From assembly GCA_964485195.1 (NCBI GenBank), contig CAZAIK010000008.1, positions 1 to 55,160 of the forward strand: a stretch of DNA of 55,160 bases, in the 5' to 3' direction. Below the pieces are notes generated by a model, which worked only from the letters and a program-made list of their open reading frames with translations, was not told the DNA's origin and ran no database searches. Positions 1-55,160 of this stretch are shown piece by piece. The first letter of the stretch is position 1, and each line of letters starts with the position of its first letter. Source of the stretch: an uncultured Methanosarcinales archaeon (GTDB taxonomy: Archaea; Nanobdellota; Nanobdellia; Woesearchaeales; CAIVOO01). Position numbers and translations under genes: made by a program.

Positions 1-25
1 CGCCTGGCGTATGGGTGACCATAAT

Positions 26-955
26 TTAATGTTTTTTCTTTTTTGTAGTCACCTGCTTTGTCATTTTCCTGTACTGTTTTATTAAGAATTTGACTGTCGG
101 TTTCAGATTGTGATTCTTTGAGTATTCCTGTAAGGTGTGGTAATATCCTGTTCTGTCATCAAGAAGTATGTTTATTGGCGGGTAATTGTTTCTTAATAAT
201 ATGAAAATCAGTAACAACCTGCCAACCCTGCCATTTCCGTCCTGGAATGGGTGTATGTGCTCAAACTGGTTGTGGATTATTGCTGCCAAAATCAGCGGCT
301 TGAATTTTTTCTTGTTCTTTTTGTACCATGAAATCATTTCATCCAGCGCAGGTTTTACCTGTGCTGAAGGAATTCCAGTATGCACAATTTCCCCTCTCCT
401 GTTCCTTATTGTAACTTCAACATTTCTTAATTGCCCTGCAAAGCTTTTTGTTCTGTTAAAGCATAGTCTATGCAATTTTTTAATAAGCTCAATAGACAAA
501 TCTTGCTTTGTTTTTCTTATAAAACCAACTGCTTTTGAAACATTTTTTGCTTCAACTTCTTCCTCATTCTCGGGGATTTTATTTTTTTCTATTATCTCCT
601 TCACTTCTTCAAGGTTTACTGTGGAGCCCTCTATCGCATTAGTGTTGTAAACAAATTCCTCTGTAAATCTCTCCCACTCTTTTTTGTCTAAATGATGTAT
701 CTTTATCTCATCGTCAAGTGAATTAAGGAGTTTAACCTGTTTTTTTGTGAGTGAAAAATTAAATATTTCCGTGCTTAACTCTTCTAATTCTTCTGCAATT
801 GCCTGTTTTGCTTCAATCTCTGCTTTTTTAAGCTCTTCAGGAGAAAGATTTAGCCCTAAATACCTTCTTATCTTTTTAACAACTCCTTTTTCCCTGTAAG
901 AATAGACAAGGTAATACTTTATGCCTTTACCGTACCTTCTTTTTTCTATGAACAT
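26..955 (-). CDS. Fic-domain protein with N-terminal extension
   Basis: Canonical Fic motif HPFQDGNGRVGR and the conserved YNTNAIEGS segment. Confidence 0.92.
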   Translation of the reverse strand: MFIEKRRYGKGIKYYLVYSYREKGVVKKIRRYLGLNLSPEELKKAEIEAKQAIAEELEELSTEIFNFSLTKKQVKLLNSLDDEIKIHHLDKKEWERFTEEFVYNTNAIEGSTVNLEEVKEIIEKNKIPENEEEVEAKNVSKAVGFIRKTKQDLSIELIKKLHRLCFNRTKSFAGQLRNVEVTIRNRRGEIVHTGIPSAQVKPALDEMISWYKKNKKKFKPLILAAIIHNQFEHIHPFQDGNGRVGRLLLIFILLRNNYPPINILLDDRTGYYHTLQEYSKNHNLKPTVKFLIKQYRKMTKQVTTKKKKH

Positions 956-965
956 ATGATATTAA

Positions 966-1006
966 AGGTGTCCACATTTATAAACATTTGTATTTTGTGG
1001 TCACCT
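966..1006. promoter_or_regulatory. Inverted repeat around the TATA box of the Fic gene
   Basis: aggtgtccaca (966-976) and tgtggtcacct (996-1006) are 10/11 complementary and flank tttataaa (977-984). Confidence 0.6.
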
Positions 1007-1123
1007 AGAAGTTTCCCGCCAAAAGATGCCAAAGCTGTCCAGTCGCCGCCTGGAATATTGGAAGATTCAGGCTCGATACGCCAAAAGAAAGGGAAACATT
1101 GGTTTTGCTTATAAAGAAAATAG

Positions 1124-1774
1124 TTATTTAAGGGAGTCTCTTAAACATTTGGATTTCAAGAAATTATTATCTAAAATGAAGAAGGGATGTCTTTTACGAA
1201 GATCATAAGAGTAACCTTTTACTGGTGCAGAACTACAAACCTTTATCTTGTTCTTCTTTATAAGATCCATAGCTGGGATGAAATCAGCATCTCCTGATAT
1301 TAAGGTACACACATCACATTTCTTATTGATTATTGTATGTGTAATCATATCAATAGCAATCATAACATCAATACCTTTTTCTTTGTTCTGAATTCTTCCC
1401 ATATAATTAGTCAGTGATGTTTTTGCTAATGGCATACACGTTTCGCAAAGTTCAGAGCCATCAAACTTTGTATGAATTTTCTTAAGGATTTCTTTAGTGG
1501 ACTGGCTCTGCAACTTTCTAGTTTTAACCTCAAAGAGAGGAGTTTTTTCAATTTTTTTCAAAAATTTTAAGTGGTTGAAATATTGCTCTTGCCCATCTCT
1601 TATGTTTGGGATTGAATTATAATAAACAACTTTTTTAGGGGTTGCTCCAAGGAATTCACAAACTTCCGTGACTAACTTTTTTAAATCAATATCTGAAGGG
1701 TTTAATCCATTGTCTTTTAGAAGATGATATAAGTTATTTCCATCTATAAATAGAATTGCATTTTCCTTTTGCAT
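1124..1774 (-). CDS. NYN (LabA/DUF88-like, PIN fold) ribonuclease
   Basis: FIDGNN, EKGIDVMIAIDM and LISGDADFIP motifs; start taken at the ATG of MQKENAILF. Confidence 0.9.
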   Translation of the reverse strand: MQKENAILFIDGNNLYHLLKDNGLNPSDIDLKKLVTEVCEFLGATPKKVVYYNSIPNIRDGQEQYFNHLKFLKKIEKTPLFEVKTRKLQSQSTKEILKKIHTKFDGSELCETCMPLAKTSLTNYMGRIQNKEKGIDVMIAIDMITHTIINKKCDVCTLISGDADFIPAMDLIKKNKIKVCSSAPVKGYSYDLRKRHPFFILDNNFLKSKCLRDSLK

Positions 1775-1971
1775 ACACCCCAACTTACTTTTATTTGATC
1801 CTATGAGATTATGATAACCCAGCATTCCCCCGCTCGTGGCAGGTTCATACTGGGGACTTAATCTAGTATATATATACAGACATATTTATAAAGATTTTGG
1901 TAATAATGCTAAAAATACTTTATTAACCAAATTTGATGTTTACAAAGCCCTAGGTCAAACTGAGGGGCATA

Positions 1972-4017
1972 TCAATACCTGAATCCTAACTCTTTTCTTG
2001 CGAAGATGTATGCTGCTGTTAATGAAACCATGTCGTGGGCGTTGTGCTCCAGCACGGAATCTATTGGGGTTTCCCCTTTCAGGTGGCTGTGGTAAATCCG
2101 CGGGACCTGCTTTCCCGGGAGGTCTTCCCTTTGGCATCCCAGCATCCTGTCTATCTGGCTGAGCTTTCCGTTTTTGAGCCCGAAACCCCTGGCTGCCTGC
2201 CTCATGCAGTCAGCATAGATATCAACGTGGTTTCTTATCTGAGGTCCTGGCATTATGTTTGCAATGCTTCTCCTGTTTAGCATGTGCGCGTCAAAGCTCC
2301 TGCCGTTGTAGGTTACCATCAGGCTGTTCTTTTTTACGAGTTCGTTTACGTGCAGCAGGAGCGCTGCTTCTTCCCAGGGGTTCCTTGCAAATCCTATTTC
2401 AACCTGAAAGATGTTTCCCTGCCTGTAGGCCACGCCTGCTGATATGATTGAGTCTTTCTTGCTTAGGCCAGTGGTTTCCAGGTCCAGGAACAGCATTGGT
2501 TTGGTGCCTATCCTTCTCGTGTTGTTCCTGACGTATTGTGCAGCTGCAGTGTCTATTTCATCAAGCCCCACTTTGAAAAGCTGGAATGCACCTTCCTCAT
2601 TCTTTTTCTCCCCTCCATTTTTTCCAAACAACCGGGCGTGGTTGCTTTTCATCTGCTCCCCGTCCGCAAGTTTTTGGTTGATGTCTTGCAGTGTTTGTAT
2701 TGCATAATCCATTTTTCCCTTCTGGCTCGGCTTTGATATGAGGTGGGGAGTGTAGGCAGCTGTCCTGAACATCTGCATTAACATCTCCTGGCTTACAGGA
2801 AGTTCCTGTCTTGCGTTTTCCAGCGCACTCTCCAGGCTTTCCTCAAATTCGCTGCTGAGGAATGTCTTGATTCTCTGGTTGCAGGATAATGCTTCTGCAA
2901 CTTCCCTGTCTCTGGGGCCCAGAAGCACTGCCACCCTGGAATCTATTTTTTTCGGCCCGGTTCCGTTCTTCCTGAAGTAAAGGTTTTTGCTGCTGCCAAT
3001 CTCCTGTTTGAGTTTTTCTATATCCTTTGCATTCAGGTTCTTGTAATTCTTGACCTCAACTGCGCAGGGCTCTGCAGAAAGAACCACAACGTCCGGAAGG
3101 AAAAACCCTTCCTCACCTTCCCTGTAAACCCTGCACCCTTTGGAGTTGTAAACCTCTGATATCGGCGCGGGGAAGGTTTCCCTGAACTTTCCTGTCTGGA
3201 ATTCCGCGTTTGGGTCTGTGCTGCCTGTCAGCAGCAGGAGGAACTTGGTCATCTGCTCGCTGAGCTCCCCTATGTTCCAGACTTTTTTCGGCTTTTTGCT
3301 AGCAGCCTTTTTCTGGCCTTTTTCCTGGCGATGTCCGCTGCCAATTTCCTCTCTCGGAATTCCTGTTAACATTGATACGACCTCACTTATTGAAGAGCCT
3401 GTATGATAAGTGTCAGGGTGCCTTGCGATGAATTCCAGTCGGGTGTGCAGGGTTGGGTTGCTTGCCTTTATTCCTGATTTTGAGATGTCTCCTCTTTCAA
3501 AATAGACTGCCTGCAATTCCCCCCTAATGCTTTCAAGGCTTATGTCCTGATGGAAAGTCCTCCTGGCCATCCTTTCGTAAAGATCCGGAACTTCAGGATA
3601 AACAGAGTTTGCAATCTCCCTGAGTGTTTTGTGTCCGTTTTTTCTCTGCCTGCTCAGCTGCGCAGAGTATTGCTTGGGGAACTTTCTGGCGAATTCTGTT
3701 ATGGTGGGCAGCTTTGTTTTCCCTTTTTTCGCCTCGATAACAAGCTCAAGGGGGTACGCCTGCCTGATGCATTCTTCAAGCTCCTCAACAGGCCTTGCGG
3801 CGCAGGCAGGCTGCCATCCTGCTGCTTCTGCAATGGCGGCCGCGCCTCCAAGCCCTTTCTCCTTGGCAATCCTGTACAATGAATTTTCAATGTCCCTGCT
3901 GCCCTTTTCCCTCAGGACGCGAAAATTTACCGGGAAGGCCTTGCAAAACCCTGCCTCTTTGAGAATTCTGTCTACTTCTTTCTTGCTTTCTTCATTTAAC
4001 GCGCACTTTATATCCAA
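1972..4017 (-). CDS. Multidomain nuclease: central PD-(D/E)XK-like motif plus C-terminal RNase_H_2/YprB-like DEDD exonuclease
   Basis: PDVVV...VEVK; FLDLETTGL, VTYNGRSFD, HNAHD. Confidence 0.75.
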   Translation of the reverse strand: MDIKCALNEESKKEVDRILKEAGFCKAFPVNFRVLREKGSRDIENSLYRIAKEKGLGGAAAIAEAAGWQPACAARPVEELEECIRQAYPLELVIEAKKGKTKLPTITEFARKFPKQYSAQLSRQRKNGHKTLREIANSVYPEVPDLYERMARRTFHQDISLESIRGELQAVYFERGDISKSGIKASNPTLHTRLEFIARHPDTYHTGSSISEVVSMLTGIPREEIGSGHRQEKGQKKAASKKPKKVWNIGELSEQMTKFLLLLTGSTDPNAEFQTGKFRETFPAPISEVYNSKGCRVYREGEEGFFLPDVVVLSAEPCAVEVKNYKNLNAKDIEKLKQEIGSSKNLYFRKNGTGPKKIDSRVAVLLGPRDREVAEALSCNQRIKTFLSSEFEESLESALENARQELPVSQEMLMQMFRTAAYTPHLISKPSQKGKMDYAIQTLQDINQKLADGEQMKSNHARLFGKNGGEKKNEEGAFQLFKVGLDEIDTAAAQYVRNNTRRIGTKPMLFLDLETTGLSKKDSIISAGVAYRQGNIFQVEIGFARNPWEEAALLLHVNELVKKNSLMVTYNGRSFDAHMLNRRSIANIMPGPQIRNHVDIYADCMRQAARGFGLKNGKLSQIDRMLGCQREDLPGKQVPRIYHSHLKGETPIDSVLEHNAHDMVSLTAAYIFARKELGFRY

Positions 4018-4026
4018 ACACCCTCT

Positions 4027-5889
4027 TTATTTATGGAGCAGGAGAAGCTGGCTTTTCAGCTCAAGCACCTTGTCAGCGTCCCCCTGGCGCACAGCGCTTT
4101 TTATTTCCTTCTCTATAATCCTCTCCTGTATTTTAATCTTTTGTTTTCTGAGAATGTCTATGCATTCCCTGCTTCTGGCGCTTATGCTGCTTATTTGCGC
4201 GAAAAGTCCTGAGGCATTTCCACTGCTTATCGTAACTCCCATCCCGTTGCAGTAGTTTATAAATTCCTTTTTTAAATCTGTTTCAGACTGCTTTTTCCAG
4301 AGCGGGAGATCTGTTAAAGAATTTTCAGGCTTTAGCAACACATCATCAATGCTTTCAGAGTGAGTCAGGAAGTCAAAGAGCAGGCCCCTTTCAGTTGTGC
4401 TGAAATCCTCGGAACTGAGCTGGCTTGCGGCGAACCTCCTTTCTGTGGGGCTGTAGGCAAGATATGCAAGCGTGGCAAGCTCCCAGTCATTGCTGCCGGA
4501 AGCTCTTTTCCTGTTTTTTTGGGATTCCTTCCATAAATTATAATCCTTCCATAATGTTTCTTTCTTGACGCTGAATCTTTCAGATATGCTCTTTAGGTAA
4601 AGCGCTTCAAGAAGGGGAGAGTTTGTGGCATTGGCAATGATGTAAAGCTCGGGATTTATTGCCCTGATGATTTTGTCAGGATGCTCAGGAATTTCAATGT
4701 TGTCCATCTTGAAGTCTATGAGGTATTGGGGGCTTGAAATGACTCTCCTGAAAGTTTCCCTGTCACCAAGAATGACTTCGTCAGGGTCCTTGCCTTCAGG
4801 CAGCGGGGCCACAAGCGTTTCAAGCCCGTGCTCAAGCAGCTTCATCCCGATTTCTGTTGTCCTGTTGATTCCTGCCTCGTCAGCGTCGAGGCACAGCATA
4901 ACCCTGTTGGTAAGCCTTGAGATAATGTCTGCGTGCCCGTCAGTGAATGATGTTCCTGCAAGGGCAACAACATTCCTGAATCCTCCCTGGTGGGATACTA
5001 TGGCATCAAAATACCCTTCCTCCGCGACAACAGACTTTTGCTTCCTTATCTCCTCTGTTGCCTCGTAAAGCCCGAAAAGCGTGTTTTGCTTCTTGTAAAA
5101 CCTGGTCTCGGGGCTGTTGATGAATTTGGGGACTTCCTTGTCTTTGTCAAGAGCGGGATTTTTCCTTCCGGCAAATGCTATTACCTGCCCTCGCCTGTCC
5201 CTGACGGGAATCATTATCCTGTCCCTGAAAACATCATAATTGCTTGTTCTTCTCTCGTTCCACCTTGCCAGCCCGCAGTCAATTATTTCCTGCGGCGAAA
5301 TGCTGTGCCGGCTCATCAGGTATCCCATAAGCGCGTCCCATTCATTGAGAGCAAGCCCCAGCCCCCACTCTTCTATTGTGTTTTCATTTAGTCCTCTTTT
5401 TTCCCTTAGGTAATGCATCGCCTTGTCAGACAATGTGATTATTTTTGTATCGTGCACTCCTCTCTGATTTGTGAGATGCCTCATAACATTCTCCCCGTTA
5501 TCTGTTTCCGGCTGGAGGATTCCCTGGTAAAACTCTGCTGCATAACTGTATATGTCGTAATAATCCTGCTTTTTTTCTGTTACGCCAGCCCATTGCTTTT
5601 CAAAGGGTATGCCGAACCAGTTGCAGATTTTTTCAACAGACTCCGGGAAGGTGAGGCCTTCCATCCTTTGCACCAGCTGGATGGCTGTTCCCCCGTCTCC
5701 GCAGCCGAAGCATTTGTAGATGTTCTTTCCTGGGTGTATCTTGAATGAGGGCGTCTTCTCATCGTGAAAGGGGCACAATCCCTTGTAGTTTACCCCGTCC
5801 TTTCTCATCTCAGCGTATTTGCTGGCAATTTCAAGAATTGGCGATTCGCCTGCCCTTTGCACTATGTGTTCAGGAATGCGTCCCCCCAT
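4027..5889 (-). CDS. dnaG: Bacterial-type DNA primase (CHC2 zinc finger plus Toprim)
   Basis: CPFHDEKTPSF...CFGC zinc finger, FRDRIMIP, KFINSPET, EGYFD, LDADEAG, GKDPDE. Confidence 0.93.
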   Translation of the reverse strand: MGGRIPEHIVQRAGESPILEIASKYAEMRKDGVNYKGLCPFHDEKTPSFKIHPGKNIYKCFGCGDGGTAIQLVQRMEGLTFPESVEKICNWFGIPFEKQWAGVTEKKQDYYDIYSYAAEFYQGILQPETDNGENVMRHLTNQRGVHDTKIITLSDKAMHYLREKRGLNENTIEEWGLGLALNEWDALMGYLMSRHSISPQEIIDCGLARWNERRTSNYDVFRDRIMIPVRDRRGQVIAFAGRKNPALDKDKEVPKFINSPETRFYKKQNTLFGLYEATEEIRKQKSVVAEEGYFDAIVSHQGGFRNVVALAGTSFTDGHADIISRLTNRVMLCLDADEAGINRTTEIGMKLLEHGLETLVAPLPEGKDPDEVILGDRETFRRVISSPQYLIDFKMDNIEIPEHPDKIIRAINPELYIIANATNSPLLEALYLKSISERFSVKKETLWKDYNLWKESQKNRKRASGSNDWELATLAYLAYSPTERRFAASQLSSEDFSTTERGLLFDFLTHSESIDDVLLKPENSLTDLPLWKKQSETDLKKEFINYCNGMGVTISSGNASGLFAQISSISARSRECIDILRKQKIKIQERIIEKEIKSAVRQGDADKVLELKSQLLLLHK

Positions 5890-5946
5890 AATTGGCAGTA
5901 ATAACAGAACGTTTTAATAGTTTTTGCTTTTTTATAGTGGTTAAAA

Positions 5947-6267
5947 ATGATGTGGAAATTTTTGGAGAGCGTTAAGTTTTACTATGGCCTCAGGGATTCG
6001 CCAGAGCACGCCGGGATAGTTGAGCTGACAAGGCGGATGATTGAGAACATTCCACTGGGGGAGAGGAAGCCCACTCTTGACAAGGTGCTTGTTATTTTGT
6101 CAGGCGAAAATGAAAATCCCTTGTTCAGGGAAGCGGCAGATGATTACAATGAATTCTATTCAGGAATGACTAATGAGCAGTTGTATGATTACGCCAGGTA
6201 TCTTTCTGAATCATTCGGCTTCAGGCCCAGAAGGAAGTCAGTCAGTCTTGATGAAAATTCTTTTTGA
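5947..6267 (+). CDS. Hypothetical protein
   Basis: 106-aa ATG ORF with an upstream TATA-like tttata. Confidence 0.6.
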   Translation: MMWKFLESVKFYYGLRDSPEHAGIVELTRRMIENIPLGERKPTLDKVLVILSGENENPLFREAADDYNEFYSGMTNEQLYDYARYLSESFGFRPRRKSVSLDENSF

Positions 6268-7489
6268 TTGACTCAGCAAGCCTTTTCATTGCAAGAATGT
6301 AAGCGCCTGTCCTGTTATCAGAATCATTTCCTCTTGCTGTCTCAAAAACCCTGAAGGCGCTTTGCCTCATTGTCTTTTCAAGCATTTTGTCAACCTTTTC
6401 AGCATCCCATTTTTCCTTTTTCAGGTTTTGTTGCCATTCATAATACGAGACCGTGACTCCGCCTGCGTTGGCAAGCACGTCGGGAATCACGAAAACGTTG
6501 TTTTTCCTGAGAATCTCGTCTGCCTCTGAAGTGACAGGCCCGTTGGCAAGCTCAACAATTATTTTTGCATTAACCTTGTCAGCGTTTGACTTCGTGATTA
6601 CATTGTGGAGCGCGCTGGGAACCAGGACATCGCAGTCAAGCTCCAGCAGTTCCTCGTTGGTGATTGTTTTTGCGTCAGGAAAATTCTCCAGGCTCCTGTT
6701 TTCCTTCTTGTATTTCATAACTTTTTCCACGTCCAGGCCGTTTTCATCATAAATTCCTGTTCTTGAGTCAGAGACGGCAATAATTTTGCATTTGTCCTGT
6801 CCGACAAGCTGTGAAAAATTCATTCCCGCGTTTCCAAATCCCTGCACAGCAACCCTTGCGTTTGCTAATTGCTTTATTTTGGTGAATCCCTTTTCAACAG
6901 CCTCGCGAAGGGCGAACTGGCCTCCCCTTGCAGTGGCTGCGTCCCTTCCGAGGGAGCCTCCCTGCCCAACTGCCTTGCCTGTGACAACTCCGAGAATTTC
7001 CTGTTTCAGCTTTCCAGTGCATTTTGAGTATTCATCAACAATCCATCCCATAACCTCTGCGTTGGTGTAAACATCTGGGGCTGGAATGTCCTTTTCAGGG
7101 CCGATGACATCTGCAATTGCCCTTGTAAATGCTCTTGTCATCCTTTCCAGTTCGCCTTTTGACATCTCGCTCGGATTGCATATTACGCCTCCCTTTCCTC
7201 CCCCCAGCGGGAGGTTCGTCACTGCGCACTTGATGGTCATCCACATTGCCAGCCCTTTAACCTCGTCTAAAGAAACATCCCAGTGGTATCTTACGCCTCC
7301 CTTGTAAGGCCCTCTTGAATTGTTGTGCTGAACCCTGAAACCCTGAAAAATTTTAATGCTGTTGTCGTCCATTCTCACAGGGAATGAAACACTAACCTCC
7401 CTCTGCGGGTTTAATAAAATACCAGTTATCCAGCTTTCAAGGTTTGTAATGCCTGCAATCTCCCTGATTAATTCGTCCTTTTTTTCCAT
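6242..7489 (-). CDS. gdhA: Glutamate dehydrogenase (Glu/Leu/Phe/Val family)
   Basis: RGPYKGGVRY, LGGGKGG, DIPAPDV, QGFGNAG, PDVLANAGGV. Confidence 0.95.
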   Translation of the reverse strand: MEKKDELIREIAGITNLESWITGILLNPQREVSVSFPVRMDDNSIKIFQGFRVQHNNSRGPYKGGVRYHWDVSLDEVKGLAMWMTIKCAVTNLPLGGGKGGVICNPSEMSKGELERMTRAFTRAIADVIGPEKDIPAPDVYTNAEVMGWIVDEYSKCTGKLKQEILGVVTGKAVGQGGSLGRDAATARGGQFALREAVEKGFTKIKQLANARVAVQGFGNAGMNFSQLVGQDKCKIIAVSDSRTGIYDENGLDVEKVMKYKKENRSLENFPDAKTITNEELLELDCDVLVPSALHNVITKSNADKVNAKIIVELANGPVTSEADEILRKNNVFVIPDVLANAGGVTVSYYEWQQNLKKEKWDAEKVDKMLEKTMRQSAFRVFETARGNDSDNRTGAYILAMKRLAESIKKNFHQD

Positions 7490-8068
7490 CTAAACCAGCT
7501 CCACTACCTTCCCCGCCCTTTCTGCGAATACTTGGGCCTGAAAAGTGTAAATGTTATTGGTCATTCCCTTCCAGGCGTCCATAGTCATTCCTGCTGAGAT
7601 GCACAAGTGCCTTAAGACCCTTTCCACGTCCCAGCCGTAGCGCATTTCAGGATTGGGAAGCATCACTGCCCTGTAAATCCCTGCCTGCATCATCAGGCCG
7701 TCAGCCTCAGGGCTTATTAATTCAGAGTACTCTTCATAATTATTAACCCTCAGCAGTTTGGCATTGTAAAGCACCGCGACCTCTACCTGTATTTCCTGGA
7801 TTTCATCCTCATTCACAGGGTCAAACCTTTTGTCGTGGAAAGCTGCGTCCCTCGCCGCCTTCAGCACGGCCTTGTAAAGGGGGTCCTTTGTCTCAACAGT
7901 TCCCATCTGCCCCCTCAGCTCCTTTTCCTTTTTCAGCGTGACAAAGATGCCCTGGCTCTGGTCAAACCTCTTGTATGGCTCAAGATTCAAGGGCTGGTTG
8001 AACAGCAAGGTTTCTATTGCGTGCCTGGCAAGCTCCACAATCTCAACACCTTCATCGTGGGTCAGCAT
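7490..8068 (-). CDS. AMMECR1-domain protein (divergent)
   Basis: GIFVTL...LRGQMG, AAFHDKRF, C-terminal FQAQVFAE. Confidence 0.85.
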   Translation of the reverse strand: MLTHDEGVEIVELARHAIETLLFNQPLNLEPYKRFDQSQGIFVTLKKEKELRGQMGTVETKDPLYKAVLKAARDAAFHDKRFDPVNEDEIQEIQVEVAVLYNAKLLRVNNYEEYSELISPEADGLMMQAGIYRAVMLPNPEMRYGWDVERVLRHLCISAGMTMDAWKGMTNNIYTFQAQVFAERAGKVVELV

Positions 8069-8150
8069 TTGTTCATTCCTCCTTTTTAGGTTTATAAATG
8101 TATTCTAAAAATTTGATAAACTTTTTATATAAACAAGATTTCAGCAGCTC

Positions 8151-8504
8151 ATGGGGGACACAAGATTATCAGACTATCAGGAATTCTGCAAGAAAACTGC
8201 AAAAGCTTTTGACTCAGGGGAAAAGGAAATCATGACCTGGGGCTTGGGCATTGCTGGCGAGGCAGGGGATGTTGCATCCTGCATAAAGAAGACAGTTATG
8301 CACAAGAATGACAAGAGGGATGGCATAAAGGAGAACCTGGGGGACACCTTGTGGTATCTTGCGATGATTTGCAATTTTTACGGCTGGGACTTGCAGGAGG
8401 TTCTGGAGCAGAATGTTGAAAAGCTGAAGAAAAGATATCCAAAAGGGTTCTCATTCAGGGACGCCCGGAGAAACGGCACGATGATAGACTGGAACGAGTC
8501 CTGA
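8151..8504 (+). CDS. MazG-like nucleotide pyrophosphohydrolase
   Basis: LGIAGEAGDV, ENLGDTLWYL, NVEKLKKRYP. Confidence 0.88.
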   Translation: MGDTRLSDYQEFCKKTAKAFDSGEKEIMTWGLGIAGEAGDVASCIKKTVMHKNDKRDGIKENLGDTLWYLAMICNFYGWDLQEVLEQNVEKLKKRYPKGFSFRDARRNGTMIDWNES

Positions 8505-8556
8505 CTTTGGTTTCTTTTACTTCTAAAAATAAGATAATGCATAAGATAATGCTTTA

Positions 8557-8728
8557 CTTCCTGCATTAAGCTTTACCCCTTTGCAGCTTCTTCTGCTTGA
8601 TTGCCATGCAGGAATTAAGAATATGTTCGTGGATGGCAGCCATTCTGCTGTCTGTCATAATTTACTCCTAAAGCAGTTCTGGCAATGAGGCAGAGGATCA
8701 GGCAAACAAAGCAAGATTAAGAACTGCC
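8557..8728 (-). ncRNA. Putative structured ncRNA or dispersed element, copy A
   Basis: Shares three colinear blocks with 21396-21530; closing hairpin TTCCTGCAT...ATGCAGGAA; TATA-like ttataaaa at 8752-8745. Confidence 0.45.
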
Positions 8729-8787
8729 ATATTCAACAGTTTAATTTTATAATGAAAATTAATTAAACCATAAAATTATCAGAGAAT

Positions 8788-9048
8788 TCACTTGAAGGCT
8801 TTCTTGAACTTGTCCAGGTCCTTCTTTGCCCTCTTGATCGCTTCCTTGACAGCTGTCTTTGCCTCCTCTTTTGTTCCTGTCTCAACAACAAGGTTGGGCT
8901 TGCCTATCAGAGGGTGCTTAACCTTCAGCCCGGCAGTCTTCACATTGTCATCATTCCACAGCTCCCTTTCAATGAGGCTGGCTATGGTCTGGCTGTCCAG
9001 CTCTATGACAATCTTCCTTTTGTTGTCCTCCAGTATCTTGACTTCCAT
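8788..9048 (-). CDS. rpoL: DNA-directed RNA polymerase subunit L (Rpo11)
   Basis: 86 aa; MEVKILE..., TIASLIERELW, HPLIGKPNLVVET pattern of archaeal RpoL. Confidence 0.85.
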   Translation of the reverse strand: MEVKILEDNKRKIVIELDSQTIASLIERELWNDDNVKTAGLKVKHPLIGKPNLVVETGTKEEAKTAVKEAIKRAKKDLDKFKKAFK

Positions 9049-9101
9049 TCTGAAAGGATTTTAAGGCAGGGTTTATAAATGTTGTTGTGTTTTTGGTGCA
9101 T

Positions 9102-9524
9102 ATGCGTATTCATGAAAGGCTGAGCACAAACCTGTATGATGTGTATGGGGGAAGGAAAAAGCCCGGCTATATGAGCGTTGTTGTGAACCTTAAGGAAGGG
9201 TTAATATACCCTGTGCCCTTGAACCAGGAGCACGATGCTTTTGTGTCAAAGCGGATCCTTGATGTTCCGCTGGGGGAGCTCAGGGAAAATCCTGGGATGG
9301 CTGAGAAAATCATTCCTTCCATAATTGAGATAGATGAAATAAAGGGCGAGGTTCTGGGGGTTCTCACTGGTGTCAGCAGCCTTGAGATGGGCTCCGGGGT
9401 TAGGCATTTTAGGGATGACCTGGAAAAGGCTCACGCTATGGTCCTGGAGTTTGTGGAAAAGGGTGATTTCCCAAAATCCAGGGATTTTACCCAGAAAATA
9501 CAGTATAAATATGCTCATAAATAG
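9102..9524 (+). CDS. Hypothetical protein, paralog of 9879-10316
   Basis: Shared IYPVP..EH..FVS and TG.S..E.G.G.RH motifs. Confidence 0.75.
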   Translation: MRIHERLSTNLYDVYGGRKKPGYMSVVVNLKEGLIYPVPLNQEHDAFVSKRILDVPLGELRENPGMAEKIIPSIIEIDEIKGEVLGVLTGVSSLEMGSGVRHFRDDLEKAHAMVLEFVEKGDFPKSRDFTQKIQYKYAHK

Positions 9525-9562
9525 AAATCTTTAAAAATTAGTAACCACTTCTTGGAAGTAAA

Positions 9563-9877
9563 ATGACCACATTAAACAAAAGATTCTTGCGCATTAGCAG
9601 AGCTCTTGAAGATGGCGATTTTGGCAGTATAGACTGCGCTTTGGAAGGGCTGGATGACCTGAAGCTTGAAGATTTCGTGGAGGGGATGCAAACACTTGCT
9701 CAGCAAACAGGAGAGAGGGCGGGCGAGGCCTTTTTGACTTTTTTGGAAAATTACATAGACAAAAATTATGGGAATCGTGCAGAGGGCATAGCTGCATTAA
9801 GGCCTTTGCTTCGCCAGGCATTTGAGTATGACGGGTTTCCAGAAGGGCTGAAGCCTTACCTGGTAAGCATTGATTAA
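9563..9877 (+). CDS. Hypothetical protein
   Basis: 104-aa ATG ORF between the two paralogs. Confidence 0.65.
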   Translation: MTTLNKRFLRISRALEDGDFGSIDCALEGLDDLKLEDFVEGMQTLAQQTGERAGEAFLTFLENYIDKNYGNRAEGIAALRPLLRQAFEYDGFPEGLKPYLVSID

Positions 9878-9878
9878 A

Positions 9879-10316
9879 ATGAAGGCAAGACCATATGACA
9901 GACTTCTTTACAATATCTTATCTGAGGGGGCAGGTTATTTTCCCAGGAAAAAGCCGGACCAGCTTTGCGTGGTGACAAACACAGAAGAAAACTTGATTTA
10001 TCCTGTTCCCATTGAAATTGAGCACATTGATTTTGTTTCAAGACTTCTTGGTTTTAATATAAGAAACGTTCCTGAAAAGGCCTCAAAAATAGTCCCTTCC
10101 AATATTTTCATAAAACTAAGAGGGATTAATGATGTGATTGACAATGTTACCGGGATGGACACAGGGATAAGCGGAATGGAAATAGGCCATGGGTTGAGGC
10201 ATCATGCAGAACAGCTGGAAAAGGCAGACAGCCTTGTTGAAGAGTTTGTCCGCAAGGGGGAACTGCCTGTGGATCCCCGCTTTGAATCAGAAATCAACAG
10301 GAAATACTCATTTTGA
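9879..10316 (+). CDS. Hypothetical protein, paralog of 9102-9524
   Basis: IYPVPIEIEHIDFVS, TGISGMEIGHGLRH, EFVRKGELP. Confidence 0.75.
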   Translation: MKARPYDRLLYNILSEGAGYFPRKKPDQLCVVTNTEENLIYPVPIEIEHIDFVSRLLGFNIRNVPEKASKIVPSNIFIKLRGINDVIDNVTGMDTGISGMEIGHGLRHHAEQLEKADSLVEEFVRKGELPVDPRFESEINRKYSF

Positions 10317-10910
10317 TTTCTCAAACCTCCAGCAACCCACTCTTATCCTGTGAATCCTGCGCTTGTGGAACTTTTGCGTGGCCTTGAGGGGCATTTCAAA
10401 CTCAAGGATGTTTGTGGTTTCAAAACCATTTCTGGAAGCGAGCTCGTTAATGAAACCCCTTGTCTCCATCTTGTGGATGGAATAGACAACATTGGCAATT
10501 TCAAACGCCTTCTCAAGGAATGATTTGTCAGCGTGCCTTGTTTTTGTTCCGAAAGGGGGGTTTTGAATTACGGTGTCAGCTTTTTTGCGAAAATCTTCCA
10601 CATCCTTTAACAAAAACTCAGCTTTTCCTGTCCTGCCTACATTTTCCCTGCACAATTTCATTGCATTTTCATCATTGTCAACAAAGAAAATCTTTTTTGC
10701 CCCAAGAAGAAGCGCGCCCTTTCCAAGGATTCCTGTCCCGCAGCCAAGGTCAGCTATTGCCTTGCCTTCAATGTCTCCTTGCATATACGCAAACCACAAT
10801 ATTTCAGCAGCTGTTTCAGGGTCTGTGGGATACTGCTCTGCCTTGATCCTGGGATTATCAAATGTCTTGAGCCTGGAAAGCTCTATCGCCAGCCCTGATT
10901 TTGTAATCAT
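10308..10910 (-). CDS. METTL5-like N6-adenine RNA methyltransferase
   Basis: EQYPTD, ADLGCGTGILG, NPPFG, HADKSFL. Confidence 0.9.
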   Translation of the reverse strand: MITKSGLAIELSRLKTFDNPRIKAEQYPTDPETAAEILWFAYMQGDIEGKAIADLGCGTGILGKGALLLGAKKIFFVDNDENAMKLCRENVGRTGKAEFLLKDVEDFRKKADTVIQNPPFGTKTRHADKSFLEKAFEIANVVYSIHKMETRGFINELASRNGFETTNILEFEMPLKATQKFHKRRIHRIRVGCWRFEKSK

Positions 10911-11047
10911 TTTCAAGTTAATCCTGCTTTATTGTAAATATTTTTTGGTTTATATTACTCTGTGTATGCTTTTGAATATATATCTTTCCAAAACAGAAAC
11001 TATTTAAATGACCGCCAATCCCTTTTCCTTGTTGTGGGGTGTAATAG

Positions 11048-11527
11048 ATGGAATTTTTTAGCGGACTAAAAGTGAACTCTCTCGTCGAGATTGACAGCAA
11101 GATCAGGAATTCTTTTGAGGCTGTGAAGGACGAGCTTGAGGACCATCTGACAGCGATAAACGAGAACACTGACGAGCTGAAAAATCACGTTAACTTCATG
11201 AATGAGGTTGACAGCAGGGTGGAAATTCTTGCTGAAAAAGTGGAGGCGTTGCAGCTGATGGTCATGCAGATGATGAAGTCGTCATTGAATGAGAATGAGA
11301 AAAAGGTTCTGGAAGTTTTTGAAAAAAGCACGAGCTTTCTTTCCTGCAGGGACATAGCAATAACTGCAAATGTAAGCGACTTGTTTGTGAAGGCTCATTT
11401 GTTCAGCATGATATGCAAGGGCGTTCCATTAAAGGAAAAGGTCATTGACAGCCAGTCTTACTTTGCGCTTGAGAAAAAACCTGATGACAAGCAGACAATT
11501 ATGCTTCCTGAACTATCAGTCGAATAA
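11048..11527 (+). CDS. Coiled-coil protein with probable C-terminal winged-helix domain
   Basis: Heptad-rich N-terminus; LNENEKKVLEV...DIA...KGVPL wHTH-like C-terminus. Confidence 0.65.
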   Translation: MEFFSGLKVNSLVEIDSKIRNSFEAVKDELEDHLTAINENTDELKNHVNFMNEVDSRVEILAEKVEALQLMVMQMMKSSLNENEKKVLEVFEKSTSFLSCRDIAITANVSDLFVKAHLFSMICKGVPLKEKVIDSQSYFALEKKPDDKQTIMLPELSVE

Positions 11528-12403
11528 GTCAAACCTGTCCCTGCCCCTTTCGTACATCGCGCTTAAAATATTTGTTAATGCAGCTGCGCCCGGAACAGCG
11601 AGCTTCCACACTTCAGGATCCATTTGTTCTGCAAAATATTTTGCCATTGCAAAGTCACCTGCAAGGTCTGTTGCGCAATAGCCAAGTGTTAATGCTGACA
11701 AGGCCAGTCCTGAGGCATAAGCTGTCTTTGACACTTCCGAAATATTGTTTTCTTCAAACATTCTTACGCCTGTTGGCACGAAAAATGGCGCTGCAGCTCC
11801 CTTTACAAAGTCCAGGACTGTGCTTCCTGTTCCTATTGCAAGGTCACTCAAAAATCCCAGGTCTTTAGGCTCTTTTTCTTCCTTCTCAGAATAAATGGCC
11901 TCGTGGGCTTTCAGGATCTCATCAGGAGAAAGCTGCCCTTTCGCTTTTCTGTTTACAGAATCCTTTATCTTGTCCTTTAAACTGCCCAGTCCGCTCTTGA
12001 TGCTGAAATACATATTTCCAAACCTTCCTGGCGCATCTTCCTGAACTTCTTCTGCTGGATTTTCAGGAGGCGTAGCAAATGCTGGAGCCATTTCCAATCC
12101 ACCCACTCTTCCGGCTAATCTGTCATTCTCCTCATATAATTGGGGGATATGCCTTCCCACATAATGGCCTAAATGGGCGAATGCCTGGTTCAGTCCTGCA
12201 ACTGTGTTTTTAAGCCCTTCCACTCCGTTGTTAGTCTCTTCCAGCTCTACCCTGATTTCGTTGGCTTCACTCACTTTTTCATCTATTCCCTGCACTATTT
12301 CCCCTAATTCGTGCATTTCGTCTTCTATTTTGTAAACTCCAGAAAACCGCCTTATCCAGTCCCTGAACAAGTTTTTTGTTATTTCAATTACGCCTGAGCT
12401 CAT
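11516..12403 (-). CDS. Hypothetical coiled-coil protein with C-terminal hydrophobic segments
   Basis: 295-aa ORF; N-terminal heptads, hydrophobic C-terminus. Confidence 0.65.
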   Translation of the reverse strand: MSSGVIEITKNLFRDWIRRFSGVYKIEDEMHELGEIVQGIDEKVSEANEIRVELEETNNGVEGLKNTVAGLNQAFAHLGHYVGRHIPQLYEENDRLAGRVGGLEMAPAFATPPENPAEEVQEDAPGRFGNMYFSIKSGLGSLKDKIKDSVNRKAKGQLSPDEILKAHEAIYSEKEEKEPKDLGFLSDLAIGTGSTVLDFVKGAAAPFFVPTGVRMFEENNISEVSKTAYASGLALSALTLGYCATDLAGDFAMAKYFAEQMDPEVWKLAVPGAAALTNILSAMYERGRDRFDLFD

Positions 12404-12707
12404 TTTATTGCTGATAATAACCTCCTCATATATAAATCTTACTATTCTTATTAACTCTATAGTGACAAAACTTTTGTTGTGTTGTTTTTCTCACTTTTTC
12501 CTTATTTTTAAGGTAAAATGCCGCCATTTATAAAATAAAATCCCTGAAAGGTATTTTTCCTACTAAATTCGTTAAAATGCTATAATACCTACAATTATCG
12601 CTATGATTATAGTAAGCGAAAATCCAGAGTTTATTAGGGGTTATCTCATCATACCGACAATTATCTTTAATTTATCGTTAGCTATCACATACTAAAGATT
12701 AAAATAT

Positions 12708-13229
12708 TTAATCATCAGCATCAATATTCTGTTGCTTGTTTTCTGTCCCAGTTAAATTCTCCCTTTGCTTCTGGCTGATCTTCTCATTCTTGAGCAGCCT
12801 CTGAAGCTCCTGAACGTATTTTCTTGTAATCTCCAGGTTGTTCTGTATGTTCAGTGCAGCTTTCTCAAATGCAGACTCAACAGTGGCTCCGTTTAGCTTG
12901 TACCCAATTATCACTTTTCCGTCCTTGATATAGCTTGTCTTCACTATTATGTTGAGCGCCAGCCATCTCCTGAGATAGTCATACATTGTCTGCCTTGTGA
13001 TTCCTGCAAAAACCCCCATCTCCTCCACGGTCATCACTGCTGATTCCGGCTTTTTCTCCCTGTTGGCCCTCTTCATCCTCTCATATAATTCAAGGAATAT
13101 CCTGTGCATGTTCTCTGTGGAGCCTGTTTTTCTCGGCTCCAGGCCCATTCTTGCAAGCACAACCCTTGCCAGCTCCTCGCCAGTGGGGTTAAGCCCTGTT
13201 TCCTTGTTTGTAAGTATTATCTTGTTCAT
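12708..13229 (-). CDS. Helix-turn-helix DNA-binding protein
   Basis: MTVEEMGVFAGITRQTMYDYLRRW HTH signature. Confidence 0.75.
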   Translation of the reverse strand: MNKIILTNKETGLNPTGEELARVVLARMGLEPRKTGSTENMHRIFLELYERMKRANREKKPESAVMTVEEMGVFAGITRQTMYDYLRRWLALNIIVKTSYIKDGKVIIGYKLNGATVESAFEKAALNIQNNLEITRKYVQELQRLLKNEKISQKQRENLTGTENKQQNIDADD

Positions 13230-13707
13230 CTGTCACCTCCATTCCGTTTGCTGTAGGTATTATGTTGACAGTTGTTTATATATTTCACAAAAACGTGTCC
13301 AGTGGATGGTGAAAAATATTTGATTTTTGATTAATTCATTTAATCAAAACTAAAATCAGCTCCCAGAAAAGAGTTAAAATGCTTCAGGGTGCTGAATATT
13401 GGCGTCTAAGGGCCTTTTTAGGGGATTTTTCCTGAAAACCAAAAGCCCTGAAAATCAGTCGGGAAAATCCCTTTCTTGATGGTATTATCCCTTACTATGT
13501 GCTCCAATACCATATTCTATGTTGAAAGGCAAGCTTCTGCGTGCAGAGAGGGTAGAACTATTTTGTCGGGATTCTTCTTTACAGGTCGGGATTATCTCTA
13601 CATATTAGGGTATCATTCGCTAATGAGCAATTTTTTCTCAAGAAAAGCAAAATCAAGTTCACCAATATTTGTAAGGCAAAATATCTGAAAGCTATACTGG
13701 AAGCTGT

Positions 13708-14055
13708 TTATTGGTCACTTAAGTACTTCTCAAAGATGCTGTTGAAAGTGTCGATATAAGAGGCAGGTTTTTTCTCTATAACCTTGACTCCCATTCTTTC
13801 TGCATCCTTAATAGCAGAATTGTCAGATGAATACAACACAAAATTGACACCAGAATTTCTTGCAGCTTCATAAATGTCTTTCCATTTTCCATAAAGCCCG
13901 TCGCAGATTAAAAGTTCTGTGTCAGGAGGGATTTCCTGATTTTCGCTGTTTTTATTGTAGAGACGGGTTTCCAATGGCCAGCCCAATCTTTGGGCAAACC
14001 TCTCTACAATATCAACCAACACCTTCTCATCATCTATGAATAATGCTCTTGCCAT
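13708..14055 (-). CDS. Stand-alone receiver (CheY-like) domain protein
   Basis: ALFIDDE, LLICD (phospho-acceptor position), VLYSS, IEKKP. Confidence 0.65.
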   Translation of the reverse strand: MARALFIDDEKVLVDIVERFAQRLGWPLETRLYNKNSENQEIPPDTELLICDGLYGKWKDIYEAARNSGVNFVLYSSDNSAIKDAERMGVKVIEKKPASYIDTFNSIFEKYLSDQ

Positions 14056-14085
14056 TTTTCTTTTGGGAAATTGCTGATATCTAAG

Positions 14086-14424
14086 CTAGCCATACCCCTT
14101 AATCATTTCATAAACTTCTTCAGCTATGGAGTCTTTTCTCGCCTTTAAACTGGCTGTAATGCCCATTTCTCTTGCTTTTTCCACAAGCGCAGGATGTTTT
14201 GAGTATAATATGAATTCCTGGCAGTTGCTGGCAGATTTTATTTCCCAGCACAACCCTCCCAAATCATCGCATATTATGACATCAGCTGAAAGTGAGGACA
14301 AGCCGCTATCTTCCGGGCTGGTGACATCTGCATTGGGAATCCTTTCCTTTTTTATAACCTGCTCTATGAGCTTGTAAAAAATGCTGTTTTCAGGCTCTAT
14401 GAACAAGATTTTATTGCGATTCAC
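14086..14424 (-). CDS. Degenerate stand-alone receiver-like protein
   Basis: ILFIEPE, IICDDLGG, FILYS, AREMGI; similar to 13708-14055; GTG start. Confidence 0.55.
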   Translation of the reverse strand: MNRNKILFIEPENSIFYKLIEQVIKKERIPNADVTSPEDSGLSSLSADVIICDDLGGLCWEIKSASNCQEFILYSKHPALVEKAREMGITASLKARKDSIAEEVYEMIKGYG

Positions 14425-14610
14425 TTACCTGTAAACCCTTATTTCCTGCTCTGATTCAAGCTGCCTGAGCCTTCGGTCCAACTCCCTGAGTTTGATCTTT
14501 ATGTCATTCTGGTTGCTGTTAAGGAACAAAACCCATTCGTGAAGGCTTCTCCTTAACTCATTCACGTCCTGCTTGGCCTTTTTAAAAGAGTTCTTTGTTT
14601 TCTTAAACAT
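14425..14610 (-). CDS. Small coiled-coil protein
   Basis: MFKKTKNSFKKAKQDVNEL...; GGAGG ribosome-binding site upstream. Confidence 0.7.
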   Translation of the reverse strand: MFKKTKNSFKKAKQDVNELRRSLHEWVLFLNSNQNDIKIKLRELDRRLRQLESEQEIRVYR

Positions 14611-14755
14611 TTTTAAACCTCCATTGGCTAAAAGTGAGGGTTGGGGATATTTAAAACTTTCTATTTTTATTACTTTGTGGTGGTTACTATTTAGGAATAG
14701 ATTTAAATAAAACCTCTCAAAATTAAGCAATACCCAACAAAAGGAGGTTTTTAGT

Positions 14756-15004
14756 ATGGACGAAGACCAAAATAACACTATGCCAGAAGGAGAAAAGCCT
14801 GAAGACACCCAGGACGAGGGCAACGAGGAGGAGATGCCTCAGCCATCAGACGAAACGTCTGACGAGGAAGAAACGCCTTCAGAGCCTGAAGAAGATGAAT
14901 CTGAATCATCAGAAGAACCTTCAGACGAGGAGGAGCCTTCAGATAAGCCTTCTGAACCTTCAGGAGAGCCTGAAGGCGAGAGTGATTCTTCAGACGAAGA
15001 ATAA
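14756..15004 (+). CDS. Small acidic low-complexity (E/S/P/D) protein
   Basis: AGGAGG ribosome-binding site; repeated PSDEEE/PSEP units. Confidence 0.7.
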   Translation: MDEDQNNTMPEGEKPEDTQDEGNEEEMPQPSDETSDEEETPSEPEEDESESSEEPSDEEEPSDKPSEPSGEPEGESDSSDEE

Positions 15005-15022
15005 GAAAATTCTGGAAATTTT

Positions 15023-15424
15023 TTATTTTATTTTTTTTAATGAGACAACAATCTCCTTCTGACGCCTTAAGTCATACTCCCTGTTATCAATGATTATTAT
15101 GTTTTCATCATAAACATTATATGGCTCTGTCTCCTTCAGGCCCCTGTGAAAGGTCTTGACATAATACCCCTCAACCAGGATATTATTCCCCCAAAGGAGT
15201 TCGCTGTCCAGGTATATTGCCCCCTCGCTGTCTGTTTTTCCCTCAAACAACACTGGAGGATTGCATTCTGACCCCATCTCGCACAGGATCCCCTGCTGAA
15301 CTGCAATTTCAGCGTTTCTTACCGGCTCTCCCTGCTCCACAAGATTGAGCTTTATCCTGCTTCCTGCAGAGCAGCTGCCGACTAAAGCCAGCAAGAAAAG
15401 CAGGAGCATTAATTTAATTCTCAT
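15023..15424 (-). CDS. Putative secreted protein or lipoprotein
   Basis: Signal peptide MRIKLMLLLFLLALVGSC. Confidence 0.7.
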   Translation of the reverse strand: MRIKLMLLLFLLALVGSCSAGSRIKLNLVEQGEPVRNAEIAVQQGILCEMGSECNPPVLFEGKTDSEGAIYLDSELLWGNNILVEGYYVKTFHRGLKETEPYNVYDENIIIIDNREYDLRRQKEIVVSLKKIK

Positions 15425-15474
15425 AGAAAAAGAATGACTAATTTGTATTTAAAATGCCTTATTTGTTAAGGCAA

Positions 15475-16179
15475 TCAGCTAATATAGCTCAGCTTTTTCT
15501 TCTTCTGCTGATCAGTAATGGAGTCCTTCTGGGACATTATCGTCTTCAGCTTCTTCTCAAAGGCCTCTGCCTGCTTCAGCAGGGGCTTGTAGTCAACAGA
15601 CAATCCCAAATACTTGTCAAGAACCTCTATGACTTTTGCAGCTGCCTTGCTGTCAGGCATTGCAGAATGCGTCTCAACAAAAACAGATGAAACCGGCAGC
15701 TCCTTTTCCAGGAGCAAGGCCCCTGTAACACCAACAACAATCCCCTCCTTTAACTGGGTGATGTTGGCCTCATCAAACCTCTTGCTGCTGTCCTTCTTGT
15801 TAGTGTAATAAAAACTTCTCGTGGAGTCCTTTTCATTGCCAACAACTCCCTCCAGGCATATAATCTCTTTTGCCTGCAGTTCCTTTGCCAGCTTTTTTAT
15901 CACGTCCGCCATCTGCCACTCAATCCCCTGGGCGCTGGTAATCACGTGCAGGATTATTATGTTGTTCTTCTTGTTGTAAAACACCCCAATGGGATGGACC
16001 ACCTTCCCTTCGTGTATTGCAATCATCGGCGAGGTTTCCTCCACCCTTATGGAGCCGATTAGCTCAGCATTCAGGTGCTCTATAAGAAATTCAGTGCTGA
16101 TGTTTCCTACCAGCCCGAATCCGGGAAAGCCCTCAATTATTATGGGATTCTTTGGTTTTTTCGCAAGCTGTATTTCCAT
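15475..16179 (-). CDS. PAC2-family proteasome assembly chaperone
   Basis: IIEGFPGFGLVGNI, PDSKAAA, LLKQAEAFEKKL. Confidence 0.9.
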   Translation of the reverse strand: MEIQLAKKPKNPIIIEGFPGFGLVGNISTEFLIEHLNAELIGSIRVEETSPMIAIHEGKVVHPIGVFYNKKNNIIILHVITSAQGIEWQMADVIKKLAKELQAKEIICLEGVVGNEKDSTRSFYYTNKKDSSKRFDEANITQLKEGIVVGVTGALLLEKELPVSSVFVETHSAMPDSKAAAKVIEVLDKYLGLSVDYKPLLKQAEAFEKKLKTIMSQKDSITDQQKKKKLSYIS

Positions 16180-16238
16180 ATCATTGTGATTTGAGGATAT
16201 GTTTAAATAATTTTTCATTCTTTAATATCTACTCCAAA

Positions 16239-17468
16239 ATGGCTTCAGACCTTGACATAAAAGCTGACTACATCCTTGCCCAGGTAATAAACGGCATTAA
16301 TCATATGGCTGCTAATGACACAGAAGGCTTTTTCGCAGCATTAAACCTCCTGACAGGCCAGAATGTCCCGCCTCCTGACGTCCTTGCGGAGGACATATTC
16401 AGCGCATACGCAGGCAGTTCAGGAATGAAGGCAAAGGAGCTCCTGATGGGCTTCCAGTTCTTCTACGACGGCAGGAAGGAAGAAGGCATTAGGATGATAA
16501 TAGACGCGATGGAGCTGAACCTTGACAGCCTGGAAAATGTTCTTGAAATCCTGAACTCCTCCCCTAACAGCAAGGGCAATGTAAGGGCAGCGCTGCATTA
16601 TTCAAAAAGCCTTGACAAGGGCAACCAGGCCAGAACCCTGAGTTGTGGGAATGTGCAACAATTCCTTGGGAGAGAAATCATCGCTCCCCTGCCCACCCGC
16701 CTGAGGATAAGGATGAAAAAACCCCCAGAGAGGGAGGCAATGCCCGGAAGGGTGGAACAGCCGGATTTTCCAGAACAGCATCGCCTCAAACTCCTTTTTG
16801 CAGCGTCAATAGATGACCTTGCGTACAAGTACGAATCCTCCTTCTTCATGTCAGGAAGCCAGAGGTTCCACGACTTTTTCATAGGGCTGGCTTCCTATGT
16901 CTCTCCCAGGGAAAGGCAGGATGTTGAGCTTGACCACAAGAAAAGCTTTGAAACCCTTCTTGAGGCATATGAATTTCCAGAAGAGGAAGCAAGGATGATG
17001 AGAGATTTTTATGATTCCTTTGCAACGTTTTCAGCATACAGGATGCCGTTCCTGGCGGCAGTTCCCGAAAGGGTCACGGCAGAAATGCTGAACCCGCTTG
17101 GGGCAGAGAGCGTTTTCACAGGAAAGAGGCAGCTTGACAACCTGGCGCTTTACGAATTCTTCCTGCACCACCGCGAACTGATAGAACTGGTGAGGCAGGC
17201 AGGAGAGGAGGGAAGCGAAAAAAGCAACAGGAGAGGGATGGAATTAATGAAAATGTTCGAGCCCGACATAAGGACGCCTTACATTATGGGAGTTGACCTC
17301 ATAAACGCAAGAAACCACGTGGCTCAGATGAGCCAGCTCGCGTTCAACACCTGCCAGGGAGCAGAGGGAAAGCTTGATTACTGGACAGCCCTGCAGGCAA
17401 TCACGAAATATTCAGGAAAAGGCACTCCTTTTGACAAGAAAAGGATGATGAAATGCCTTGAAGAATAA
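16239..17468 (+). CDS. Hypothetical protein
   Basis: About 409-aa ORF from MASDL; no motif recognised. Confidence 0.65.
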   Translation: MASDLDIKADYILAQVINGINHMAANDTEGFFAALNLLTGQNVPPPDVLAEDIFSAYAGSSGMKAKELLMGFQFFYDGRKEEGIRMIIDAMELNLDSLENVLEILNSSPNSKGNVRAALHYSKSLDKGNQARTLSCGNVQQFLGREIIAPLPTRLRIRMKKPPEREAMPGRVEQPDFPEQHRLKLLFAASIDDLAYKYESSFFMSGSQRFHDFFIGLASYVSPRERQDVELDHKKSFETLLEAYEFPEEEARMMRDFYDSFATFSAYRMPFLAAVPERVTAEMLNPLGAESVFTGKRQLDNLALYEFFLHHRELIELVRQAGEEGSEKSNRRGMELMKMFEPDIRTPYIMGVDLINARNHVAQMSQLAFNTCQGAEGKLDYWTALQAITKYSGKGTPFDKKRMMKCLEE

Positions 17469-18494
17469 TCACGCAGCCTGCAGCCTCACAATCTTGTCAA
17501 GCTCTTCAATAGTGGCTCCTAACTTGCCGCTCATTTCCTGGAACTGGAACAAGAGCTCAAGCTCCATAACCTTCTGGCCAACGAAAGTGTCTGTTGAGAA
17601 CTCGCCCTTCTCAATCAGCTTTACAATGCCTTCCCGGTTTTGTGCAGGCAGGCTCCCGAACTTGGCCTTTATCCGGGGAAGGAAAGTTTTATCACCAAAG
17701 TCCTCTTCCATATCGTGCCGCTTGAACTTTGAAAGCAAAGCAATTATCTGTTTCTGAAGGGCTTCTGTCCTTTTCAGGTTCAGCCTCTTGGCAAGCATAT
17801 CCAGCCTGTTAAGCTCATTCCTCAGGAATTTTGGGTATATCCAGCTGTAAACAGTCCTCCTTATGGGGCTGATTCTGCCTAACTTATTCTGGAACTTTAG
17901 CCTTTCCACAAGCTTCCTGTAATCAGATACATTATGCACAATGAGGGGAAGCTTTTGCTCTGTGTCCCTCTCAGGGCCAAGCCTGTTGATGGCAGCAAGA
18001 ATCTCATCAGCAATGGGGGATAAATCTTTGTTTCTCTCCGAAATATCCTTCCCCTTCAGCCTCCTGTGCTGCTCTTCCAATTCCTGCAGTTTTTCGCTGC
18101 AAAATTTTAAGTCATTGAACCTGAGGTCAACATCCACCCGTATGTCGGCTATCAAGTAGGCAAGCTCTCTCATTATGCCTTCTGCCTCTGCGGCATCATT
18201 CTTCTTGTCTTCTGTAATGGTTTCCCCGTCGAGGGTCACTCCTTCTTCGCCACCTTCTCCAGGAGTCGGGGCTTGTGCAGGAGCCAGCCCTTCCCCTGAT
18301 ATTGTTCCCAGTTTCAGTTCAGCTGATTTCCCTTCCAGGGCGTGCAATTCCTTTGTGAGGGCATCCCTTAATTGCTGGCTTGTTGTAAGCTTGTAGTACC
18401 TGTTGCAGAAGTGCCTGAACTCTCCAATCCTGTCCAGTATTCCAGAGCCCCTTACTGCATCTTCCCTTAGTTTCTTTTTTTGCTCTTCATCCAT
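17469..18494 (-). CDS. Hypothetical helical/coiled-coil protein
   Basis: 341-aa ORF, last gene of a tightly packed three-gene operon. Confidence 0.7.
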   Translation of the reverse strand: MDEEQKKKLREDAVRGSGILDRIGEFRHFCNRYYKLTTSQQLRDALTKELHALEGKSAELKLGTISGEGLAPAQAPTPGEGGEEGVTLDGETITEDKKNDAAEAEGIMRELAYLIADIRVDVDLRFNDLKFCSEKLQELEEQHRRLKGKDISERNKDLSPIADEILAAINRLGPERDTEQKLPLIVHNVSDYRKLVERLKFQNKLGRISPIRRTVYSWIYPKFLRNELNRLDMLAKRLNLKRTEALQKQIIALLSKFKRHDMEEDFGDKTFLPRIKAKFGSLPAQNREGIVKLIEKGEFSTDTFVGQKVMELELLFQFQEMSGKLGATIEELDKIVRLQAA

Positions 18495-18496
18495 TT

Positions 18497-19609
18497 TTAT
18501 TGTGTTGCCAAGTTAATTGCATTTATCAGCTCTTCATTTGCCCTTCTGTAAGTCCTTACTATGTCTATGAGCTGGACAATGTGCTGGTCCTTGAGGTTCC
18601 TGAAAAGCTCTGTCTGGTCTGCCACTGCGTTGGCTGTTGAATCAACATCCGCGCCTGCCCCTCTCATTGAGCGCAGGTTCTTCAGGAATTCATTCCTGTT
18701 TTCCTCAATTTTTTCGTCAGGGGACATTCTCACAGTCTCTGCCTGGTTAAGTATCCTTCTGGCAGCAGTTTCATAATTGTCAACCTTTTCCCTCAACTCC
18801 CCGATTTTCCCGACTATGGGGCTCAGGTCAGGGCCTTTCCCTTCTTCCCCTGCACTTTCAGAGGGTATTTCTGGCTCCTTTTTCCCCTCGCTGGGCTTGA
18901 GAAGCTGCCCGAGGATTCCCTCCTCGCCTGTAGGTGTTTCCTTACCCCCGCCTGCGAATATGGCCATGATGATGTGGTAAAGGAAAAGTATCATCGCAGC
19001 TGCAACCACAAGATTGCCCATCTCAACCCAGTTGTTTGAAAAAACCGCCACATCCAGGGGAATCCTGTTGTCCCCGATTGCAACCTCAACAACGCTCATG
19101 TAATTCGTTACCAAAGTTGCGAGGAAGTAAAAGACAACTGCCTTGATTCCGTGATTGACCCTCCTGGTGCTGACATTTTCAGACGGGCCTGTGGGGAATA
19201 GCTTGGTCTTGTAAATGAGATACAATAATGCAACCACGGGGATTGCCATCAGCAGGAATGAGACGACCACGCTGTAGGAGAATGCTATGGAAAGCACGAA
19301 AGGGTCGGGCATGAATATGACAGATATCAAAGCAATTGAGAAGGCAACAGGCAGGGCGTATTTTTTCTTGCCAAGGGTTTTCACTCCCATAAGTATTGCG
19401 TAAAAAACAGTGAAAAGCACAAGCCAGATGAGCAGCTTGATGAAAAGTATGGCTCCCAAAGCCTCGGAAACATCAACGAACACAAAAGAGACAAAGGTGT
19501 CAAGGGCGTCAGTCAGGGGGGAGAGGACGTTTTCCTGCGCAAGGGCAGAGGGAACAATCACAATACCCAAAACCATTGCAATGATTGGTATTAGAGTTTT
19601 CTTGTTCAT
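18497..19609 (-). CDS. Multi-pass membrane protein with soluble helical C-terminus
   Basis: Signal-like N-terminus, several TM segments; paralogous membrane domain to 19612-21291. Confidence 0.75.
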   Translation of the reverse strand: MNKKTLIPIIAMVLGIVIVPSALAQENVLSPLTDALDTFVSFVFVDVSEALGAILFIKLLIWLVLFTVFYAILMGVKTLGKKKYALPVAFSIALISVIFMPDPFVLSIAFSYSVVVSFLLMAIPVVALLYLIYKTKLFPTGPSENVSTRRVNHGIKAVVFYFLATLVTNYMSVVEVAIGDNRIPLDVAVFSNNWVEMGNLVVAAAMILFLYHIIMAIFAGGGKETPTGEEGILGQLLKPSEGKKEPEIPSESAGEEGKGPDLSPIVGKIGELREKVDNYETAARRILNQAETVRMSPDEKIEENRNEFLKNLRSMRGAGADVDSTANAVADQTELFRNLKDQHIVQLIDIVRTYRRANEELINAINLATQ

Positions 19610-19611
19610 TT

Positions 19612-21291
19612 TTAAGCATCCTGCAAAGTCTTTTTCCAATTTTCCATTATCCCTGTTATCCTTATCATTAACTCTTGTATTTGGCTTGTCAATTTTTCAC
19701 TGGTGTCTAAAATTTCTTTTTCTCTTTTCCTGACATCATCAATAAAAACAACAGCCACGCTGAACTTGTCCTGCATGCTTCCTATACTGTTACCGATTTT
19801 TCCCACCTCTTCTGCTGCCTTGTCAAAATTCTTCTGCTTAAAGTTGTCGTGTAATGTTTTGTCAAGATTATCATAATTATCCTTTAGTTTGTTTTTAAAA
19901 TTTTCTATCTTTCCAACTGAATTGGTGATTTTTGCTTCAATCTGAAATAAACTATCAGTTTGTGTTTGTATAAGTTCATTCCCTTCTTTTAACTGTTCTC
20001 TTGAATTCATTATCTCTGCTTTTGCTTTTTCAAGATCGCGTTTTGCATCAGAGGAGTTTTCACCTTGGGGTAAATTTGCTAACTTTTGATCAATAATTTT
20101 TTCTATACTGTTAATTTCTTGAGTAATCTTTCTCATTTGTTCGGCAATTTCATCGTAACTAACCTTAACACTTTGCGAGTTGCTCAAAACATTCCGCAAA
20201 ACTGTATCATAGTTTTCAAACGATTCAACAATTCCGTTGACAACTGATGAAATGTTGTCCAGCTTTTCCTGTATGTCCTGCTGTCTTGAGTTAACCCTGT
20301 CGTAATAGTCATTTATTGTGGCCTGGACTGCTCCGGGGGAAGTGCTGTATTCCTCATATGTCTTCCAAAGCTCACCGAAATTCTTGATGTTCTCAGACAG
20401 CTCTTCCATAGCATTCTGCAAGTCTGTGAGCTTGGTGGCGTCCTGGGCAAAGTCCCTCTCAGCATACATCATATTCGTGTCAAAATCCCTGTTGAAGTTT
20501 TCAAGTGCGTCTCTTAATTCATTCAGCTTATCTGTGGCTTGGCCTGCGCTCTGCTGGACATCGCTGGGGGTTGGGCCTGCTGGCGTTCCCCCTCCTGTAA
20601 CAGAAGGGATTCCTCCGCCTCCTGCGCCCTTGAAAGGGCTGATTCTGCTAATAAATGAACTTCCCCTTCCGCTCCTGCTTATGATTTTATAGCCTGCATA
20701 GACGATGAAGAAGCCGAAGACGAACAAAAGATAGGTAATCCACTCCCCTCCAAGCACATCCTCAAATTCAGGGATTTTCTGGATAACATCCCTGAAGCTT
20801 ACAGTGTAATAGAAGCCGAAAATCATCACAGCCATTTCAATGATGTAAGCCACGGTCTTGTACCTTTCCTCAACAGTGCTCTCTATGAACTTGTAGAGGA
20901 AAAAAACTGCCACGATGGGAAGTGCGTAAAATATGACTGTTGCAATCCCGCTGTATGTCGTGGCTATTGTAAGAACGGTCTCGTTGGGGATGAACATTAT
21001 GGAGAGCATTCCCAGGGCGAAGGAGACGACTCCTGCAACTCCCCTGTGCCCCTTGAAAATCAGGGATAATATTGCGAAGAGAGGCAGTATTATCACCAGG
21101 GCCATAAGGACCTTGATGTAAAGAACTACGTTTGCGTCCTGCGGGTTCAGCAGGAATCCGAAGTTTTCAACAAAGACCTGAAGCAATGTTTCAACAGCAC
21201 CGGGCCTTTCCTGCGCAAAAGCGTTGTTGGCAAGAAAGGGAGTTACCAAAAGAAGGGCGAGTAACAAGATGATTGCTGTTTTCCTTTTCAT
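19612..21291 (-). CDS. Multi-pass membrane protein with long coiled-coil C-terminus
   Basis: Signal peptide, TM segments, Gly/Pro linker, about 300 aa of heptads. Confidence 0.78.
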   Translation of the reverse strand: MKRKTAIILLLALLLVTPFLANNAFAQERPGAVETLLQVFVENFGFLLNPQDANVVLYIKVLMALVIILPLFAILSLIFKGHRGVAGVVSFALGMLSIMFIPNETVLTIATTYSGIATVIFYALPIVAVFFLYKFIESTVEERYKTVAYIIEMAVMIFGFYYTVSFRDVIQKIPEFEDVLGGEWITYLLFVFGFFIVYAGYKIISRSGRGSSFISRISPFKGAGGGGIPSVTGGGTPAGPTPSDVQQSAGQATDKLNELRDALENFNRDFDTNMMYAERDFAQDATKLTDLQNAMEELSENIKNFGELWKTYEEYSTSPGAVQATINDYYDRVNSRQQDIQEKLDNISSVVNGIVESFENYDTVLRNVLSNSQSVKVSYDEIAEQMRKITQEINSIEKIIDQKLANLPQGENSSDAKRDLEKAKAEIMNSREQLKEGNELIQTQTDSLFQIEAKITNSVGKIENFKNKLKDNYDNLDKTLHDNFKQKNFDKAAEEVGKIGNSIGSMQDKFSVAVVFIDDVRKREKEILDTSEKLTSQIQELMIRITGIMENWKKTLQDA

Positions 21292-21395
21292 CCAAACACC
21301 TTTAAGGCTTTATAAATTTAGTTTTTTTTCTATATTTAAAGGTTTTGCTATTTTAATGTGATTTCAGTTTTCTTTAAAAAATTAAAAATCCAAAA

Positions 21396-21530
21396 CTTAA
21401 TCCCGCTCCTGTTTTTCATTTCGCTTCAATTGCCAGAGCTGCTTTAAACTGCTTTCAGCAATTAATATTTGTTTCCTGTATGGCGCTTGGGCAGAAGAAG
21501 CAGAACGCAGATAGATGTTAATGCAGGAAG
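21396..21530 (+). ncRNA. Putative structured ncRNA or dispersed element, copy B
   Basis: Homologous to 8557-8728(-); tttaaaaa at 21373-21380 upstream and a T-tract immediately downstream. Confidence 0.45.
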
Positions 21531-21616
21531 CATTTTTTGTTTTACTATTATTAGCTAATCCCAAATCACTGTATTTTATCAAAAAATTTATATACTCTTA
21601 TAAAAAATAAGGCCTT

Positions 21617-22066
21617 ATGGCAGAGGCGACACTTGTTATTATGCCCGCGATTGTTAGCGGGCTTGTGATAGGAATTTATGAGGCAGTCCTTCTTCACCGT
21701 GACGTTACCATTCCAACGCACAGGTTCGGGCATATGATTCACGCAATGATAATTGCCTTAATCGCAGCTTTCGCGGTTTTCAACGTTCCCTTTGTTTTCA
21801 GCTTCATCTCCCAGCTTGAAGGAATCCCTTTCCTTGGGACAGTGCTGGGTTTCAGGATTCTGATAGGCTTCATTATGATGATCAAGATTCACGGGGTTTC
21901 AGCAGCTCTTAAGGGTGCTGGGATGGCCCAGCACGGGATGAGGGAAACCTGGCTTCACTCCCTGATAGTTGCCGCGCTTGTCATAGCAGCTCCTTATGCC
22001 TGGCCTGTTGTTTCGCCTTTCCTTCCGGCCTGGGCTGGCGGGGCAGCAGCGTCTGCCAACTCTTAA
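21617..22066 (+). CDS. Hypothetical four-TM membrane protein, His-rich
   Basis: Four hydrophobic segments; HRD, HRFGHMIH, ETWLH. Confidence 0.75.
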   Translation: MAEATLVIMPAIVSGLVIGIYEAVLLHRDVTIPTHRFGHMIHAMIIALIAAFAVFNVPFVFSFISQLEGIPFLGTVLGFRILIGFIMMIKIHGVSAALKGAGMAQHGMRETWLHSLIVAALVIAAPYAWPVVSPFLPAWAGGAAASANS

Positions 22067-22105
22067 AGAACAATATTTATATAATCCATTCTTTTCATTA
22101 TTAGG

Positions 22106-22702
22106 ATGACAAGAGGGTATGATGCAAAAGAGGGTTTGATAATCATTAACAGGGAATTGACAGATTTAGACGTGTTCCTGAGGGACTTTCTTGAAATACT
22201 GAAAAAACACACAGATTATCTTGTGGTGAGCGGGTTTGTGAGCATCTCAACAGGCAGGGCAAGAGGAACTGAGGACATTGACATTCTAGTCCTGAAGCCT
22301 GGGAGGGAGAAGTTTGAGAGATTATTCAATGACTTGGTAAAGAAAGGCTTTTGGTGTTATCAGGGCGACACAGCCCAGGAAGCATACTCTTACTTTGAAA
22401 AGCTGAACAGCATCAGGTTTGCAAGGGAGAACGGGATTTTCCCCAATGCCGAGCTTGTTCCAATCATCCCGGCCAAGAAAGCGCAGTTTTTTGAGTTTAA
22501 CCATCCGCAGAGGATGAAAGTAAAAAATTTTGAGTTTAAGATACCCCCGATTGAATTTGAAATATTATACAAGGAGTTGGTTCTGAAAGGGAAAAAGGAC
22601 GTGGAGGACGCCAGGCACTTGAGGACATTCTTTTCCGGGATGCTTAAGGAAGAGAAATTTAAGGAATATAAGAAAATCATAGAGGATGAAGCCAAAGACT
22701 GA
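22106..22702 (+). CDS. Pol-beta-like nucleotidyltransferase
   Basis: VSGFVSISTGRARGTEDIDIL and C-terminal KDVEDARHL. Confidence 0.75.
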   Translation: MTRGYDAKEGLIIINRELTDLDVFLRDFLEILKKHTDYLVVSGFVSISTGRARGTEDIDILVLKPGREKFERLFNDLVKKGFWCYQGDTAQEAYSYFEKLNSIRFARENGIFPNAELVPIIPAKKAQFFEFNHPQRMKVKNFEFKIPPIEFEILYKELVLKGKKDVEDARHLRTFFSGMLKEEKFKEYKKIIEDEAKD

Positions 22703-22880
22703 TTTGGATTATGTGGAGCTGTATGCTGAAAGGCTCAAGAAGGACAACACCCTGTTTAAACAGCAGAAGAAGCTCATTGAATCGCAGCTGAAAAGCAGCT
22801 CTTCCCTGTTCAGGAATATGTTCGGCAGGGCTGATTTCAGGAAGAATGCAAGGAAGTATCTTGAAAATTTTTATTCATAA
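22686..22880 (+). CDS. Small hypothetical protein coupled to the nucleotidyltransferase
   Basis: 64-aa ORF overlapping the upstream stop. Confidence 0.65.
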   Translation: MKPKTDLDYVELYAERLKKDNTLFKQQKKLIESQLKSSSSLFRNMFGRADFRKNARKYLENFYS

Positions 22881-23138
22881 TCACTCTATCATTATCTTTG
22901 CAGAAATGGACTGGCCCGGCATTCCCTTCTCAAACAGCACCCTGACAGCTCCCTTGTTTCCGTGCGCAGCGGTTATTTTTCCCTTTATCTCCTTTTTTGA
23001 GGGGCTTGTCCAGGTGGCTGTTTTTCCAACAAGCTTTTCAGCTTTTTCCTTGGTGTCAACGCCTTCAACCACAACAACCATCTGGTTGCCCTTCTGATGG
23101 TGCCTTGCGCTCCTGAAGTTTGCTATTGTCCCTTCCAT
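22881..23138 (-). CDS. rpl35ae: 50S ribosomal protein L35Ae
   Basis: GKITAAHGNKGAVRVLFEKGMPGQ. Confidence 0.93.
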   Translation of the reverse strand: MEGTIANFRSARHHQKGNQMVVVVEGVDTKEKAEKLVGKTATWTSPSKKEIKGKITAAHGNKGAVRVLFEKGMPGQSISAKIMIE

Positions 23139-23161
23139 ACCCAGAAAAGAAAACAGGTTGT

Positions 23162-23929
23162 TTATAAAGGTTTATGTTTGGGAATATCTGATTTCCTGGG
23201 CATCGCCCCTTCCCACAATACCTTGAAATATTCCTTGTAGGACTCTGCCACCTGCCTGTTCTTTATCCTTATTATTATTGGAGTTTCATTCCACAGGACC
23301 AAGGCAACCTCATCCCCGCAGATGTTCGTTGAAACTGCGGACTCAAACTTCTGGGGCAGGGCTCGCGCCTTTGTCAATGGCAGGGTGTTCAGGTAGTCTA
23401 TCCTCTCTCCTGCGTTGAAATTGTATATGTGCCTCATCCCAATACCCTTCTCTATCCTCACCTCGTGGAAGTGGGGTATGAAATTTTTCATCATTTCAGG
23501 GGCGTTTTTCGGGATGCCGTATGTCAGTATCGGCTCGTTGAATTCCAGCCAGGAAAGAAGCATTTTCTGGAATGCGTGGATTCCCTCCAAAACTGAAGCT
23601 TCGCTCGGCTCCCCTGCGAATCTCTTTGACATCAGCAGTTCAGGCAATACCTTGTCAAGCGCAAGCTCCTTTTCCTTCAGCACGTTTTTCAAAAGCAGAG
23701 GGTCCAGAATGTCATAGAATTTCTTGTCCTTTTTTGTGATGTATGAGACCAGCCCCTTTTTCACCAGCCTGTTAAGCGCGTCGTAAGTGTTGGTCCTGTG
23801 TATCCTGACTTTTTTTGAGATTTCCCACGAGGTTGAGGAGCCCAGCTCCAATAATGCGAGGTAAACCTTTACCTCATTCTTTGTGAGCCCAAGGCTTTCA
23901 AGGACTTCCTCTTTCAGGCCACTCCCCAT
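23162..23929 (-). CDS. TrmB-family transcriptional regulator
   Basis: LESLGLTKNEVKVYLALL...HRTNTYDALNRLVKKGLV. Confidence 0.88.
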   Translation of the reverse strand: MGSGLKEEVLESLGLTKNEVKVYLALLELGSSTSWEISKKVRIHRTNTYDALNRLVKKGLVSYITKKDKKFYDILDPLLLKNVLKEKELALDKVLPELLMSKRFAGEPSEASVLEGIHAFQKMLLSWLEFNEPILTYGIPKNAPEMMKNFIPHFHEVRIEKGIGMRHIYNFNAGERIDYLNTLPLTKARALPQKFESAVSTNICGDEVALVLWNETPIIIRIKNRQVAESYKEYFKVLWEGAMPRKSDIPKHKPL

Positions 23930-24055
23930 AAAAGTGTTTTTACTCCGGAGTTTAAAAAATTTTGGGATTTTCCGGAAGATTTATCATATAAAGGATGCAT
24001 CTAATAAGGTGCGAACCAAAAAGTTTAAATAACGAAACCAATTATTGGTCTACTG

Positions 24056-25792
24056 ATGAAGGGTAAAGACATCACAATTGCGATTCTCATAGCAGTTATT
24101 GCTGTAATGGCAGCTGCCCTAATCACGGTTTTCTACCAGCCGGGAATCTTCTCGCCGACTGCAGGCCAGGCAATAACACTGCCTGACTCCCCTGTTGCAG
24201 AATGGAGTGGTCCCAAAACATTCACTGGAGACTCTTCTGAAAGGGTTGCGCTGGACCAGCCCGAGCTGAAATTCGGAGGGGAATTAACAGTTTCAGCACA
24301 CGCAACTTATGTTTCTGGAAATGATGGTTATGTTGTCACAAGATGGGGAAGCTCAACAAGTGGAAGAGCTTTCATATTAAGAAGGTGGGAAAGGAACAAG
24401 ACAGGTGTTGTTGAACAATGCGCAGGGTTCTGGCTTAAGCCCTCAGGCAGGCAGGACGCTGTTGTCACGTGCCAGCAAAACCTGTTTAACACAACCCCTG
24501 GAGTTTACACTCATTATGTTGCAACTCACAATGGAACTAAAATGAAATTATTCATTGACGGAGAGCTGGTGGGCTCAAAATCATTGCCATACCCAATGCA
24601 GGCAGGAGACTATCCCACAGTAATTGGAAGCGATGCCAATGGTGGCAGGCCTTTCGCAGGAGAGATTAAGGACGTGCAGATTTTTGACAAGTCATTGCCT
24701 CCTGAAGGAGCTGTTGAAGAGAGGCAGATTGAAGTTAAGAGCGTTCCAGGCTCGCAAGTGGAGTATGACGGCAACGTTGTTGACACACCAAGCAACATAT
24801 CAACCAATGAAAGTGAAATTACCCTAACAGTGAAATTTCCGAACCAGCTTCCGACAGCAACCATCAGCGCGCCTTCTGACAGCTCATCATTTAATGAGGG
24901 CGAGTCAATAACCTTTTCAGGTTCAGGAGAGGACGAAGAAGACGGAAATCTCACAGGTTCCTCACTGCAGTGGTCGTCAGATATCGATGGAAACATAGGA
25001 ACAGGGGAGTCAATCAGCACAACATTGTCAGCAGGAAACCATATCATTAATTTAACAGCAACAGACAGCAGGGGAGACACCGGAAGCGACAGCATAGCTG
25101 TTGAAATAGTTGCTGGAGAGAACCAGCCGCCGGTCATAATGATAAAAGGAGGCACTGTGAGAGGAACTAATTACTTTAACTTCCAGGCAAATGCTACTGA
25201 CGCTGAGGACGGCCAGTTATCAGGAGACAGCATAAGATGGTATTTTAAGGATGGAGATGATTATGTGCATTTCGTGAATGGAAACCAAGGGAATTTGCCT
25301 TTGAACCCGTTAATAACGCACCAACTACTTGCAGAAGCTATTGATTCTCAGGGAGCAACAGCAAGAGATAACAAAACCTTCACTTTTGACGACCAAGTCT
25401 TTTTCAATGAAATCCTTCCTAGAGAGTCCATTGAAGGGCATGATGGCAGGCATTATGAAGTTTTGGGAGTGTTTGAAGAAGACGGCGGTTCGTGTGATGA
25501 TGTTGATGCGGGTGCTTATGCTGGTACCGGAGCTAACATAAGATGCACTGTGAATGATACTGGTTATCATTATGAGGATGCCTGCGACAAATTTAAAACA
25601 TCGGTTATTGAATTTGCCCTTGGAGAGTCTTTTATGGGAACTCCTGCTGACCCTGTATTGATGGATTACATTCACGAGGTTGTAAGCTCATACCATCCAG
25701 AATGGAGCCCTGACCTGAACAATAAAGCGTTTATATTGTCAACGGGTAATGTAAACTGTGTTATCGGATCAGGAGGAAGCTATGCCACATAG
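24056..25792 (+). CDS. Cell-surface protein with LamG-like and PKD/Ig-like domains
   Basis: N-terminal TM/signal; HYVATHNGTKMKLFIDG and FAGEIKDVQIFD (LamG); FSGSGEDEEDG...WSSDIDG...LTATDS (PKD). Confidence 0.82.
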   Translation: MKGKDITIAILIAVIAVMAAALITVFYQPGIFSPTAGQAITLPDSPVAEWSGPKTFTGDSSERVALDQPELKFGGELTVSAHATYVSGNDGYVVTRWGSSTSGRAFILRRWERNKTGVVEQCAGFWLKPSGRQDAVVTCQQNLFNTTPGVYTHYVATHNGTKMKLFIDGELVGSKSLPYPMQAGDYPTVIGSDANGGRPFAGEIKDVQIFDKSLPPEGAVEERQIEVKSVPGSQVEYDGNVVDTPSNISTNESEITLTVKFPNQLPTATISAPSDSSSFNEGESITFSGSGEDEEDGNLTGSSLQWSSDIDGNIGTGESISTTLSAGNHIINLTATDSRGDTGSDSIAVEIVAGENQPPVIMIKGGTVRGTNYFNFQANATDAEDGQLSGDSIRWYFKDGDDYVHFVNGNQGNLPLNPLITHQLLAEAIDSQGATARDNKTFTFDDQVFFNEILPRESIEGHDGRHYEVLGVFEEDGGSCDDVDAGAYAGTGANIRCTVNDTGYHYEDACDKFKTSVIEFALGESFMGTPADPVLMDYIHEVVSSYHPEWSPDLNNKAFILSTGNVNCVIGSGGSYAT

Positions 25793-25867
25793 GTTTGGAA
25801 CCATTTTTTAGTCCATTATCTTTCCCATTTTTTCTAAGAATTAAAACCAGAAAAAAAACAAAATAAT

Positions 25868-26614
25868 TTAACGTCTGTCAGCGTCGTAGGCTGTTTTTAA
25901 CGTGCCTGCGCTCCTCAGGTATTTTAGCACTCCTGGCTCCGGAGACCTTTCCAAGGGCTCATATTCACTACTCTGCCACGCATTGCTGAATGCGTAGGTG
26001 TAATTTTCGTAAACCTTCTCTCTTTTCTTGTCAGCCTCTGCAAGATTCATTGCCATTCTCTGGGCAACCCTCCTGCTCTGGGCAAGCGCCCTTCCAAGGT
26101 CCTCAAGCTCTCTAATCCCGCTTCCATCAAGGCCTGTGCTGTGAAGTCTCCTGCACGCCTTGTCCAGCGTGCTCAAAATTATTCTTCCTGCTGTCCATTT
26201 TGTTGCCTCGGCATTCATCCTTGCATAGCTTGAATTCATCCTGTCAAGGTCCTCAAGGCACATTTCAGAAAACCTGTCCCATTGTTCACTTGTCGGGCCT
26301 GGCCGTGCTGCAGCCACCATATTAGTCAGGCCCTGGTTTGCCTGCTCATTATTGCCATAGACCTTTTCAAGGTCGTTGTACCACTCCTTGTGCCTGTTGA
26401 TAACGCTTGTTGCAATTTCCCTGGCATCCTTCCCGTCATTCAGGGATGAGCCGAACACTTCAACCCTGCATTCCAGGGACTTTACTGCGTCCACAACATT
26501 TCTGAGCTCGTCGGTGCCAACAGCATCAATTACACTGTCAAAGTCTTCCTTAGCACCAGCATACTTAAGAATCATTCCCTCTGTTGAGTTTAATATTTCT
26601 GTTTCATCTGACAT
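25868..26614 (-). CDS. Hypothetical helical protein
   Basis: About 248-aa ORF from MSDET. Confidence 0.6.
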   Translation of the reverse strand: MSDETEILNSTEGMILKYAGAKEDFDSVIDAVGTDELRNVVDAVKSLECRVEVFGSSLNDGKDAREIATSVINRHKEWYNDLEKVYGNNEQANQGLTNMVAAARPGPTSEQWDRFSEMCLEDLDRMNSSYARMNAEATKWTAGRIILSTLDKACRRLHSTGLDGSGIRELEDLGRALAQSRRVAQRMAMNLAEADKKREKVYENYTYAFSNAWQSSEYEPLERSPEPGVLKYLRSAGTLKTAYDADRR

Positions 26615-26677
26615 TTTATTACCTTTAAAGAAACAGCTCATATATAAATCTTTCTATTTTTTACTACTTCATAATGG

Positions 26678-27178
26678 TTATAATCCTTTGTGGAGTCTTT
26701 CCATCTGGTCCTGAAGATGCCCAAGCTGGAAGGCGTAATGATGGAGTGTATCGCGCATTTCCCTGAGAAAAACCATTCTCCTGTAAGCAGAGGAATTATT
26801 GTTTTTCAAAAAGTCCTCAGGAACAAGCTCCAGAATCCTCAGGGCGGGCCTGAACTTGGTATCATACTCCTCTTTCAGCCTTGACTGGATTCTTGAAACA
26901 CCCTCACCTTTTGCATTCAAGCCGGCAGAACCAGCAATTAGGCCTCTCTTCGTCAGCTCAGAAACCCTTGAAGCCAGGCCCTGTCGCAAGCCACCCCATT
27001 GCAGGCTGAAAAACCTGTCTTCAGCAGCACTTTCAATCTCACGATCATCCAGGTGGTCAAGCCATATGTTAAGGGGAAATGTTTTTTCAGAACCAATAAA
27101 ATCAAGTATTTCTGCATATCTGCCTTCCTGCGCAAGCCCTTTCAGCCTTTCATACTCCTTTTGGAAATCATCCTGCAT
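26678..27178 (-). CDS. Hypothetical protein
   Basis: 166-aa ATG ORF. Confidence 0.6.
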   Translation of the reverse strand: MQDDFQKEYERLKGLAQEGRYAEILDFIGSEKTFPLNIWLDHLDDREIESAAEDRFFSLQWGGLRQGLASRVSELTKRGLIAGSAGLNAKGEGVSRIQSRLKEEYDTKFRPALRILELVPEDFLKNNNSSAYRRMVFLREMRDTLHHYAFQLGHLQDQMERLHKGL

Positions 27179-27267
27179 ATGCCCTCTAAACAGCTATGCT
27201 ATTTATCTTTTTTCAGAAACATTTAAATAGGGGTGTTATACAATTCAAAACAAAGGGGGATTTAAAA

Positions 27268-27492
27268 ATGGAAGCATCAAGACCATTAGACACATTAAAC
27301 AAATCAAAGGGAAAAAGAGTGATAGTGGAGCTGAAAGGCGGAAAGCAATATGTTGGAATACTGAACGCCTTTGACATTCACATAAACCTCGTGCTGGACG
27401 AGTGTGAGGAAAGAGAGGACAATGAGACCAAGAGAAAGCTGGGCACGGCTTTCATAAGAGGGGACACCATAATCATAATTTTCCCGGCCTAA
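27268..27492 (+). CDS. Sm-like (Lsm) RNA-binding protein
   Basis: RPLDTL, GILNAFDIHINLVL, FIRGDTI. Confidence 0.93.
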   Translation: MEASRPLDTLNKSKGKRVIVELKGGKQYVGILNAFDIHINLVLDECEEREDNETKRKLGTAFIRGDTIIIIFPA

Positions 27493-27493
27493 A

Positions 27494-27655
27494 ATGACCA
27501 AAGGAACGCCTTCTAAGGGAAAACAGTCAGGAAAGATATCGCATATCCACTGCAGGAGGTGCGGCAGCAAGTCCTATCACGCTTCCAGGAAGGTATGCGC
27601 TTCCTGCGGCTACGGGAGAACAAAAAAACTAAGGCAGTACAGCTGGCAGACATAA
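27494..27655 (+). CDS. rpl37e: 50S ribosomal protein L37e (absent from the ORF track)
   Basis: Hand translation MTKGTPSKGKQSGKISHIHCRRCGSKSYHASRKVCASCGYGRTKKLRQYSWQT. Confidence 0.95.
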   Translation: MTKGTPSKGKQSGKISHIHCRRCGSKSYHASRKVCASCGYGRTKKLRQYSWQT

Positions 27656-27656
27656 A

Positions 27657-28037
27657 ATGGCAATCTCACACGGAAGACCGAAAAGGAGAAGCACGGGAAA
27701 AAGATACAAGAAAGTAGGCGCCAAGAAGGTCAAAGACCTTGGAAGAGCGCCCACCCACACCAGCGTCGGAGAAAAAAAGCTGAGGAACGTGAGAGGGAGG
27801 GGCGACAACAGGAAATACGCGCTTTTCTCAGTAGATGTTGCAAACGTTCTTGACAGGAAAACAAAAAAGGCGGTGAAGGCAAAAATCACAAGAGTGCTGG
27901 AGAACCCTGCCAACAGGAACTACGTGAGAAGAAACGTAATAACAAAGGGCGCTGTCCTGGAAACTGAAAAGGGCAAGGCAAAGGTCACTTCAAGGCCGGG
28001 CCAGGACGGCACTGTTAACGCGGTGCTTGTTGAGTAA
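27657..28037 (+). CDS. rps8e: 30S ribosomal protein S8e
   Basis: ENPANRNYVRRNVITKG, VTSRPGQDGTVNAVL. Confidence 0.96.
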   Translation: MAISHGRPKRRSTGKRYKKVGAKKVKDLGRAPTHTSVGEKKLRNVRGRGDNRKYALFSVDVANVLDRKTKKAVKAKITRVLENPANRNYVRRNVITKGAVLETEKGKAKVTSRPGQDGTVNAVLVE

Positions 28038-28070
28038 ATGCTTATAAATAATTATTTATTCTCTCTTTAG

Positions 28071-28388
28071 ATGTTCAGGGTCATCGGCACAGACACTTAC
28101 CTTAAGGGAATCGATAAGCTGCCAAAGGAGTACAAAGAGACAGCGCATAAAATCCCCAAAAGATTGGCTGAAAACCCTTTGACAGGAACACCATTGAGCT
28201 ATCCTTTCTTGCGAGAAAGCAGGATAAAAGAAAAAAGGATTTATTATCTTGTCTATGAAGACCTTAAACTTGTATTATTAGTTGCAGTCAGCGGTAAAAA
28301 GAACCAACAGGCAACAATAGACCATGTAAAAGAACATCTAGCGAAGTTTAAAAAAATAGCAGCAGATATTGCTAAGAAAGTCTCTTGA
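28071..28388 (+). CDS. RelE/ParE-like toxin
   Basis: LAENPLTGTPL..LRESRIKEKRIYYLVY. Confidence 0.65.
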   Translation: MFRVIGTDTYLKGIDKLPKEYKETAHKIPKRLAENPLTGTPLSYPFLRESRIKEKRIYYLVYEDLKLVLLVAVSGKKNQQATIDHVKEHLAKFKKIAADIAKKVS

Positions 28389-28506
28389 AACGGCCTTTTT
28401 TTAGGTCCTCCAAACTGCCTGTGAACTGCCTAATCAAATCAAAATCGAGCTCTTCCAGCTTCTTAAGACGCTCATATTCAGCTTTAGGTATTGTTACTGT
28501 TTCCAT
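28372..28506 (-). CDS. Small putative antitoxin
   Basis: METVTIPKAEYERLKK...SLEDLKKGR, 44 aa, convergent with the toxin. Confidence 0.6.
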   Translation of the reverse strand: METVTIPKAEYERLKKLEELDFDLIRQFTGSLEDLKKGRFKRLS

Positions 28507-28541
28507 AAATGCATAATAATGCCCAACTATATAAAATTTAC

Positions 28542-28579
28542 GCCAGGACGGCACTGTTAACGCTGTTCTTGTCGAATGA
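28542..28579 (+). repeat. Duplicated 3' end of rps8e
   Basis: 22 bp identical to 28000-28021, then synonymous variants encoding QDGTVNAVLVE-stop. Confidence 0.9.
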
Positions 28580-28630
28580 TTCTTTTTGAAACAGCAAAAT
28601 ATAAAAACGGCCCTGTAAAAAACATCCTTA

Positions 28631-29776
28631 ATGCCTCACAATAACCTGCTTAACTTTCCCAAGATAGAGGACAGGAAGGAACTCAAAGAGGTTTATCTTT
28701 CAGTCACTATAAGGTCTTTCGCCTTCTCTATTGTTTCTGTGTTCGTCCCGCTTTATCTTTTGGGGCTGGGCTTTTCCTTTAACGAAGTGCTGGTTTTCCT
28801 TATGGTATTCTTCGGGTCGATGATTTTCATAGCGCCTTTCTCCGGCTATTTGAGCACGAAGATAGGGATAAAGCACGTCACCCTGCTGGGGCCCCTGCTG
28901 ACAATAGCATATCTTATACTGCTTTTTTTATTGACTTATTCACAAATACCAATCTATTTTGTGGCTTTTGTTGGATCGTTAGGCTCTTCCCTGTTCTGGA
29001 TACCCATTAATTCGCATTTTGCAAAGCACAGCCATTACGGAAGGAGGGGGAGGGAAACAAGCTATCTGGTGGTGGGAGCCAAGACAGTCTCCGTGGCCGG
29101 CCCGCTCGTGGGAGGGACCCTGATAACATTCTTCGGATTCAACTGGACATTCGCGCTTGCCTGCGTAATACTTGCAGGAGCTATCTTTCCCTTGTTTATG
29201 AGCTATGAATACAAGAGCAAGTTCAAGTACAAGTTCAGGGATATGTTTATGAAAAGGAATATGCCATTGCTTGATGATTTTATCTTCCAGGGAATCCTGG
29301 TTGCAGCAACAGTGGTGTTGTTTCCGATTTACATATTCCTGATAAGCGCAAGCTATGAGATTACAGGAGCAGTGGCGTCATTTGCAGGGATAGGGATAGC
29401 ATTGTCAGCTTTTCTCATAGGAAAATACACAGACAAGGTAGGGAAGATAAAGATGATGAGAATAGGCGGAGCCCTTAACCTGGTTTTGTGGCTGTTCCTT
29501 ATGTTCGCTAAAATACCAATCCTGATATACATTACATCATTTTTCATGGGCTTCTTCTTGTATGCGCTTTCAATACCCCTGCTTGCGTTCTTCTGCGACA
29601 AGCTGGGGGAGCACGAGCACACGGAATTCATGGCATTCAGGGAGATAGGCCTGTCAGCAGGCAGGGTGATTTTCTTCTTCCTTCTCCTTTTCTTCAGCCT
29701 TGAAGCCAAGTTCACGATGGTTTTTGCAATGGCGGCAATAGCGTCGCTTTACTTCATTTTCGCAGATCTGGGATGA
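28631..29776 (+). CDS. MFS transporter
   Basis: About 12 TM segments; motif A-like GYLSTKIGIK and GKYTDKVGK. Confidence 0.88.
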   Translation: MPHNNLLNFPKIEDRKELKEVYLSVTIRSFAFSIVSVFVPLYLLGLGFSFNEVLVFLMVFFGSMIFIAPFSGYLSTKIGIKHVTLLGPLLTIAYLILLFLLTYSQIPIYFVAFVGSLGSSLFWIPINSHFAKHSHYGRRGRETSYLVVGAKTVSVAGPLVGGTLITFFGFNWTFALACVILAGAIFPLFMSYEYKSKFKYKFRDMFMKRNMPLLDDFIFQGILVAATVVLFPIYIFLISASYEITGAVASFAGIGIALSAFLIGKYTDKVGKIKMMRIGGALNLVLWLFLMFAKIPILIYITSFFMGFFLYALSIPLLAFFCDKLGEHEHTEFMAFREIGLSAGRVIFFFLLLFFSLEAKFTMVFAMAAIASLYFIFADLG

Positions 29777-30472
29777 TTACAAGGACCAGGAAATGACAAT
29801 CACCAGCGCATACAGGATTACTCCCATGATAAAATAAACCGGCTTGCCTTTCTCGTCATAAGGGATTACGTCCCTTACTATTATGAAGGTCCACATTCCC
29901 GCAACAATCCCTACGAATGCCGCAAGCACCCCCGCAGGAATTACAAGCATCATGGCCAAAGCAACCCCTGCCAGCGGCGCAACACTCTGAATGAAATTCA
30001 GGGAGAGCAATTCCTTGCTTCTTATTCCCCTTACTCCAACAGAATAAACATTGCTCACGATTGCGTAAAGCATTATTGGCACAAAGAAGAGCAATCCCTG
30101 CCTAAGGCTGATGTTGCTCAGCCCTGAAAGAACAAAGCCGATGACAAAATAATAAAAAACGATCCCGATTCCGTGGGCAATCCTTATGTCTTTTTTTACA
30201 TAAGCCTTGTCAATCTTCTGGTATATGAACTTGTCAACAAGATGAAAAAGCGCGAATCCCAGAAGCACGAAGAAAAGTATGAGCTTGTTGGCGAGCAATG
30301 CTTCAGTGTAAAAGTCAGGCAGCAAAACCAGGAGAAGGTAGGTGAGGGAAATACCTGCAATGAGGGAAATCACGTTCTGCTGGTATTTGGACTGCAAGAA
30401 CCTGAACCTGTTGCTAATGTAATGGGCAAATCCAAGGACCGCGGCGAAAATCAGGGCGTGAGGCATAAGCAT
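29777..30472 (-). CDS. Multi-pass membrane protein (possibly ZIP-like)
   Basis: About 7-8 TM segments; AGISLTYLLLVLLPD. Confidence 0.7.
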   Translation of the reverse strand: MLMPHALIFAAVLGFAHYISNRFRFLQSKYQQNVISLIAGISLTYLLLVLLPDFYTEALLANKLILFFVLLGFALFHLVDKFIYQKIDKAYVKKDIRIAHGIGIVFYYFVIGFVLSGLSNISLRQGLLFFVPIMLYAIVSNVYSVGVRGIRSKELLSLNFIQSVAPLAGVALAMMLVIPAGVLAAFVGIVAGMWTFIIVRDVIPYDEKGKPVYFIMGVILYALVIVISWSL

Positions 30473-30606
30473 CTTAAGTTAATGAGTATTTAAAAAGGTT
30501 ATTATGGGAAAATTCATTTAAAAACCCTAAATAATCGTCCTTGTATGGTGGTGAAAAAAGAAAGGTTTAAATACTGGTTTGTTATTGTCCTGAAGGGTGA
30601 TCTAAA

Positions 30607-31482
30607 ATGAGCGCCAAAAAAGCAGAGATACTATTGTTTGAAGGTGTCAAGGGAAAAGACATTTACAACCCCACTGCGCCCTTTTCAGACAGGGGAAAAA
30701 CCTACATAGCTGCGAGGGTTGAGCCAAGGGAAAACGAGATAGACAGCAGAGTAATGTTCTTTATGGAAAACAAAGGAACCTGGACGCTTGACAGGGAAGT
30801 GCCCTCTTTTGAGTTGCAGGATCCCTTCATTGCAAGAGTGGAAACTGAATTGATATTCGGAGGAGTGAAGATATTCCACGAAAACCAGCAGCTAAATTGG
30901 AAAACCCTGTTTTACAGGGGAAAAACACTGCCTGAACTTAGGCAATTTGCAGAAGGCCCCGTTGGGATGAAGGACATCCGCCTTGTCCAGCTGCCGACAG
31001 GAAAAATAGGAGTGTTTACAAGGCCGCAGGGAGGCGAGTTTGGAAAGGGAAAAATAGGGTATAAAACAATAAATTCTTTGGAAGAGCTAGCGGGGACAGA
31101 CCTTTACTCTGCAGAGATAATTGAAGGACAGTTTGACGACGAGACCTGGGGAGGGGTGAACGAGGCCCACACACTAGACAGAAAAACCCTGGGAGTCCTG
31201 GGACACTTGGCAAAGTCTGAACAGGCAGAGGAAGGAGAGATAAAGCATTATTGCCCAATGGTATTCGCCTTCAATTATGAAACAGGAGAGGCCTCCCCCA
31301 TAAAAGTAATTGCTGAAAGAAAGGACTTCCCGGAAGGAGAAGGGGGAAAAAGGTCCCCTGAACTTGACGACGTGGTATTTAGCGGAGGGCTGAGACCAAA
31401 AGGCGACGAGGCTGAACTTTACTGCGGGCTTTCAGACGTGCAGGCAGGAAAGATAACACTTCCAAACCCATTCAAGGGATAA
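30607..31482 (+). CDS. DUF1861-family beta-propeller glycoside-active protein
   Basis: DIYNPTAPF, LQDPF, GPVGMKDIRLV, FTRPQG, WGGVNE, DVVFSGG. Confidence 0.85.
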   Translation: MSAKKAEILLFEGVKGKDIYNPTAPFSDRGKTYIAARVEPRENEIDSRVMFFMENKGTWTLDREVPSFELQDPFIARVETELIFGGVKIFHENQQLNWKTLFYRGKTLPELRQFAEGPVGMKDIRLVQLPTGKIGVFTRPQGGEFGKGKIGYKTINSLEELAGTDLYSAEIIEGQFDDETWGGVNEAHTLDRKTLGVLGHLAKSEQAEEGEIKHYCPMVFAFNYETGEASPIKVIAERKDFPEGEGGKRSPELDDVVFSGGLRPKGDEAELYCGLSDVQAGKITLPNPFKG

Positions 31483-31897
31483 GAATTTACAGCATTATTA
31501 ACAACTTCATTTTTATTTTCTTCCTGAAACAACCATTCATCCCTAAACCATCCTTGTTAATTCTTTCAATTAGCTTCTGCTTTAACACTGTCCAGGACCA
31601 GTAAAGTCAAATGCCCTGTGTTAGCGCCAGCACTGCATAGCGAAGCCTTCCAATTGCCTTAGGATAGCAAAAAAATAGGAAAACAATGAAAAAGCAAAGA
31701 GAAGAACGGAGCGCAGTGCTGGCAAATTGGCTGTTAGCGCGCTACGTATCCATTGTTATTCGCTTTTTGTCCGTTTTATTTCTTTCCGCTTCTGTAATCG
31801 AGAACTTCGCTTGCGCTAAGTCTCGCACAATTAACTTGACTTTACCCCGCCCAGAACCAAACTTTTATAAGAGCAACACGGACATTTAAGAAGGAAG

Positions 31898-32884
31898 ATG
31901 AAATCACTGGTAAAAGTTTCAAACAGGAACATTCGCGATGTTTTGGACAGGGTGAATACCAGGCCGAAATCAGTCAGGCTATTTGACAATGGATTTATCA
32001 ACCCCATTTACTTCGTAAAGACCACAGATAACAGGGAGTTGGTCTTCAGGGTGACCAATCCCCTCAGGAGCTGGAGAAAGCTCAAAACCTTAAACGAAGT
32101 CACCTGCATCAATTTCCTGAAAGAGAACACAGGCATTCCCGTTCCAAACATTCTTGATTATTCGCTGGATACCAAACTAATAGGATATGAATACATGCTG
32201 TATGAGAAGATTCCAGGAAGACCCCTTTCTGAGATATACAGCAGATCATCCGGCCAGCAAAAGAGAGAGTACCTCAGTCAGGTTGCCGGGATGATTGTCC
32301 AGATGAAAAGGTTCAGGTTTGACAGGATAGGCAGTTTCCAGGAAAACATGAAAATCGGCCCTGACGTGGACACAGGGAAAGGGCCCTTTGATGACGTTAA
32401 CAGTTACTTTAAGGCAGTGCTGAACAAGTACATAAGAGACATGAAATTTGTTCCTGAAACAAGGGATTACGCTCCAAGGTTCAGAAGGTTCAAAACAAAA
32501 GTCTTGTCAGGTTACAATCCCAGGCTGGAATATGTATTCACCCATAACGATTTGAGCTCCAAGAATTTCTTAGTCAAAGACGGGAAAATAACAGGGCTGA
32601 TTGACTTTGAATGGGCCGGCTCCTTCCCTTACACCAATGACATAACCGGTCTGGACTTTGATTTCACCCCAAGAGCAAAAGAGGAGTTTTATGAAATACT
32701 CAAACGCGGAAAAGTCAGGACAAAGGTAAATGCAAGGCTGAGGGAGTTGCACGAGGTTATGGGAATTGCCTGCTGTTTGGCCTATTACAAGAGCTGGTTC
32801 GTGGACAATCCGAAAAAGGCAGGGCGGTTTATGAGGGAACAAAGCAGGAAAGCGGACAGGATTTTTGGGGAGTATGGGATTTAA
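31898..32884 (+). CDS. APH/choline kinase-like phosphotransferase
   Basis: IPVPNIL, HNDLSSKNFLV, IDFEWA. Confidence 0.88.
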   Translation: MKSLVKVSNRNIRDVLDRVNTRPKSVRLFDNGFINPIYFVKTTDNRELVFRVTNPLRSWRKLKTLNEVTCINFLKENTGIPVPNILDYSLDTKLIGYEYMLYEKIPGRPLSEIYSRSSGQQKREYLSQVAGMIVQMKRFRFDRIGSFQENMKIGPDVDTGKGPFDDVNSYFKAVLNKYIRDMKFVPETRDYAPRFRRFKTKVLSGYNPRLEYVFTHNDLSSKNFLVKDGKITGLIDFEWAGSFPYTNDITGLDFDFTPRAKEEFYEILKRGKVRTKVNARLRELHEVMGIACCLAYYKSWFVDNPKKAGRFMREQSRKADRIFGEYGI

Positions 32885-33022
32885 GAAAACATTTGACATC
32901 CTGAACAAAGCTTACGGAAAGCAGGGCTGGTGGCCTTTGTCTAGAGGGGGCTTCGCAGCAGTCATCATAAAGGGCCTCCAAAAATGACAAAGACAGGTTT
33001 GAGATTGTTGTAGGTGCAATTC
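32874..33022 (+). pseudogene. Truncated, frameshifted 5' copy of the endonuclease III-like gene
   Basis: 32902-32943 is 41/42 identical to 34571-34612; reads MGFKKTFDILNKAYGKQGWWPLS and later EIVVGAI in another frame. Confidence 0.85.
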
Positions 33023-33359
33023 CGACACGATCTGTAATGATTTGTTTATTCTGCCCAGTAGCTTAAAATCAAAATGTTTAAATAAGACCAAGAGTTATTA
33101 TTAGGTAAAAATGGGGATGGATTTTCCTTTCTTCGGAGCAAAAAGAGGCCTGCCAGCAGTTTTGGGAGTTATTGGCAGGATTATAGCGACTTACGAAGAC
33201 ATTGACAAAATCCTGCATCATTTTGTAGAACCACAAAGAAAAAAATTATGAAACCTCTCTTTAAGCACGGTTTCTCACCCATTCTTATCGAAGAGCACGT
33301 AGGAAATGATTCCTGAAACCAAAAGATTTATATAACAATAACAATATAATATTATATCT

Positions 33360-33977
33360 TTGGTGTTATATTTGATTTCCCAGACAGAATTAAAGATATT
33401 GAAAAGATTATTTGGAGACCTGACTAAAAGGCAAACAATCAGGGAGATAGCAATTGGCCTGAAGCTTCCATACCCTCAGATTCATAGGTCAGTAAAATCA
33501 TTGGAAAATAAGGGTCTTGTCTCTATTGCCAAGAGCGGTAAAAGCTCCATTATTTATCCTAATCAAGACTTGTTTAGAGAAGAATTTGTCATTGTTGAAG
33601 CAGAAAGAAAAATAGACATATTAGATAAATACTCTATTCTAAAGATAATTAACAAAGACCTTGAAAGAATCATCTATACACAATTCATATGCATTCTGTT
33701 CGGCTCATACGCAGCTGGAACTGCAAAAAAAGAGTCAGACATCGATTTATTGTTTGTCATTCCAGAAGAATATGATTATGGAAAATTCGAGAAAAATATT
33801 AAAAATGCGGTTACAGTGCCAAAAACAGACATCCAGGTTACAACAGAAAAGGGGCTAATAGAGATGTGGAACACACCCTCAAAATTAAATGTGGGGAATG
33901 AACTATTAAAGAATCATATTATTTTAAGGGGGGCAGAAGCCTTTTTGCATTTAAGGCGAAAGTACTATGTTGGATGA
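33360..33977 (+). CDS. HTH plus minimal nucleotidyltransferase (MNT antitoxin-like)
   Basis: N-terminal wHTH; LFGSYAAG...ESDIDLL. Confidence 0.85.
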   Translation: MVLYLISQTELKILKRLFGDLTKRQTIREIAIGLKLPYPQIHRSVKSLENKGLVSIAKSGKSSIIYPNQDLFREEFVIVEAERKIDILDKYSILKIINKDLERIIYTQFICILFGSYAAGTAKKESDIDLLFVIPEEYDYGKFEKNIKNAVTVPKTDIQVTTEKGLIEMWNTPSKLNVGNELLKNHIILRGAEAFLHLRRKYYVG

Positions 33978-34536
33978 CAGGCAAAAGAGAGAAAGTGAAT
34001 CAACAATCAAGCAGTTGATCAAGGCAAATAAAGTTGTAAAACCGCATTCAAAAGCAGAATCATTTTTTCTTGATAAGGCATTCAACGCCCTGCAGATATC
34101 AAAGAGGTTGCTTGAGATTTCAGAAGACAGGGAAGACCCTTTGGAGGGGTACACGTGGGTTATCAACGCATCTTATTACTGCATGTTTTATGCAGCGACC
34201 TCTCTACTGGCTCATTTTGAACATAAAATAAGCACTGAAACAGGCATCCATAAGCTTACCTTTCACGCCTTGGTTTACTATTTCTTGATTGATGACAACA
34301 AACTCCAAAAGCATTTTATTGAGCAGTACAAAGAATCTTATGAAAGCGCCGAGCAATTATTGCAGATTAGTGAGGAGAAAGCGGCAGAAATGATAAAGCA
34401 TTTTCAGTTTGAGCATTCTAAAAGAACAAGATTTACATATGAAATGGGAAAAATCGCTGAAAGAAACAAGGCAAAGACTTCTTTGGAAAGGGCAGAAGGG
34501 TTTCTTGTTGAGGTAAGAAAATTGATTGGAATCTGA
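33967..34536 (+). CDS. HEPN-domain protein
   Basis: SYYCMFYAATSLL, GIHK, KRTRFTY; overlaps the MNT gene. Confidence 0.8.
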   Translation: MLDDRQKRESESTIKQLIKANKVVKPHSKAESFFLDKAFNALQISKRLLEISEDREDPLEGYTWVINASYYCMFYAATSLLAHFEHKISTETGIHKLTFHALVYYFLIDDNKLQKHFIEQYKESYESAEQLLQISEEKAAEMIKHFQFEHSKRTRFTYEMGKIAERNKAKTSLERAEGFLVEVRKLIGI

Positions 34537-34539
34537 AAG

Positions 34540-35238
34540 ATGAAACAACTAACTCAAATCTACGAAACCTTGAACAAAGCTTACGGAAAGCAGGGATGGT
34601 GGCCTTTGTCTAAAGGTAAATTACATTCTAAGCATCATAATGGTGCCCCGAAGAATAATATTGATAGAGTTGAGATTTGTGTTGGAGCTATTTTGACGCA
34701 AAATACCGCTTGGAAAAATGTTGAAAAAGCCCTTTATAACCTGAACAAGGAAAAGCTTTTGCATCCTGAAAAAATAAACAAAATAAATGTAAATAAACTG
34801 GCAAGATTGATTCAGCCGGCTGGCTATTACAACCAGAAGGCTGAGAAGCTGAAAACAATTGCTGATTTTTTTGTCAAAAATCCTGGGATACTTAAAACAA
34901 GAAACATTGAAGAATTGAGGAAAACACTCCTGCAGATAAAAGGCATAGGCCCTGAGACAGCAGATTCAATAATACTCTATGCTGCAGAATTCCCTGTTTT
35001 TGTCATTGACGCTTACACAAAAAGAATTTTCTCAAGATTGGGGCATTGCAACGAGAACATAAAATATGAGGAATTGCAGGAATTGTTCCACAGGAATTTG
35101 CCCAAAAACACGGAAATGTTCAAGAACTATCACGCACTGCTTGTGGCGCACGCCAAGAATAATTGCAGGAAAAAGCCAGTCTGCAAGGGCTGTGTCCTAA
35201 GGAAAAAATGCAAATACCCACTTTTTAGTGACAAATAA
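34540..35238 (+). CDS. Endonuclease III-related HhH-GPD glycosylase with Fe-S motif
   Basis: GAILTQNT, IKGIGPETADSI, CRKKPVCKGCVLRKKC. Confidence 0.9.
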   Translation: MKQLTQIYETLNKAYGKQGWWPLSKGKLHSKHHNGAPKNNIDRVEICVGAILTQNTAWKNVEKALYNLNKEKLLHPEKINKINVNKLARLIQPAGYYNQKAEKLKTIADFFVKNPGILKTRNIEELRKTLLQIKGIGPETADSIILYAAEFPVFVIDAYTKRIFSRLGHCNENIKYEELQELFHRNLPKNTEMFKNYHALLVAHAKNNCRKKPVCKGCVLRKKCKYPLFSDK

Positions 35239-35275
35239 TGGAAAGTTTTTTAAACAGTTGCCATATTCTCAGGGT

Positions 35276-36046
35276 ATGAATGCAGAAACCAATACTGAAG
35301 AGATTTCAAGGGAAACATTAGAGGCAATACTCAACGACAATTTTGAACATATTGTGGCCCCTGCAGACTGCAGGTTCCTGAGAAGTATGATTGACAAGCT
35401 TGAAAAGAGGGCATTGTGCGGGCCCCTGAGAGAGGCAGAAGCTGCAGTTGTGAAGAGGATTGCGGACCACGCAGAATATCACAGGGAAAGCGGCGAAGTA
35501 AGGTACAGGCTAAACAATGCCTATGTTACGGGGGAAGATATGCTCAGGGTTATCTCAGGAACATTAAGCGCAGCTAAAGAGCTGAAATTCCTGAGCGACA
35601 GCCAAATGGCAAAACTCAGTTCCATCGGCCTCTGGCTGAAGGAGGACAGGGGATATCTCTCAGCCAAACAGGTAGGTGTTGTTGAAATTTATTCCCAACT
35701 GCATCGCAACAGGCAGGAAGAGCTGGGAAAGGGCACGAAATTCCTAATCAGCAATTCCGGCGAGAGGGGCAGGTGCAAGGATTTTGCAATGAGAATAATT
35801 AATTACTCTCTCACCGGGAAAAAAACACTCATACTTCCCAGTGAAGGAAAAATGACAGCATTCTGGCGAAAGTATTCTGACGGCAATTCTGTGGACCTCA
35901 CCCCACTCAGAAAAGAGACAGAATCCTTCAACTGCAAAGGGCATTACCTTGATGCCATAAGCCTGCTGGAAAAATATCTCAACAAGGTCAGTCCTGACAC
36001 GCACAGGATAGGCTTTGGAAAGGCAGTTCCAAAAGGGCCTGAATAA
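35276..36046 (+). CDS. Hypothetical protein
   Basis: About 256-aa ORF from MNAET. Confidence 0.6.
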   Translation: MNAETNTEEISRETLEAILNDNFEHIVAPADCRFLRSMIDKLEKRALCGPLREAEAAVVKRIADHAEYHRESGEVRYRLNNAYVTGEDMLRVISGTLSAAKELKFLSDSQMAKLSSIGLWLKEDRGYLSAKQVGVVEIYSQLHRNRQEELGKGTKFLISNSGERGRCKDFAMRIINYSLTGKKTLILPSEGKMTAFWRKYSDGNSVDLTPLRKETESFNCKGHYLDAISLLEKYLNKVSPDTHRIGFGKAVPKGPE

Positions 36047-36101
36047 ACCCAGATTCTTGTTATGCAGAAGCTTTAAAAACAGAGGCAGCAAAACTCAATA
36101 A

Positions 36102-36806
36102 ATGGAAGGCAAAACACCCAAGCACATTGGAATAATTTTGGACGGGAACAGGAGGTTCGCCCGCAAAATCCTCAATCATCCGTTTAAGGGGCACGACAAG
36201 GGAGCCCAAAAGATTGAAATGCTCATAGACTGGGCAAAGGAACTCAATGTCAAAGAACTTACTTTGTACGTCTTCTCCCTGCAGAACTTCAAGAGACCAA
36301 AGGAAGAAGTTGATTATTTGTTTAACCTGTTTGTCAGGAAATTCAACGAGCTCTCAGAAAAAGAAGCAAAACTGAGGGAGAAGGGAATAAGGATAAACTT
36401 CGTGGGCAGGCTTTTCATGTTCCCGAAAAATGTCCAGCAAAGCGCAAAAAAACTGATGGAAAAAACAGGAAATAACAACGAATTAATTGTCAACTTTGCA
36501 ATGGGATATGGCGGAAGGGAGGAGATAATAGATGCAGCAAAGAGGATAGCTGAGAAAGTGAAGGAAAACAAGCTGAAAATTGACGATATTGACGAGGAGA
36601 CCTTTGAAGAGCACCTGTACAATGCCTCCGCGCCGGACATTATCATACGAACCAGCGGGGAAAATAGGATTTCCAATTTCCTGAGCTACCAGAGCGCATA
36701 TTCTGAATTCTTCTTCATAAACAAGCTGTGGCCTGAGTTTGAAAAGGAAGACTTTGTTGAAGTAATAAACAATTTCAGGACAAGGGAGAGAAGGTTTGGG
36801 AGATGA
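36102..36806 (+). CDS. uppS: cis-prenyltransferase (undecaprenyl diphosphate synthase family)
   Basis: HIGIILDGNRR, FSLQNFKRP, RTSGENRISNFL, RRFG. Confidence 0.95.
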   Translation: MEGKTPKHIGIILDGNRRFARKILNHPFKGHDKGAQKIEMLIDWAKELNVKELTLYVFSLQNFKRPKEEVDYLFNLFVRKFNELSEKEAKLREKGIRINFVGRLFMFPKNVQQSAKKLMEKTGNNNELIVNFAMGYGGREEIIDAAKRIAEKVKENKLKIDDIDEETFEEHLYNASAPDIIIRTSGENRISNFLSYQSAYSEFFFINKLWPEFEKEDFVEVINNFRTRERRFGR

Positions 36807-37267
36807 CAAAAATCAGGAAGGCTGAGAAAGGCGATGTTCCGGATATTGACAAAATATATGTTGAATGCTCCATTGACGAGTTAAAGCTGCAATTCCCCAA
36901 AAATTGGAAGAGGCACCTGAAGGATTTTGAAAGGCTTGAAAAGAGCAGGAAAAGTGGATTCAGGAGGAACATTCAAAACAAGAACCACCTTTACATAGTT
37001 GTTGAGGACAAAAGCAGGATTGTAGGATTTGGAGCTGCGCACATAAAAAACAGGAAGGGATTCCTGGATTTCCTGTATGTTAAAAAAGAATACAGAAAGC
37101 AGGGTGTTGGAATCAAAATAGCCAAACGATTGCTCTCCTGGCTGAAATCCAGGAAAATCAGGGAGGTAACCTCTCATACGTATGTCAGGAACATTCCCTC
37201 TGTCAAACTGCACGAAAGGATGGGTTTTGACAAAATCTCTTATGGCCTGGTCAAGAAGCTCAGATAG
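36803..37267 (+). CDS. GNAT acetyltransferase
   Basis: LYVKKEYRKQGVG, NIPSVKLHERMGF. Confidence 0.88.
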   Translation: MTKIRKAEKGDVPDIDKIYVECSIDELKLQFPKNWKRHLKDFERLEKSRKSGFRRNIQNKNHLYIVVEDKSRIVGFGAAHIKNRKGFLDFLYVKKEYRKQGVGIKIAKRLLSWLKSRKIREVTSHTYVRNIPSVKLHERMGFDKISYGLVKKLR

Positions 37268-37331
37268 ACTCTCTTTGATATAACCCGAGCCAAAACCATA
37301 TTTTTAAATATCTTTCTGGCAAAGCACTGCT

Positions 37332-38717
37332 ATGAAGCCAAGGTTTGAAACAATAATAAAACACCCATTGTTTTACATCATCCTGGCAGCGTTTCTCGCA
37401 AGATTGTACTTTCTGATAAATCAGGGAATGGTGTGGTGGGACTCTGCTGTTTACATAGGGATGGGCAAGCATATCTTTTCCTGGGGCGCAATTGGGATGG
37501 AAGAATTCTTCAGGCCGGTACTCTGGCCGCTAATCCTGGGATTTGCCTGGAAAATAGGCATAAACCCTTATTACTTCGGAATGCTGTTTGACTTGTTCCT
37601 GAACCTTGCGGCGATATGCCTCACTTACGTAATCGCGAAAAAAGTTGCAAACAGGAAGGCAGCCATAATAGCTGCAGTTCTTATGGCGATAAGCCCCGCC
37701 CTGATATTTTACAGCTCAGAAATACTGACTGAAAATTTAACAATTGTATTAACACTCCTGTCTGTTTATTTCCTGCTGGAAAAGAGGTATTCATATGCAG
37801 GCCTGTTGGCAGGCATTTCTGTGCTGGCAAGGTATCCCCAGGGCTTGCTGCTGCCCGCATTTCTGATTTTCATTCTGGTTTTTGAAAAGGCCGGGATGAA
37901 GGAAAAAACATTAAACTCTGCGAAAACAGCATTGTTTTTTATCATCCCGCTGATTGGATTGTTTTTGTACAATTTCCTGGCTTTCGGAGACGTTTTTTAC
38001 CAGCTGGCAAGAGCGCGGGAAATAGTGGCAAAGGTGGGAGGTTTTTTCCCTGAACCCTGGCATTTCTATTTCCTTGCCGTCGTGATTGAAAGCTTTCTCG
38101 CTGTTTTTTTCATCTATGCAGTTTATCTGTCCTGGAAGGAGAAAAACAAAGGCATCTCTCTCTTCATCATAATCTTCCTGCTTTTCTTTGCCTATTACTC
38201 AAGTGTATTGAGAAAAGAGATAAGATATCTGGTTGTCGTTCTCCCCGCTTTGTACATCCCTGTGGCCTACGCTCTTGAGAATGTATGGCATCAGCGGCTT
38301 TTCGGGAAAAGGAATATTAAAAAATATATTGTTGTGACATTAATAATAATATTTGCAGTGACCTCTTACTTCAATATCGCAGACAAGCAGGAAAGCTTTA
38401 ACCGCCCCCAAATCCCTGAAGTCATGGAAAAATTTTACGATGAGCAGCTTCTGAGCGGAAAATTCATTATTTCATCATCTCCCCATCCTGCGGCTTACCT
38501 GGATTCAAAGGTTTTTGTGATAGACCCTGCCAACTATTACAAGTACCTCAATTTATCTGCGGACTACTGCCTGATTTACACCTGCGACCTGTACTGTCCT
38601 GATGAGGACTGCAGGAACAACAGGAAAACATTCCTGACCATACTCAACAACACAAAAAGATTAGTCTATAAAAAGGAGTTGCAATACTGCTCTTACCTGC
38701 TTTATGAAAATGCTTAA
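37332..38717 (+). CDS. GT-C (PMT/ArnT-like) membrane glycosyltransferase
   Basis: WWDSAVY, RPVLWP, ILTEN, KEIRY; many TM segments. Confidence 0.82.
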   Translation: MKPRFETIIKHPLFYIILAAFLARLYFLINQGMVWWDSAVYIGMGKHIFSWGAIGMEEFFRPVLWPLILGFAWKIGINPYYFGMLFDLFLNLAAICLTYVIAKKVANRKAAIIAAVLMAISPALIFYSSEILTENLTIVLTLLSVYFLLEKRYSYAGLLAGISVLARYPQGLLLPAFLIFILVFEKAGMKEKTLNSAKTALFFIIPLIGLFLYNFLAFGDVFYQLARAREIVAKVGGFFPEPWHFYFLAVVIESFLAVFFIYAVYLSWKEKNKGISLFIIIFLLFFAYYSSVLRKEIRYLVVVLPALYIPVAYALENVWHQRLFGKRNIKKYIVVTLIIIFAVTSYFNIADKQESFNRPQIPEVMEKFYDEQLLSGKFIISSSPHPAAYLDSKVFVIDPANYYKYLNLSADYCLIYTCDLYCPDEDCRNNRKTFLTILNNTKRLVYKKELQYCSYLLYENA

Positions 38718-39561
38718 AGAACTTTTGACATTATGCCGGCCGCACCAGTGGTACAAGAACCTCCTGGTATTCCTGGCCCTTTTCTTCTCGGGAAACCTGT
38801 TCAATGCAGAACCCTTGCTGGCATCTGCCTATGCTTTTTTGATTTTGATAGTGGTCTCTTCTGCCAACTATTCCCTGAATGATGTTATTGACGCAAAAAA
38901 GGACAGGCACAACACAGAGAAGAGGAAAAGGCCGGTTGCAAGCGGCAAAATCAAGGTATGGCAGGCCTTCCTTTTCGCTGCTGTTCTCCTCGCCATTTCT
39001 TTCGTCCTTTCTGCAGTGCTCAGCATCCATTTTTTCTACGCCGTGCTTTCATTATTCGTGCTGACCTCTCTCTACTCTGTTGCTCTCAAGAAACTATTCC
39101 TGGCGGATGTCATAGCAATCTCAATAAATTTTGTGATAAGGGCGGTTGCAGGCGCTCTGGTCATCTCTGTTTTTGTGAGCCCCTGGCTGGTCATAGGCGT
39201 TTTCATATTCGCGTTTTTCCTGGTAACAGGCAAGCGCTACGGTGAGAAAGCACTGCTTGGAAAGAAGGCAGGCATTCACAGGAAGGTGCTGAAGCATTAC
39301 ACAAAGGAATTTTCGGAAAAAATGGTTTTTATTTCCGGGATTCTGCTCCTGGCAAGCTTTTTGCTGTTCGCGATTTTTGAGCACATCCTCCTCTTGTGGT
39401 CTTTCCCCCTGTTCGCCTACCTGCTGGCAAGGTACTTTCAGGTGATTAAAAAGAGGCCCCAAATTGCGGCAAGTCCTGAAAAGGCGTTTGCAGACCCTTA
39501 CCTGCTCATAACAAGCATAATCTTTATAATGGCTTCAGTATTGCTGCTTTACATAAAATGA
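38704..39561 (+). CDS. UbiA-family polyprenyl-phosphate phosphoribosyltransferase (DPPR synthase-like)
   Basis: RPHQWYKNLLVF, NDVIDAKKDRHN.EKRKRPVASG, KRYGE. Confidence 0.85.
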   Translation: MKMLKELLTLCRPHQWYKNLLVFLALFFSGNLFNAEPLLASAYAFLILIVVSSANYSLNDVIDAKKDRHNTEKRKRPVASGKIKVWQAFLFAAVLLAISFVLSAVLSIHFFYAVLSLFVLTSLYSVALKKLFLADVIAISINFVIRAVAGALVISVFVSPWLVIGVFIFAFFLVTGKRYGEKALLGKKAGIHRKVLKHYTKEFSEKMVFISGILLLASFLLFAIFEHILLLWSFPLFAYLLARYFQVIKKRPQIAASPEKAFADPYLLITSIIFIMASVLLLYIK

Positions 39562-40013
39562 AGAAGGGTTTCATATCAGAAAAGATAATGTGGCACATTT
39601 CCGGCCTTGGCACAGCCCTCTTTATGCTGGTGCTGGCAATAACAGTTTTCCTGGCCGGCTACGAACTGCTCGCCCTGCAACTGCTTGCAGCCCTGGCAGT
39701 TTCCTTTGCAGTGGCTTTCCCCGCCAAAATCCTGTTCTTCAAGGACAGGCCCAACAAGAAAAAGCACAAGAACTGGATCGAGAAGTTTGACGCTGCCTCA
39801 TTCCCCAGCCTGCACTCCAACAGGGCAGCCCTGCTTTTCATAATATTGTCTGTCTTTTTCGGCAGATTGCCGCTTGCAATATTCCTGGCTGTTGTCAGCG
39901 TATTGGTGGCTTATTCGAGAATCAGCCTGAAAAGGCATTTTATCTCAGACATCGCTGTGGGCTACTGCCTGGGGCTATTGGAAGGGGCCCTGATAGCCCT
40001 GTTTATACAATAA
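39558..40013 (+). CDS. PAP2-family phosphatase
   Basis: K......RP, SFPSLH, SRISLKRHFISD. Confidence 0.88.
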   Translation: MKKGFISEKIMWHISGLGTALFMLVLAITVFLAGYELLALQLLAALAVSFAVAFPAKILFFKDRPNKKKHKNWIEKFDAASFPSLHSNRAALLFIILSVFFGRLPLAIFLAVVSVLVAYSRISLKRHFISDIAVGYCLGLLEGALIALFIQ

Positions 40014-40047
40014 AAATATTTATAAAGATTCTTCATTCCTTTTTTGC

Positions 40048-40302
40048 ATGACCAATGAAAAAGAAACAAGGGAAAGGATGGACGAAGTCAGGAGAAAAAT
40101 TGAGGTTATGGAATGGGACAGAGGGAGAAACCAGTTCAATCCCGGGAAGATAGGGATGTACAACGAACTAAAGGAAGAGCTGGAAAAGCTGCAGGCAGAG
40201 CTCAATTCCGCGGTTTCTGTTACAGCTGCGCAAAACCCTGCTGAGAACACAGATGTAAAAGAAGGCGAGGAACAAACAGGAGATGATTTAAATGTTAAAT
40301 AA
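40048..40302 (+). CDS. Small hypothetical protein
   Basis: 84-aa ORF with upstream tttataaa. Confidence 0.6.
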   Translation: MTNEKETRERMDEVRRKIEVMEWDRGRNQFNPGKIGMYNELKEELEKLQAELNSAVSVTAAQNPAENTDVKEGEEQTGDDLNVK

Positions 40303-40621
40303 GGACAAAAAAGCAAGCATTTCAGATTTTTTCAGTTCAGGAGGGAAAACCTTCACGCCTGAAGAAAAACAATTCGTTTCAGAGCTGAAAAAAAGGTACT
40401 TCAGGCCAGTGTTGCAGAAGGCAGATGAAACGCTGTGCCTCCAGCATATGTCAGGCAATGGCAACTGCGAAATCAGGAAAGAAGAGGAAGGCATTTATGT
40501 GCGGTTTTCAGGAGTGCCTAAGCCTGTGAGGGTGGGACTTGAAAACTTTCTCAGCCCGGAGTCGATGGAAGCGATTTTTGGGGAAGACCAGTCCAGGCAT
40601 CCTCAAGTTCTGTATAAATAA
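40292..40621 (+). CDS. Hypothetical protein
   Basis: 109-aa ORF overlapping the upstream stop. Confidence 0.55.
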   Translation: MLNKDKKASISDFFSSGGKTFTPEEKQFVSELKKRYFRPVLQKADETLCLQHMSGNGNCEIRKEEEGIYVRFSGVPKPVRVGLENFLSPESMEAIFGEDQSRHPQVLYK

Positions 40622-40657
40622 CCAATCTTTTTAAATTTTTAATTTTGCTTAATTATC

Positions 40658-41650
40658 ATGAAGTCATATTTGTGCCTTGGGATTGAGCCAACAGCCCATA
40701 CTTTCGGAGTTTCAGTAGTGTCAAGCGACGGCAGCATTTTATCTAATGAAAAGAAGGTTTTCACCACAGAATCCGGGGGGATTGTCCCCAACCAGGCAGC
40801 TGAGCATCACGCCCAGAACTGCGACAAGATCATAAGGAAGGCGCTGGAAAATGCAGGCAAAACAATAAAAGACATCAAATTAATTTCATTTTCCCAGTCC
40901 CCCGGGCTGGGCCATTGCTTGAGGGTTGGAGCGATGGCTGCAAGAAGCCTGGCTTCAATGCACAAAAAGGAGCTGATAGGAGTGAATCACTGCATCGCGC
41001 ACCTGGAAATAGGAAGGCTGGCAACCAGGGCAAAGGACCCGGTGCTTCTTTATGTTTCCGGCGCAAACACGCAGGTAATTGCATATGAAAGCGGAAAGTA
41101 CAGGATTTTCGGCGAGACCCTTGATATGGGCGCAGGCAATTTCATAGACACATTTGCCCGGACTGTCGGGCTGGGATTCCCTGGAGGCCCCGGGATTTAT
41201 GAGCTTTCAAAAAAAGCAAAGAAGTTTGTTCCCATACCTTATGTGGTAAAAGGAATGGATGTTTCTTTTTCAGGAATACTCACAAACCTGCAGCAGAAGT
41301 ACATTTCAGGAAAATTCTCAAAGGATGACCTTGCTTATTCGCTGCAGGAAACCATTTTCGCAATGCTGTTGGAGGTTGCAGAAAGGGCAATGGCGCACAC
41401 AGGCAAGGAGGAACTGCTTCTCGGAGGGGGGGTTGCGTGCAACAAGAGATTTCAGGAAATGGCAAGAATAATGTGCAGGGAGAGGAATGCAAAATGCTTC
41501 ATCCCTCCCAATGACTTGCTGGTGGACAATGCTGCAATGATAGCCTGGCAGGGAATACTCCAGCATAATGCAGGCGAAAGATTAAGAATAAAAGAGGCAA
41601 AGGTCAGTCCTTACCTGAGAACTGATGATGTAAAGGTCACCTGGAGATAA
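40658..41650 (+). CDS. kae1: tRNA N6-threonylcarbamoyltransferase Kae1
   Basis: NHCIAHLEIG, YVSGANTQV, GETLD, PYVVKGMDVSFSG, DNAAMIA. Confidence 0.95.
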   Translation: MKSYLCLGIEPTAHTFGVSVVSSDGSILSNEKKVFTTESGGIVPNQAAEHHAQNCDKIIRKALENAGKTIKDIKLISFSQSPGLGHCLRVGAMAARSLASMHKKELIGVNHCIAHLEIGRLATRAKDPVLLYVSGANTQVIAYESGKYRIFGETLDMGAGNFIDTFARTVGLGFPGGPGIYELSKKAKKFVPIPYVVKGMDVSFSGILTNLQQKYISGKFSKDDLAYSLQETIFAMLLEVAERAMAHTGKEELLLGGGVACNKRFQEMARIMCRERNAKCFIPPNDLLVDNAAMIAWQGILQHNAGERLRIKEAKVSPYLRTDDVKVTWR

Positions 41651-41827
41651 TCATTCCTTTTCAGGAACATCCTCTTCTGCCACCGCTTCAAGCTCTTCCT
41701 CTTCCTCGGGTGTAAGCTCTTCAAATATCGCTCCGCAATCCTGGCAGATTGTCTGGTCGTCTTCCCTGTTGTACACAATATTCGAGCTTCCGCATTCAAC
41801 GCACGTCTTCCGCAGTTTCTTTTTCAT
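41651..41827 (-). CDS. TFIIB-type zinc-ribbon small protein with acidic tail
   Basis: CVECGSSNIV...ICQDCG. Confidence 0.8.
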   Translation of the reverse strand: MKKKLRKTCVECGSSNIVYNREDDQTICQDCGAIFEELTPEEEEELEAVAEEDVPEKE

Positions 41828-41884
41828 AATGAAAACAGTGGAGAATGCTCTTTTTAAAGGTTTTGTTGTAACCAGCAAAAAGTG

Positions 41885-43822
41885 TTACCTGCCGTTGACA
41901 GCCAGGATGGCCCTTAGAATGGCCTGTTTTCCTTTCCAGTCAAGAACATCCTTCAGCACTTCTGAAATCTTGGTGACAGGCTTTATCCTTATCTTCCTTA
42001 GTTTCTCTTTTTCAACCACTATGTCCTGAAGATTGGCTTTTGGCACGATTATGTTTTTTATCCCTGCCTCAATCGCAGCTTCCACTTTTGCGCTGACCCC
42101 TCCTATTGGAAGAACTTCCCCCCTGACTGAAAGGCTGCCTGTCATTGCATAGTCCTGCTTTATTGGTATCTTTTTCAGGGCACTGATAATGGATGTTGCC
42201 ACAGCTATGGATGCGCTGTCCCCCTCAACTCCCTCGTAAGTCTGCAAGAACTGCACGTAAATGTCATACTTGCCCTGAATGTCTTCTCCGAACAGTTTTT
42301 TTATTATTGCTGTCACGTTCTTGATAGCCTCTTTTGCGATTGTGCCCAGCTTGCCTGTTGCCGTAACCCTTGTCTCCTTTCCCCCAAGGGTAACTTCTGA
42401 CTCAATTGGAAGTATGATTCCTGAAAATGCGCCTTCTGTTCCCAGGACAGCCATTCCATTAACCCTTCCAACCTGCTTGCCCTTTACCTTGATAATGTCA
42501 TACTGTTTTTTCATGCTAATGTACCTGTCAGCTATCTGCTGTTCCAGGGTTCTTGCAACTTTCAGGGCGTCTTCAATATGCGCCGACTCCACTAATTTGG
42601 CATTGCCCTCTTTTGCTATGTCTCCTGCCGCCCTTATCAGGCCTCCAAGCTCCCTTAACCTGAGGGTAAGGTGGCCTTTCCTGTTCGCCCTCTTCCTGGC
42701 TTCCTGTATCATTCTCAGCACGGCATTTCTTGAAAAATTAGGGATTCTCTCGTCCTTGACAATTTCCTGGGCAACAAACACAGCAAGCTTTTCCCTGTTG
42801 GCAGCACTGTCCTTCATTGTGTCCTTCATGTAAACTTCATAACCATACCCTCTAATTCTTGACCTGAGGGCGGGATGCATATGCTTGACTGTTTCCATGT
42901 TTCCCGCTGCTACCAGGACAAACTTGCACGGAACAGGGTCAGTGCGGACCATTGCCCCGGCGCTTCTCTCGCTCTGCCCTGTGATGGAATACTTGCCTTC
43001 CTGCAGCGCTGTCAAGAGCTCCTGCTGGGTTGCAGGCGCTAGTGTCGCAATCTCGTCTATGAAGAGAACGCCCATATGCGACTTGTGAATCATTCCAGCC
43101 ACGACCCTCTCGTGGGCAGGTGTTCCAAGCCCTCCCGACTGGAAAGGGTCGTGCAGGACATCTCCCAGAAGGGCTCCTGCGTGGGCTCCTGTGGCGTCCA
43201 GGAAAGGAGCTGTTCCCTTCTTGTAATTGTCAACAATCAAATGCGGTGTCTTGATTTTTTCAATTGTTTTCCTTCCGAAATTCACGAACAGGATGGCTCC
43301 TATGAAAAAGACAATTCCTCCGAGGAAGAATGCCGCGAACATTATGTCCGACTGGTAAACCTTTCGTATCCACCAGGGGATAACCATTGCAACTATTGCG
43401 AGTATGAGGATTAATATGTTCTGGCTTCTCAGGCTTGAGACAGTGTTCATCTTTGCAGAAGCAACTATTTCCCTGCCCTTGCTCGCAGGCACAGTCTGTA
43501 CCAGCGGCTGGTTTTCATCATTTGGATTGGGAACTGAAAGAATGTCCATTAGTTTTTCCTTTGGGAGCAGCTCTGCAAGCGCCAAGCCGAGCATTGACTT
43601 GCCGGTGCCCGGTTCCCCAATAAGAAGAACGTGCCTTCTCTGGGACGCGGCCTTTTTTATGACCTCCACAGCATCTTCCTGACCCACTACCTGCTCAGAA
43701 ATTCTCTTGGAAACAGGAATCTCGCTTGTGTCCCTGAAATCAAGCTCTATCTTGCTCTGTTTGGCAGTTTTTCTGGCTGCTTTTTTCTTTTCTGCAGATT
43801 TTCTCTTAACTTTCTTCGCCAT
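41885..43822 (-). CDS. lonB: Archaeal membrane-bound Lon protease
   Basis: Walker A GEPGTGKS, two TM segments inside the AAA domain, EGDSAS catalytic Ser, GGVSAK Lys. Confidence 0.96.
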
Positions 43823-43932
43823 CCCCTGATTTATAAAGGGCTTATTTAAAAATGTTATGAAAAAATTTATTAGTCACTATTCGGTGGTTAAATTAGAAAA
43901 GTTTATAAACCAGGCAAAACAGCTTAAGGAAG

Positions 43933-45090
43933 ATGAACAACTTGAATAAGCAAGAACTGGAAACCATAGCAGAGGGAATCATTGGAAAAGAATGCCAAGT
44001 GAAGAAACCCCGGTTTAAGAGGTTATACATCGCCAAGGAAAAGGGCAAGTTTATGCGTAAGATCAGGGGAAGCAAATTGTCCAGGCCCATTAAAACAGGA
44101 ACTGCAGCATTGATTATTGCAGCATCTTCCATTCCTGTGCAATCCACCCTTGATATCATCTTGCAAAACCTCTTGCCAAAATATAGCCTTGTTTCAACAG
44201 CAGAGGCTGCCAAACCTGAAGTTGAATTCCAATTCAACGAGAAAGATGCAATTGCATTGAGCTCGAGCGTGGTAATCAACGGATTGCTGGGCGGCTTAGG
44301 CGCGCATTTTAAGCTAAGCCCAAATTCAAAAATACGCACTGACTCTAATTTCTGGAAAGGTTTTCAGCAGGGAATGGTGGGAGGCGCTTTCACCTATGCT
44401 GGTATGAAAACTATGACATTTCAGAATGAATGGGACTATTCTATCTTGACAGGAAAACAGATAAGTGACCTTGGAACGTCAATAACTCATTCAGCTGCAA
44501 TGGGCGAGGACTGGTTGAAGAATCCGAGATATATGACAGACTTTGGGCCTTTTGTTTTAAACTGGGAAAAGGAGAAGGGGTTAAAACCTGAAATGCTAAT
44601 ATTGCCTGGGTCAGCCATATGCACAGGGTACGCGCTTGCACGTCACAAACTGAATATTAAACAGACCACGAAGACCGGATTGCTCATATTTGATGGCTAT
44701 ATGGGAGATTCCGAAGAATATTCTGAGGACCATAGGCAAGGGGTGCATATGGCAAACATAGCAGTGATACCTGCAGAAGAAACAGACCTTGACCATAAGC
44801 CATCGCATAACTACAATATCACTCTAGCTCATGAAGCTATTCATTCAAGGCAGTATATTGGGTGGATGCCGCTTGATATCCTGATAGATAGCAAACTTAA
44901 TGAAATGAGCGGGAGAAATCCAAAAGTCGGTTTGTTAAAGTATTCAAGCCATAATTTCAGGTTCGGTCCGGATGTTGGGGGAATGGCATGGACTGGCATA
45001 GGAGACCTTTCTCAGATTATGGGGGTGCCCTATCATTACAAAAATAATGAATTTGCCAGTTTTAACCTGTTTAATTTTGAAAATTATTGA
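43933..45090 (+). CDS. Hypothetical exported protein with HExxH motif
   Basis: LAHEAIHSRQ; hydrophobic N-terminal segment; start uncertain. Confidence 0.6.
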   Translation: MNNLNKQELETIAEGIIGKECQVKKPRFKRLYIAKEKGKFMRKIRGSKLSRPIKTGTAALIIAASSIPVQSTLDIILQNLLPKYSLVSTAEAAKPEVEFQFNEKDAIALSSSVVINGLLGGLGAHFKLSPNSKIRTDSNFWKGFQQGMVGGAFTYAGMKTMTFQNEWDYSILTGKQISDLGTSITHSAAMGEDWLKNPRYMTDFGPFVLNWEKEKGLKPEMLILPGSAICTGYALARHKLNIKQTTKTGLLIFDGYMGDSEEYSEDHRQGVHMANIAVIPAEETDLDHKPSHNYNITLAHEAIHSRQYIGWMPLDILIDSKLNEMSGRNPKVGLLKYSSHNFRFGPDVGGMAWTGIGDLSQIMGVPYHYKNNEFASFNLFNFENY

Positions 45091-45412
45091 AGGTAGAAGA
45101 TGAAACCAGGCATTTACTCGCTATTTGAGGCAGAGCCGTGGGCAAAGCTTTTCAGGACCCCGCAAAAGGCAGATGAAAATGCTTGATGAATCAAGGAGAA
45201 TCTCAAAACAGGGATTGCTGGTATCGCTTCCCCTGAAAGACACTGAATGGGCGATGGCAATGTCAAGATACCTGAACACGTCTATAACCAGCGCTTCCAT
45301 AGGAACCGCTGGATTTACATCCCTGAAAATGCTGAAAAACTCGTTGAAGCAATGTGCTTTGAATTCAAAAGGTCAGGGGATGACAATGAATTTTACGTTC
45401 TTAAGTGAATTT

Positions 45413-46450
45413 TTATATGACTGAATTGCTTTTAAGATACTCATACTGCCTCATCGCAATCCTGTAAAAGTCCCTTTTTGTTTCCTCTGCCTGCTCGGCA
45501 AACCATCTCACCCCGGGATTTGCATCCCCGCCGGCAATGAAACCCGCTTTCAGGTCATTAAACCCTGTTCTCATAGCCATATAAACAGGCTTGTCCGGCT
45601 TCTCAAACCTGAAAAAGTCGGGGTCTGCCCTGAAGAACTTGCTGTTGAAGTCGCAAAGCACTCCTGCAGAGACATAATCCTTCTCTGTCATAACTGCCCT
45701 TAACGTGTCAATAACAGCTTTGGCAGTGAGCTCGCTTGTCGTGTTCCTCGCCATTACCTGCATATGGGCGAAAAGGGATGCGAATTCCTGAACATTGAGG
45801 AACTGTCCTGCAAGGGATTTAAGCTCTCTCAGCCTTATATTGTTTACTGTTGCATTATTGTACGCAAGCACCATTTCGTTGTCGTCGTGGCTTCCTATGA
45901 CAAATATGTTGTCTTTGTCAATCTTTCCTGTTAAAGAGTCGGTAAGGTATTCCTCAACAGCTATGCCCGCCCTTATTGAGTCAACGTGGGCGCAGCCTAT
46001 TGTTAATTCAGGATTCCGCCCGCACCAATTCACAGCGTCCTGCGAAAGCGTTAATATGTGGTTTGTCACTATTATCTCCAGGGCATCATCAGGTATTTGG
46101 GAGGAAATTTCCCTGTTAAGCTCAAGATTAGCCTTTCCCATCTCTCTCCTGTCCTTGTACTGCCTTGCTTCAGGCTTGCTTGCGCAGTTGATGACTATGT
46201 GAGGCATAAAGTCTGAAAGAGTATCAGTATGGCAGGACCTGATGTCAAGTCCTTTCATATAACCTGACCTTAGGCCTTGCAATGCCTGGCCGCTGATTTT
46301 TGCGTTCTCCCTGTTCCGCGAGAAAATCAGCAGCTTGCCTATGGAATGTTTTGCTTCAGGGACAGGATTCATCATCGCTATGAACTTTGCGACCTCCCAT
46401 CCAACATTTCCCATTCCGACAACAGCCACTTCAAGATTCCTGTTTTCCAT
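45413..46450 (-). CDS. Divergent lactate/malate dehydrogenase-like protein
   Basis: VAVVGMGNVG, DRREMGKANL, IVTN, VDSIRA, FVIGSHDD. Confidence 0.7.
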   Translation of the reverse strand: MENRNLEVAVVGMGNVGWEVAKFIAMMNPVPEAKHSIGKLLIFSRNRENAKISGQALQGLRSGYMKGLDIRSCHTDTLSDFMPHIVINCASKPEARQYKDRREMGKANLELNREISSQIPDDALEIIVTNHILTLSQDAVNWCGRNPELTIGCAHVDSIRAGIAVEEYLTDSLTGKIDKDNIFVIGSHDDNEMVLAYNNATVNNIRLRELKSLAGQFLNVQEFASLFAHMQVMARNTTSELTAKAVIDTLRAVMTEKDYVSAGVLCDFNSKFFRADPDFFRFEKPDKPVYMAMRTGFNDLKAGFIAGGDANPGVRWFAEQAEETKRDFYRIAMRQYEYLKSNSVI

Positions 46451-46504
46451 AATACTTAATTGTCAGAAAAAATTAAAAAACTATCCCCTCTTTCCTAAAC
46501 GAGA

Positions 46505-46957
46505 TTACTTCTTGAAGAAGAGCCAGTTCTTCGGATTTCCTCTCATCCTGGTGTGGACAAGCACGTACTCCCCCTTCAGCTTTTCTCCCTTGATGTCAAT
46601 AATCCAGTCGTCCTTGCCTTCCTTCAAAGTCTGGTAAGTTCCTTTGTCCCACACTTCCACCTTGCCCGCGCCGTACTCATCCTCGGGAATCTTGCCCTCA
46701 AAAAAGGCGTAGTCAACAGGGTGGTCCTCTGTCTGCACAGCAAGCCTTTTCACTCCCTTTTTCTTGGGAGGCTGCTTGGGGATTGCCCAGCTTTTCAGAA
46801 CCCCTTCCCTTTCCAGCCTCAGGTCATAGTGCAGGTGGCTGGCGTCGTGCTTTTGTATTGAATAGACAAGCCCTTTCTTTCTTGACTTCTTTTTCTTGGC
46901 CTTCGGCTCAGGCGTCTTTGAGAAGTCCCTCTTTTTCTTGTATTCTTCAAGACCCAT
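46505..46957 (-). CDS. Stand-alone LigD 3'-phosphoesterase domain
   Basis: [54 protein letters not shown]. Confidence 0.93.
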
Positions 46958-46968
46958 AAACAATATCA

Positions 46969-47775
46969 TTATTCAGGGGTATTTAAAGCTGACGCTGCGT
47001 TAAGAAGATATTCCCTTACTTTGTCAATGTCAAGATATTCAGCCCTTCCCCTTTTCGTTCTTAATCCGCCTTCTGCATCGATGCAAAAACTGGTGTTTCC
47101 CAATTCTCTCTTTACTCCTTTTATCTTGTCTTCAACATTTTTCCCGTCAAGCCCTCCGGCAAATCCAAGTGTTATGCTGGGAAAAACCTCTTTTATTCTC
47201 TTGTACATCATCACTGAAATCATTGTGTTAAATTCCTGTTTTGTGCCTCCGGAAGGGTCTATCAGAAGATAGTCTATGTGGTCTTTATGGTTTTGCAGGT
47301 TTTCAATTATTTCATTTGTGCTACAGTTGTTCATCATCTGGCCTGATAGCTGCATTACAATCTGCATTTCAGGAAATGACTCGAGAATCTCCTCAAGATG
47401 CGCAGGTTCAGGCCAGGGAATGTTCAGCTGCACAGCCCTGCACAGCCCTTTTTCATACAACCCCCTGAAAAGCTTTTTTATCTGATGAGGCAAGTCCTCA
47501 GTTTCCGGGGTTGCATAGTGAACCATGTTCAACGCCCTGTCCTTTGATTTTTCCATTAGGGGCTCAAGCATGCTCTGGTTGGGATATCTCAGGTTAGGCA
47601 CCTTGCCTTTTTTTGGAGGAATTCCGTGCAATGTTTTGTAATGCGCAAGATATCCCATCATCGGGATATGCTTTGTTTTCATTGAGAATCCTGCTTTCTT
47701 GAAGGCATTGGCAACAGCGTCAGCTTCTGTGGGATTGACTATTCCTGTGACCCCCACATAAGGTTTTGCATCCAT
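46969..47775 (-). CDS. TrpF-like TIM-barrel protein of unknown function
   Basis: [32 protein letters not shown]. Confidence 0.65.
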
Positions 47776-47811
47776 AAAAAATCAGTGTCAAGAAAAACTT
47801 AAATAACTTTC

Positions 47812-47943
47812 TCAATAGATTTCAGGCAGGTTTTCCCTGTCTTCCTCGTCCAGTGTCACGATTACGTCACAGTTCTTGCAGTAGAATATTTCCTTTCCTA
47901 CCTGCATAGCTGCCTGCCCGCAATAGCTGCATTTAACTGCCAT
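47812..47943 (-). CDS. 43-aa zinc-ribbon microprotein (absent from the ORF track)
   Basis: Hand translation MAVKCSYCGQAAMQVGKEIFYCKNCDVIVTLDEEDRENLPEIY. Confidence 0.65.
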   Translation of the reverse strand: MAVKCSYCGQAAMQVGKEIFYCKNCDVIVTLDEEDRENLPEIY

Positions 47944-48027
47944 GGTTTCCCCAACTAGATAAAATAGCCTCTGTAAGTAATGGTTCGTAACAGGTTATTA
48001 AATTGTGTGTATATGTTGTATATGTTT

Positions 48028-49260
48028 TTAAATATCATTCATCAGGAAGAAATAACTGTCCAGGGTATGATAATCATCTGGAAATGAGGTCAATTTCCTT
48101 ATCCTGCTTTCTTTTGGCTCCTTCCAGCCAACCCTGTCAAAAAAGGCCTTGACGTACAATGCCTTGCTGTCAAAGTCGGGTGTTAAAGATTCCCTGTAAG
48201 AAAATATCGCGTCTTTAAGCATTTTTTCAAATATTCCTCCCTGCACTCTTCTGAATTCCCTGAGCGGTCTCCTGTTGGAAGAATCCAGCAAAACTTCTCT
48301 GAACTCGGGAGAATCATATCCTGTTGCAAAATACAAATCCCGCAATTCGTCCACGTCAATCAAGCACAGGTCAGTCCCGTCAAATATCTTGTCTTCAGGG
48401 TCAGCAAAACCCGCTTTCCTGCACCCCAGCAAACAGAGCGTTGCAAGCATTTGCGCATCCTGCTCTATTATTGTTTCCCTGTGCGAGTCAAAGTATTCGG
48501 AAGGGTTGCTTCCTTCAACTTTCTTCAGGAACAGGAATTCCTCGAAAGGTGTTTCATAATAGCCAATTATCTTGGGTGTTTTGATGCCTCTCTCAGAAAG
48601 CTTGATGTGCCTCTGCATTTCCTCTTCTGATGTTGTTTTCTGTATCCCGCTTATTGAAGTAAGCCTGTACCCCGGCTTGCTGTAAGAATAATAAAGCGAT
48701 ATTCGCAAATCAGCGCCCTTTGCAAACACCTGCATTTCCTTCCCTTCATTATTGATTCCGAAGGTCATTACAGGTCTTTTCGTATTTTCAAGCATTATGC
48801 TTTTAGGTTCAAAATTCTCAGGCAGGAATGTTTCGCAGGGAACGTCGCTGAATTCCTGATTAATCTTGAGGATTCCGTAATCAGACAGCCTGTAATGGGT
48901 CCATTGCGTGTGGGGAATGTTATCTATCTTTCCACACTTAAAATCCGGCCTTGTTGTTTCCTCTGAAATCCACAATCCTGCAAGCTTTCTTTCCTTTCCC
49001 CTGTAAAGAAAAACATTTGGTCCTATCTGCCTGAATTCAGGGTCTTCTTTAGGAGGCTGATGAATGCCAATTCCTGCGCTTAAGCTTTCCCTGTTCAGCA
49101 GGTTGTTTATTATGTTTAGCTCATCAACCCATTTTTCAGGCTCTTCCCCAATCAATTCAGGAAGGTCTTTTATTTTATTTCCTTCAACAAACTGGATATT
49201 TTCTTCTATGAACTGGATAAGGTCTTTTCTTGCTCTTACTGGATATGTTTCAAAATCCAT
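48028..49260 (-). CDS. Protein kinase-like fold protein (Kdo/WaaP/RIO-like, divergent)
   Basis: VFAK, GIKTPKIIG, FLKKVEG, CLIDVDE. Confidence 0.55.
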   Translation of the reverse strand: MDFETYPVRARKDLIQFIEENIQFVEGNKIKDLPELIGEEPEKWVDELNIINNLLNRESLSAGIGIHQPPKEDPEFRQIGPNVFLYRGKERKLAGLWISEETTRPDFKCGKIDNIPHTQWTHYRLSDYGILKINQEFSDVPCETFLPENFEPKSIMLENTKRPVMTFGINNEGKEMQVFAKGADLRISLYYSYSKPGYRLTSISGIQKTTSEEEMQRHIKLSERGIKTPKIIGYYETPFEEFLFLKKVEGSNPSEYFDSHRETIIEQDAQMLATLCLLGCRKAGFADPEDKIFDGTDLCLIDVDELRDLYFATGYDSPEFREVLLDSSNRRPLREFRRVQGGIFEKMLKDAIFSYRESLTPDFDSKALYVKAFFDRVGWKEPKESRIRKLTSFPDDYHTLDSYFFLMNDI

Positions 49261-49351
49261 GATGAGAGTTTTCCCCGGCCTTATTTAAATATTGTTATTA
49301 TCTGGTGGTAACGCAGGAAAAGTTTATAAATTATTTGAAAACAATCAAGCT

Positions 49352-49618
49352 ATGCCGGAAAAATACTTCAAGTGCGACCCAGAGGAATATGAATGCAGGG
49401 GCAAGGAGGGTCTGGCGAGGCTTGAGGAGATTATCAATAAAGGGGAAAGGTTCCTGAACATAGGCCTTCTGAAAGACGCCATTGAGCCAATGCTTACATT
49501 CATATCCTCAGGCGCAATTGCTGAACAGGTCAGGGATGCTTTCAAGGCAGGCGAGAATGATTACAACAAGACATCAAGAAGGTACAAGGAGATAAGAGAA
49601 AGATTCAGTAGCTTTTAG
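49352..49618 (+). CDS. Hypothetical protein
   Basis: ATG ORF with tttataaa about 25 bp upstream. Confidence 0.6.
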   Translation: MPEKYFKCDPEEYECRGKEGLARLEEIINKGERFLNIGLLKDAIEPMLTFISSGAIAEQVRDAFKAGENDYNKTSRRYKEIRERFSSF

Positions 49619-51071
49619 CAATGTAAACAACTTCCTTTGCTTCCTTTCCGCAGACTGCGCACTTGCCCTCTGGCTTCTCTTCCTTGCCGAAACGTGTTCC
49701 TCTCACAGTGCCTCCTATGACCTTCTCAATCTTTTCAGCGCATTCTTCCCCGTCCTTGCCTGTTGAGCAGAAGCCGCACTTCACTATCTTGTTCTGGCCA
49801 AGGGCTTTTTTAATTTCATCGACTGTTTTTGCATCAGCAATGCTCTTCTCAAAATCCGACTCTGTCTTTTTCAGCAGATTATTTGTGAATTCTTTTTCTA
49901 TCTTCTGCACTTCCTTTAACAGGTCATTTTGTTTTATTTGCGTTTTCCTGCCCAAGTCCCTCCTGAAAATAGTGGCTGTGTTTTTCTCTAAATCCTTTGG
50001 CCCGATTTCTATCCTTATTGGAACGCCTTTCAGCTCCCACTCGTTGAACTTGTGCCCTGCAGAATAGTCATCCCTGTCATCAAGCTTTACAGAGTATCCC
50101 TTCAGCTTGCTCTCAATTTCCTTTCCCTTCTTCAAAACTTCCTTTTTTGATTCTTCAAAGATTATGGGGACTATCACGATGTGAAGAGGGGCGACATCCC
50201 ACGGGAGGACAAGCCCCTTGTTGTCGCTGTGCAGCGCAATCATTGCCCCGTAAATCCTGCTGTGGGCCGGGCCGTAGCAGGTGATGTGGGCGTGTTTCTC
50301 CTCGCCGTCCTCGTCGGTGAATGTAACATTGAAGGGCTTTGAGAACTTTTGCCCAAGCAAGTGAGTGGAAGGCAGTTGCAGGACCTTTCCGCTTCCCATC
50401 AATGCATCAGCTGCAAATGTCTTGTCCGCGCCTGGAAACTTGTCCCATTCAGGCCTCTGGAAAAAGATGTGCGGGATCGCGAATTTCCCGTGCAGAACCT
50501 CATGGGTTGTTTCCATGTCCTCCCTGACCTGCGCCTTTGCATCCTCTTCAGCTGCAAAAACATTGTGGGCCTCTATCCAGTAAATCTCCCTGGTCCTGAA
50601 AAAGGGCCTGGTCATCTTTGTCTCGTGCCTGTAAACAGTGCAGGACTGGTATCTTTTCATCGGCAGGTCCTTGTAGCTCCTTACCCACAATGAATACATT
50701 GAATAAAATGCAGTTTCTGAAGTGGGCCTCAATGCCATCTTTTCATCAAGCTTTTCGCCCTTCCCGTGCTCTGTAATCCAGAAAACCTCAGGGGTAAAGC
50801 CCTCAATATGCTCTGACTCTGTCTTCAGGAGAGCTTCTGGAATGACCACAGGGAATGTCAGCGGGAGATGCCCTTTTTTCTCAAGAGTTTCCTCCATAAT
50901 CCGGTTCATCTTTTTGAGTGAGATGGTGGACCATTCCCTGTAAACCGGAAAGCCCTTGAGCTTGTACCTCACATCTGCCAGCTCTGCCTTCTGAAGAAGC
51001 TGGGTGAACCACTCTGAGAAATCCTCCTCTTTTTTGGCTGTTATTCCCAAGTCACTCTCTTTTTCTGCCAT
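49605..51071 (-). CDS. proS: Proline-tRNA ligase, archaeal/eukaryotic type
   Basis: FSEWF, LRPTSET, YRHETK..PFFRTRE, WELKGVPIRIEIGP, C-terminal AKSY. Confidence 0.96.
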   Translation of the reverse strand: MAEKESDLGITAKKEEDFSEWFTQLLQKAELADVRYKLKGFPVYREWSTISLKKMNRIMEETLEKKGHLPLTFPVVIPEALLKTESEHIEGFTPEVFWITEHGKGEKLDEKMALRPTSETAFYSMYSLWVRSYKDLPMKRYQSCTVYRHETKMTRPFFRTREIYWIEAHNVFAAEEDAKAQVREDMETTHEVLHGKFAIPHIFFQRPEWDKFPGADKTFAADALMGSGKVLQLPSTHLLGQKFSKPFNVTFTDEDGEEKHAHITCYGPAHSRIYGAMIALHSDNKGLVLPWDVAPLHIVIVPIIFEESKKEVLKKGKEIESKLKGYSVKLDDRDDYSAGHKFNEWELKGVPIRIEIGPKDLEKNTATIFRRDLGRKTQIKQNDLLKEVQKIEKEFTNNLLKKTESDFEKSIADAKTVDEIKKALGQNKIVKCGFCSTGKDGEECAEKIEKVIGGTVRGTRFGKEEKPEGKCAVCGKEAKEVVYIAKSY

Positions 51072-51239
51072 CAGAACAGTTATTAAAAAGGGGTATTTAA
51101 AGGTTTTTAAAGAAGATAAGAATTTTGAGTTCAGAATTCGGGCATATCTAATATTAACTTCAGAGTGGTAAAAGAAACGAAAGATTTATAAAGGAAATGT
51201 ATTTACATTAATTAACAAAATATATGGGAGAAAATAAAA

Positions 51240-51866
51240 ATGCCAGAATATGAATGTATACATACATGGGGTCCAGGTGCAGGTTGCGATAATAAACCAA
51301 TAGGCTTACTTTGTTATGCTCCAAGAGGCGAAGCAATTCCAAGAGTAGACTTATCTTGTGAAAGATTCGCGAATTATCATGGTCATCATGGCGGAATTGC
51401 GGTTTTACTTGCGTGGGAATTAAAAGGAACAAATTATGAGCAAGTAAAAGCTGAATTGAAAGAGAATAGAGATTTGTTTAAAGAACAAATAGGCCGAAAA
51501 TTTGATGGAAATACACTTCCAAATTTTGTTTCTCAAAGGGAAACTATCGAAGAAGGTGTTATGAAAGCTTACGATGCACTTGTTCGAATAGCTGATTCAA
51601 AATCAAAATTAAGTAGTATGGAACAGGTACAGGAAAGAAAACTTGAGGGATTAGACCCTTAGAAGAGAGATTATTTAGAGATAATTATGCCTCTCTTCAG
51701 CGTGTGGACCCAAATCATCCGGCTATTCAAGCAGTGAGTGTTGGAGAAAAGGGTATTTTGCTTCAGCAAGCTTTTTTTTGATAAATATGGGGATGATCCA
51801 AAAGAATTCAAAGCGAATGTATGTGAATATTTTGTTGCTTTGAAAATTGCTAATGGTTCTTGGTAA
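51240..51866 (+). pseudogene. Hypothetical cassette gene, probably interrupted (ORF stops at 51662)
   Basis: Coding-like sequence continues to an in-frame TAA at 51864-51866 that abuts the cassette arm. Confidence 0.5.
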
Positions 51867-51886
51867 TCTTTGCCACCTGGATTGTG

Positions 51887-51907
51887 AACAACATCGCGCT
51901 GTTATGT
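51887..51907. repeat. Cassette junction hairpin 1
   Basis: aacaaca-tcgcgc-tgttatgt. Confidence 0.75.
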
Positions 51908-51992
51908 GAGGTTGACCGATAGGTTTTTAAAGTAGCCATTATTACTATAATTATACTTCTTCTGGATTGAAATTGGGTTTAAGAGGCTTAAA

Positions 51993-52646
51993 ATGCAAAA
52001 TATTAAAGCAATAATTTTTGATTTTGATGGTGTAATAAATAATGGAGTTGAAGTCCATTATGATTTTTATAGAGAACTCTGTAAATCGCATAATATAAAA
52101 CCGCCATTTTCAGATAAAAAAGAATTTAGAGATTGGTTTGACCCAAGGGATTATAAACCAAACTATCGAAATTTAGGAATTTCTTTGAAAGATCCGAAAA
52201 ATATTCAATACAAGGATTATATTAAACAAGTTGGTATTCCGCTTATAGGAGGAATAAAAGAAGTAATAGAAAAATTAAGCAAAAAATACATCCTTGCAAT
52301 TGTCTCCACAAACCATAAAGAGATTATAGAACACCAACTTGAAGATTATGGAATATTGAAATTCTTTAAACCAATAATAGGAAATGGCGACATTTTCAAA
52401 ATTAAACCTCACCCTGAAGCATTGCTGAAATGTTTGGAAGAACTGAAATTAAGCAATAAAGAAGTGATTTACATAGGCGACATGGTTAGCGATACAGAAA
52501 CATCAAGAAATGCAAACATCAAAATCATTTCAGTAACTTGGGGGTGGTCTTCAAAAGAAGAATTGAAGAAAGCTAAACCAGATTGGATAGTAGACAATCC
52601 AAAAGAATTACATAAAGTCATTGAAAGGAGCTCGGAGGCAAATTGA
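51993..52646 (+). CDS. HAD-family hydrolase (phosphoglycolate phosphatase-like)
   Basis: IFDFDGVI, IVST, KPHP, YIGDMVSD. Confidence 0.92.
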   Translation: MQNIKAIIFDFDGVINNGVEVHYDFYRELCKSHNIKPPFSDKKEFRDWFDPRDYKPNYRNLGISLKDPKNIQYKDYIKQVGIPLIGGIKEVIEKLSKKYILAIVSTNHKEIIEHQLEDYGILKFFKPIIGNGDIFKIKPHPEALLKCLEELKLSNKEVIYIGDMVSDTETSRNANIKIISVTWGWSSKEELKKAKPDWIVDNPKELHKVIERSSEAN

Positions 52647-52668
52647 ATATAACATGGCGCTGTTGTAT
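52647..52668. repeat. Cassette junction hairpin 2
   Basis: atataaca-tggcgc-tgttgtat. Confidence 0.8.
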
Positions 52669-52769
52669 GTTTTTTCCGCAGGAAAAAATCGCGGAGTGAA
52701 ACGGAGCGACAGTATGACGCAGGGCTTGCGTTAAGTTTATCAATGCGCAAAAATACCAATATGATAACT

Positions 52770-53291
52770 ATGAAAAAAAAGATAATATTTTTTGATGGTG
52801 ATGGAACGCTTTGGCATCCAAAGAAAACAAAATATGCAAAGCATCCAGTTTGGCTATACAAAGACAAACGATTCAAAAATCATACAAATCATCTTACTAT
52901 GACGCCATCAGCGCTAGCAACTATCAAGAAATTGGAAAAAGAGGGCATAATCACTGTGGTTCTTTCGACCCATCCTCATCCCCCAAAAGAAGCAGATGCA
53001 ATCATCAAACACAAAATAAAGCACTTTAAGTTAGAAGAACTGTTTGATGAAATTCACGCAACAAGAGAATATCACGGGTCGAAAGGAGAATTTGTGTTGA
53101 AGGTTCTCAAGAGAAGAAAAATACCCAAATCAAAAGCGCTGATGGTTGGAGACAGCTACAAGTGGTACTACCAATCAGCAAAAGGTGTAGGGGTGGATGC
53201 TTTGCTCATTGAATCAGAATATGAACCGATGAAACATAAGGTAAGGAAAACCATCAAAAAATTAAGTGATATTCTTGCGCACATCTCTTAG
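52770..53291 (+). CDS. HAD-family hydrolase
   Basis: FFDGDGTLW, VLST, SKG, MVGDS. Confidence 0.88.
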   Translation: MKKKIIFFDGDGTLWHPKKTKYAKHPVWLYKDKRFKNHTNHLTMTPSALATIKKLEKEGIITVVLSTHPHPPKEADAIIKHKIKHFKLEELFDEIHATREYHGSKGEFVLKVLKRRKIPKSKALMVGDSYKWYYQSAKGVGVDALLIESEYEPMKHKVRKTIKKLSDILAHIS

Positions 53292-53310
53292 CAAGCCCGA
53301 GTAATATTGC

Positions 53311-53344
53311 ACATAACATCGGAAGTTCCTGTTATGTCTCCCGA
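53311..53344. repeat. Cassette junction hairpin 3
   Basis: acataaca-tcggaagttcc-tgttatgt; 53314-53344 is identical to 54195-54225. Confidence 0.9.
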
Positions 53345-53516
53345 ACGAAACGAAGTGGGGTTCTGGCGACCTGCGTCCGCAAAGTTGAGAAAAAGACCAA
53401 TCAATACAGTTCGGAGAGCATTAAAGGAAAATAAGCTAAGGCGGGCCTAAAAATCGAAAGATTTATATAGAAGTTAATACATATTAGTTATTAATTAATA
53501 AAAATTATTGATTAAA

Positions 53517-53795
53517 ATGTCAGAAACAATACAAGAACAAAAGTTAGAACATTCTCCTACTTTGAATACCGTGCTAATGGTAGAAGAAACCCTTAAAAAT
53601 ATGGATGAGAGTGTCATAACTATTGCTGAACTTAAAAGAAGGCTTCCAAAGCAAGTTAACCATAATACATTGAGAGTAATACTTGAATATTTAGAAGAAA
53701 GCAATAAAATAGCAGTAAGTATGAAGGGTATTACTTGGATACATAATCCTAATTCGAATTTAAGAAAAGCTATTGCAAATGGGCTTGAATTATGA
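53517..53795 (+). CDS. Winged-helix protein, putative antitoxin
   Basis: PTLNTVLMVE, ELKRRLPKQV, ILEYLEESNKI; 4-bp overlap with the next gene. Confidence 0.7.
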   Translation: MSETIQEQKLEHSPTLNTVLMVEETLKNMDESVITIAELKRRLPKQVNHNTLRVILEYLEESNKIAVSMKGITWIHNPNSNLRKAIANGLEL

Positions 53796-54145
53796 AAACT
53801 GTAAGGGCAATCTTATCTCCAGAAGCAGAAGAGATATACAAATATTTGAATGAACAAGCGCCTACTTCAAAGAATGAGCGTATGATATTAAATTCAGTGA
53901 ATAAGAAAGTTGAATTGATCAAAGCAAATCCTCATTATGGCAAACCAATAGCAAAGAAATTAATACCTGATGAATACAAGAAGAAGTATGGTGCGACAAA
54001 TTTATTTTGGGTTGAACTTCCCAGTTTTTGGAGAATGTTATATACACTTACAGATGGAAATACCGAGATAGAGATAATTGCTTTTGTTCTTGATGTGATT
54101 GATCACGACACTTATAATAAAAAGTTTGGTTACAAGAAGAAATAA
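53792..54145 (+). CDS. RelE-like toxin
   Basis: IKANPHYG, LFWVELPSFWRMLYTL, DHDTYNKKFGY. Confidence 0.65.
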   Translation: MKTVRAILSPEAEEIYKYLNEQAPTSKNERMILNSVNKKVELIKANPHYGKPIAKKLIPDEYKKKYGATNLFWVELPSFWRMLYTLTDGNTEIEIIAFVLDVIDHDTYNKKFGYKKK

Positions 54146-54190
54146 TTTTTAGTCCCGCCTCTTCTATTTTTTAGGTCTTTTTCTCAATTA

Positions 54191-54225
54191 AAACTAACAT
54201 CGGAAGTTCCTGTTATGTCTCCCGA
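54191..54225. repeat. Cassette junction hairpin 4
   Basis: aaactaaca-tcggaagttcc-tgttatgt. Confidence 0.9.
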
Positions 54226-54386
54226 GCCGATAGGCGAGAGCGCAGCGTGGTCGACCGAAGGGAGAGTTTTTGAGAATGCCGTCTATCAAAAGAGCGATGC
54301 GATATCCTCAAAAAGTGAAACTTTTTGGGACACCAGAAATCTTTGATTTCTTAGTGCATCAAGAACAAGGATAGAAGGGCTGGCTT

Positions 54387-55013
54387 TTATTCAATTATTT
54401 TATTTTGTATTAAGAACTTTTTAATAATCTCATACATGATTTTATATCCTTCAGCATTAGGATGGACACCATCAACTAATAATTTAGGATAATTTTCTTG
54501 CTTTGTAAATTCTGAGTAGATATCACAAAACAGTAAACTATTTTCTTCAGCAATTTTTTGTAGTATGTCATTGAATTGCTCAATAGTTTTATTACTAAAA
54601 TAAGTGTTTTCAAAAGGCATTAAAGATTCATCAACAGGAGGCAATCCAATAAGAATAACCTCTTTAGTTTGATTCTTAGCAATATCAACCATTTCACAAA
54701 CGTTATTTTCATAATCTTTTGGGTTTATTTGTATATTATCTGGGCTTCCTAAGCCACGAGAATCATTGGTTCCAATAGCAATAAGAATTACAAATTTATT
54801 ATCCGGAAAATAATATTTAATTCTTGATTCCGCTTCTATTTCGAATCTCTTCAATAAATCTGTTGATGAGTCTCCAGGTATTCCTAAATTATACAGAACA
54901 TTGTAAAAATCTTTTGATTCAAAGTATTCTTTCAATCTATTTGCCCATCCTGTGCTTGGCACAACACCTCTGCCAAATGTGATGCTATCTCCAAATGCCA
55001 GTATTCCATACAT
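54387..55013 (-). CDS. SGNH/GDSL hydrolase
   Basis: FGDSIT, NLGIPG, IGTND, DGVHPN. Confidence 0.93.
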   Translation of the reverse strand: MYGILAFGDSITFGRGVVPSTGWANRLKEYFESKDFYNVLYNLGIPGDSSTDLLKRFEIEAESRIKYYFPDNKFVILIAIGTNDSRGLGSPDNIQINPKDYENNVCEMVDIAKNQTKEVILIGLPPVDESLMPFENTYFSNKTIEQFNDILQKIAEENSLLFCDIYSEFTKQENYPKLLVDGVHPNAEGYKIMYEIIKKFLIQNKIIE

Positions 55014-55096
55014 GATATAAAAGAGAAAGAAATATGTATTTAAAAGTTCTTCTAAAAGTCCAGCCCTCTTCTACTATCTAGGCATTTTCAAAAGTT

Positions 55097-55125
55097 GAAA
55101 CTAACATCTGCAGCCTGTTAGTTTC
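55097..55125. repeat. Cassette junction hairpin 5
   Basis: gaaactaaca-tctgcagcc-tgttagtttc, perfect 10-bp inverted repeat. Confidence 0.88.
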
Positions 55126-55160
55126 CCTCGATAGAGGTTGGATTTTAGTGCAACGTTCCC

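Follow-up and report, generated by a model that had tools for sequence, protein, structure and literature searches.

Why should a run of unrelated, AT-rich genes at the end of an archaeal contig be punctuated by small palindromes? The genes occupy the right-hand end of the window (the whole 55,160-nt stretch of contig C8 that was analyzed), where the G+C content is 33-35% as against 43% for the contig. The initial annotation had viewed them as a gene-capture platform related to, but distinct from, classical integrons, with its recombinase encoded outside the window. Our best reading is likewise of a platform that is integron-like and IMEX-like and is not a classical integron. Specifically, we hold with moderate confidence, on the basis of sequence comparisons, that the region is probably one end of a chromosomal mobile gene-cassette array that uses the host XerA at dif-like sites. 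A search of the literature uncovered no paper describing such an array. The analysis was based on assembled contigs, not reads, of the genome under study (G000), which comprises 1.13 Mb in 32 contigs and is 99.5% complete, and these contigs contained no visible product of recombination.

The five palindromes of the form AACA-N6/9/11-TGTT are all present, with the spacings originally reported (6 nt in S1 and S2, 11 nt in S3 and S4, and 9 nt in S5), and they stand at the borders of the modules (Table 1). Their occurrence is non-random: AACAT-N1..12-CTGTT is found nine times in the window, as compared to 1.77 +/- 1.22 times in 100 shuffles (none of which reached nine or more), and five of the nine matches, each of them on the plus strand, are within the final 3.3 kb. 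Across the 1.13-Mb genome TAACAT-N2..14-CTGTTR has seven matches, of which four are in the array and one is at C7:1-20, near the beginning of another contig. A profile built from 36 sites at 20 loci in other genomes only (none from G000) recovered as its top six genome-wide matches S3, S4, C7:1-24, S2, S5, and S1, that is, the five sites and a sixth at the start of C7, with the next match having an E value of 2 or more; the genome has no further site-like sequence. The sites in this genome are all direct repeats on a single strand, and a stretch of 31 bases is indeed identical in S3 and S4 (53314-53344 and 54195-54225). A possible additional site at the beginning of the array, S0, was missed by both the HMM and the covariance model.

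Table 1. Coordinates in the window of the boundary gene, core sites, cassettes, and private arms
Feature	Position	Strand	Remarks
proS, archaeal-type prolyl-tRNA synthetase	49605..51071	-	Pfam tRNA-synt_2b, HGTP_anticodon, ProRS-C_1
S0, possible degenerate first site CATCAGAACAGTTAT	51067..51084	+	By eye only; overlaps proS start codon
Cassette 1, ORFan ORF 51240-51662 (140 aa)	51085..51886	+	Own BRE/TATA-like box 51176-51195
S1, shortened centre AACA-TCGCGC-TGTT	51887..51907	+	nhmmer E 0.16; R1 29.7 bits
Cassette 2 cargo, HAD-family hydrolase	51993..52646	+	Pfam HAD_2, E 9.5e-35
S2, shortened centre	52647..52668	+	nhmmer E 0.041
Cassette 3 cargo, second unrelated HAD-family phosphatase	52743..53291	+	Pfam HAD_2, E 7.2e-12
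S3, TAACATC-GGAAGTT-CCTGTTAT	53311..53337	+	nhmmer E 4.4e-6, profile from other genomes' sites
Cassette 4 left-end private arms	53385..53454	+	Inner 53385-53398, outer 53428-53454
Cassette 4 cargo	53508..54145	+	wHTH-like 53508-53795 overlapping ParE/RelE-like 53792-54145
Cassette 4 right-end private arms	54145..54187	+	
S4, core identical to S3	54191..54218	+	nhmmer E 4.9e-6; 51 bits
Cassette 5 left-end arms	54267..54384	+	Inner 54267-54280, outer 54368-54384
Cassette 5 cargo, SGNH/GDSL hydrolase	54387..55013	-	Pfam Lipase_GDSL_2, E 1.8e-29
Cassette 5 right-end arms	55058..55093	+	
S5, TAACATC-TGCAG-CCTGTTAG	55097..55125	+	nhmmer E 0.11; 37.5 bits
Start of next cassette's left-end module, GATAGAGG..TTTTAGTGCAACGTTCCC	55126..55160	+	Cut by contig end

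The sites had been put at about 20-30 bp, but the palindromes, although real, are only the conserved core, TAACATC-spacer-CCTGTTA, of a junction of ~100-150 nt that additionally contains an AATTG box, conserved right-flank modules, and cassette-specific arms. One such module is a hairpin, GTTTTTTCCGCAGGAAAAAA, which follows S2 and recurs in other genomes, and the left-end module that begins after S5 belongs to a family also found after sites in G307, G267, G184, G024, and G376. The core itself is ~20 nt long, contains a single AAC/GTT pair, and has TC as a bulge. Across the order GGAATT is the canonical spacer, which gives a form that fits an 11-6-11 layout, and half-sites break after GGAATT, with breakpoints at the spacer edge. 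In the genome under study, if the arms are taken to end in TAACATC and CCTGTTA, the spacer is 6 nt at the C7 site, 7 nt in S3 and S4, 5 nt in S5, and ~3 nt in S1 and S2. A search against Rfam returned no matches at E values up to 1. As judged from the breakpoints and the 11-6-11 fit, the core appears to act more like a Xer/dif core than like attC.

What do the cassettes carry? The assignment of two HAD proteins and an SGNH hydrolase held up in Pfam, whereas the RelE-like match is weak (ParE/RelE-like, 22.2 bits against a cut-off of 23) and the wHTH assignment consists of below-cut-off Pfam matches only; cassette 4 is a probable toxin-antitoxin pair. The first module had been called a probable pseudogene, but its ORF has no Pfam family and no homologue in any of 300 other genomes of the order, and hence that label is not supported. 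One cassette is indeed inverted: the SGNH gene of cassette 5 runs against the orientation of the sites. This hydrolase is patchily distributed, being present in 38 of 401 genomes of the order (G000 included) and in none of six in its own family. BRE/TATA-like boxes, as had been noted, are visible by eye inside cassettes (e.g., 51176-51195 and 53451-53470).

The ends of each cassette are marked by private inverted repeats, with cognate arms that stand out in all four G000 cassettes examined. The inner left arm of cassette 4 is complementary to 54174-54187 at 14 of 14 positions and its outer arm to 54145-54171 (27 nt, 78%). Cassette 3 has arms at 52722-52729 and 53291-53298 (cognate score 22 versus at most 16), and its circular junction has a predicted fold of -37.1 kcal/mol as compared to -23.5 to -24.9 kcal/mol. 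Likewise, the left arms of cassette 5 are complementary to 55081-55093 and 55058-55079 (21 versus at most 16). Over all 21 intervals the median cognate score is 19 versus 15, with many cognate pairs at background. The arms pair across the gene and not across the junction, and the two arms that meet at one junction are mismatched (four of four in G000). With a crossover inside the core, the palindrome of each cassette would be split onto its two ends. These observations bear on the idea that the palindromes are miniature transposons or REP-like elements lying between genes of an AT-rich island, the genes themselves being immobile as cassettes. Conserved junction modules do recur between genomes, as that idea would have it. 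The inverted ends of a MITE flank the element, however, whereas the cognate arms here are cassette-specific and flank the gene, and a gene is transferred between families along with its ends, the borders being in the core. The transposase search, which covered the Y1 type, found none, and we regard this explanation as very unlikely.

On its left the array is bounded by proS, a boundary conserved by synteny with G001, a genome of the same genus. Because proS in G001 lies ~1.5 kb from orthologues of C7:1852-2661 and C7:2748-3227, the end of C8 and the start of C7 are evidently neighbours, and the array lies between proS and C7. In order, C7 has the sixth site, a cassette with an HD-domain gene, and the last 23 codons of xerA, the 77-nt remnant of the 3' end of which is the limit of the array. 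In G001, as in G000, it is the 3' end of xerA that the array abuts. Left-arm half-sites also adjoin xerA in G001, G032, and G267, and in G013 a fragment of xerA is accompanied by an AT-rich island and proS. In the majority of genomes that have sites, these do not share a contig with xerA.

The placement of the recombinase outside the window was likewise borne out. None of the cassette ORFs (HAD, HAD, wHTH/ParE-like, SGNH, HD, and ORFan) encodes one, and the candidate is an intact xerA at C13:3-908, on a different contig, only the 77-nt remnant being physically joined to the array. It is the sole PF00589 match in the genome, and whole-genome searches yielded no matches for serine recombinases or Y1-HUH enzymes. 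Its product scores 230 bits on NF040815 (XerA_Arch; cut-off 220) and aligns collinearly with XerA of P. abyssi. When aligned with IntI4 (2a3v), its residues 186-191 lie opposite residues 193-240, and thus ~40 residues around patch III that make up the IntI insert are absent. According to portions of PMC9668308, this insert reads the extrahelical bases of attC.

Could the array be a decayed classical integron, that is, a CALIN with ordinary attC sites whose integrase has been lost? Sites of the attC type are imperfect palindromes of 55-140 nt with R''-L''...L'-R' boxes, extrahelical bases, and a crossover at G/TT of R', and a classical integron has attI beside the 5' end of intI and mostly promoterless cassettes that are read from Pc. 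The cargo here (a TA pair, HAD proteins, hydrolases, and an ORFan) is typical of integrons, and AAC/GTT boxes are present. Moreover, in the portions of Ghaly et al. 2022 (PMC9668308) that deal with archaeal integrons and CALINs, Data S1 lists six Woesearchaeales MAGs with 2-12 attCs and 0 IntI. Yet IntI is absent from a 99.5% complete genome, its only relative there being the protein without the insert, which reaches 225 bits on TIGR02249, in two stretches, against a cut-off of 265. Cassette borders are in a 20-nt core and not where a palindrome of 55-140 nt has its 3' end, arm pairing spans the gene and not the junction, and the cassettes appear to have promoters of their own. We therefore consider a decayed integron highly improbable.

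As the initial annotation implied, gene content is variable. None of 20 relatives has a collinear match to the array, and cassette content is non-syntenic. Of 151 genomes of the order, 27 have matches to the site model (training sites came from six of these), and in 16 of the 27 there are two or more matches, often 0.6-1.5 kb apart and on one strand. The same core is kept across many families, with different neighbouring genes. Individual cassettes, meanwhile, are horizontally shared. Cassette 4, the one flanked by the identical cores S3 and S4, is found at 88% nucleotide identity over 783 nt in G125, a member of another family whose ProRS and XerA are just 39% and 38% identical in protein sequence to those of G000. 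A cassette common to G307 and G267 (93% over 581 nt) starts with CCTGTTA and ends with TAACAT. This sharing, together with the constancy of the core amid differing genes and the linkage of sites to xerA, argues against a static island whose palindromes bind proteins, terminate transcription, or serve as insulators but take no part in recombination. All of the sites do lie between convergent or tandem transcription units, and T-runs follow several ORFs, but archaeal termination is not known to need hairpins, and we judge the static alternative very improbable.

How, then, might a XerA-based array work? A cassette would consist of a promoter and one or two genes bounded by core half-sites (TAACATC / spacer / CCTGTTA), so that a right arm (CCTGTTA...) opens each cassette and the left arm that follows (...TAACATC) closes it. 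The host's single XerA-type recombinase would bind both arms, with strand exchange at the edges of the spacer, and circular cassettes would be inserted into a resident site and cut out again, as with integron integrases and IMEXs. Since the non-coding ends of a cassette are mutually complementary, the excised circle would carry the core inside a long private palindrome. The sites and their enrichment, the location of the array, the borders of the cassettes and their horizontal sharing, the private arms, and the type of recombinase are seen in the sequences; that XerA is the enzyme, where strands are exchanged, that circles are intermediates, and that the system is active today are what we infer. 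More tentatively, and with somewhat less than even confidence, a housekeeping-type XerA may double as a cassette integrase in archaea with tiny genomes, with cassettes moving between families as circles in which folded private arms display a dif-like core. Such a system would be a living analogue of integrons, or their ancestor type, and would show a possible route by which IntI/attC originated from Xer/dif.

The same platform could instead act on folded single-stranded DNA, like attC or the attP of CTX phage, by single-strand exchange. Recognition would be by shape, the substrate being a TAACA/TGTTA hairpin that caps the long private stem and in which TC is bulged out and the GC-rich stem varies. 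The central palindrome covaries, with 96% of cells paired and 19 double changes versus 4.8 +/- 3.2 in shuffles (0 of 500 reached that number), and dyad symmetry is kept while the length of the centre varies. Across 38 sites the AACA-to-TGTT gap ranges from 6 to 12 nt (10 nt in 19 and 8 nt in nine; 6, 6, 11, 11, 9, and 10 nt in G000). The variable gap counts against a duplex Xer core, for which a fixed spacer is expected, and the compensatory changes that preserve a palindromic centre are explained at least as well by a hairpin as by a duplex spacer. Only once the circle has been excised would the private arms close a long stem, and the invariant AAC...GTT resembles the AAC...GTT consensus of the R boxes of attC. 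On the other hand, a hairpin of ~9 bp is too short for two recombinase monomers, the enzyme does not have the insert that reads extrahelical bases, the spacer-edge breakpoints agree with a duplex core, and binding by a homodimer could equally give dyad symmetry. On balance we find a folded substrate unlikely.

Like integrons, the locus has short, unrelated, horizontally shared cassettes arrayed in one direction, imperfect palindromes with a conserved AAC...GTT between them, TA pairs and ORFans in the cargo, and a neighbouring tyrosine recombinase of the Xer/IntI branch. It is unlike them in its recombinase without the IntI insert, its conserved site of ~20 nt with a probable crossover inside, its cassettes with apparent BRE/TATA-like promoters of their own, and its abutment, in this genus, on the 3' end of the recombinase gene. 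Because the modules are single genes, the sites dif-like, and the adjacent tyrosine recombinase the only one, the arrangement resembles integron-style capture built from housekeeping parts. The pdif modules of Acinetobacter plasmids (PMC7399989) are likewise small groups of genes, TA pairs among them, that are bounded by Xer sites and shared between replicons. The pdif sites, however, flank their modules in inverted orientation and are on plasmids, whereas ours are directly repeated within a chromosomal array whose locus is conserved. IMEXs, integrative mobile elements exploiting Xer (CTX, TLC, and VGJ phages and the gonococcal island; reviews PMC5357621 and PMC4246890), have, as here, no recombinase of their own in a host with a Xer-family enzyme. 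They use the chromosome-resolution enzyme at a dif-like site, as is proposed here, and their tandem arrays have repeated dif-like sites as boundaries, for which our direct repeats are candidates. Our elements differ in that each is a single-gene cassette of 0.6-0.9 kb, neither a phage nor an island, with private palindromic arms, in an archaeal host with one XerA and no XerC, XerD, or FtsK; a 2021 review contains no archaeal IMEX and no occurrence of the term. Finally, archaeal XerA/dif is described for P. abyssi, Thermococcales, and Sulfolobales in sections of PMC2958812 (where the dif spacer is 6 bp) and PMC3646895. The recombinase here is of the same NCBIfam equivalog, and the canonical core is readable as 11-6-11 with near-symmetric arms and conserved flanks. 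In those sections, however, dif is single-copy and, in Thermococcales, not adjacent to xerA, whereas the array studied here has at least six copies whose centres vary, with genes as cargo between them and linkage to xerA.

A minimal recombinase with a ~21-bp site pair is a candidate genetic tool for archaea, and integron-detection programs that look for IntI and complete attC sites would overlook arrays of this sort or classify them as CALINs. If our reading is true, the array would stand as a concrete intermediate linking Xer/dif with IntI/attC, a connection that has long been presumed on the basis of protein phylogeny. It would also mean that DPANN archaea, host-dependent organisms with very small genomes, gain a dedicated means of sampling and swapping accessory genes, one that would need no enzyme beyond that already required for chromosome segregation.

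The five palindromes that the initial annotation placed near the right end of the window (sites S1 to S5) are all present where it put them, and S3 and S4 are indeed identical over 31 bases. The pattern AACAT-N1..12-CTGTT occurs nine times in the window, as compared with 1.77 ± 1.22 times in shuffled sequence (0 of 100 shuffles reached nine), and five of the nine copies fall within the final 3.3 kb; each of these five is on the plus strand and separates two transcription units. The G+C content, which is 43% for the contig, falls to 33–35% in the array. A tighter form, TAACAT-N2..14-CTGTTR, has seven matches in the genome as a whole (G000; 1.13 Mb in 32 contigs, 99.5% complete by marker genes, with the window being all of contig C8), four of them in the array and one at the first bases of another contig, C7. 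We also used a profile of 36 sites from 20 loci in other genomes of the same order, Woesearchaeales, with the G000 sites excluded; sites chosen for training had to carry AATT-N4..9 upstream of AACA..TGTT, and so these positions are conserved by construction. The six best matches of the profile in the 1.13 Mb were S3, S4, the C7 site, S2, S5 and S1 (E values of 4e-6 to 0.16), and every remaining match had an E value of 2 or more. An nhmmer match elsewhere in the window (TCGGAATTCCTGTTAA, E value of 2) was taken as a chance occurrence because it lies inside a 681-aa open reading frame. Rfam gave no matches in positions 51000–55160 at E values up to 1. Archaeal-type ProRS, the match to XerA_Arch and BRE/TATA-like promoters are consistent with an archaeal origin.

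In the aligned sites, the left arm TAACATC is preceded by an AATTG box some 5 nt away and is followed, in this order, by a GC-rich centre, the right arm CCTGTTA and a right-flank module. The modules belong to a few families that are shared by different genomes (..TTTTTTCTGCAAGAAAAAA.., ..CCCGA..GAGAGCGCAGCG.. and ..GATTTTTAGTGCAACG.. are examples), and one such module is found at each of S2, S3, S4, S5 and the C7 site. Because this layout and these modules surround the core, the hairpins, which had been described as ultra-short, are real but represent the core of a junction of about 100–150 nt rather than the whole site. Among these module families, which follow the right arm in many genomes, are hairpins with differing stems but the loop TACGNAGTG, and a box like GYGCARCG(T)CC about 25–45 nt downstream. 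The right-flank modules, for which Rfam has no match, could be accessory recombination sequences or structured RNA.

Sites of this kind are spread through the order. The pattern TAACAT-N3..10-CCTGTTAT has 97 matches listed, in 78 of 401 genomes (G000 included), against about 37 for a reversed-pattern control; three of the 97 come from unpublished genomes (G137, G188 and G212, with one apiece). A 21-mer, TAACATCGGAATTCCTGTTAT, was found unchanged in genomes of several families. A covariance model of 40 aligned sites (E values up to 0.01) matched at least 27 of 151 genomes, a lower bound given that 39 candidates were scored per genome, and six of the 27, including G000, were sources of training sites. 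Two or more matches were present in 16 of the 27, often 0.6–1.5 kb apart and on one strand. A strict site pattern applied to 40 relatives matched two other genomes and not G001, a genome of the same genus; a looser pattern was dropped when its reversed control gave an equal number of matches. In one array of G264, a genome of another family, a 497-nt stretch containing a site and both flanks is duplicated at 98% identity, with the copies 3.8 kb apart.

Pfam agrees with the initial annotation on the cargo between the sites (HAD in cassettes 2 and 3, a wHTH protein with a ParE/RelE-like protein in cassette 4, and SGNH in cassette 5), save for two caveats. The wHTH and ParE/RelE assignments are Pfam matches at or below the cut-offs. 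Cassette 1, labelled a probable pseudogene, is an ORFan: a search of 300 further genomes from the order gave no homologue, which leaves no length comparison for that reading, and its status as a pseudogene was not borne out.

Evidence for movement comes from cassettes held in common by distant genomes. A segment of 783 nt, reaching from the outer left arm of cassette 4 through both of its genes to the end of S4, is 88% identical to a stretch with other neighbours in G125, a genome of another family whose ProRS and XerA are 39% and 38% identical to those of G000. Flanked by identical cores and having a near-identical copy in G125, cassette 4 displays what a recent insertion would leave, and we infer that it would be one. 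A cassette with a 141-aa open reading frame is common to G307 and G267, from two further families (93% identity over 581 nt); the shared stretch starts with CCTGTTA and ends with TAACAT, and it takes in the variable bases that separate AATTG from the arm. The initial annotation had named a fixed, syntenic gene order among relatives beforehand as evidence against gene capture. When the DNA of 20 relatives, among them G001 and five genomes from the family of G000, was searched with the whole array, no collinear match appeared; the matches were short junction modules and, elsewhere in G001, a 328-nt stretch 68% identical to the wHTH gene. SGNH homologues are patchy, being present in 38 of 401 genomes (counting G000 and the unpublished G371) and in none of six of the same family. 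Fixed order is therefore not what is seen. A site lay within 1.5 kb in one of 11 SGNH homologue loci (G151). A fragment in G025, from another family, is 84% identical to SGNH residues 1–74, has an internal stop and resembles a truncated version of this SGNH cargo.

In each cassette, the left non-coding end is repeated in inverted form at the right non-coding end (private arms). Cognate local-alignment scores for the four complete G000 cassettes were 22, 22, 30 and 21, whereas non-cognate pairs scored 17 or less. For 21 site-to-site intervals at seven loci the cognate median was 19, versus 15 for 74 non-cognate pairs (Mann–Whitney p 0.005); many of the cognate pairs were at background level, probably in part because long intervals hold several cassettes. 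As circular joins, cassettes 3 and 4 (two of four) gained 6–14 kcal/mol in folding over non-cognate joins. No such gain was seen for cassettes 2 and 5, and the 150-nt stretch that was folded left out the outer arm of cassette 5. Pairing links the two ends of one cassette, over its gene, rather than the two sides of a junction; a crossover at the centre of a palindrome would leave such halves, and a MITE has the opposite arrangement.

The main rival to recombination at a plain duplex Xer core is a mechanism that acts on a folded strand. (The CTX phage integrates through a hairpin.) The distance between AACA and TGTT ranges from 6 to 12 nt among 38 sites (10 nt in 19, 8 in nine, 6 in three, 9 in three, 11 in two, 7 in one and 12 in one). 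Moreover, compensatory changes preserve the palindrome of the centre: pairing holds in 96% of cells, as against 35–60% in slid controls, and double changes number 19, as against 4.8 ± 3.2 after shuffling (0 of 500 shuffles reached 19). Both features fit a plain Xer core badly, and for this reason the folded strand is kept as the main rival. The site is asymmetric owing to a TC bulge on its 5′ side. S1 and S2, which are closest to proS and have the shortest centres, may be fossil sites. Bearing on the duplex core are two half-sites in which the breakpoint is the right-hand spacer edge: in one, TAACATCGGAATT is followed by unrelated DNA, and in the other, unrelated DNA ending in AAATT is followed by CCTGTTA. 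Such breakpoints would mark the cutting position expected of a tyrosine recombinase whose site has an 11-6-11 layout. Cleavage by XerA takes place at the borders of the spacer (PMC3646895), and dif has 11-bp arms, a 6-bp spacer and conserved flanks (Cortez et al. 2010, PMC2958812).

A recombinase had been predicted to lie outside the window, and a candidate, a tyrosine recombinase of the XerA type, was found there, intact on contig C13 (301 aa) and as a remnant on C7. It is the sole PF00589 match in the genome, in which neither a serine recombinase nor a Y1-HUH transposase was found. The protein passed the NCBIfam archaeal XerA equivalog model (230 bits, cut-off 220) and failed the integron-integrase model (225 bits in two stretches, cut-off 265). 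In an alignment with V. cholerae IntI4, five of its residues stand opposite 47, and the IntI-specific insert is therefore absent. With P. abyssi XerA the alignment runs over the full length, and the HxxR and tyrosine motifs are visible in it.

How closely is the recombinase gene linked to the sites? A left-arm half-site (AATTG-N4-TAACATS then TATTAW) is located about 20–190 nt from xerA in three genomes, downstream on the opposite strand in G001 and upstream on the same strand in G032 and G267. Loci centred on xerA in ten relatives contained no full site, and half-sites beside xerA in G001 and G032 only. G013 has an AT-rich island that contains a site and a cassette whose private arms are perfect over 16 nt; next to the island are an N-terminal fragment of xerA, a thioredoxin-like gene and proS, an arrangement that suggests an old proS–xerA–array neighbourhood. 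The fragment (94 aa) is situated between the island and trx–proS, in a genome of another family. In most site-bearing genomes xerA is not on the same contig as the sites. Seventeen of 44 xerA-like matches (41 genomes) start within 2 kb of contig base 1 and two more within 0.9 kb of the far end, which fits assembly breaks beside the gene. Thermococcales dif is not adjacent to xerA (Cortez et al. 2010, PMC2958812). A metagenome scan with XerA gave 15 loci (at most 56% identity over the best segment and at most 41% for full-length matches), and R1, a site model scored in bits, found no site in the nine of these loci to which it was applied.

Contig C7 starts with a site, followed by a cassette for an HD-domain protein (Pfam HD, E value of 6.6e-15), a degenerate left-arm-like sequence and, on the opposite strand, the last 23 codons of the recombinase gene. 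The presence of the xerA 3′ end in two copies would reflect a rearrangement in the past or else the coexistence of two arrangements in the population. Orthologues of two C7 genes lie about 1.5 kb beyond proS in G001, with their orientations kept, which makes the C8 end and the C7 start neighbours. As reconstructed from these contigs, the array consists of 4.1 kb, an unassembled gap and 0.75 kb, between proS and the two C7 genes. The cassette that follows S5 is missing from the assembly; a loose-end continuation seen in sequencing run X1 is absent from all 32 G000 contigs. The ProRS of G000 is 44% identical to that of G001 and 57% identical to that of G264, unlike XerA, which is 70% identical to that of G001; proS, which adjoins the array, may itself have been replaced. 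The other end of the window is also AT-rich (34% G+C over 2 kb) and encodes a Fic/DOC-domain protein and an NYN-domain protein; the HMM found no site-like sequence near these genes, and this end may be a different kind of island.

Coordinates of features of the array, its surroundings and related loci
Feature	Location	Position	Strand	Remark
Fic/DOC-domain protein	window	26–955	−	
NYN-domain protein	window	1124–1825	−	
Chance nhmmer match	window	3354–3369		
proS	window	49605–51071	−	left boundary of array
Sites S1 to S5	window	51887–55125	+	
Right flanks with conserved modules (examples)	window	52669–52700, 53338–53384, 54219–54266, 55126–55160		also L045 and L052 (extracted loci)
Right flank with conserved module	L038	286–330		
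Cassette 4 inner arm	window	53385–53398 with 54174–54187		14/14 paired; plus 27-nt outer arm
Segment shared with G125	window	53437–54216		
Run X3 joint	window	53297–53324 to 55114–55158		
Second joint	window	52724 to 53298		
C7 site	C7	1–24		
HD-domain cassette	C7	132–695		
xerA 3′ remnant	C7 (L002)	754–830		76/77 nt identical to C13:1–77 (L001)
Genes with orthologues near proS in G001	C7	1852–2661, 2748–3227		
Duplicated stretch	G264:C4 (L040)	34–530, 3842–4337		
xerA N-terminal fragment	G013:C9 (L018)	15053–15337		
SGNH-like fragment	G025:C14	12382–12603		

Sequencing runs were checked by means of Logan contigs, which stop at the repeated 31-mer, as contigs are expected to do at a repeat. 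In run X3, from another sample, a 162-nt contig has the left flank of S3, then a GGAATT core and then the right flank of S5, with 1789 nt skipped. We rejected this joint as an excision product, as it has 28 nt only on the left side and the flank families recur in other organisms; the contig is probably a different pairing of flank families in another organism. A second joint was uninterpretable, its 20-nt sides touching the private-arm region of cassette 3.

Finally, we compared the locus with known systems. Full-text literature searches gave no description of XerA-linked cassette arrays, and neither "IMEX" nor "DPANN" occurs in the accessible part of a 2021 review of archaeal tyrosine recombinases. 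The archaeal integrons of Ghaly et al. 2022 have an IntI with the additional domain and attCs of bacterial type, and their Data S1 includes six Woesearchaeales MAGs with 2–12 attCs and no IntI (PMC9668308). The locus lies outside the classical integron family. The initial reading of a gene-capture platform was thus right in kind, and its detail is now refined to a dif-like core with a XerA-type recombinase: judged from its sequence, the locus is an integron-like, IMEX-like candidate cassette platform.

Follow-up and report, generated by a model that had tools for sequence, protein, structure and literature searches.

Complementary arms around archaeal cassette genes appear to be the halves of a conserved folded frame in an integron-like array

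We read the 3' end of the window (the whole 55,160-nt stretch of DNA analyzed here) as an integron-like array of mobile gene cassettes in a tiny archaeon, with each cassette on a conserved non-coding frame, and put the probability of this reading at about 55%. The arms of the cassettes appear to be the two halves of this conserved folded frame, and a Xer-type recombinase appears to be used. We consider the arms a real feature and the system integron-like, and infer the mechanism. Every unit in the window runs CTGTT ... gene ... AACAT (Table 1), in line with the pattern TGTT ... gene ... AACA that an earlier note had read from the sequence. All units that we saw form tandem arrays, head to tail, with one shared junction hairpin. 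The array picks up again at the start of contig C7 of the same genome (G000).

Table 1. Features of the cassette array, in window positions
Feature	Position	Strand	Remarks
Junction core J0 (AACA-TCGCGC-TGTT)	51890..51903	+	followed by a reduced module with an AAAGT end at ~51933
HAD1 cargo, HAD-family hydrolase	51993..52646	+	cassette 51904-52650, without detectable arm pairing
Junction core J1 (AACA-TGGCGC-TGTT)	52651..52664	+	box ATTGAATAT just before
HAD2 left half-frame	52665..52729	+	small-hairpin module, conserved CAGTATGACGCAGG, variable arm GGGCTTGC at 52722-52729
HAD2 cargo, second HAD-family hydrolase	52743..53291	+	
HAD2 right half-frame	53291..53314	+	arm GCAAGCCC at 53291-53298, conserved box GAGTAATATTGCACAT
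Junction core J2 (AACA-TC-GGAAgTTCC-TGTT)	53315..53333	+	
TA cassette module	53334..53385	+	P1 hairpin and conserved GCGTCCGCAAAGT
TA arm A	53385..53398	+	partner 54174-54187, 14/14
TA arm B	53439..53454	+	partner 54145-54160, 15/16; then a TATA-like element (putative promoter)
TA cargo, two overlapping genes	53508..54145	+	small winged-helix-like protein; weak ParE-like toxin match
TA right half-frame	54145..54195	+	arm B' 54145-54160, linker, arm A' 54174-54187, box TTAAAACT
Junction core J3	54196..54214	+	same sequence as J2
SGNH left half-frame	54215..54389	+	module with GAGCGCAGCGTGG, arm A 54268-54280, long linker, arm B 54372-54389
SGNH cargo, SGNH/GDSL hydrolase	54387..55013	-	strand opposite to its own frame
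SGNH right half-frame	55053..55102	+	arm B' 55053-55073, arm A' 55081-55093, box GTTGAAACT
Junction core J4 (AACA-TCTGCAGCC-TGTT)	55103..55119	+	
Next cassette, start only	55120..55160	+	type I module (P1 hairpin, TAGTGCAACG); contig end cuts through

Cargo was found on both strands within similarly oriented frames. The toxin match of the TA cargo is weak (PF05016, 22.2 bits, below the cut-off of 23). The TATA-like element inside the TA frame recurs in other intergenic regions of G000, and the cassettes probably carry their own promoter-like element. The 31 nt around J2 (53314-53344) are identical to those around J3 (54195-54225).

The earlier note held that each cassette gene lies between its own long-range inverted arms, and all coordinate pairs it gave exist in the sequence. 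Besides the two TA helices of 14/14 and 15/16 pairs, the SGNH arms A and A' match at 12/13 positions, with the gapped nested pair B/B' present as well, and the imperfect HAD2 pairing contains a perfect 8/8 core within a longer imperfect helix. Stop codons touch or overlap an arm in these cassettes (53289-53291, 54143-54145 and, on the minus strand, 54387-54389). As the note had proposed, we compared the pairing with shuffled controls, using the DNA duplex energy of a cassette's own left and right flanks against 300 mononucleotide shuffles of both flanks. The TA flanks reached -28.7 kcal/mol relative to -10.2 ± 2.1 in the shuffles (0/300 equally good), the HAD2 flanks -14.6 relative to -7.8 ± 1.7 (1/300), and the SGNH flanks -16.8 relative to -11.0 ± 2.4 (9/300). 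TA and SGNH are not independent cases, since their flanks are homologous (49 nt at 73%). The claim thus stands for three of the five window cassettes and fails for the first cassette and HAD1. The 'weaker pair' described for the first cassette (51161-51175 / 51867-51879) matches at 7/13 positions ungapped, and the flanks there are no better than chance (17/300); in the HAD1 cassette, which the note had skipped, no arm pairing was found (138/300 shuffles as good).

Pairing of own arms is widespread in relatives. For 25 cassettes from G000 and five related genomes, we compared the 14 nt before the conserved ATTG box with the left flanks and found that the cassette's own left flank matches at 12/14 or better in 16 (14/14 in 7) and is the best partner in 19. 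Non-own flanks reached at least 12/14 in 11 of 600 pairs, and arms are absent in 6 of the 25 cassettes overall. In a duplex matrix of 17 cassettes, the own left and right flanks form the best pair in both row and column for 12, with own energies of -16 to -33 kcal/mol and a non-own mean of about -12 kcal/mol. The arms start at a constant point, the T of RAG|T, 45-71 nt past the core, and are subterminal and asymmetric in the frame, since the other arm ends ~9 nt from its frame end. The statement that arm sequences differ between cassettes but keep their complementarity was therefore borne out well beyond the window, and because the sequences differ, the pairing must be maintained. Mismatches in the arms are of the G.T type at 10 and of the A.C type at 13 of 360 positions; this lack of a G.T excess fits pairing in DNA rather than RNA. 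We also sought in the mismatch types a wobble bias that would tell which strand folds, and found no signal.

The cassettes meet at short hairpins of the form AACA-TC-palindrome-TGTT. In 25 of 37 cores, we found TC directly behind AACA, and removing the two bases at this place as a bulge leaves 65 closing pairs relative to 20.8 ± 5.2 in shuffles (maximum 37 of 1000); the 37-core set includes 8 mis-registered rows, which weigh against the result and of which 7 also have TC. The spacer between AACA and TGTT is 6 to 14 nt in these 37 cores, and some longer cores have stems of 8-11 bp with loops of ~25-90 nt. The window's sites are 24-33 nt long with inner stems of 2-5 bp. Their R boxes read ACATAAC...GTTATGT, compared with ACATAAC...GTTATGG in a published Nanoarchaeota attC. 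The junction hairpin thus looks like an attC in miniature: it has R''/R'-like boxes, a 2-nt bulge that is conserved and a loop that varies. At ~10-13 bp, its stem is short for two recombinase monomers.

The crossover apparently lies in the CTGTTA of the junction hairpin, judged by where sequence identity breaks off in a single exact duplicate and at contig break points. The duplicate is a 155-nt empty frame that is 100% identical in two contexts, with identity ending at CTGTTA on both sides. Contigs from two further sequencing runs likewise part from the window exactly within cores. The earlier note's description of the arms themselves as an 'inside-out attC' does not fit these break points, which fall in the junction hairpin and not at the arms. 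We rejected a crossover at the RAGT boundary, with the module as part of the upstream cassette, because CTGTTA bounds the 155-nt duplicate and one left cassette joins two module types. We also rejected a canonical attC in another register, which would place R'' at the core and its R' partner where AAAGT|T marks the boundary (80 nt in J2). Its R boxes match at only 4/7 positions, conservation as GTT does not extend to the base that follows AGT, and cassettes disagree in their inner pairing.

Frame and cargo are separate units: the frame carries unrelated genes and also occurs empty. Two cassettes of one relative (G129) have left flanks of 78% identity and right flanks of 83% identity around unrelated genes. 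Empty frames are ~150-290 nt long and occur in one genome in several identical copies and contexts. In the module, compensatory changes were found at 11 of 18 predicted pairs (13 sequences). Mini-hairpins of the GCGAAGC type, which are unusually stable in DNA, are frequent in modules. The junction as it would be in an excised circle has a mean fold energy of -33.3 kcal/mol (n = 14), relative to -20.1 kcal/mol for the array junction (n = 8); of 8 paired comparisons, 7 give the circle form the lower energy.

From these features, we propose the following arrangement. A cassette would begin with the right-hand half of a junction hairpin (CTGTTA), followed by a module of two or three covarying hairpins with RAGT at its end. 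Next would come arm A and, past a linker, arm B, then the cargo in either orientation with a promoter-like element, and finally arm B', arm A', the ATTGnnnnT box and AACA-TC-palindrome, which forms the left-hand half of the hairpin at the following junction. Strand exchange would occur in the CTGTTA half. In an excised circle, the half-frames would be adjacent, and A/A' with B/B' would close a ~200-nt fold that encloses the module together with the junction hairpin; on integration at that hairpin, the fold would open and leave its halves on either side of the gene. Because the fold would be cut open by integration, its halves would bracket the gene, which is the pattern that the earlier note described. 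The arms are then an outer clamp of a larger frame and not the recombination site itself. The frame structure would form in single-stranded DNA, where it may serve integration of the circle, bring the two flanking hairpins together for excision, or both. The view that the arms are a maintained structural feature pointing to structure-based recombination is supported by the comparison of own with non-own arms and by the covariation of neighboring hairpins. For inversion, the other outcome the note had considered, we found no evidence beyond cargo in either orientation.

Excised circles, empty sites and inverted forms were not observed among the assembled contigs. Two joints were set aside as candidate rearrangements: a 'skip' from 52724 to 53298 (20 nt on the shorter side) is most simply a partial match of another cassette's conserved parts, and a joint from 53324 to 55114, from a run with next to none of the window, is most simply a partial match of conserved cassette parts.

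The genome, which is 99.5% complete, encodes one tyrosine recombinase and has no matches to Y1 (PF01797) or serine recombinases. This enzyme scores 230 bits with the XerA model, above the cut-off of 220, but only 225 bits with the integron-integrase model, for which the cut-off is 265, and its alignment with VchIntIA (2A3V) falls into two stretches that skip IntI4 residues ~194-239. The array-linked integrases of three relatives are likewise XerA-like and without the IntI-specific domain, and the array-linked paralogues score 207-230 bits with the XerA model compared with 266-277 bits for the other copy that these genomes carry. Hence, the recombinase of the array is likely a divergent XerA-like tyrosine recombinase without the IntI-specific domain, and this enzyme presumably catalyzes the cassette recombination. 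Grouping the integrases by similarity to the G000 enzyme was uninformative (all 35-41% identical). Among the matches listed, a hand count placed 36 of 113 low-scoring XerA-like genes at contig starts, relative to 3 of 34 high-scoring ones.

At its far end, on contig C7, the array closes with a terminal site and then a 76-nt copy of the 3' end of the integrase gene; the complete G000 integrase gene does not adjoin the array in the orientation that would be expected. The relatives have their integrase gene downstream of the array, with transcription leading away from it, and cores lie directly upstream of the gene in three genomes (G099, G042 and G129). Of 24 regions upstream of XerA-like genes, 16 contain a conserved terminal motif, relative to 1.3 expected by chance, mostly 135-330 nt ahead of the matched domain.

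Elsewhere in G000, BLAST with the window's junction and flank sequences found only the array continuation on C7. A contig scan with TAACATC-N3-10-CTGTTAGTT was too loose to guide taxonomic range, as the 120 matches listed are mostly chance bacterial ones; the module signature was present in four loci among them (L062, L117, L129 and L146), and the titles of the first two name Nanoarchaeia and Woesearchaeota archaea. Across the order, a loose pattern matched 40 of 301 genomes with similar control counts, and only the palindromic TC-type was followed. We also compared synteny at proS in four family members (38-67% identity) and found no array upstream of proS in G246, the closest (67%), which has a tRNA-like sequence there. 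Our literature search did not find this cassette architecture described.

The earlier note's model can also be taken literally: the arms would pair across the ~0.6-0.9 kb of cargo in chromosomal single-stranded DNA with the gene as their loop, and the stem would drive excision or inversion. The pairing itself is the same as in the circle, cargo does occur in both orientations within similarly oriented frames, and pairing would set both cores side by side, since the downstream core is only ~9 nt away from arm A' and a single module separates the upstream core from arm A. However, the break points are in cores and not arms, pairing over ~700 nt demands that the whole cassette be single-stranded, and the contigs hold no inverted or excised variants. 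We therefore consider this model unlikely as it stands, although it and folding in the circle are not exclusive, because the helices are identical.

The complementarity could instead be a functionless, decaying by-product of cassette making, in which cargo entered a pre-existing hairpin loop. In agreement with decay, the cassettes farthest from the integrase-side end on C7 (the first and HAD1) have lost their pairing and the end cassette pairs at 13/13, and empty frames could be the acceptors. We nevertheless find this improbable: the arms are almost wholly different between frames and still pair perfectly or nearly so in most, they abut conserved anchors as a covarying helix would, and the neighboring module helices covary likewise.

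We think it quite improbable that the frames are non-autonomous foldback (MITE-like) elements with terminal inverted repeats TGTTA...TAACA, passenger genes in their loops and a transposase acting in trans, which accumulate in tandem and whose foldback stem would be the arms. Empty frames in identical copies and several contexts of one genome would fit, as would one frame with different cargo. Yet the units are not dispersed but head-to-tail with shared junction hairpins, the junction BLAST was empty elsewhere in the genome, the arrays end at a conserved site adjoining a tyrosine recombinase gene, the near-complete genome lacks Y1 and serine recombinase matches, and the arms are neither terminal nor symmetric.

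Pairing in RNA, with a processing stem around each gene in a read-through transcript, is very improbable. Long-range stems around a gene would recall those that flank genes in archaeal rRNA precursors. Against this likeness, the arms show no excess of G.T over A.C mismatches, the modules are rich in DNA-stable mini-hairpins, frame orientation is independent of cargo orientation, and six loci compared with Rfam gave no matches at E<=1. Moreover, the arms enclose the promoter-like TATA element, and an mRNA started there would leave out the left arm. Finally, base composition, an A-rich left flank meeting a T-rich right flank, is refuted, since several cassettes do have T-rich right flanks and A-rich left arms but shuffles that keep composition fail to reproduce the pairing, and non-own flanks of like composition do not pair.

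Returning to the split frame of an integron-like array, we suggest tentatively, at less than even odds, that it belongs to a DPANN cassette-capture system separate from classical integrons, with a XerA-derived integrase and a structure deliberately split so that the circle integrates readily and the integrated form is locked. Since the integrated clamp halves would be 0.6-0.9 kb apart, a cassette in such a system would stay locked until wholly single-stranded. Since one frame can bear unrelated genes and some frames are empty, the loop of an empty frame may be where cargo enters; if so, the array would show how cassettes come into being, a question that is still open for integrons.

Integrons, which are defined by IntI and attC, are the textbook case of a platform for gene capture. 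Here, their logic of arrayed cassettes divided by hairpins beside a tyrosine recombinase appears to recur with an enzyme of Xer type, hairpin sites in miniature and an additional long-range clamp, which bears on the origin of integrons from Xer-like recombinases and on how structure-specific DNA sites can be built. It also bears on how genes turn into cassettes, because the conserved frames carry interchangeable cargo and also occur empty. Judging by the size of the sites, standard integron finders probably overlook this cassette pool in ultra-small archaea.

The array resembles integrons in the tandem arrangement of its short cassettes, most of which hold one gene (hydrolases and a toxin-antitoxin-like pair are among the cargo), in the hairpin sites of conserved structure and variable sequence with AAC...GTT boxes that divide them, in a crossover apparently in the GTT-containing half, and in a tyrosine recombinase gene and conserved terminal site at one array end. 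In both systems, a short piece at the cassette start is complementary to the cassette's own far end; the integron TTRRRY has the same topology, here extended to two helices of 13-16 bp. The two also differ. The recombinase lacks the IntI-specific domain (near patch III) and is XerA-like by score. Integron attC sites are ~57-141 nt long with R''-L''...L'-R' boxes and extrahelical bases, compared with 24-33 nt, R''/R'-like boxes and a 2-nt bulge in the window; the nine published archaeal attCs in data S9 of Ghaly et al. 2022 (PMC9668308) are 58-97 nt, also longer than the window's hairpins. Each cassette here has a conserved module and two long-range helices that are parted by a whole gene on integration. 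Integron cassettes are promoterless, co-oriented and expressed from a common promoter; here, cargo lies on both strands with its own putative promoters. An array beside its integrase and primary site (attI) is seen in relatives, where the downstream position and outward transcription of the integrase gene differ from integrons; G000 has only the terminal site and the 76-nt fragment.

Like MITE and foldback elements, the frames are short non-coding units with internal long-range complementarity, in multiple copies and sometimes empty; unlike these elements, whose copies are dispersed and have terminal inverted repeats and target-site duplications, they are tandem, junction-sharing, linked to a recombinase and a terminal site, and gene-carrying, with asymmetric subterminal arms. 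IS200/IS605 elements, single-strand transposons with subterminal hairpins, differ in their Y1 HUH transposase (PF01797), which is unmatched in G000. The pdif modules of Acinetobacter plasmids use 28-bp double-stranded 11-6-11 sites in alternating orientation. They share with the cassettes small cargo modules bounded by sites of housekeeping-type Xer recombinases, whereas the sites here, compared with pdif and IMEX, are direct in orientation, with spacers of 6 to >100 nt and bulged hairpins instead of a fixed 6-bp spacer. CTX phage integrates its folded single-stranded DNA at dif via XerCD, and the likeness would be a Xer-type enzyme acting on a hairpin folded from single-stranded DNA. CTX is one phage genome at one site, without a cassette array or a cargo-bracketing frame; a CTX-like single strand exchange resolved by replication would tolerate the variable central regions seen here.

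In the window, which is one entire contig of a 1.13-Mb, 99.5%-complete genome, G+C is 0.33-0.35 from 51.1 kb to the contig end vs 0.43 contig-wide, and the low-G+C stretch begins directly after the prolyl-tRNA synthetase gene. Five cores (junction hairpins AACA-N6-11-TGTT, at 51890, 52651, 53315, 54196 and 55103) separate the genes here, and a 31-nt perfect repeat contains two of them. Positions 1-2000 are likewise low in G+C (0.34-0.35), and a pattern search found no junction cores in them. About 200 nt (51663-51866) lie behind the 140-aa gene, with a 42-aa open frame (51738-51866) that stops at an arm proposed in the earlier note and could be a decayed gene tail. A AAACGAAAGATTTATA-like element is common to 53449-53470 and 51172-51193, ahead of two cassette genes; it matches several further intergenic regions of the genome and is therefore probably a local BRE/TATA promoter consensus.

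The earlier note had claimed that each cassette gene lies between its own long-range inverted arms. We found the arms pair at 14/14 (53385-53398 / 54174-54187), 15/16 (53439-53454 / 54145-54160) and 12/13 (54268-54280 / 55081-55093), as described, and that the imperfect HAD2 pairing contains an 8/8 core (52722-52729 / 53291-53298). The DNA duplex energy of each cassette's own left and right flanks was then compared with 300 shuffles of both flanks (Table). The TA, HAD2 and SGNH cassettes stood out from the shuffles, whereas the first cassette and HAD1 paired at chance in this control. Hence, the arms hold for three of the five window cassettes and not for each. The flanks of TA and SGNH share homology with each other, so these two cassettes do not count as independent examples.

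Table. Features of the window array and its relatives, with duplex energies of own flanks (kcal/mol), energies of shuffles, and shuffles as good as observed. L-numbers are fetched loci.
Feature	Location	Strand	Description	Observed	Shuffles	As good
Prolyl-tRNA synthetase gene	49605-51071	minus	borders array			
First cassette			140-aa gene, no known family	-17.8	-13.1±2.8	17/300
HAD1			HAD hydrolase	-5.2	-5.2±1.1	138/300
HAD2			HAD hydrolase	-14.6	-7.8±1.7	1/300
TA			small winged-helix protein gene overlapping weakly ParE-like gene	-28.7	-10.2±2.1	0/300
SGNH		other strand	SGNH hydrolase	-16.8	-11.0±2.4	9/300
Module type I			P1 hairpin, then P2 stem enclosing invariant TAGTGCAACG and P3 hairpin			
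Module type II			P1 plus GCGTCCGCAAAGT			
Module type III			GAGCGCAGCG, or CAGTATGACGCAGG			
Long-stemmed core	L185:456-568					
Long-stemmed core	L187:953-1033					
Long-stemmed core	L188:337-380 on reverse complement	minus				
CACTGGACA / CACTGGTCA repeats	L247, L249, L250, L252, L253, L255, L258					
Failures, position-specific arm test (6)	window HAD1, window HAD2, G155_C51:6041, G155_C66, G155_C96, G155_C58					

A pattern search for cores in 301 genomes of the same order returned recurrent cores such as TAACATCGGAAATTCCTGTTAGTT, often close to contig ends, and contigs fetched from these matches carry arrays of the same anatomy in four relatives (G129, G155, G042 and G099). In an all-against-all duplex test of 17 cassettes, the own pair was top in both row and column for 12, with own-pair energies of -16 to -33 kcal/mol vs a non-own mean of about -12. 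A position-specific test of 25 cassettes used as query the 14-nt stretch whose last base is the A of the conserved ATTG box preceding the next core downstream, and sought its ungapped complement in all left flanks. The own left flank reached at least 12/14 in 16 cassettes (14/14 in seven) and ranked first among the 25 flanks in 19. Non-own comparisons, 600 in number, averaged 8.5, and 11 of them reached 12, some of these being homologous frames (a frame comprises the left and right half-frames around the cargo). Two of the six failures, window HAD2 (its helix bulged) and G155_C96, ranked second. In every good case the arm starts at the T of a conserved RAG/T, 45-71 nt past the core, with another helix (arm B) nested inside it at a distance of 40-90 nt. 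In both tests nearly all arm sequences are distinct while own pairing is kept, as the earlier note had proposed; hence, complementarity is maintained and not inherited as one repeat, and arm pairing is a general, maintained feature of an archaeal cassette family. Mismatches in the outer helix (A) show no G.T excess (10 G.T vs 13 A.C in 360 positions of 18 cassettes), a balance that fits DNA over RNA and is silent on which strand folds.

The cores themselves pair, once a bulge is set aside. In 37 cores with the module signature and an ATTG/ATTA box on the flanks, TC follows AACA in 25 (and in 7/8 rows mis-registered by the regular expression), and the spacer minus this bulge closes 65 Watson-Crick pairs vs 20.8 ± 5.2 when shuffled (maximum 37 in 1000 shuffles); taken whole, the spacer forms 0 pairs in 34/37. 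Some cores keep AACA-TC...TGTT with inner stems of 8-11 bp and loops of ~25-90 nt, resembling the variable terminal structure of long attCs. The outer boxes in the window, ACATAAC...GTTATGT, match the R''/R' pair of an attC published for Nanoarchaeota (ACATAAC...GTTATGG), a site of 59 nt with long L boxes; the nine published archaeal attCs in data S9 span 58-97 nt (PMC9668308). Hence, with these boxes and the bulged pairing, the core resembles an attC in miniature, folded as a bulged hairpin.

Every core is followed on its right by a conserved module, of one of several types that all end in RAGT. RNAalifold on 13 aligned type I modules recovered the core hairpin, P2 and P3, with compensatory double changes at 11/18 predicted pairs. 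Mini-hairpin motifs (GCGAAGC, CGAAG and CGATAG) are very frequent in modules and right flanks (window 53334-53385 and 54215-54267, and many loci); as DNA, d(GCGAAGC) folds into a hairpin of exceptional stability. Two G129 cassettes with unrelated genes share ~150 nt of left flank at 78% and ~100 nt of right flank at 83% identity, so that left and right flanks travel as a pair, and G129 also has cargo-free frames of 151 and 289 nt, with others adjoining integrase genes. Hence, the gene is the payload in a conserved structured frame.

Crossover points were read from identity breakpoints. A 155-nt empty frame of G129 recurs at 100% identity in two contexts; the matching stretch opens 3 nt ahead of the left-hand CTGTTA and closes with the right-hand one, and one upstream cassette in this genome precedes two different module types. 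Contigs from two other runs of the same study part from the window inside cores, at 53319, 54206 and 55114. These few cases suggest that strands are exchanged in the core's CTGTTA half, and the 31-nt repeat around the TA cassette would be the expected trace of integration at such a site. The earlier reading of the arms as an 'inside-out' attC is not supported as worded, as breakpoints and contig divergence fall in the cores and not at the arms. In contigs from other samples (runs X1-X3), the left flank of SGNH is attached at 54206 to the end of another cassette, and the module after 55114 follows differing left contexts, which suggests that cassette order varies within the community.

Cutting at CTGTTA and circularising would bring the right half-frame (arm B', arm A', ATTG box, core-left) to the left half-frame (CTGTTA, module, arm A, arm B). 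With DNA parameters, such permuted junctions fold at a mean of -33.3 kcal/mol (n = 14) vs -20.1 (n = 8) for array junctions, and were lower in 7/8 paired comparisons; the sole exception, the window TA/SGNH junction, has homologous frames. This better folding argues that the arms are a closing clamp around core hairpin and module, which integration would open, leaving the halves bracketing the cargo. We infer a composite folded site with its crossover in the junction hairpin and its outer clamp split into the two arms; the site would fold single-stranded, and an XerA-like enzyme would be the catalyst. Ordinary integron cassettes show a 6-nt counterpart of this arrangement: they begin with TTRRRY, the complement of their own R''.

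The only tyrosine recombinase of the window's genome is a 301-aa protein encoded on the minus strand of contig C13 (C13:3-908); searches of this genome for Y1 and serine recombinases gave no match. The enzyme scores 230 bits on the archaeal XerA model, above the cut-off of 220, and 225 bits on the integron-integrase model, below the cut-off of 265; its best solved relative is VchIntIA, and the alignment skips VchIntIA residues ~194-239, the IntI-specific domain. The array apparently resumes at the start of another contig, C7, which carries there a core, a type III module and a cassette with an HD-domain gene; the arms of this cassette, read by eye, pair 13/13 (TCAGGTTTCGCTC / GAGCGAAACCTGA). 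After its box come a divergent terminal site and, just past it, a 76-nt reversed copy of the integrase 3' end (C7:752-827 / C13:1-76, 75/76 identical; the last 23 codons and stop), whose C13 counterpart ends the intact gene at the contig break. This repeat suggests that the integrase locus has been rearranged or contains a segment that inverts or varies.

In G099, G042 and G129, an XerA-like gene is immediately preceded by cores and empty frames and followed by convergent chromosomal genes. A survey with the XerA model (150 listed matches in 151 genomes of the order, with 124 more beyond the list, counted by hand after dropping three rows from two unpublished genomes) found, among the matches listed, 36/113 below 245 bits vs 3/34 at 245 bits or above that lie on the plus strand and begin no more than 2.5 kb from a contig start, the only strand this count covers. 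The terminal motif (ATTGnnnnT)AACnnn-TnTTAARCG occurs in 16/24 upstream regions (20 of the 36 contig starts, three earlier loci and C7), mostly 135-330 nt before the matched domain, vs 1.3 in shuffles (maximum 4) and 4 on the reverse strand; one or two of the 16 look like chance. On the XerA model, the integrases linked to arrays reach 207-230 bits vs 266-277 for a second paralogue in the same genomes. Just upstream of many lie tandem CACTGGACA / CACTGGTCA repeats, then GTGCG(T/G)GTGA, which could be an operator or promoter element. Between array end and integrase gene, L188:2419-2886 (G129:C81) is a 156-aa open frame that weakly resembles part of an integrase (43% identity over 35 aa) and may be an integrase remnant.

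Full-text literature searches returned no published description of this architecture, nor did a term search of an archaeal tyrosine-recombinase review; three motif words are absent from the Ghaly et al. supplement (PMC9668308). The supplement lists attC-bearing Woesearchaeales genomes, so these arrays may overlap with their CALINs. Compared with known systems, the array fails the defining tests of MITEs and of Xer/dif modules. It works like an integron, but its likely enzyme fails the defining IntI test, its sites differ from integron sites in size and architecture, and its cassettes, which lie in either orientation, appear to have their own promoters.
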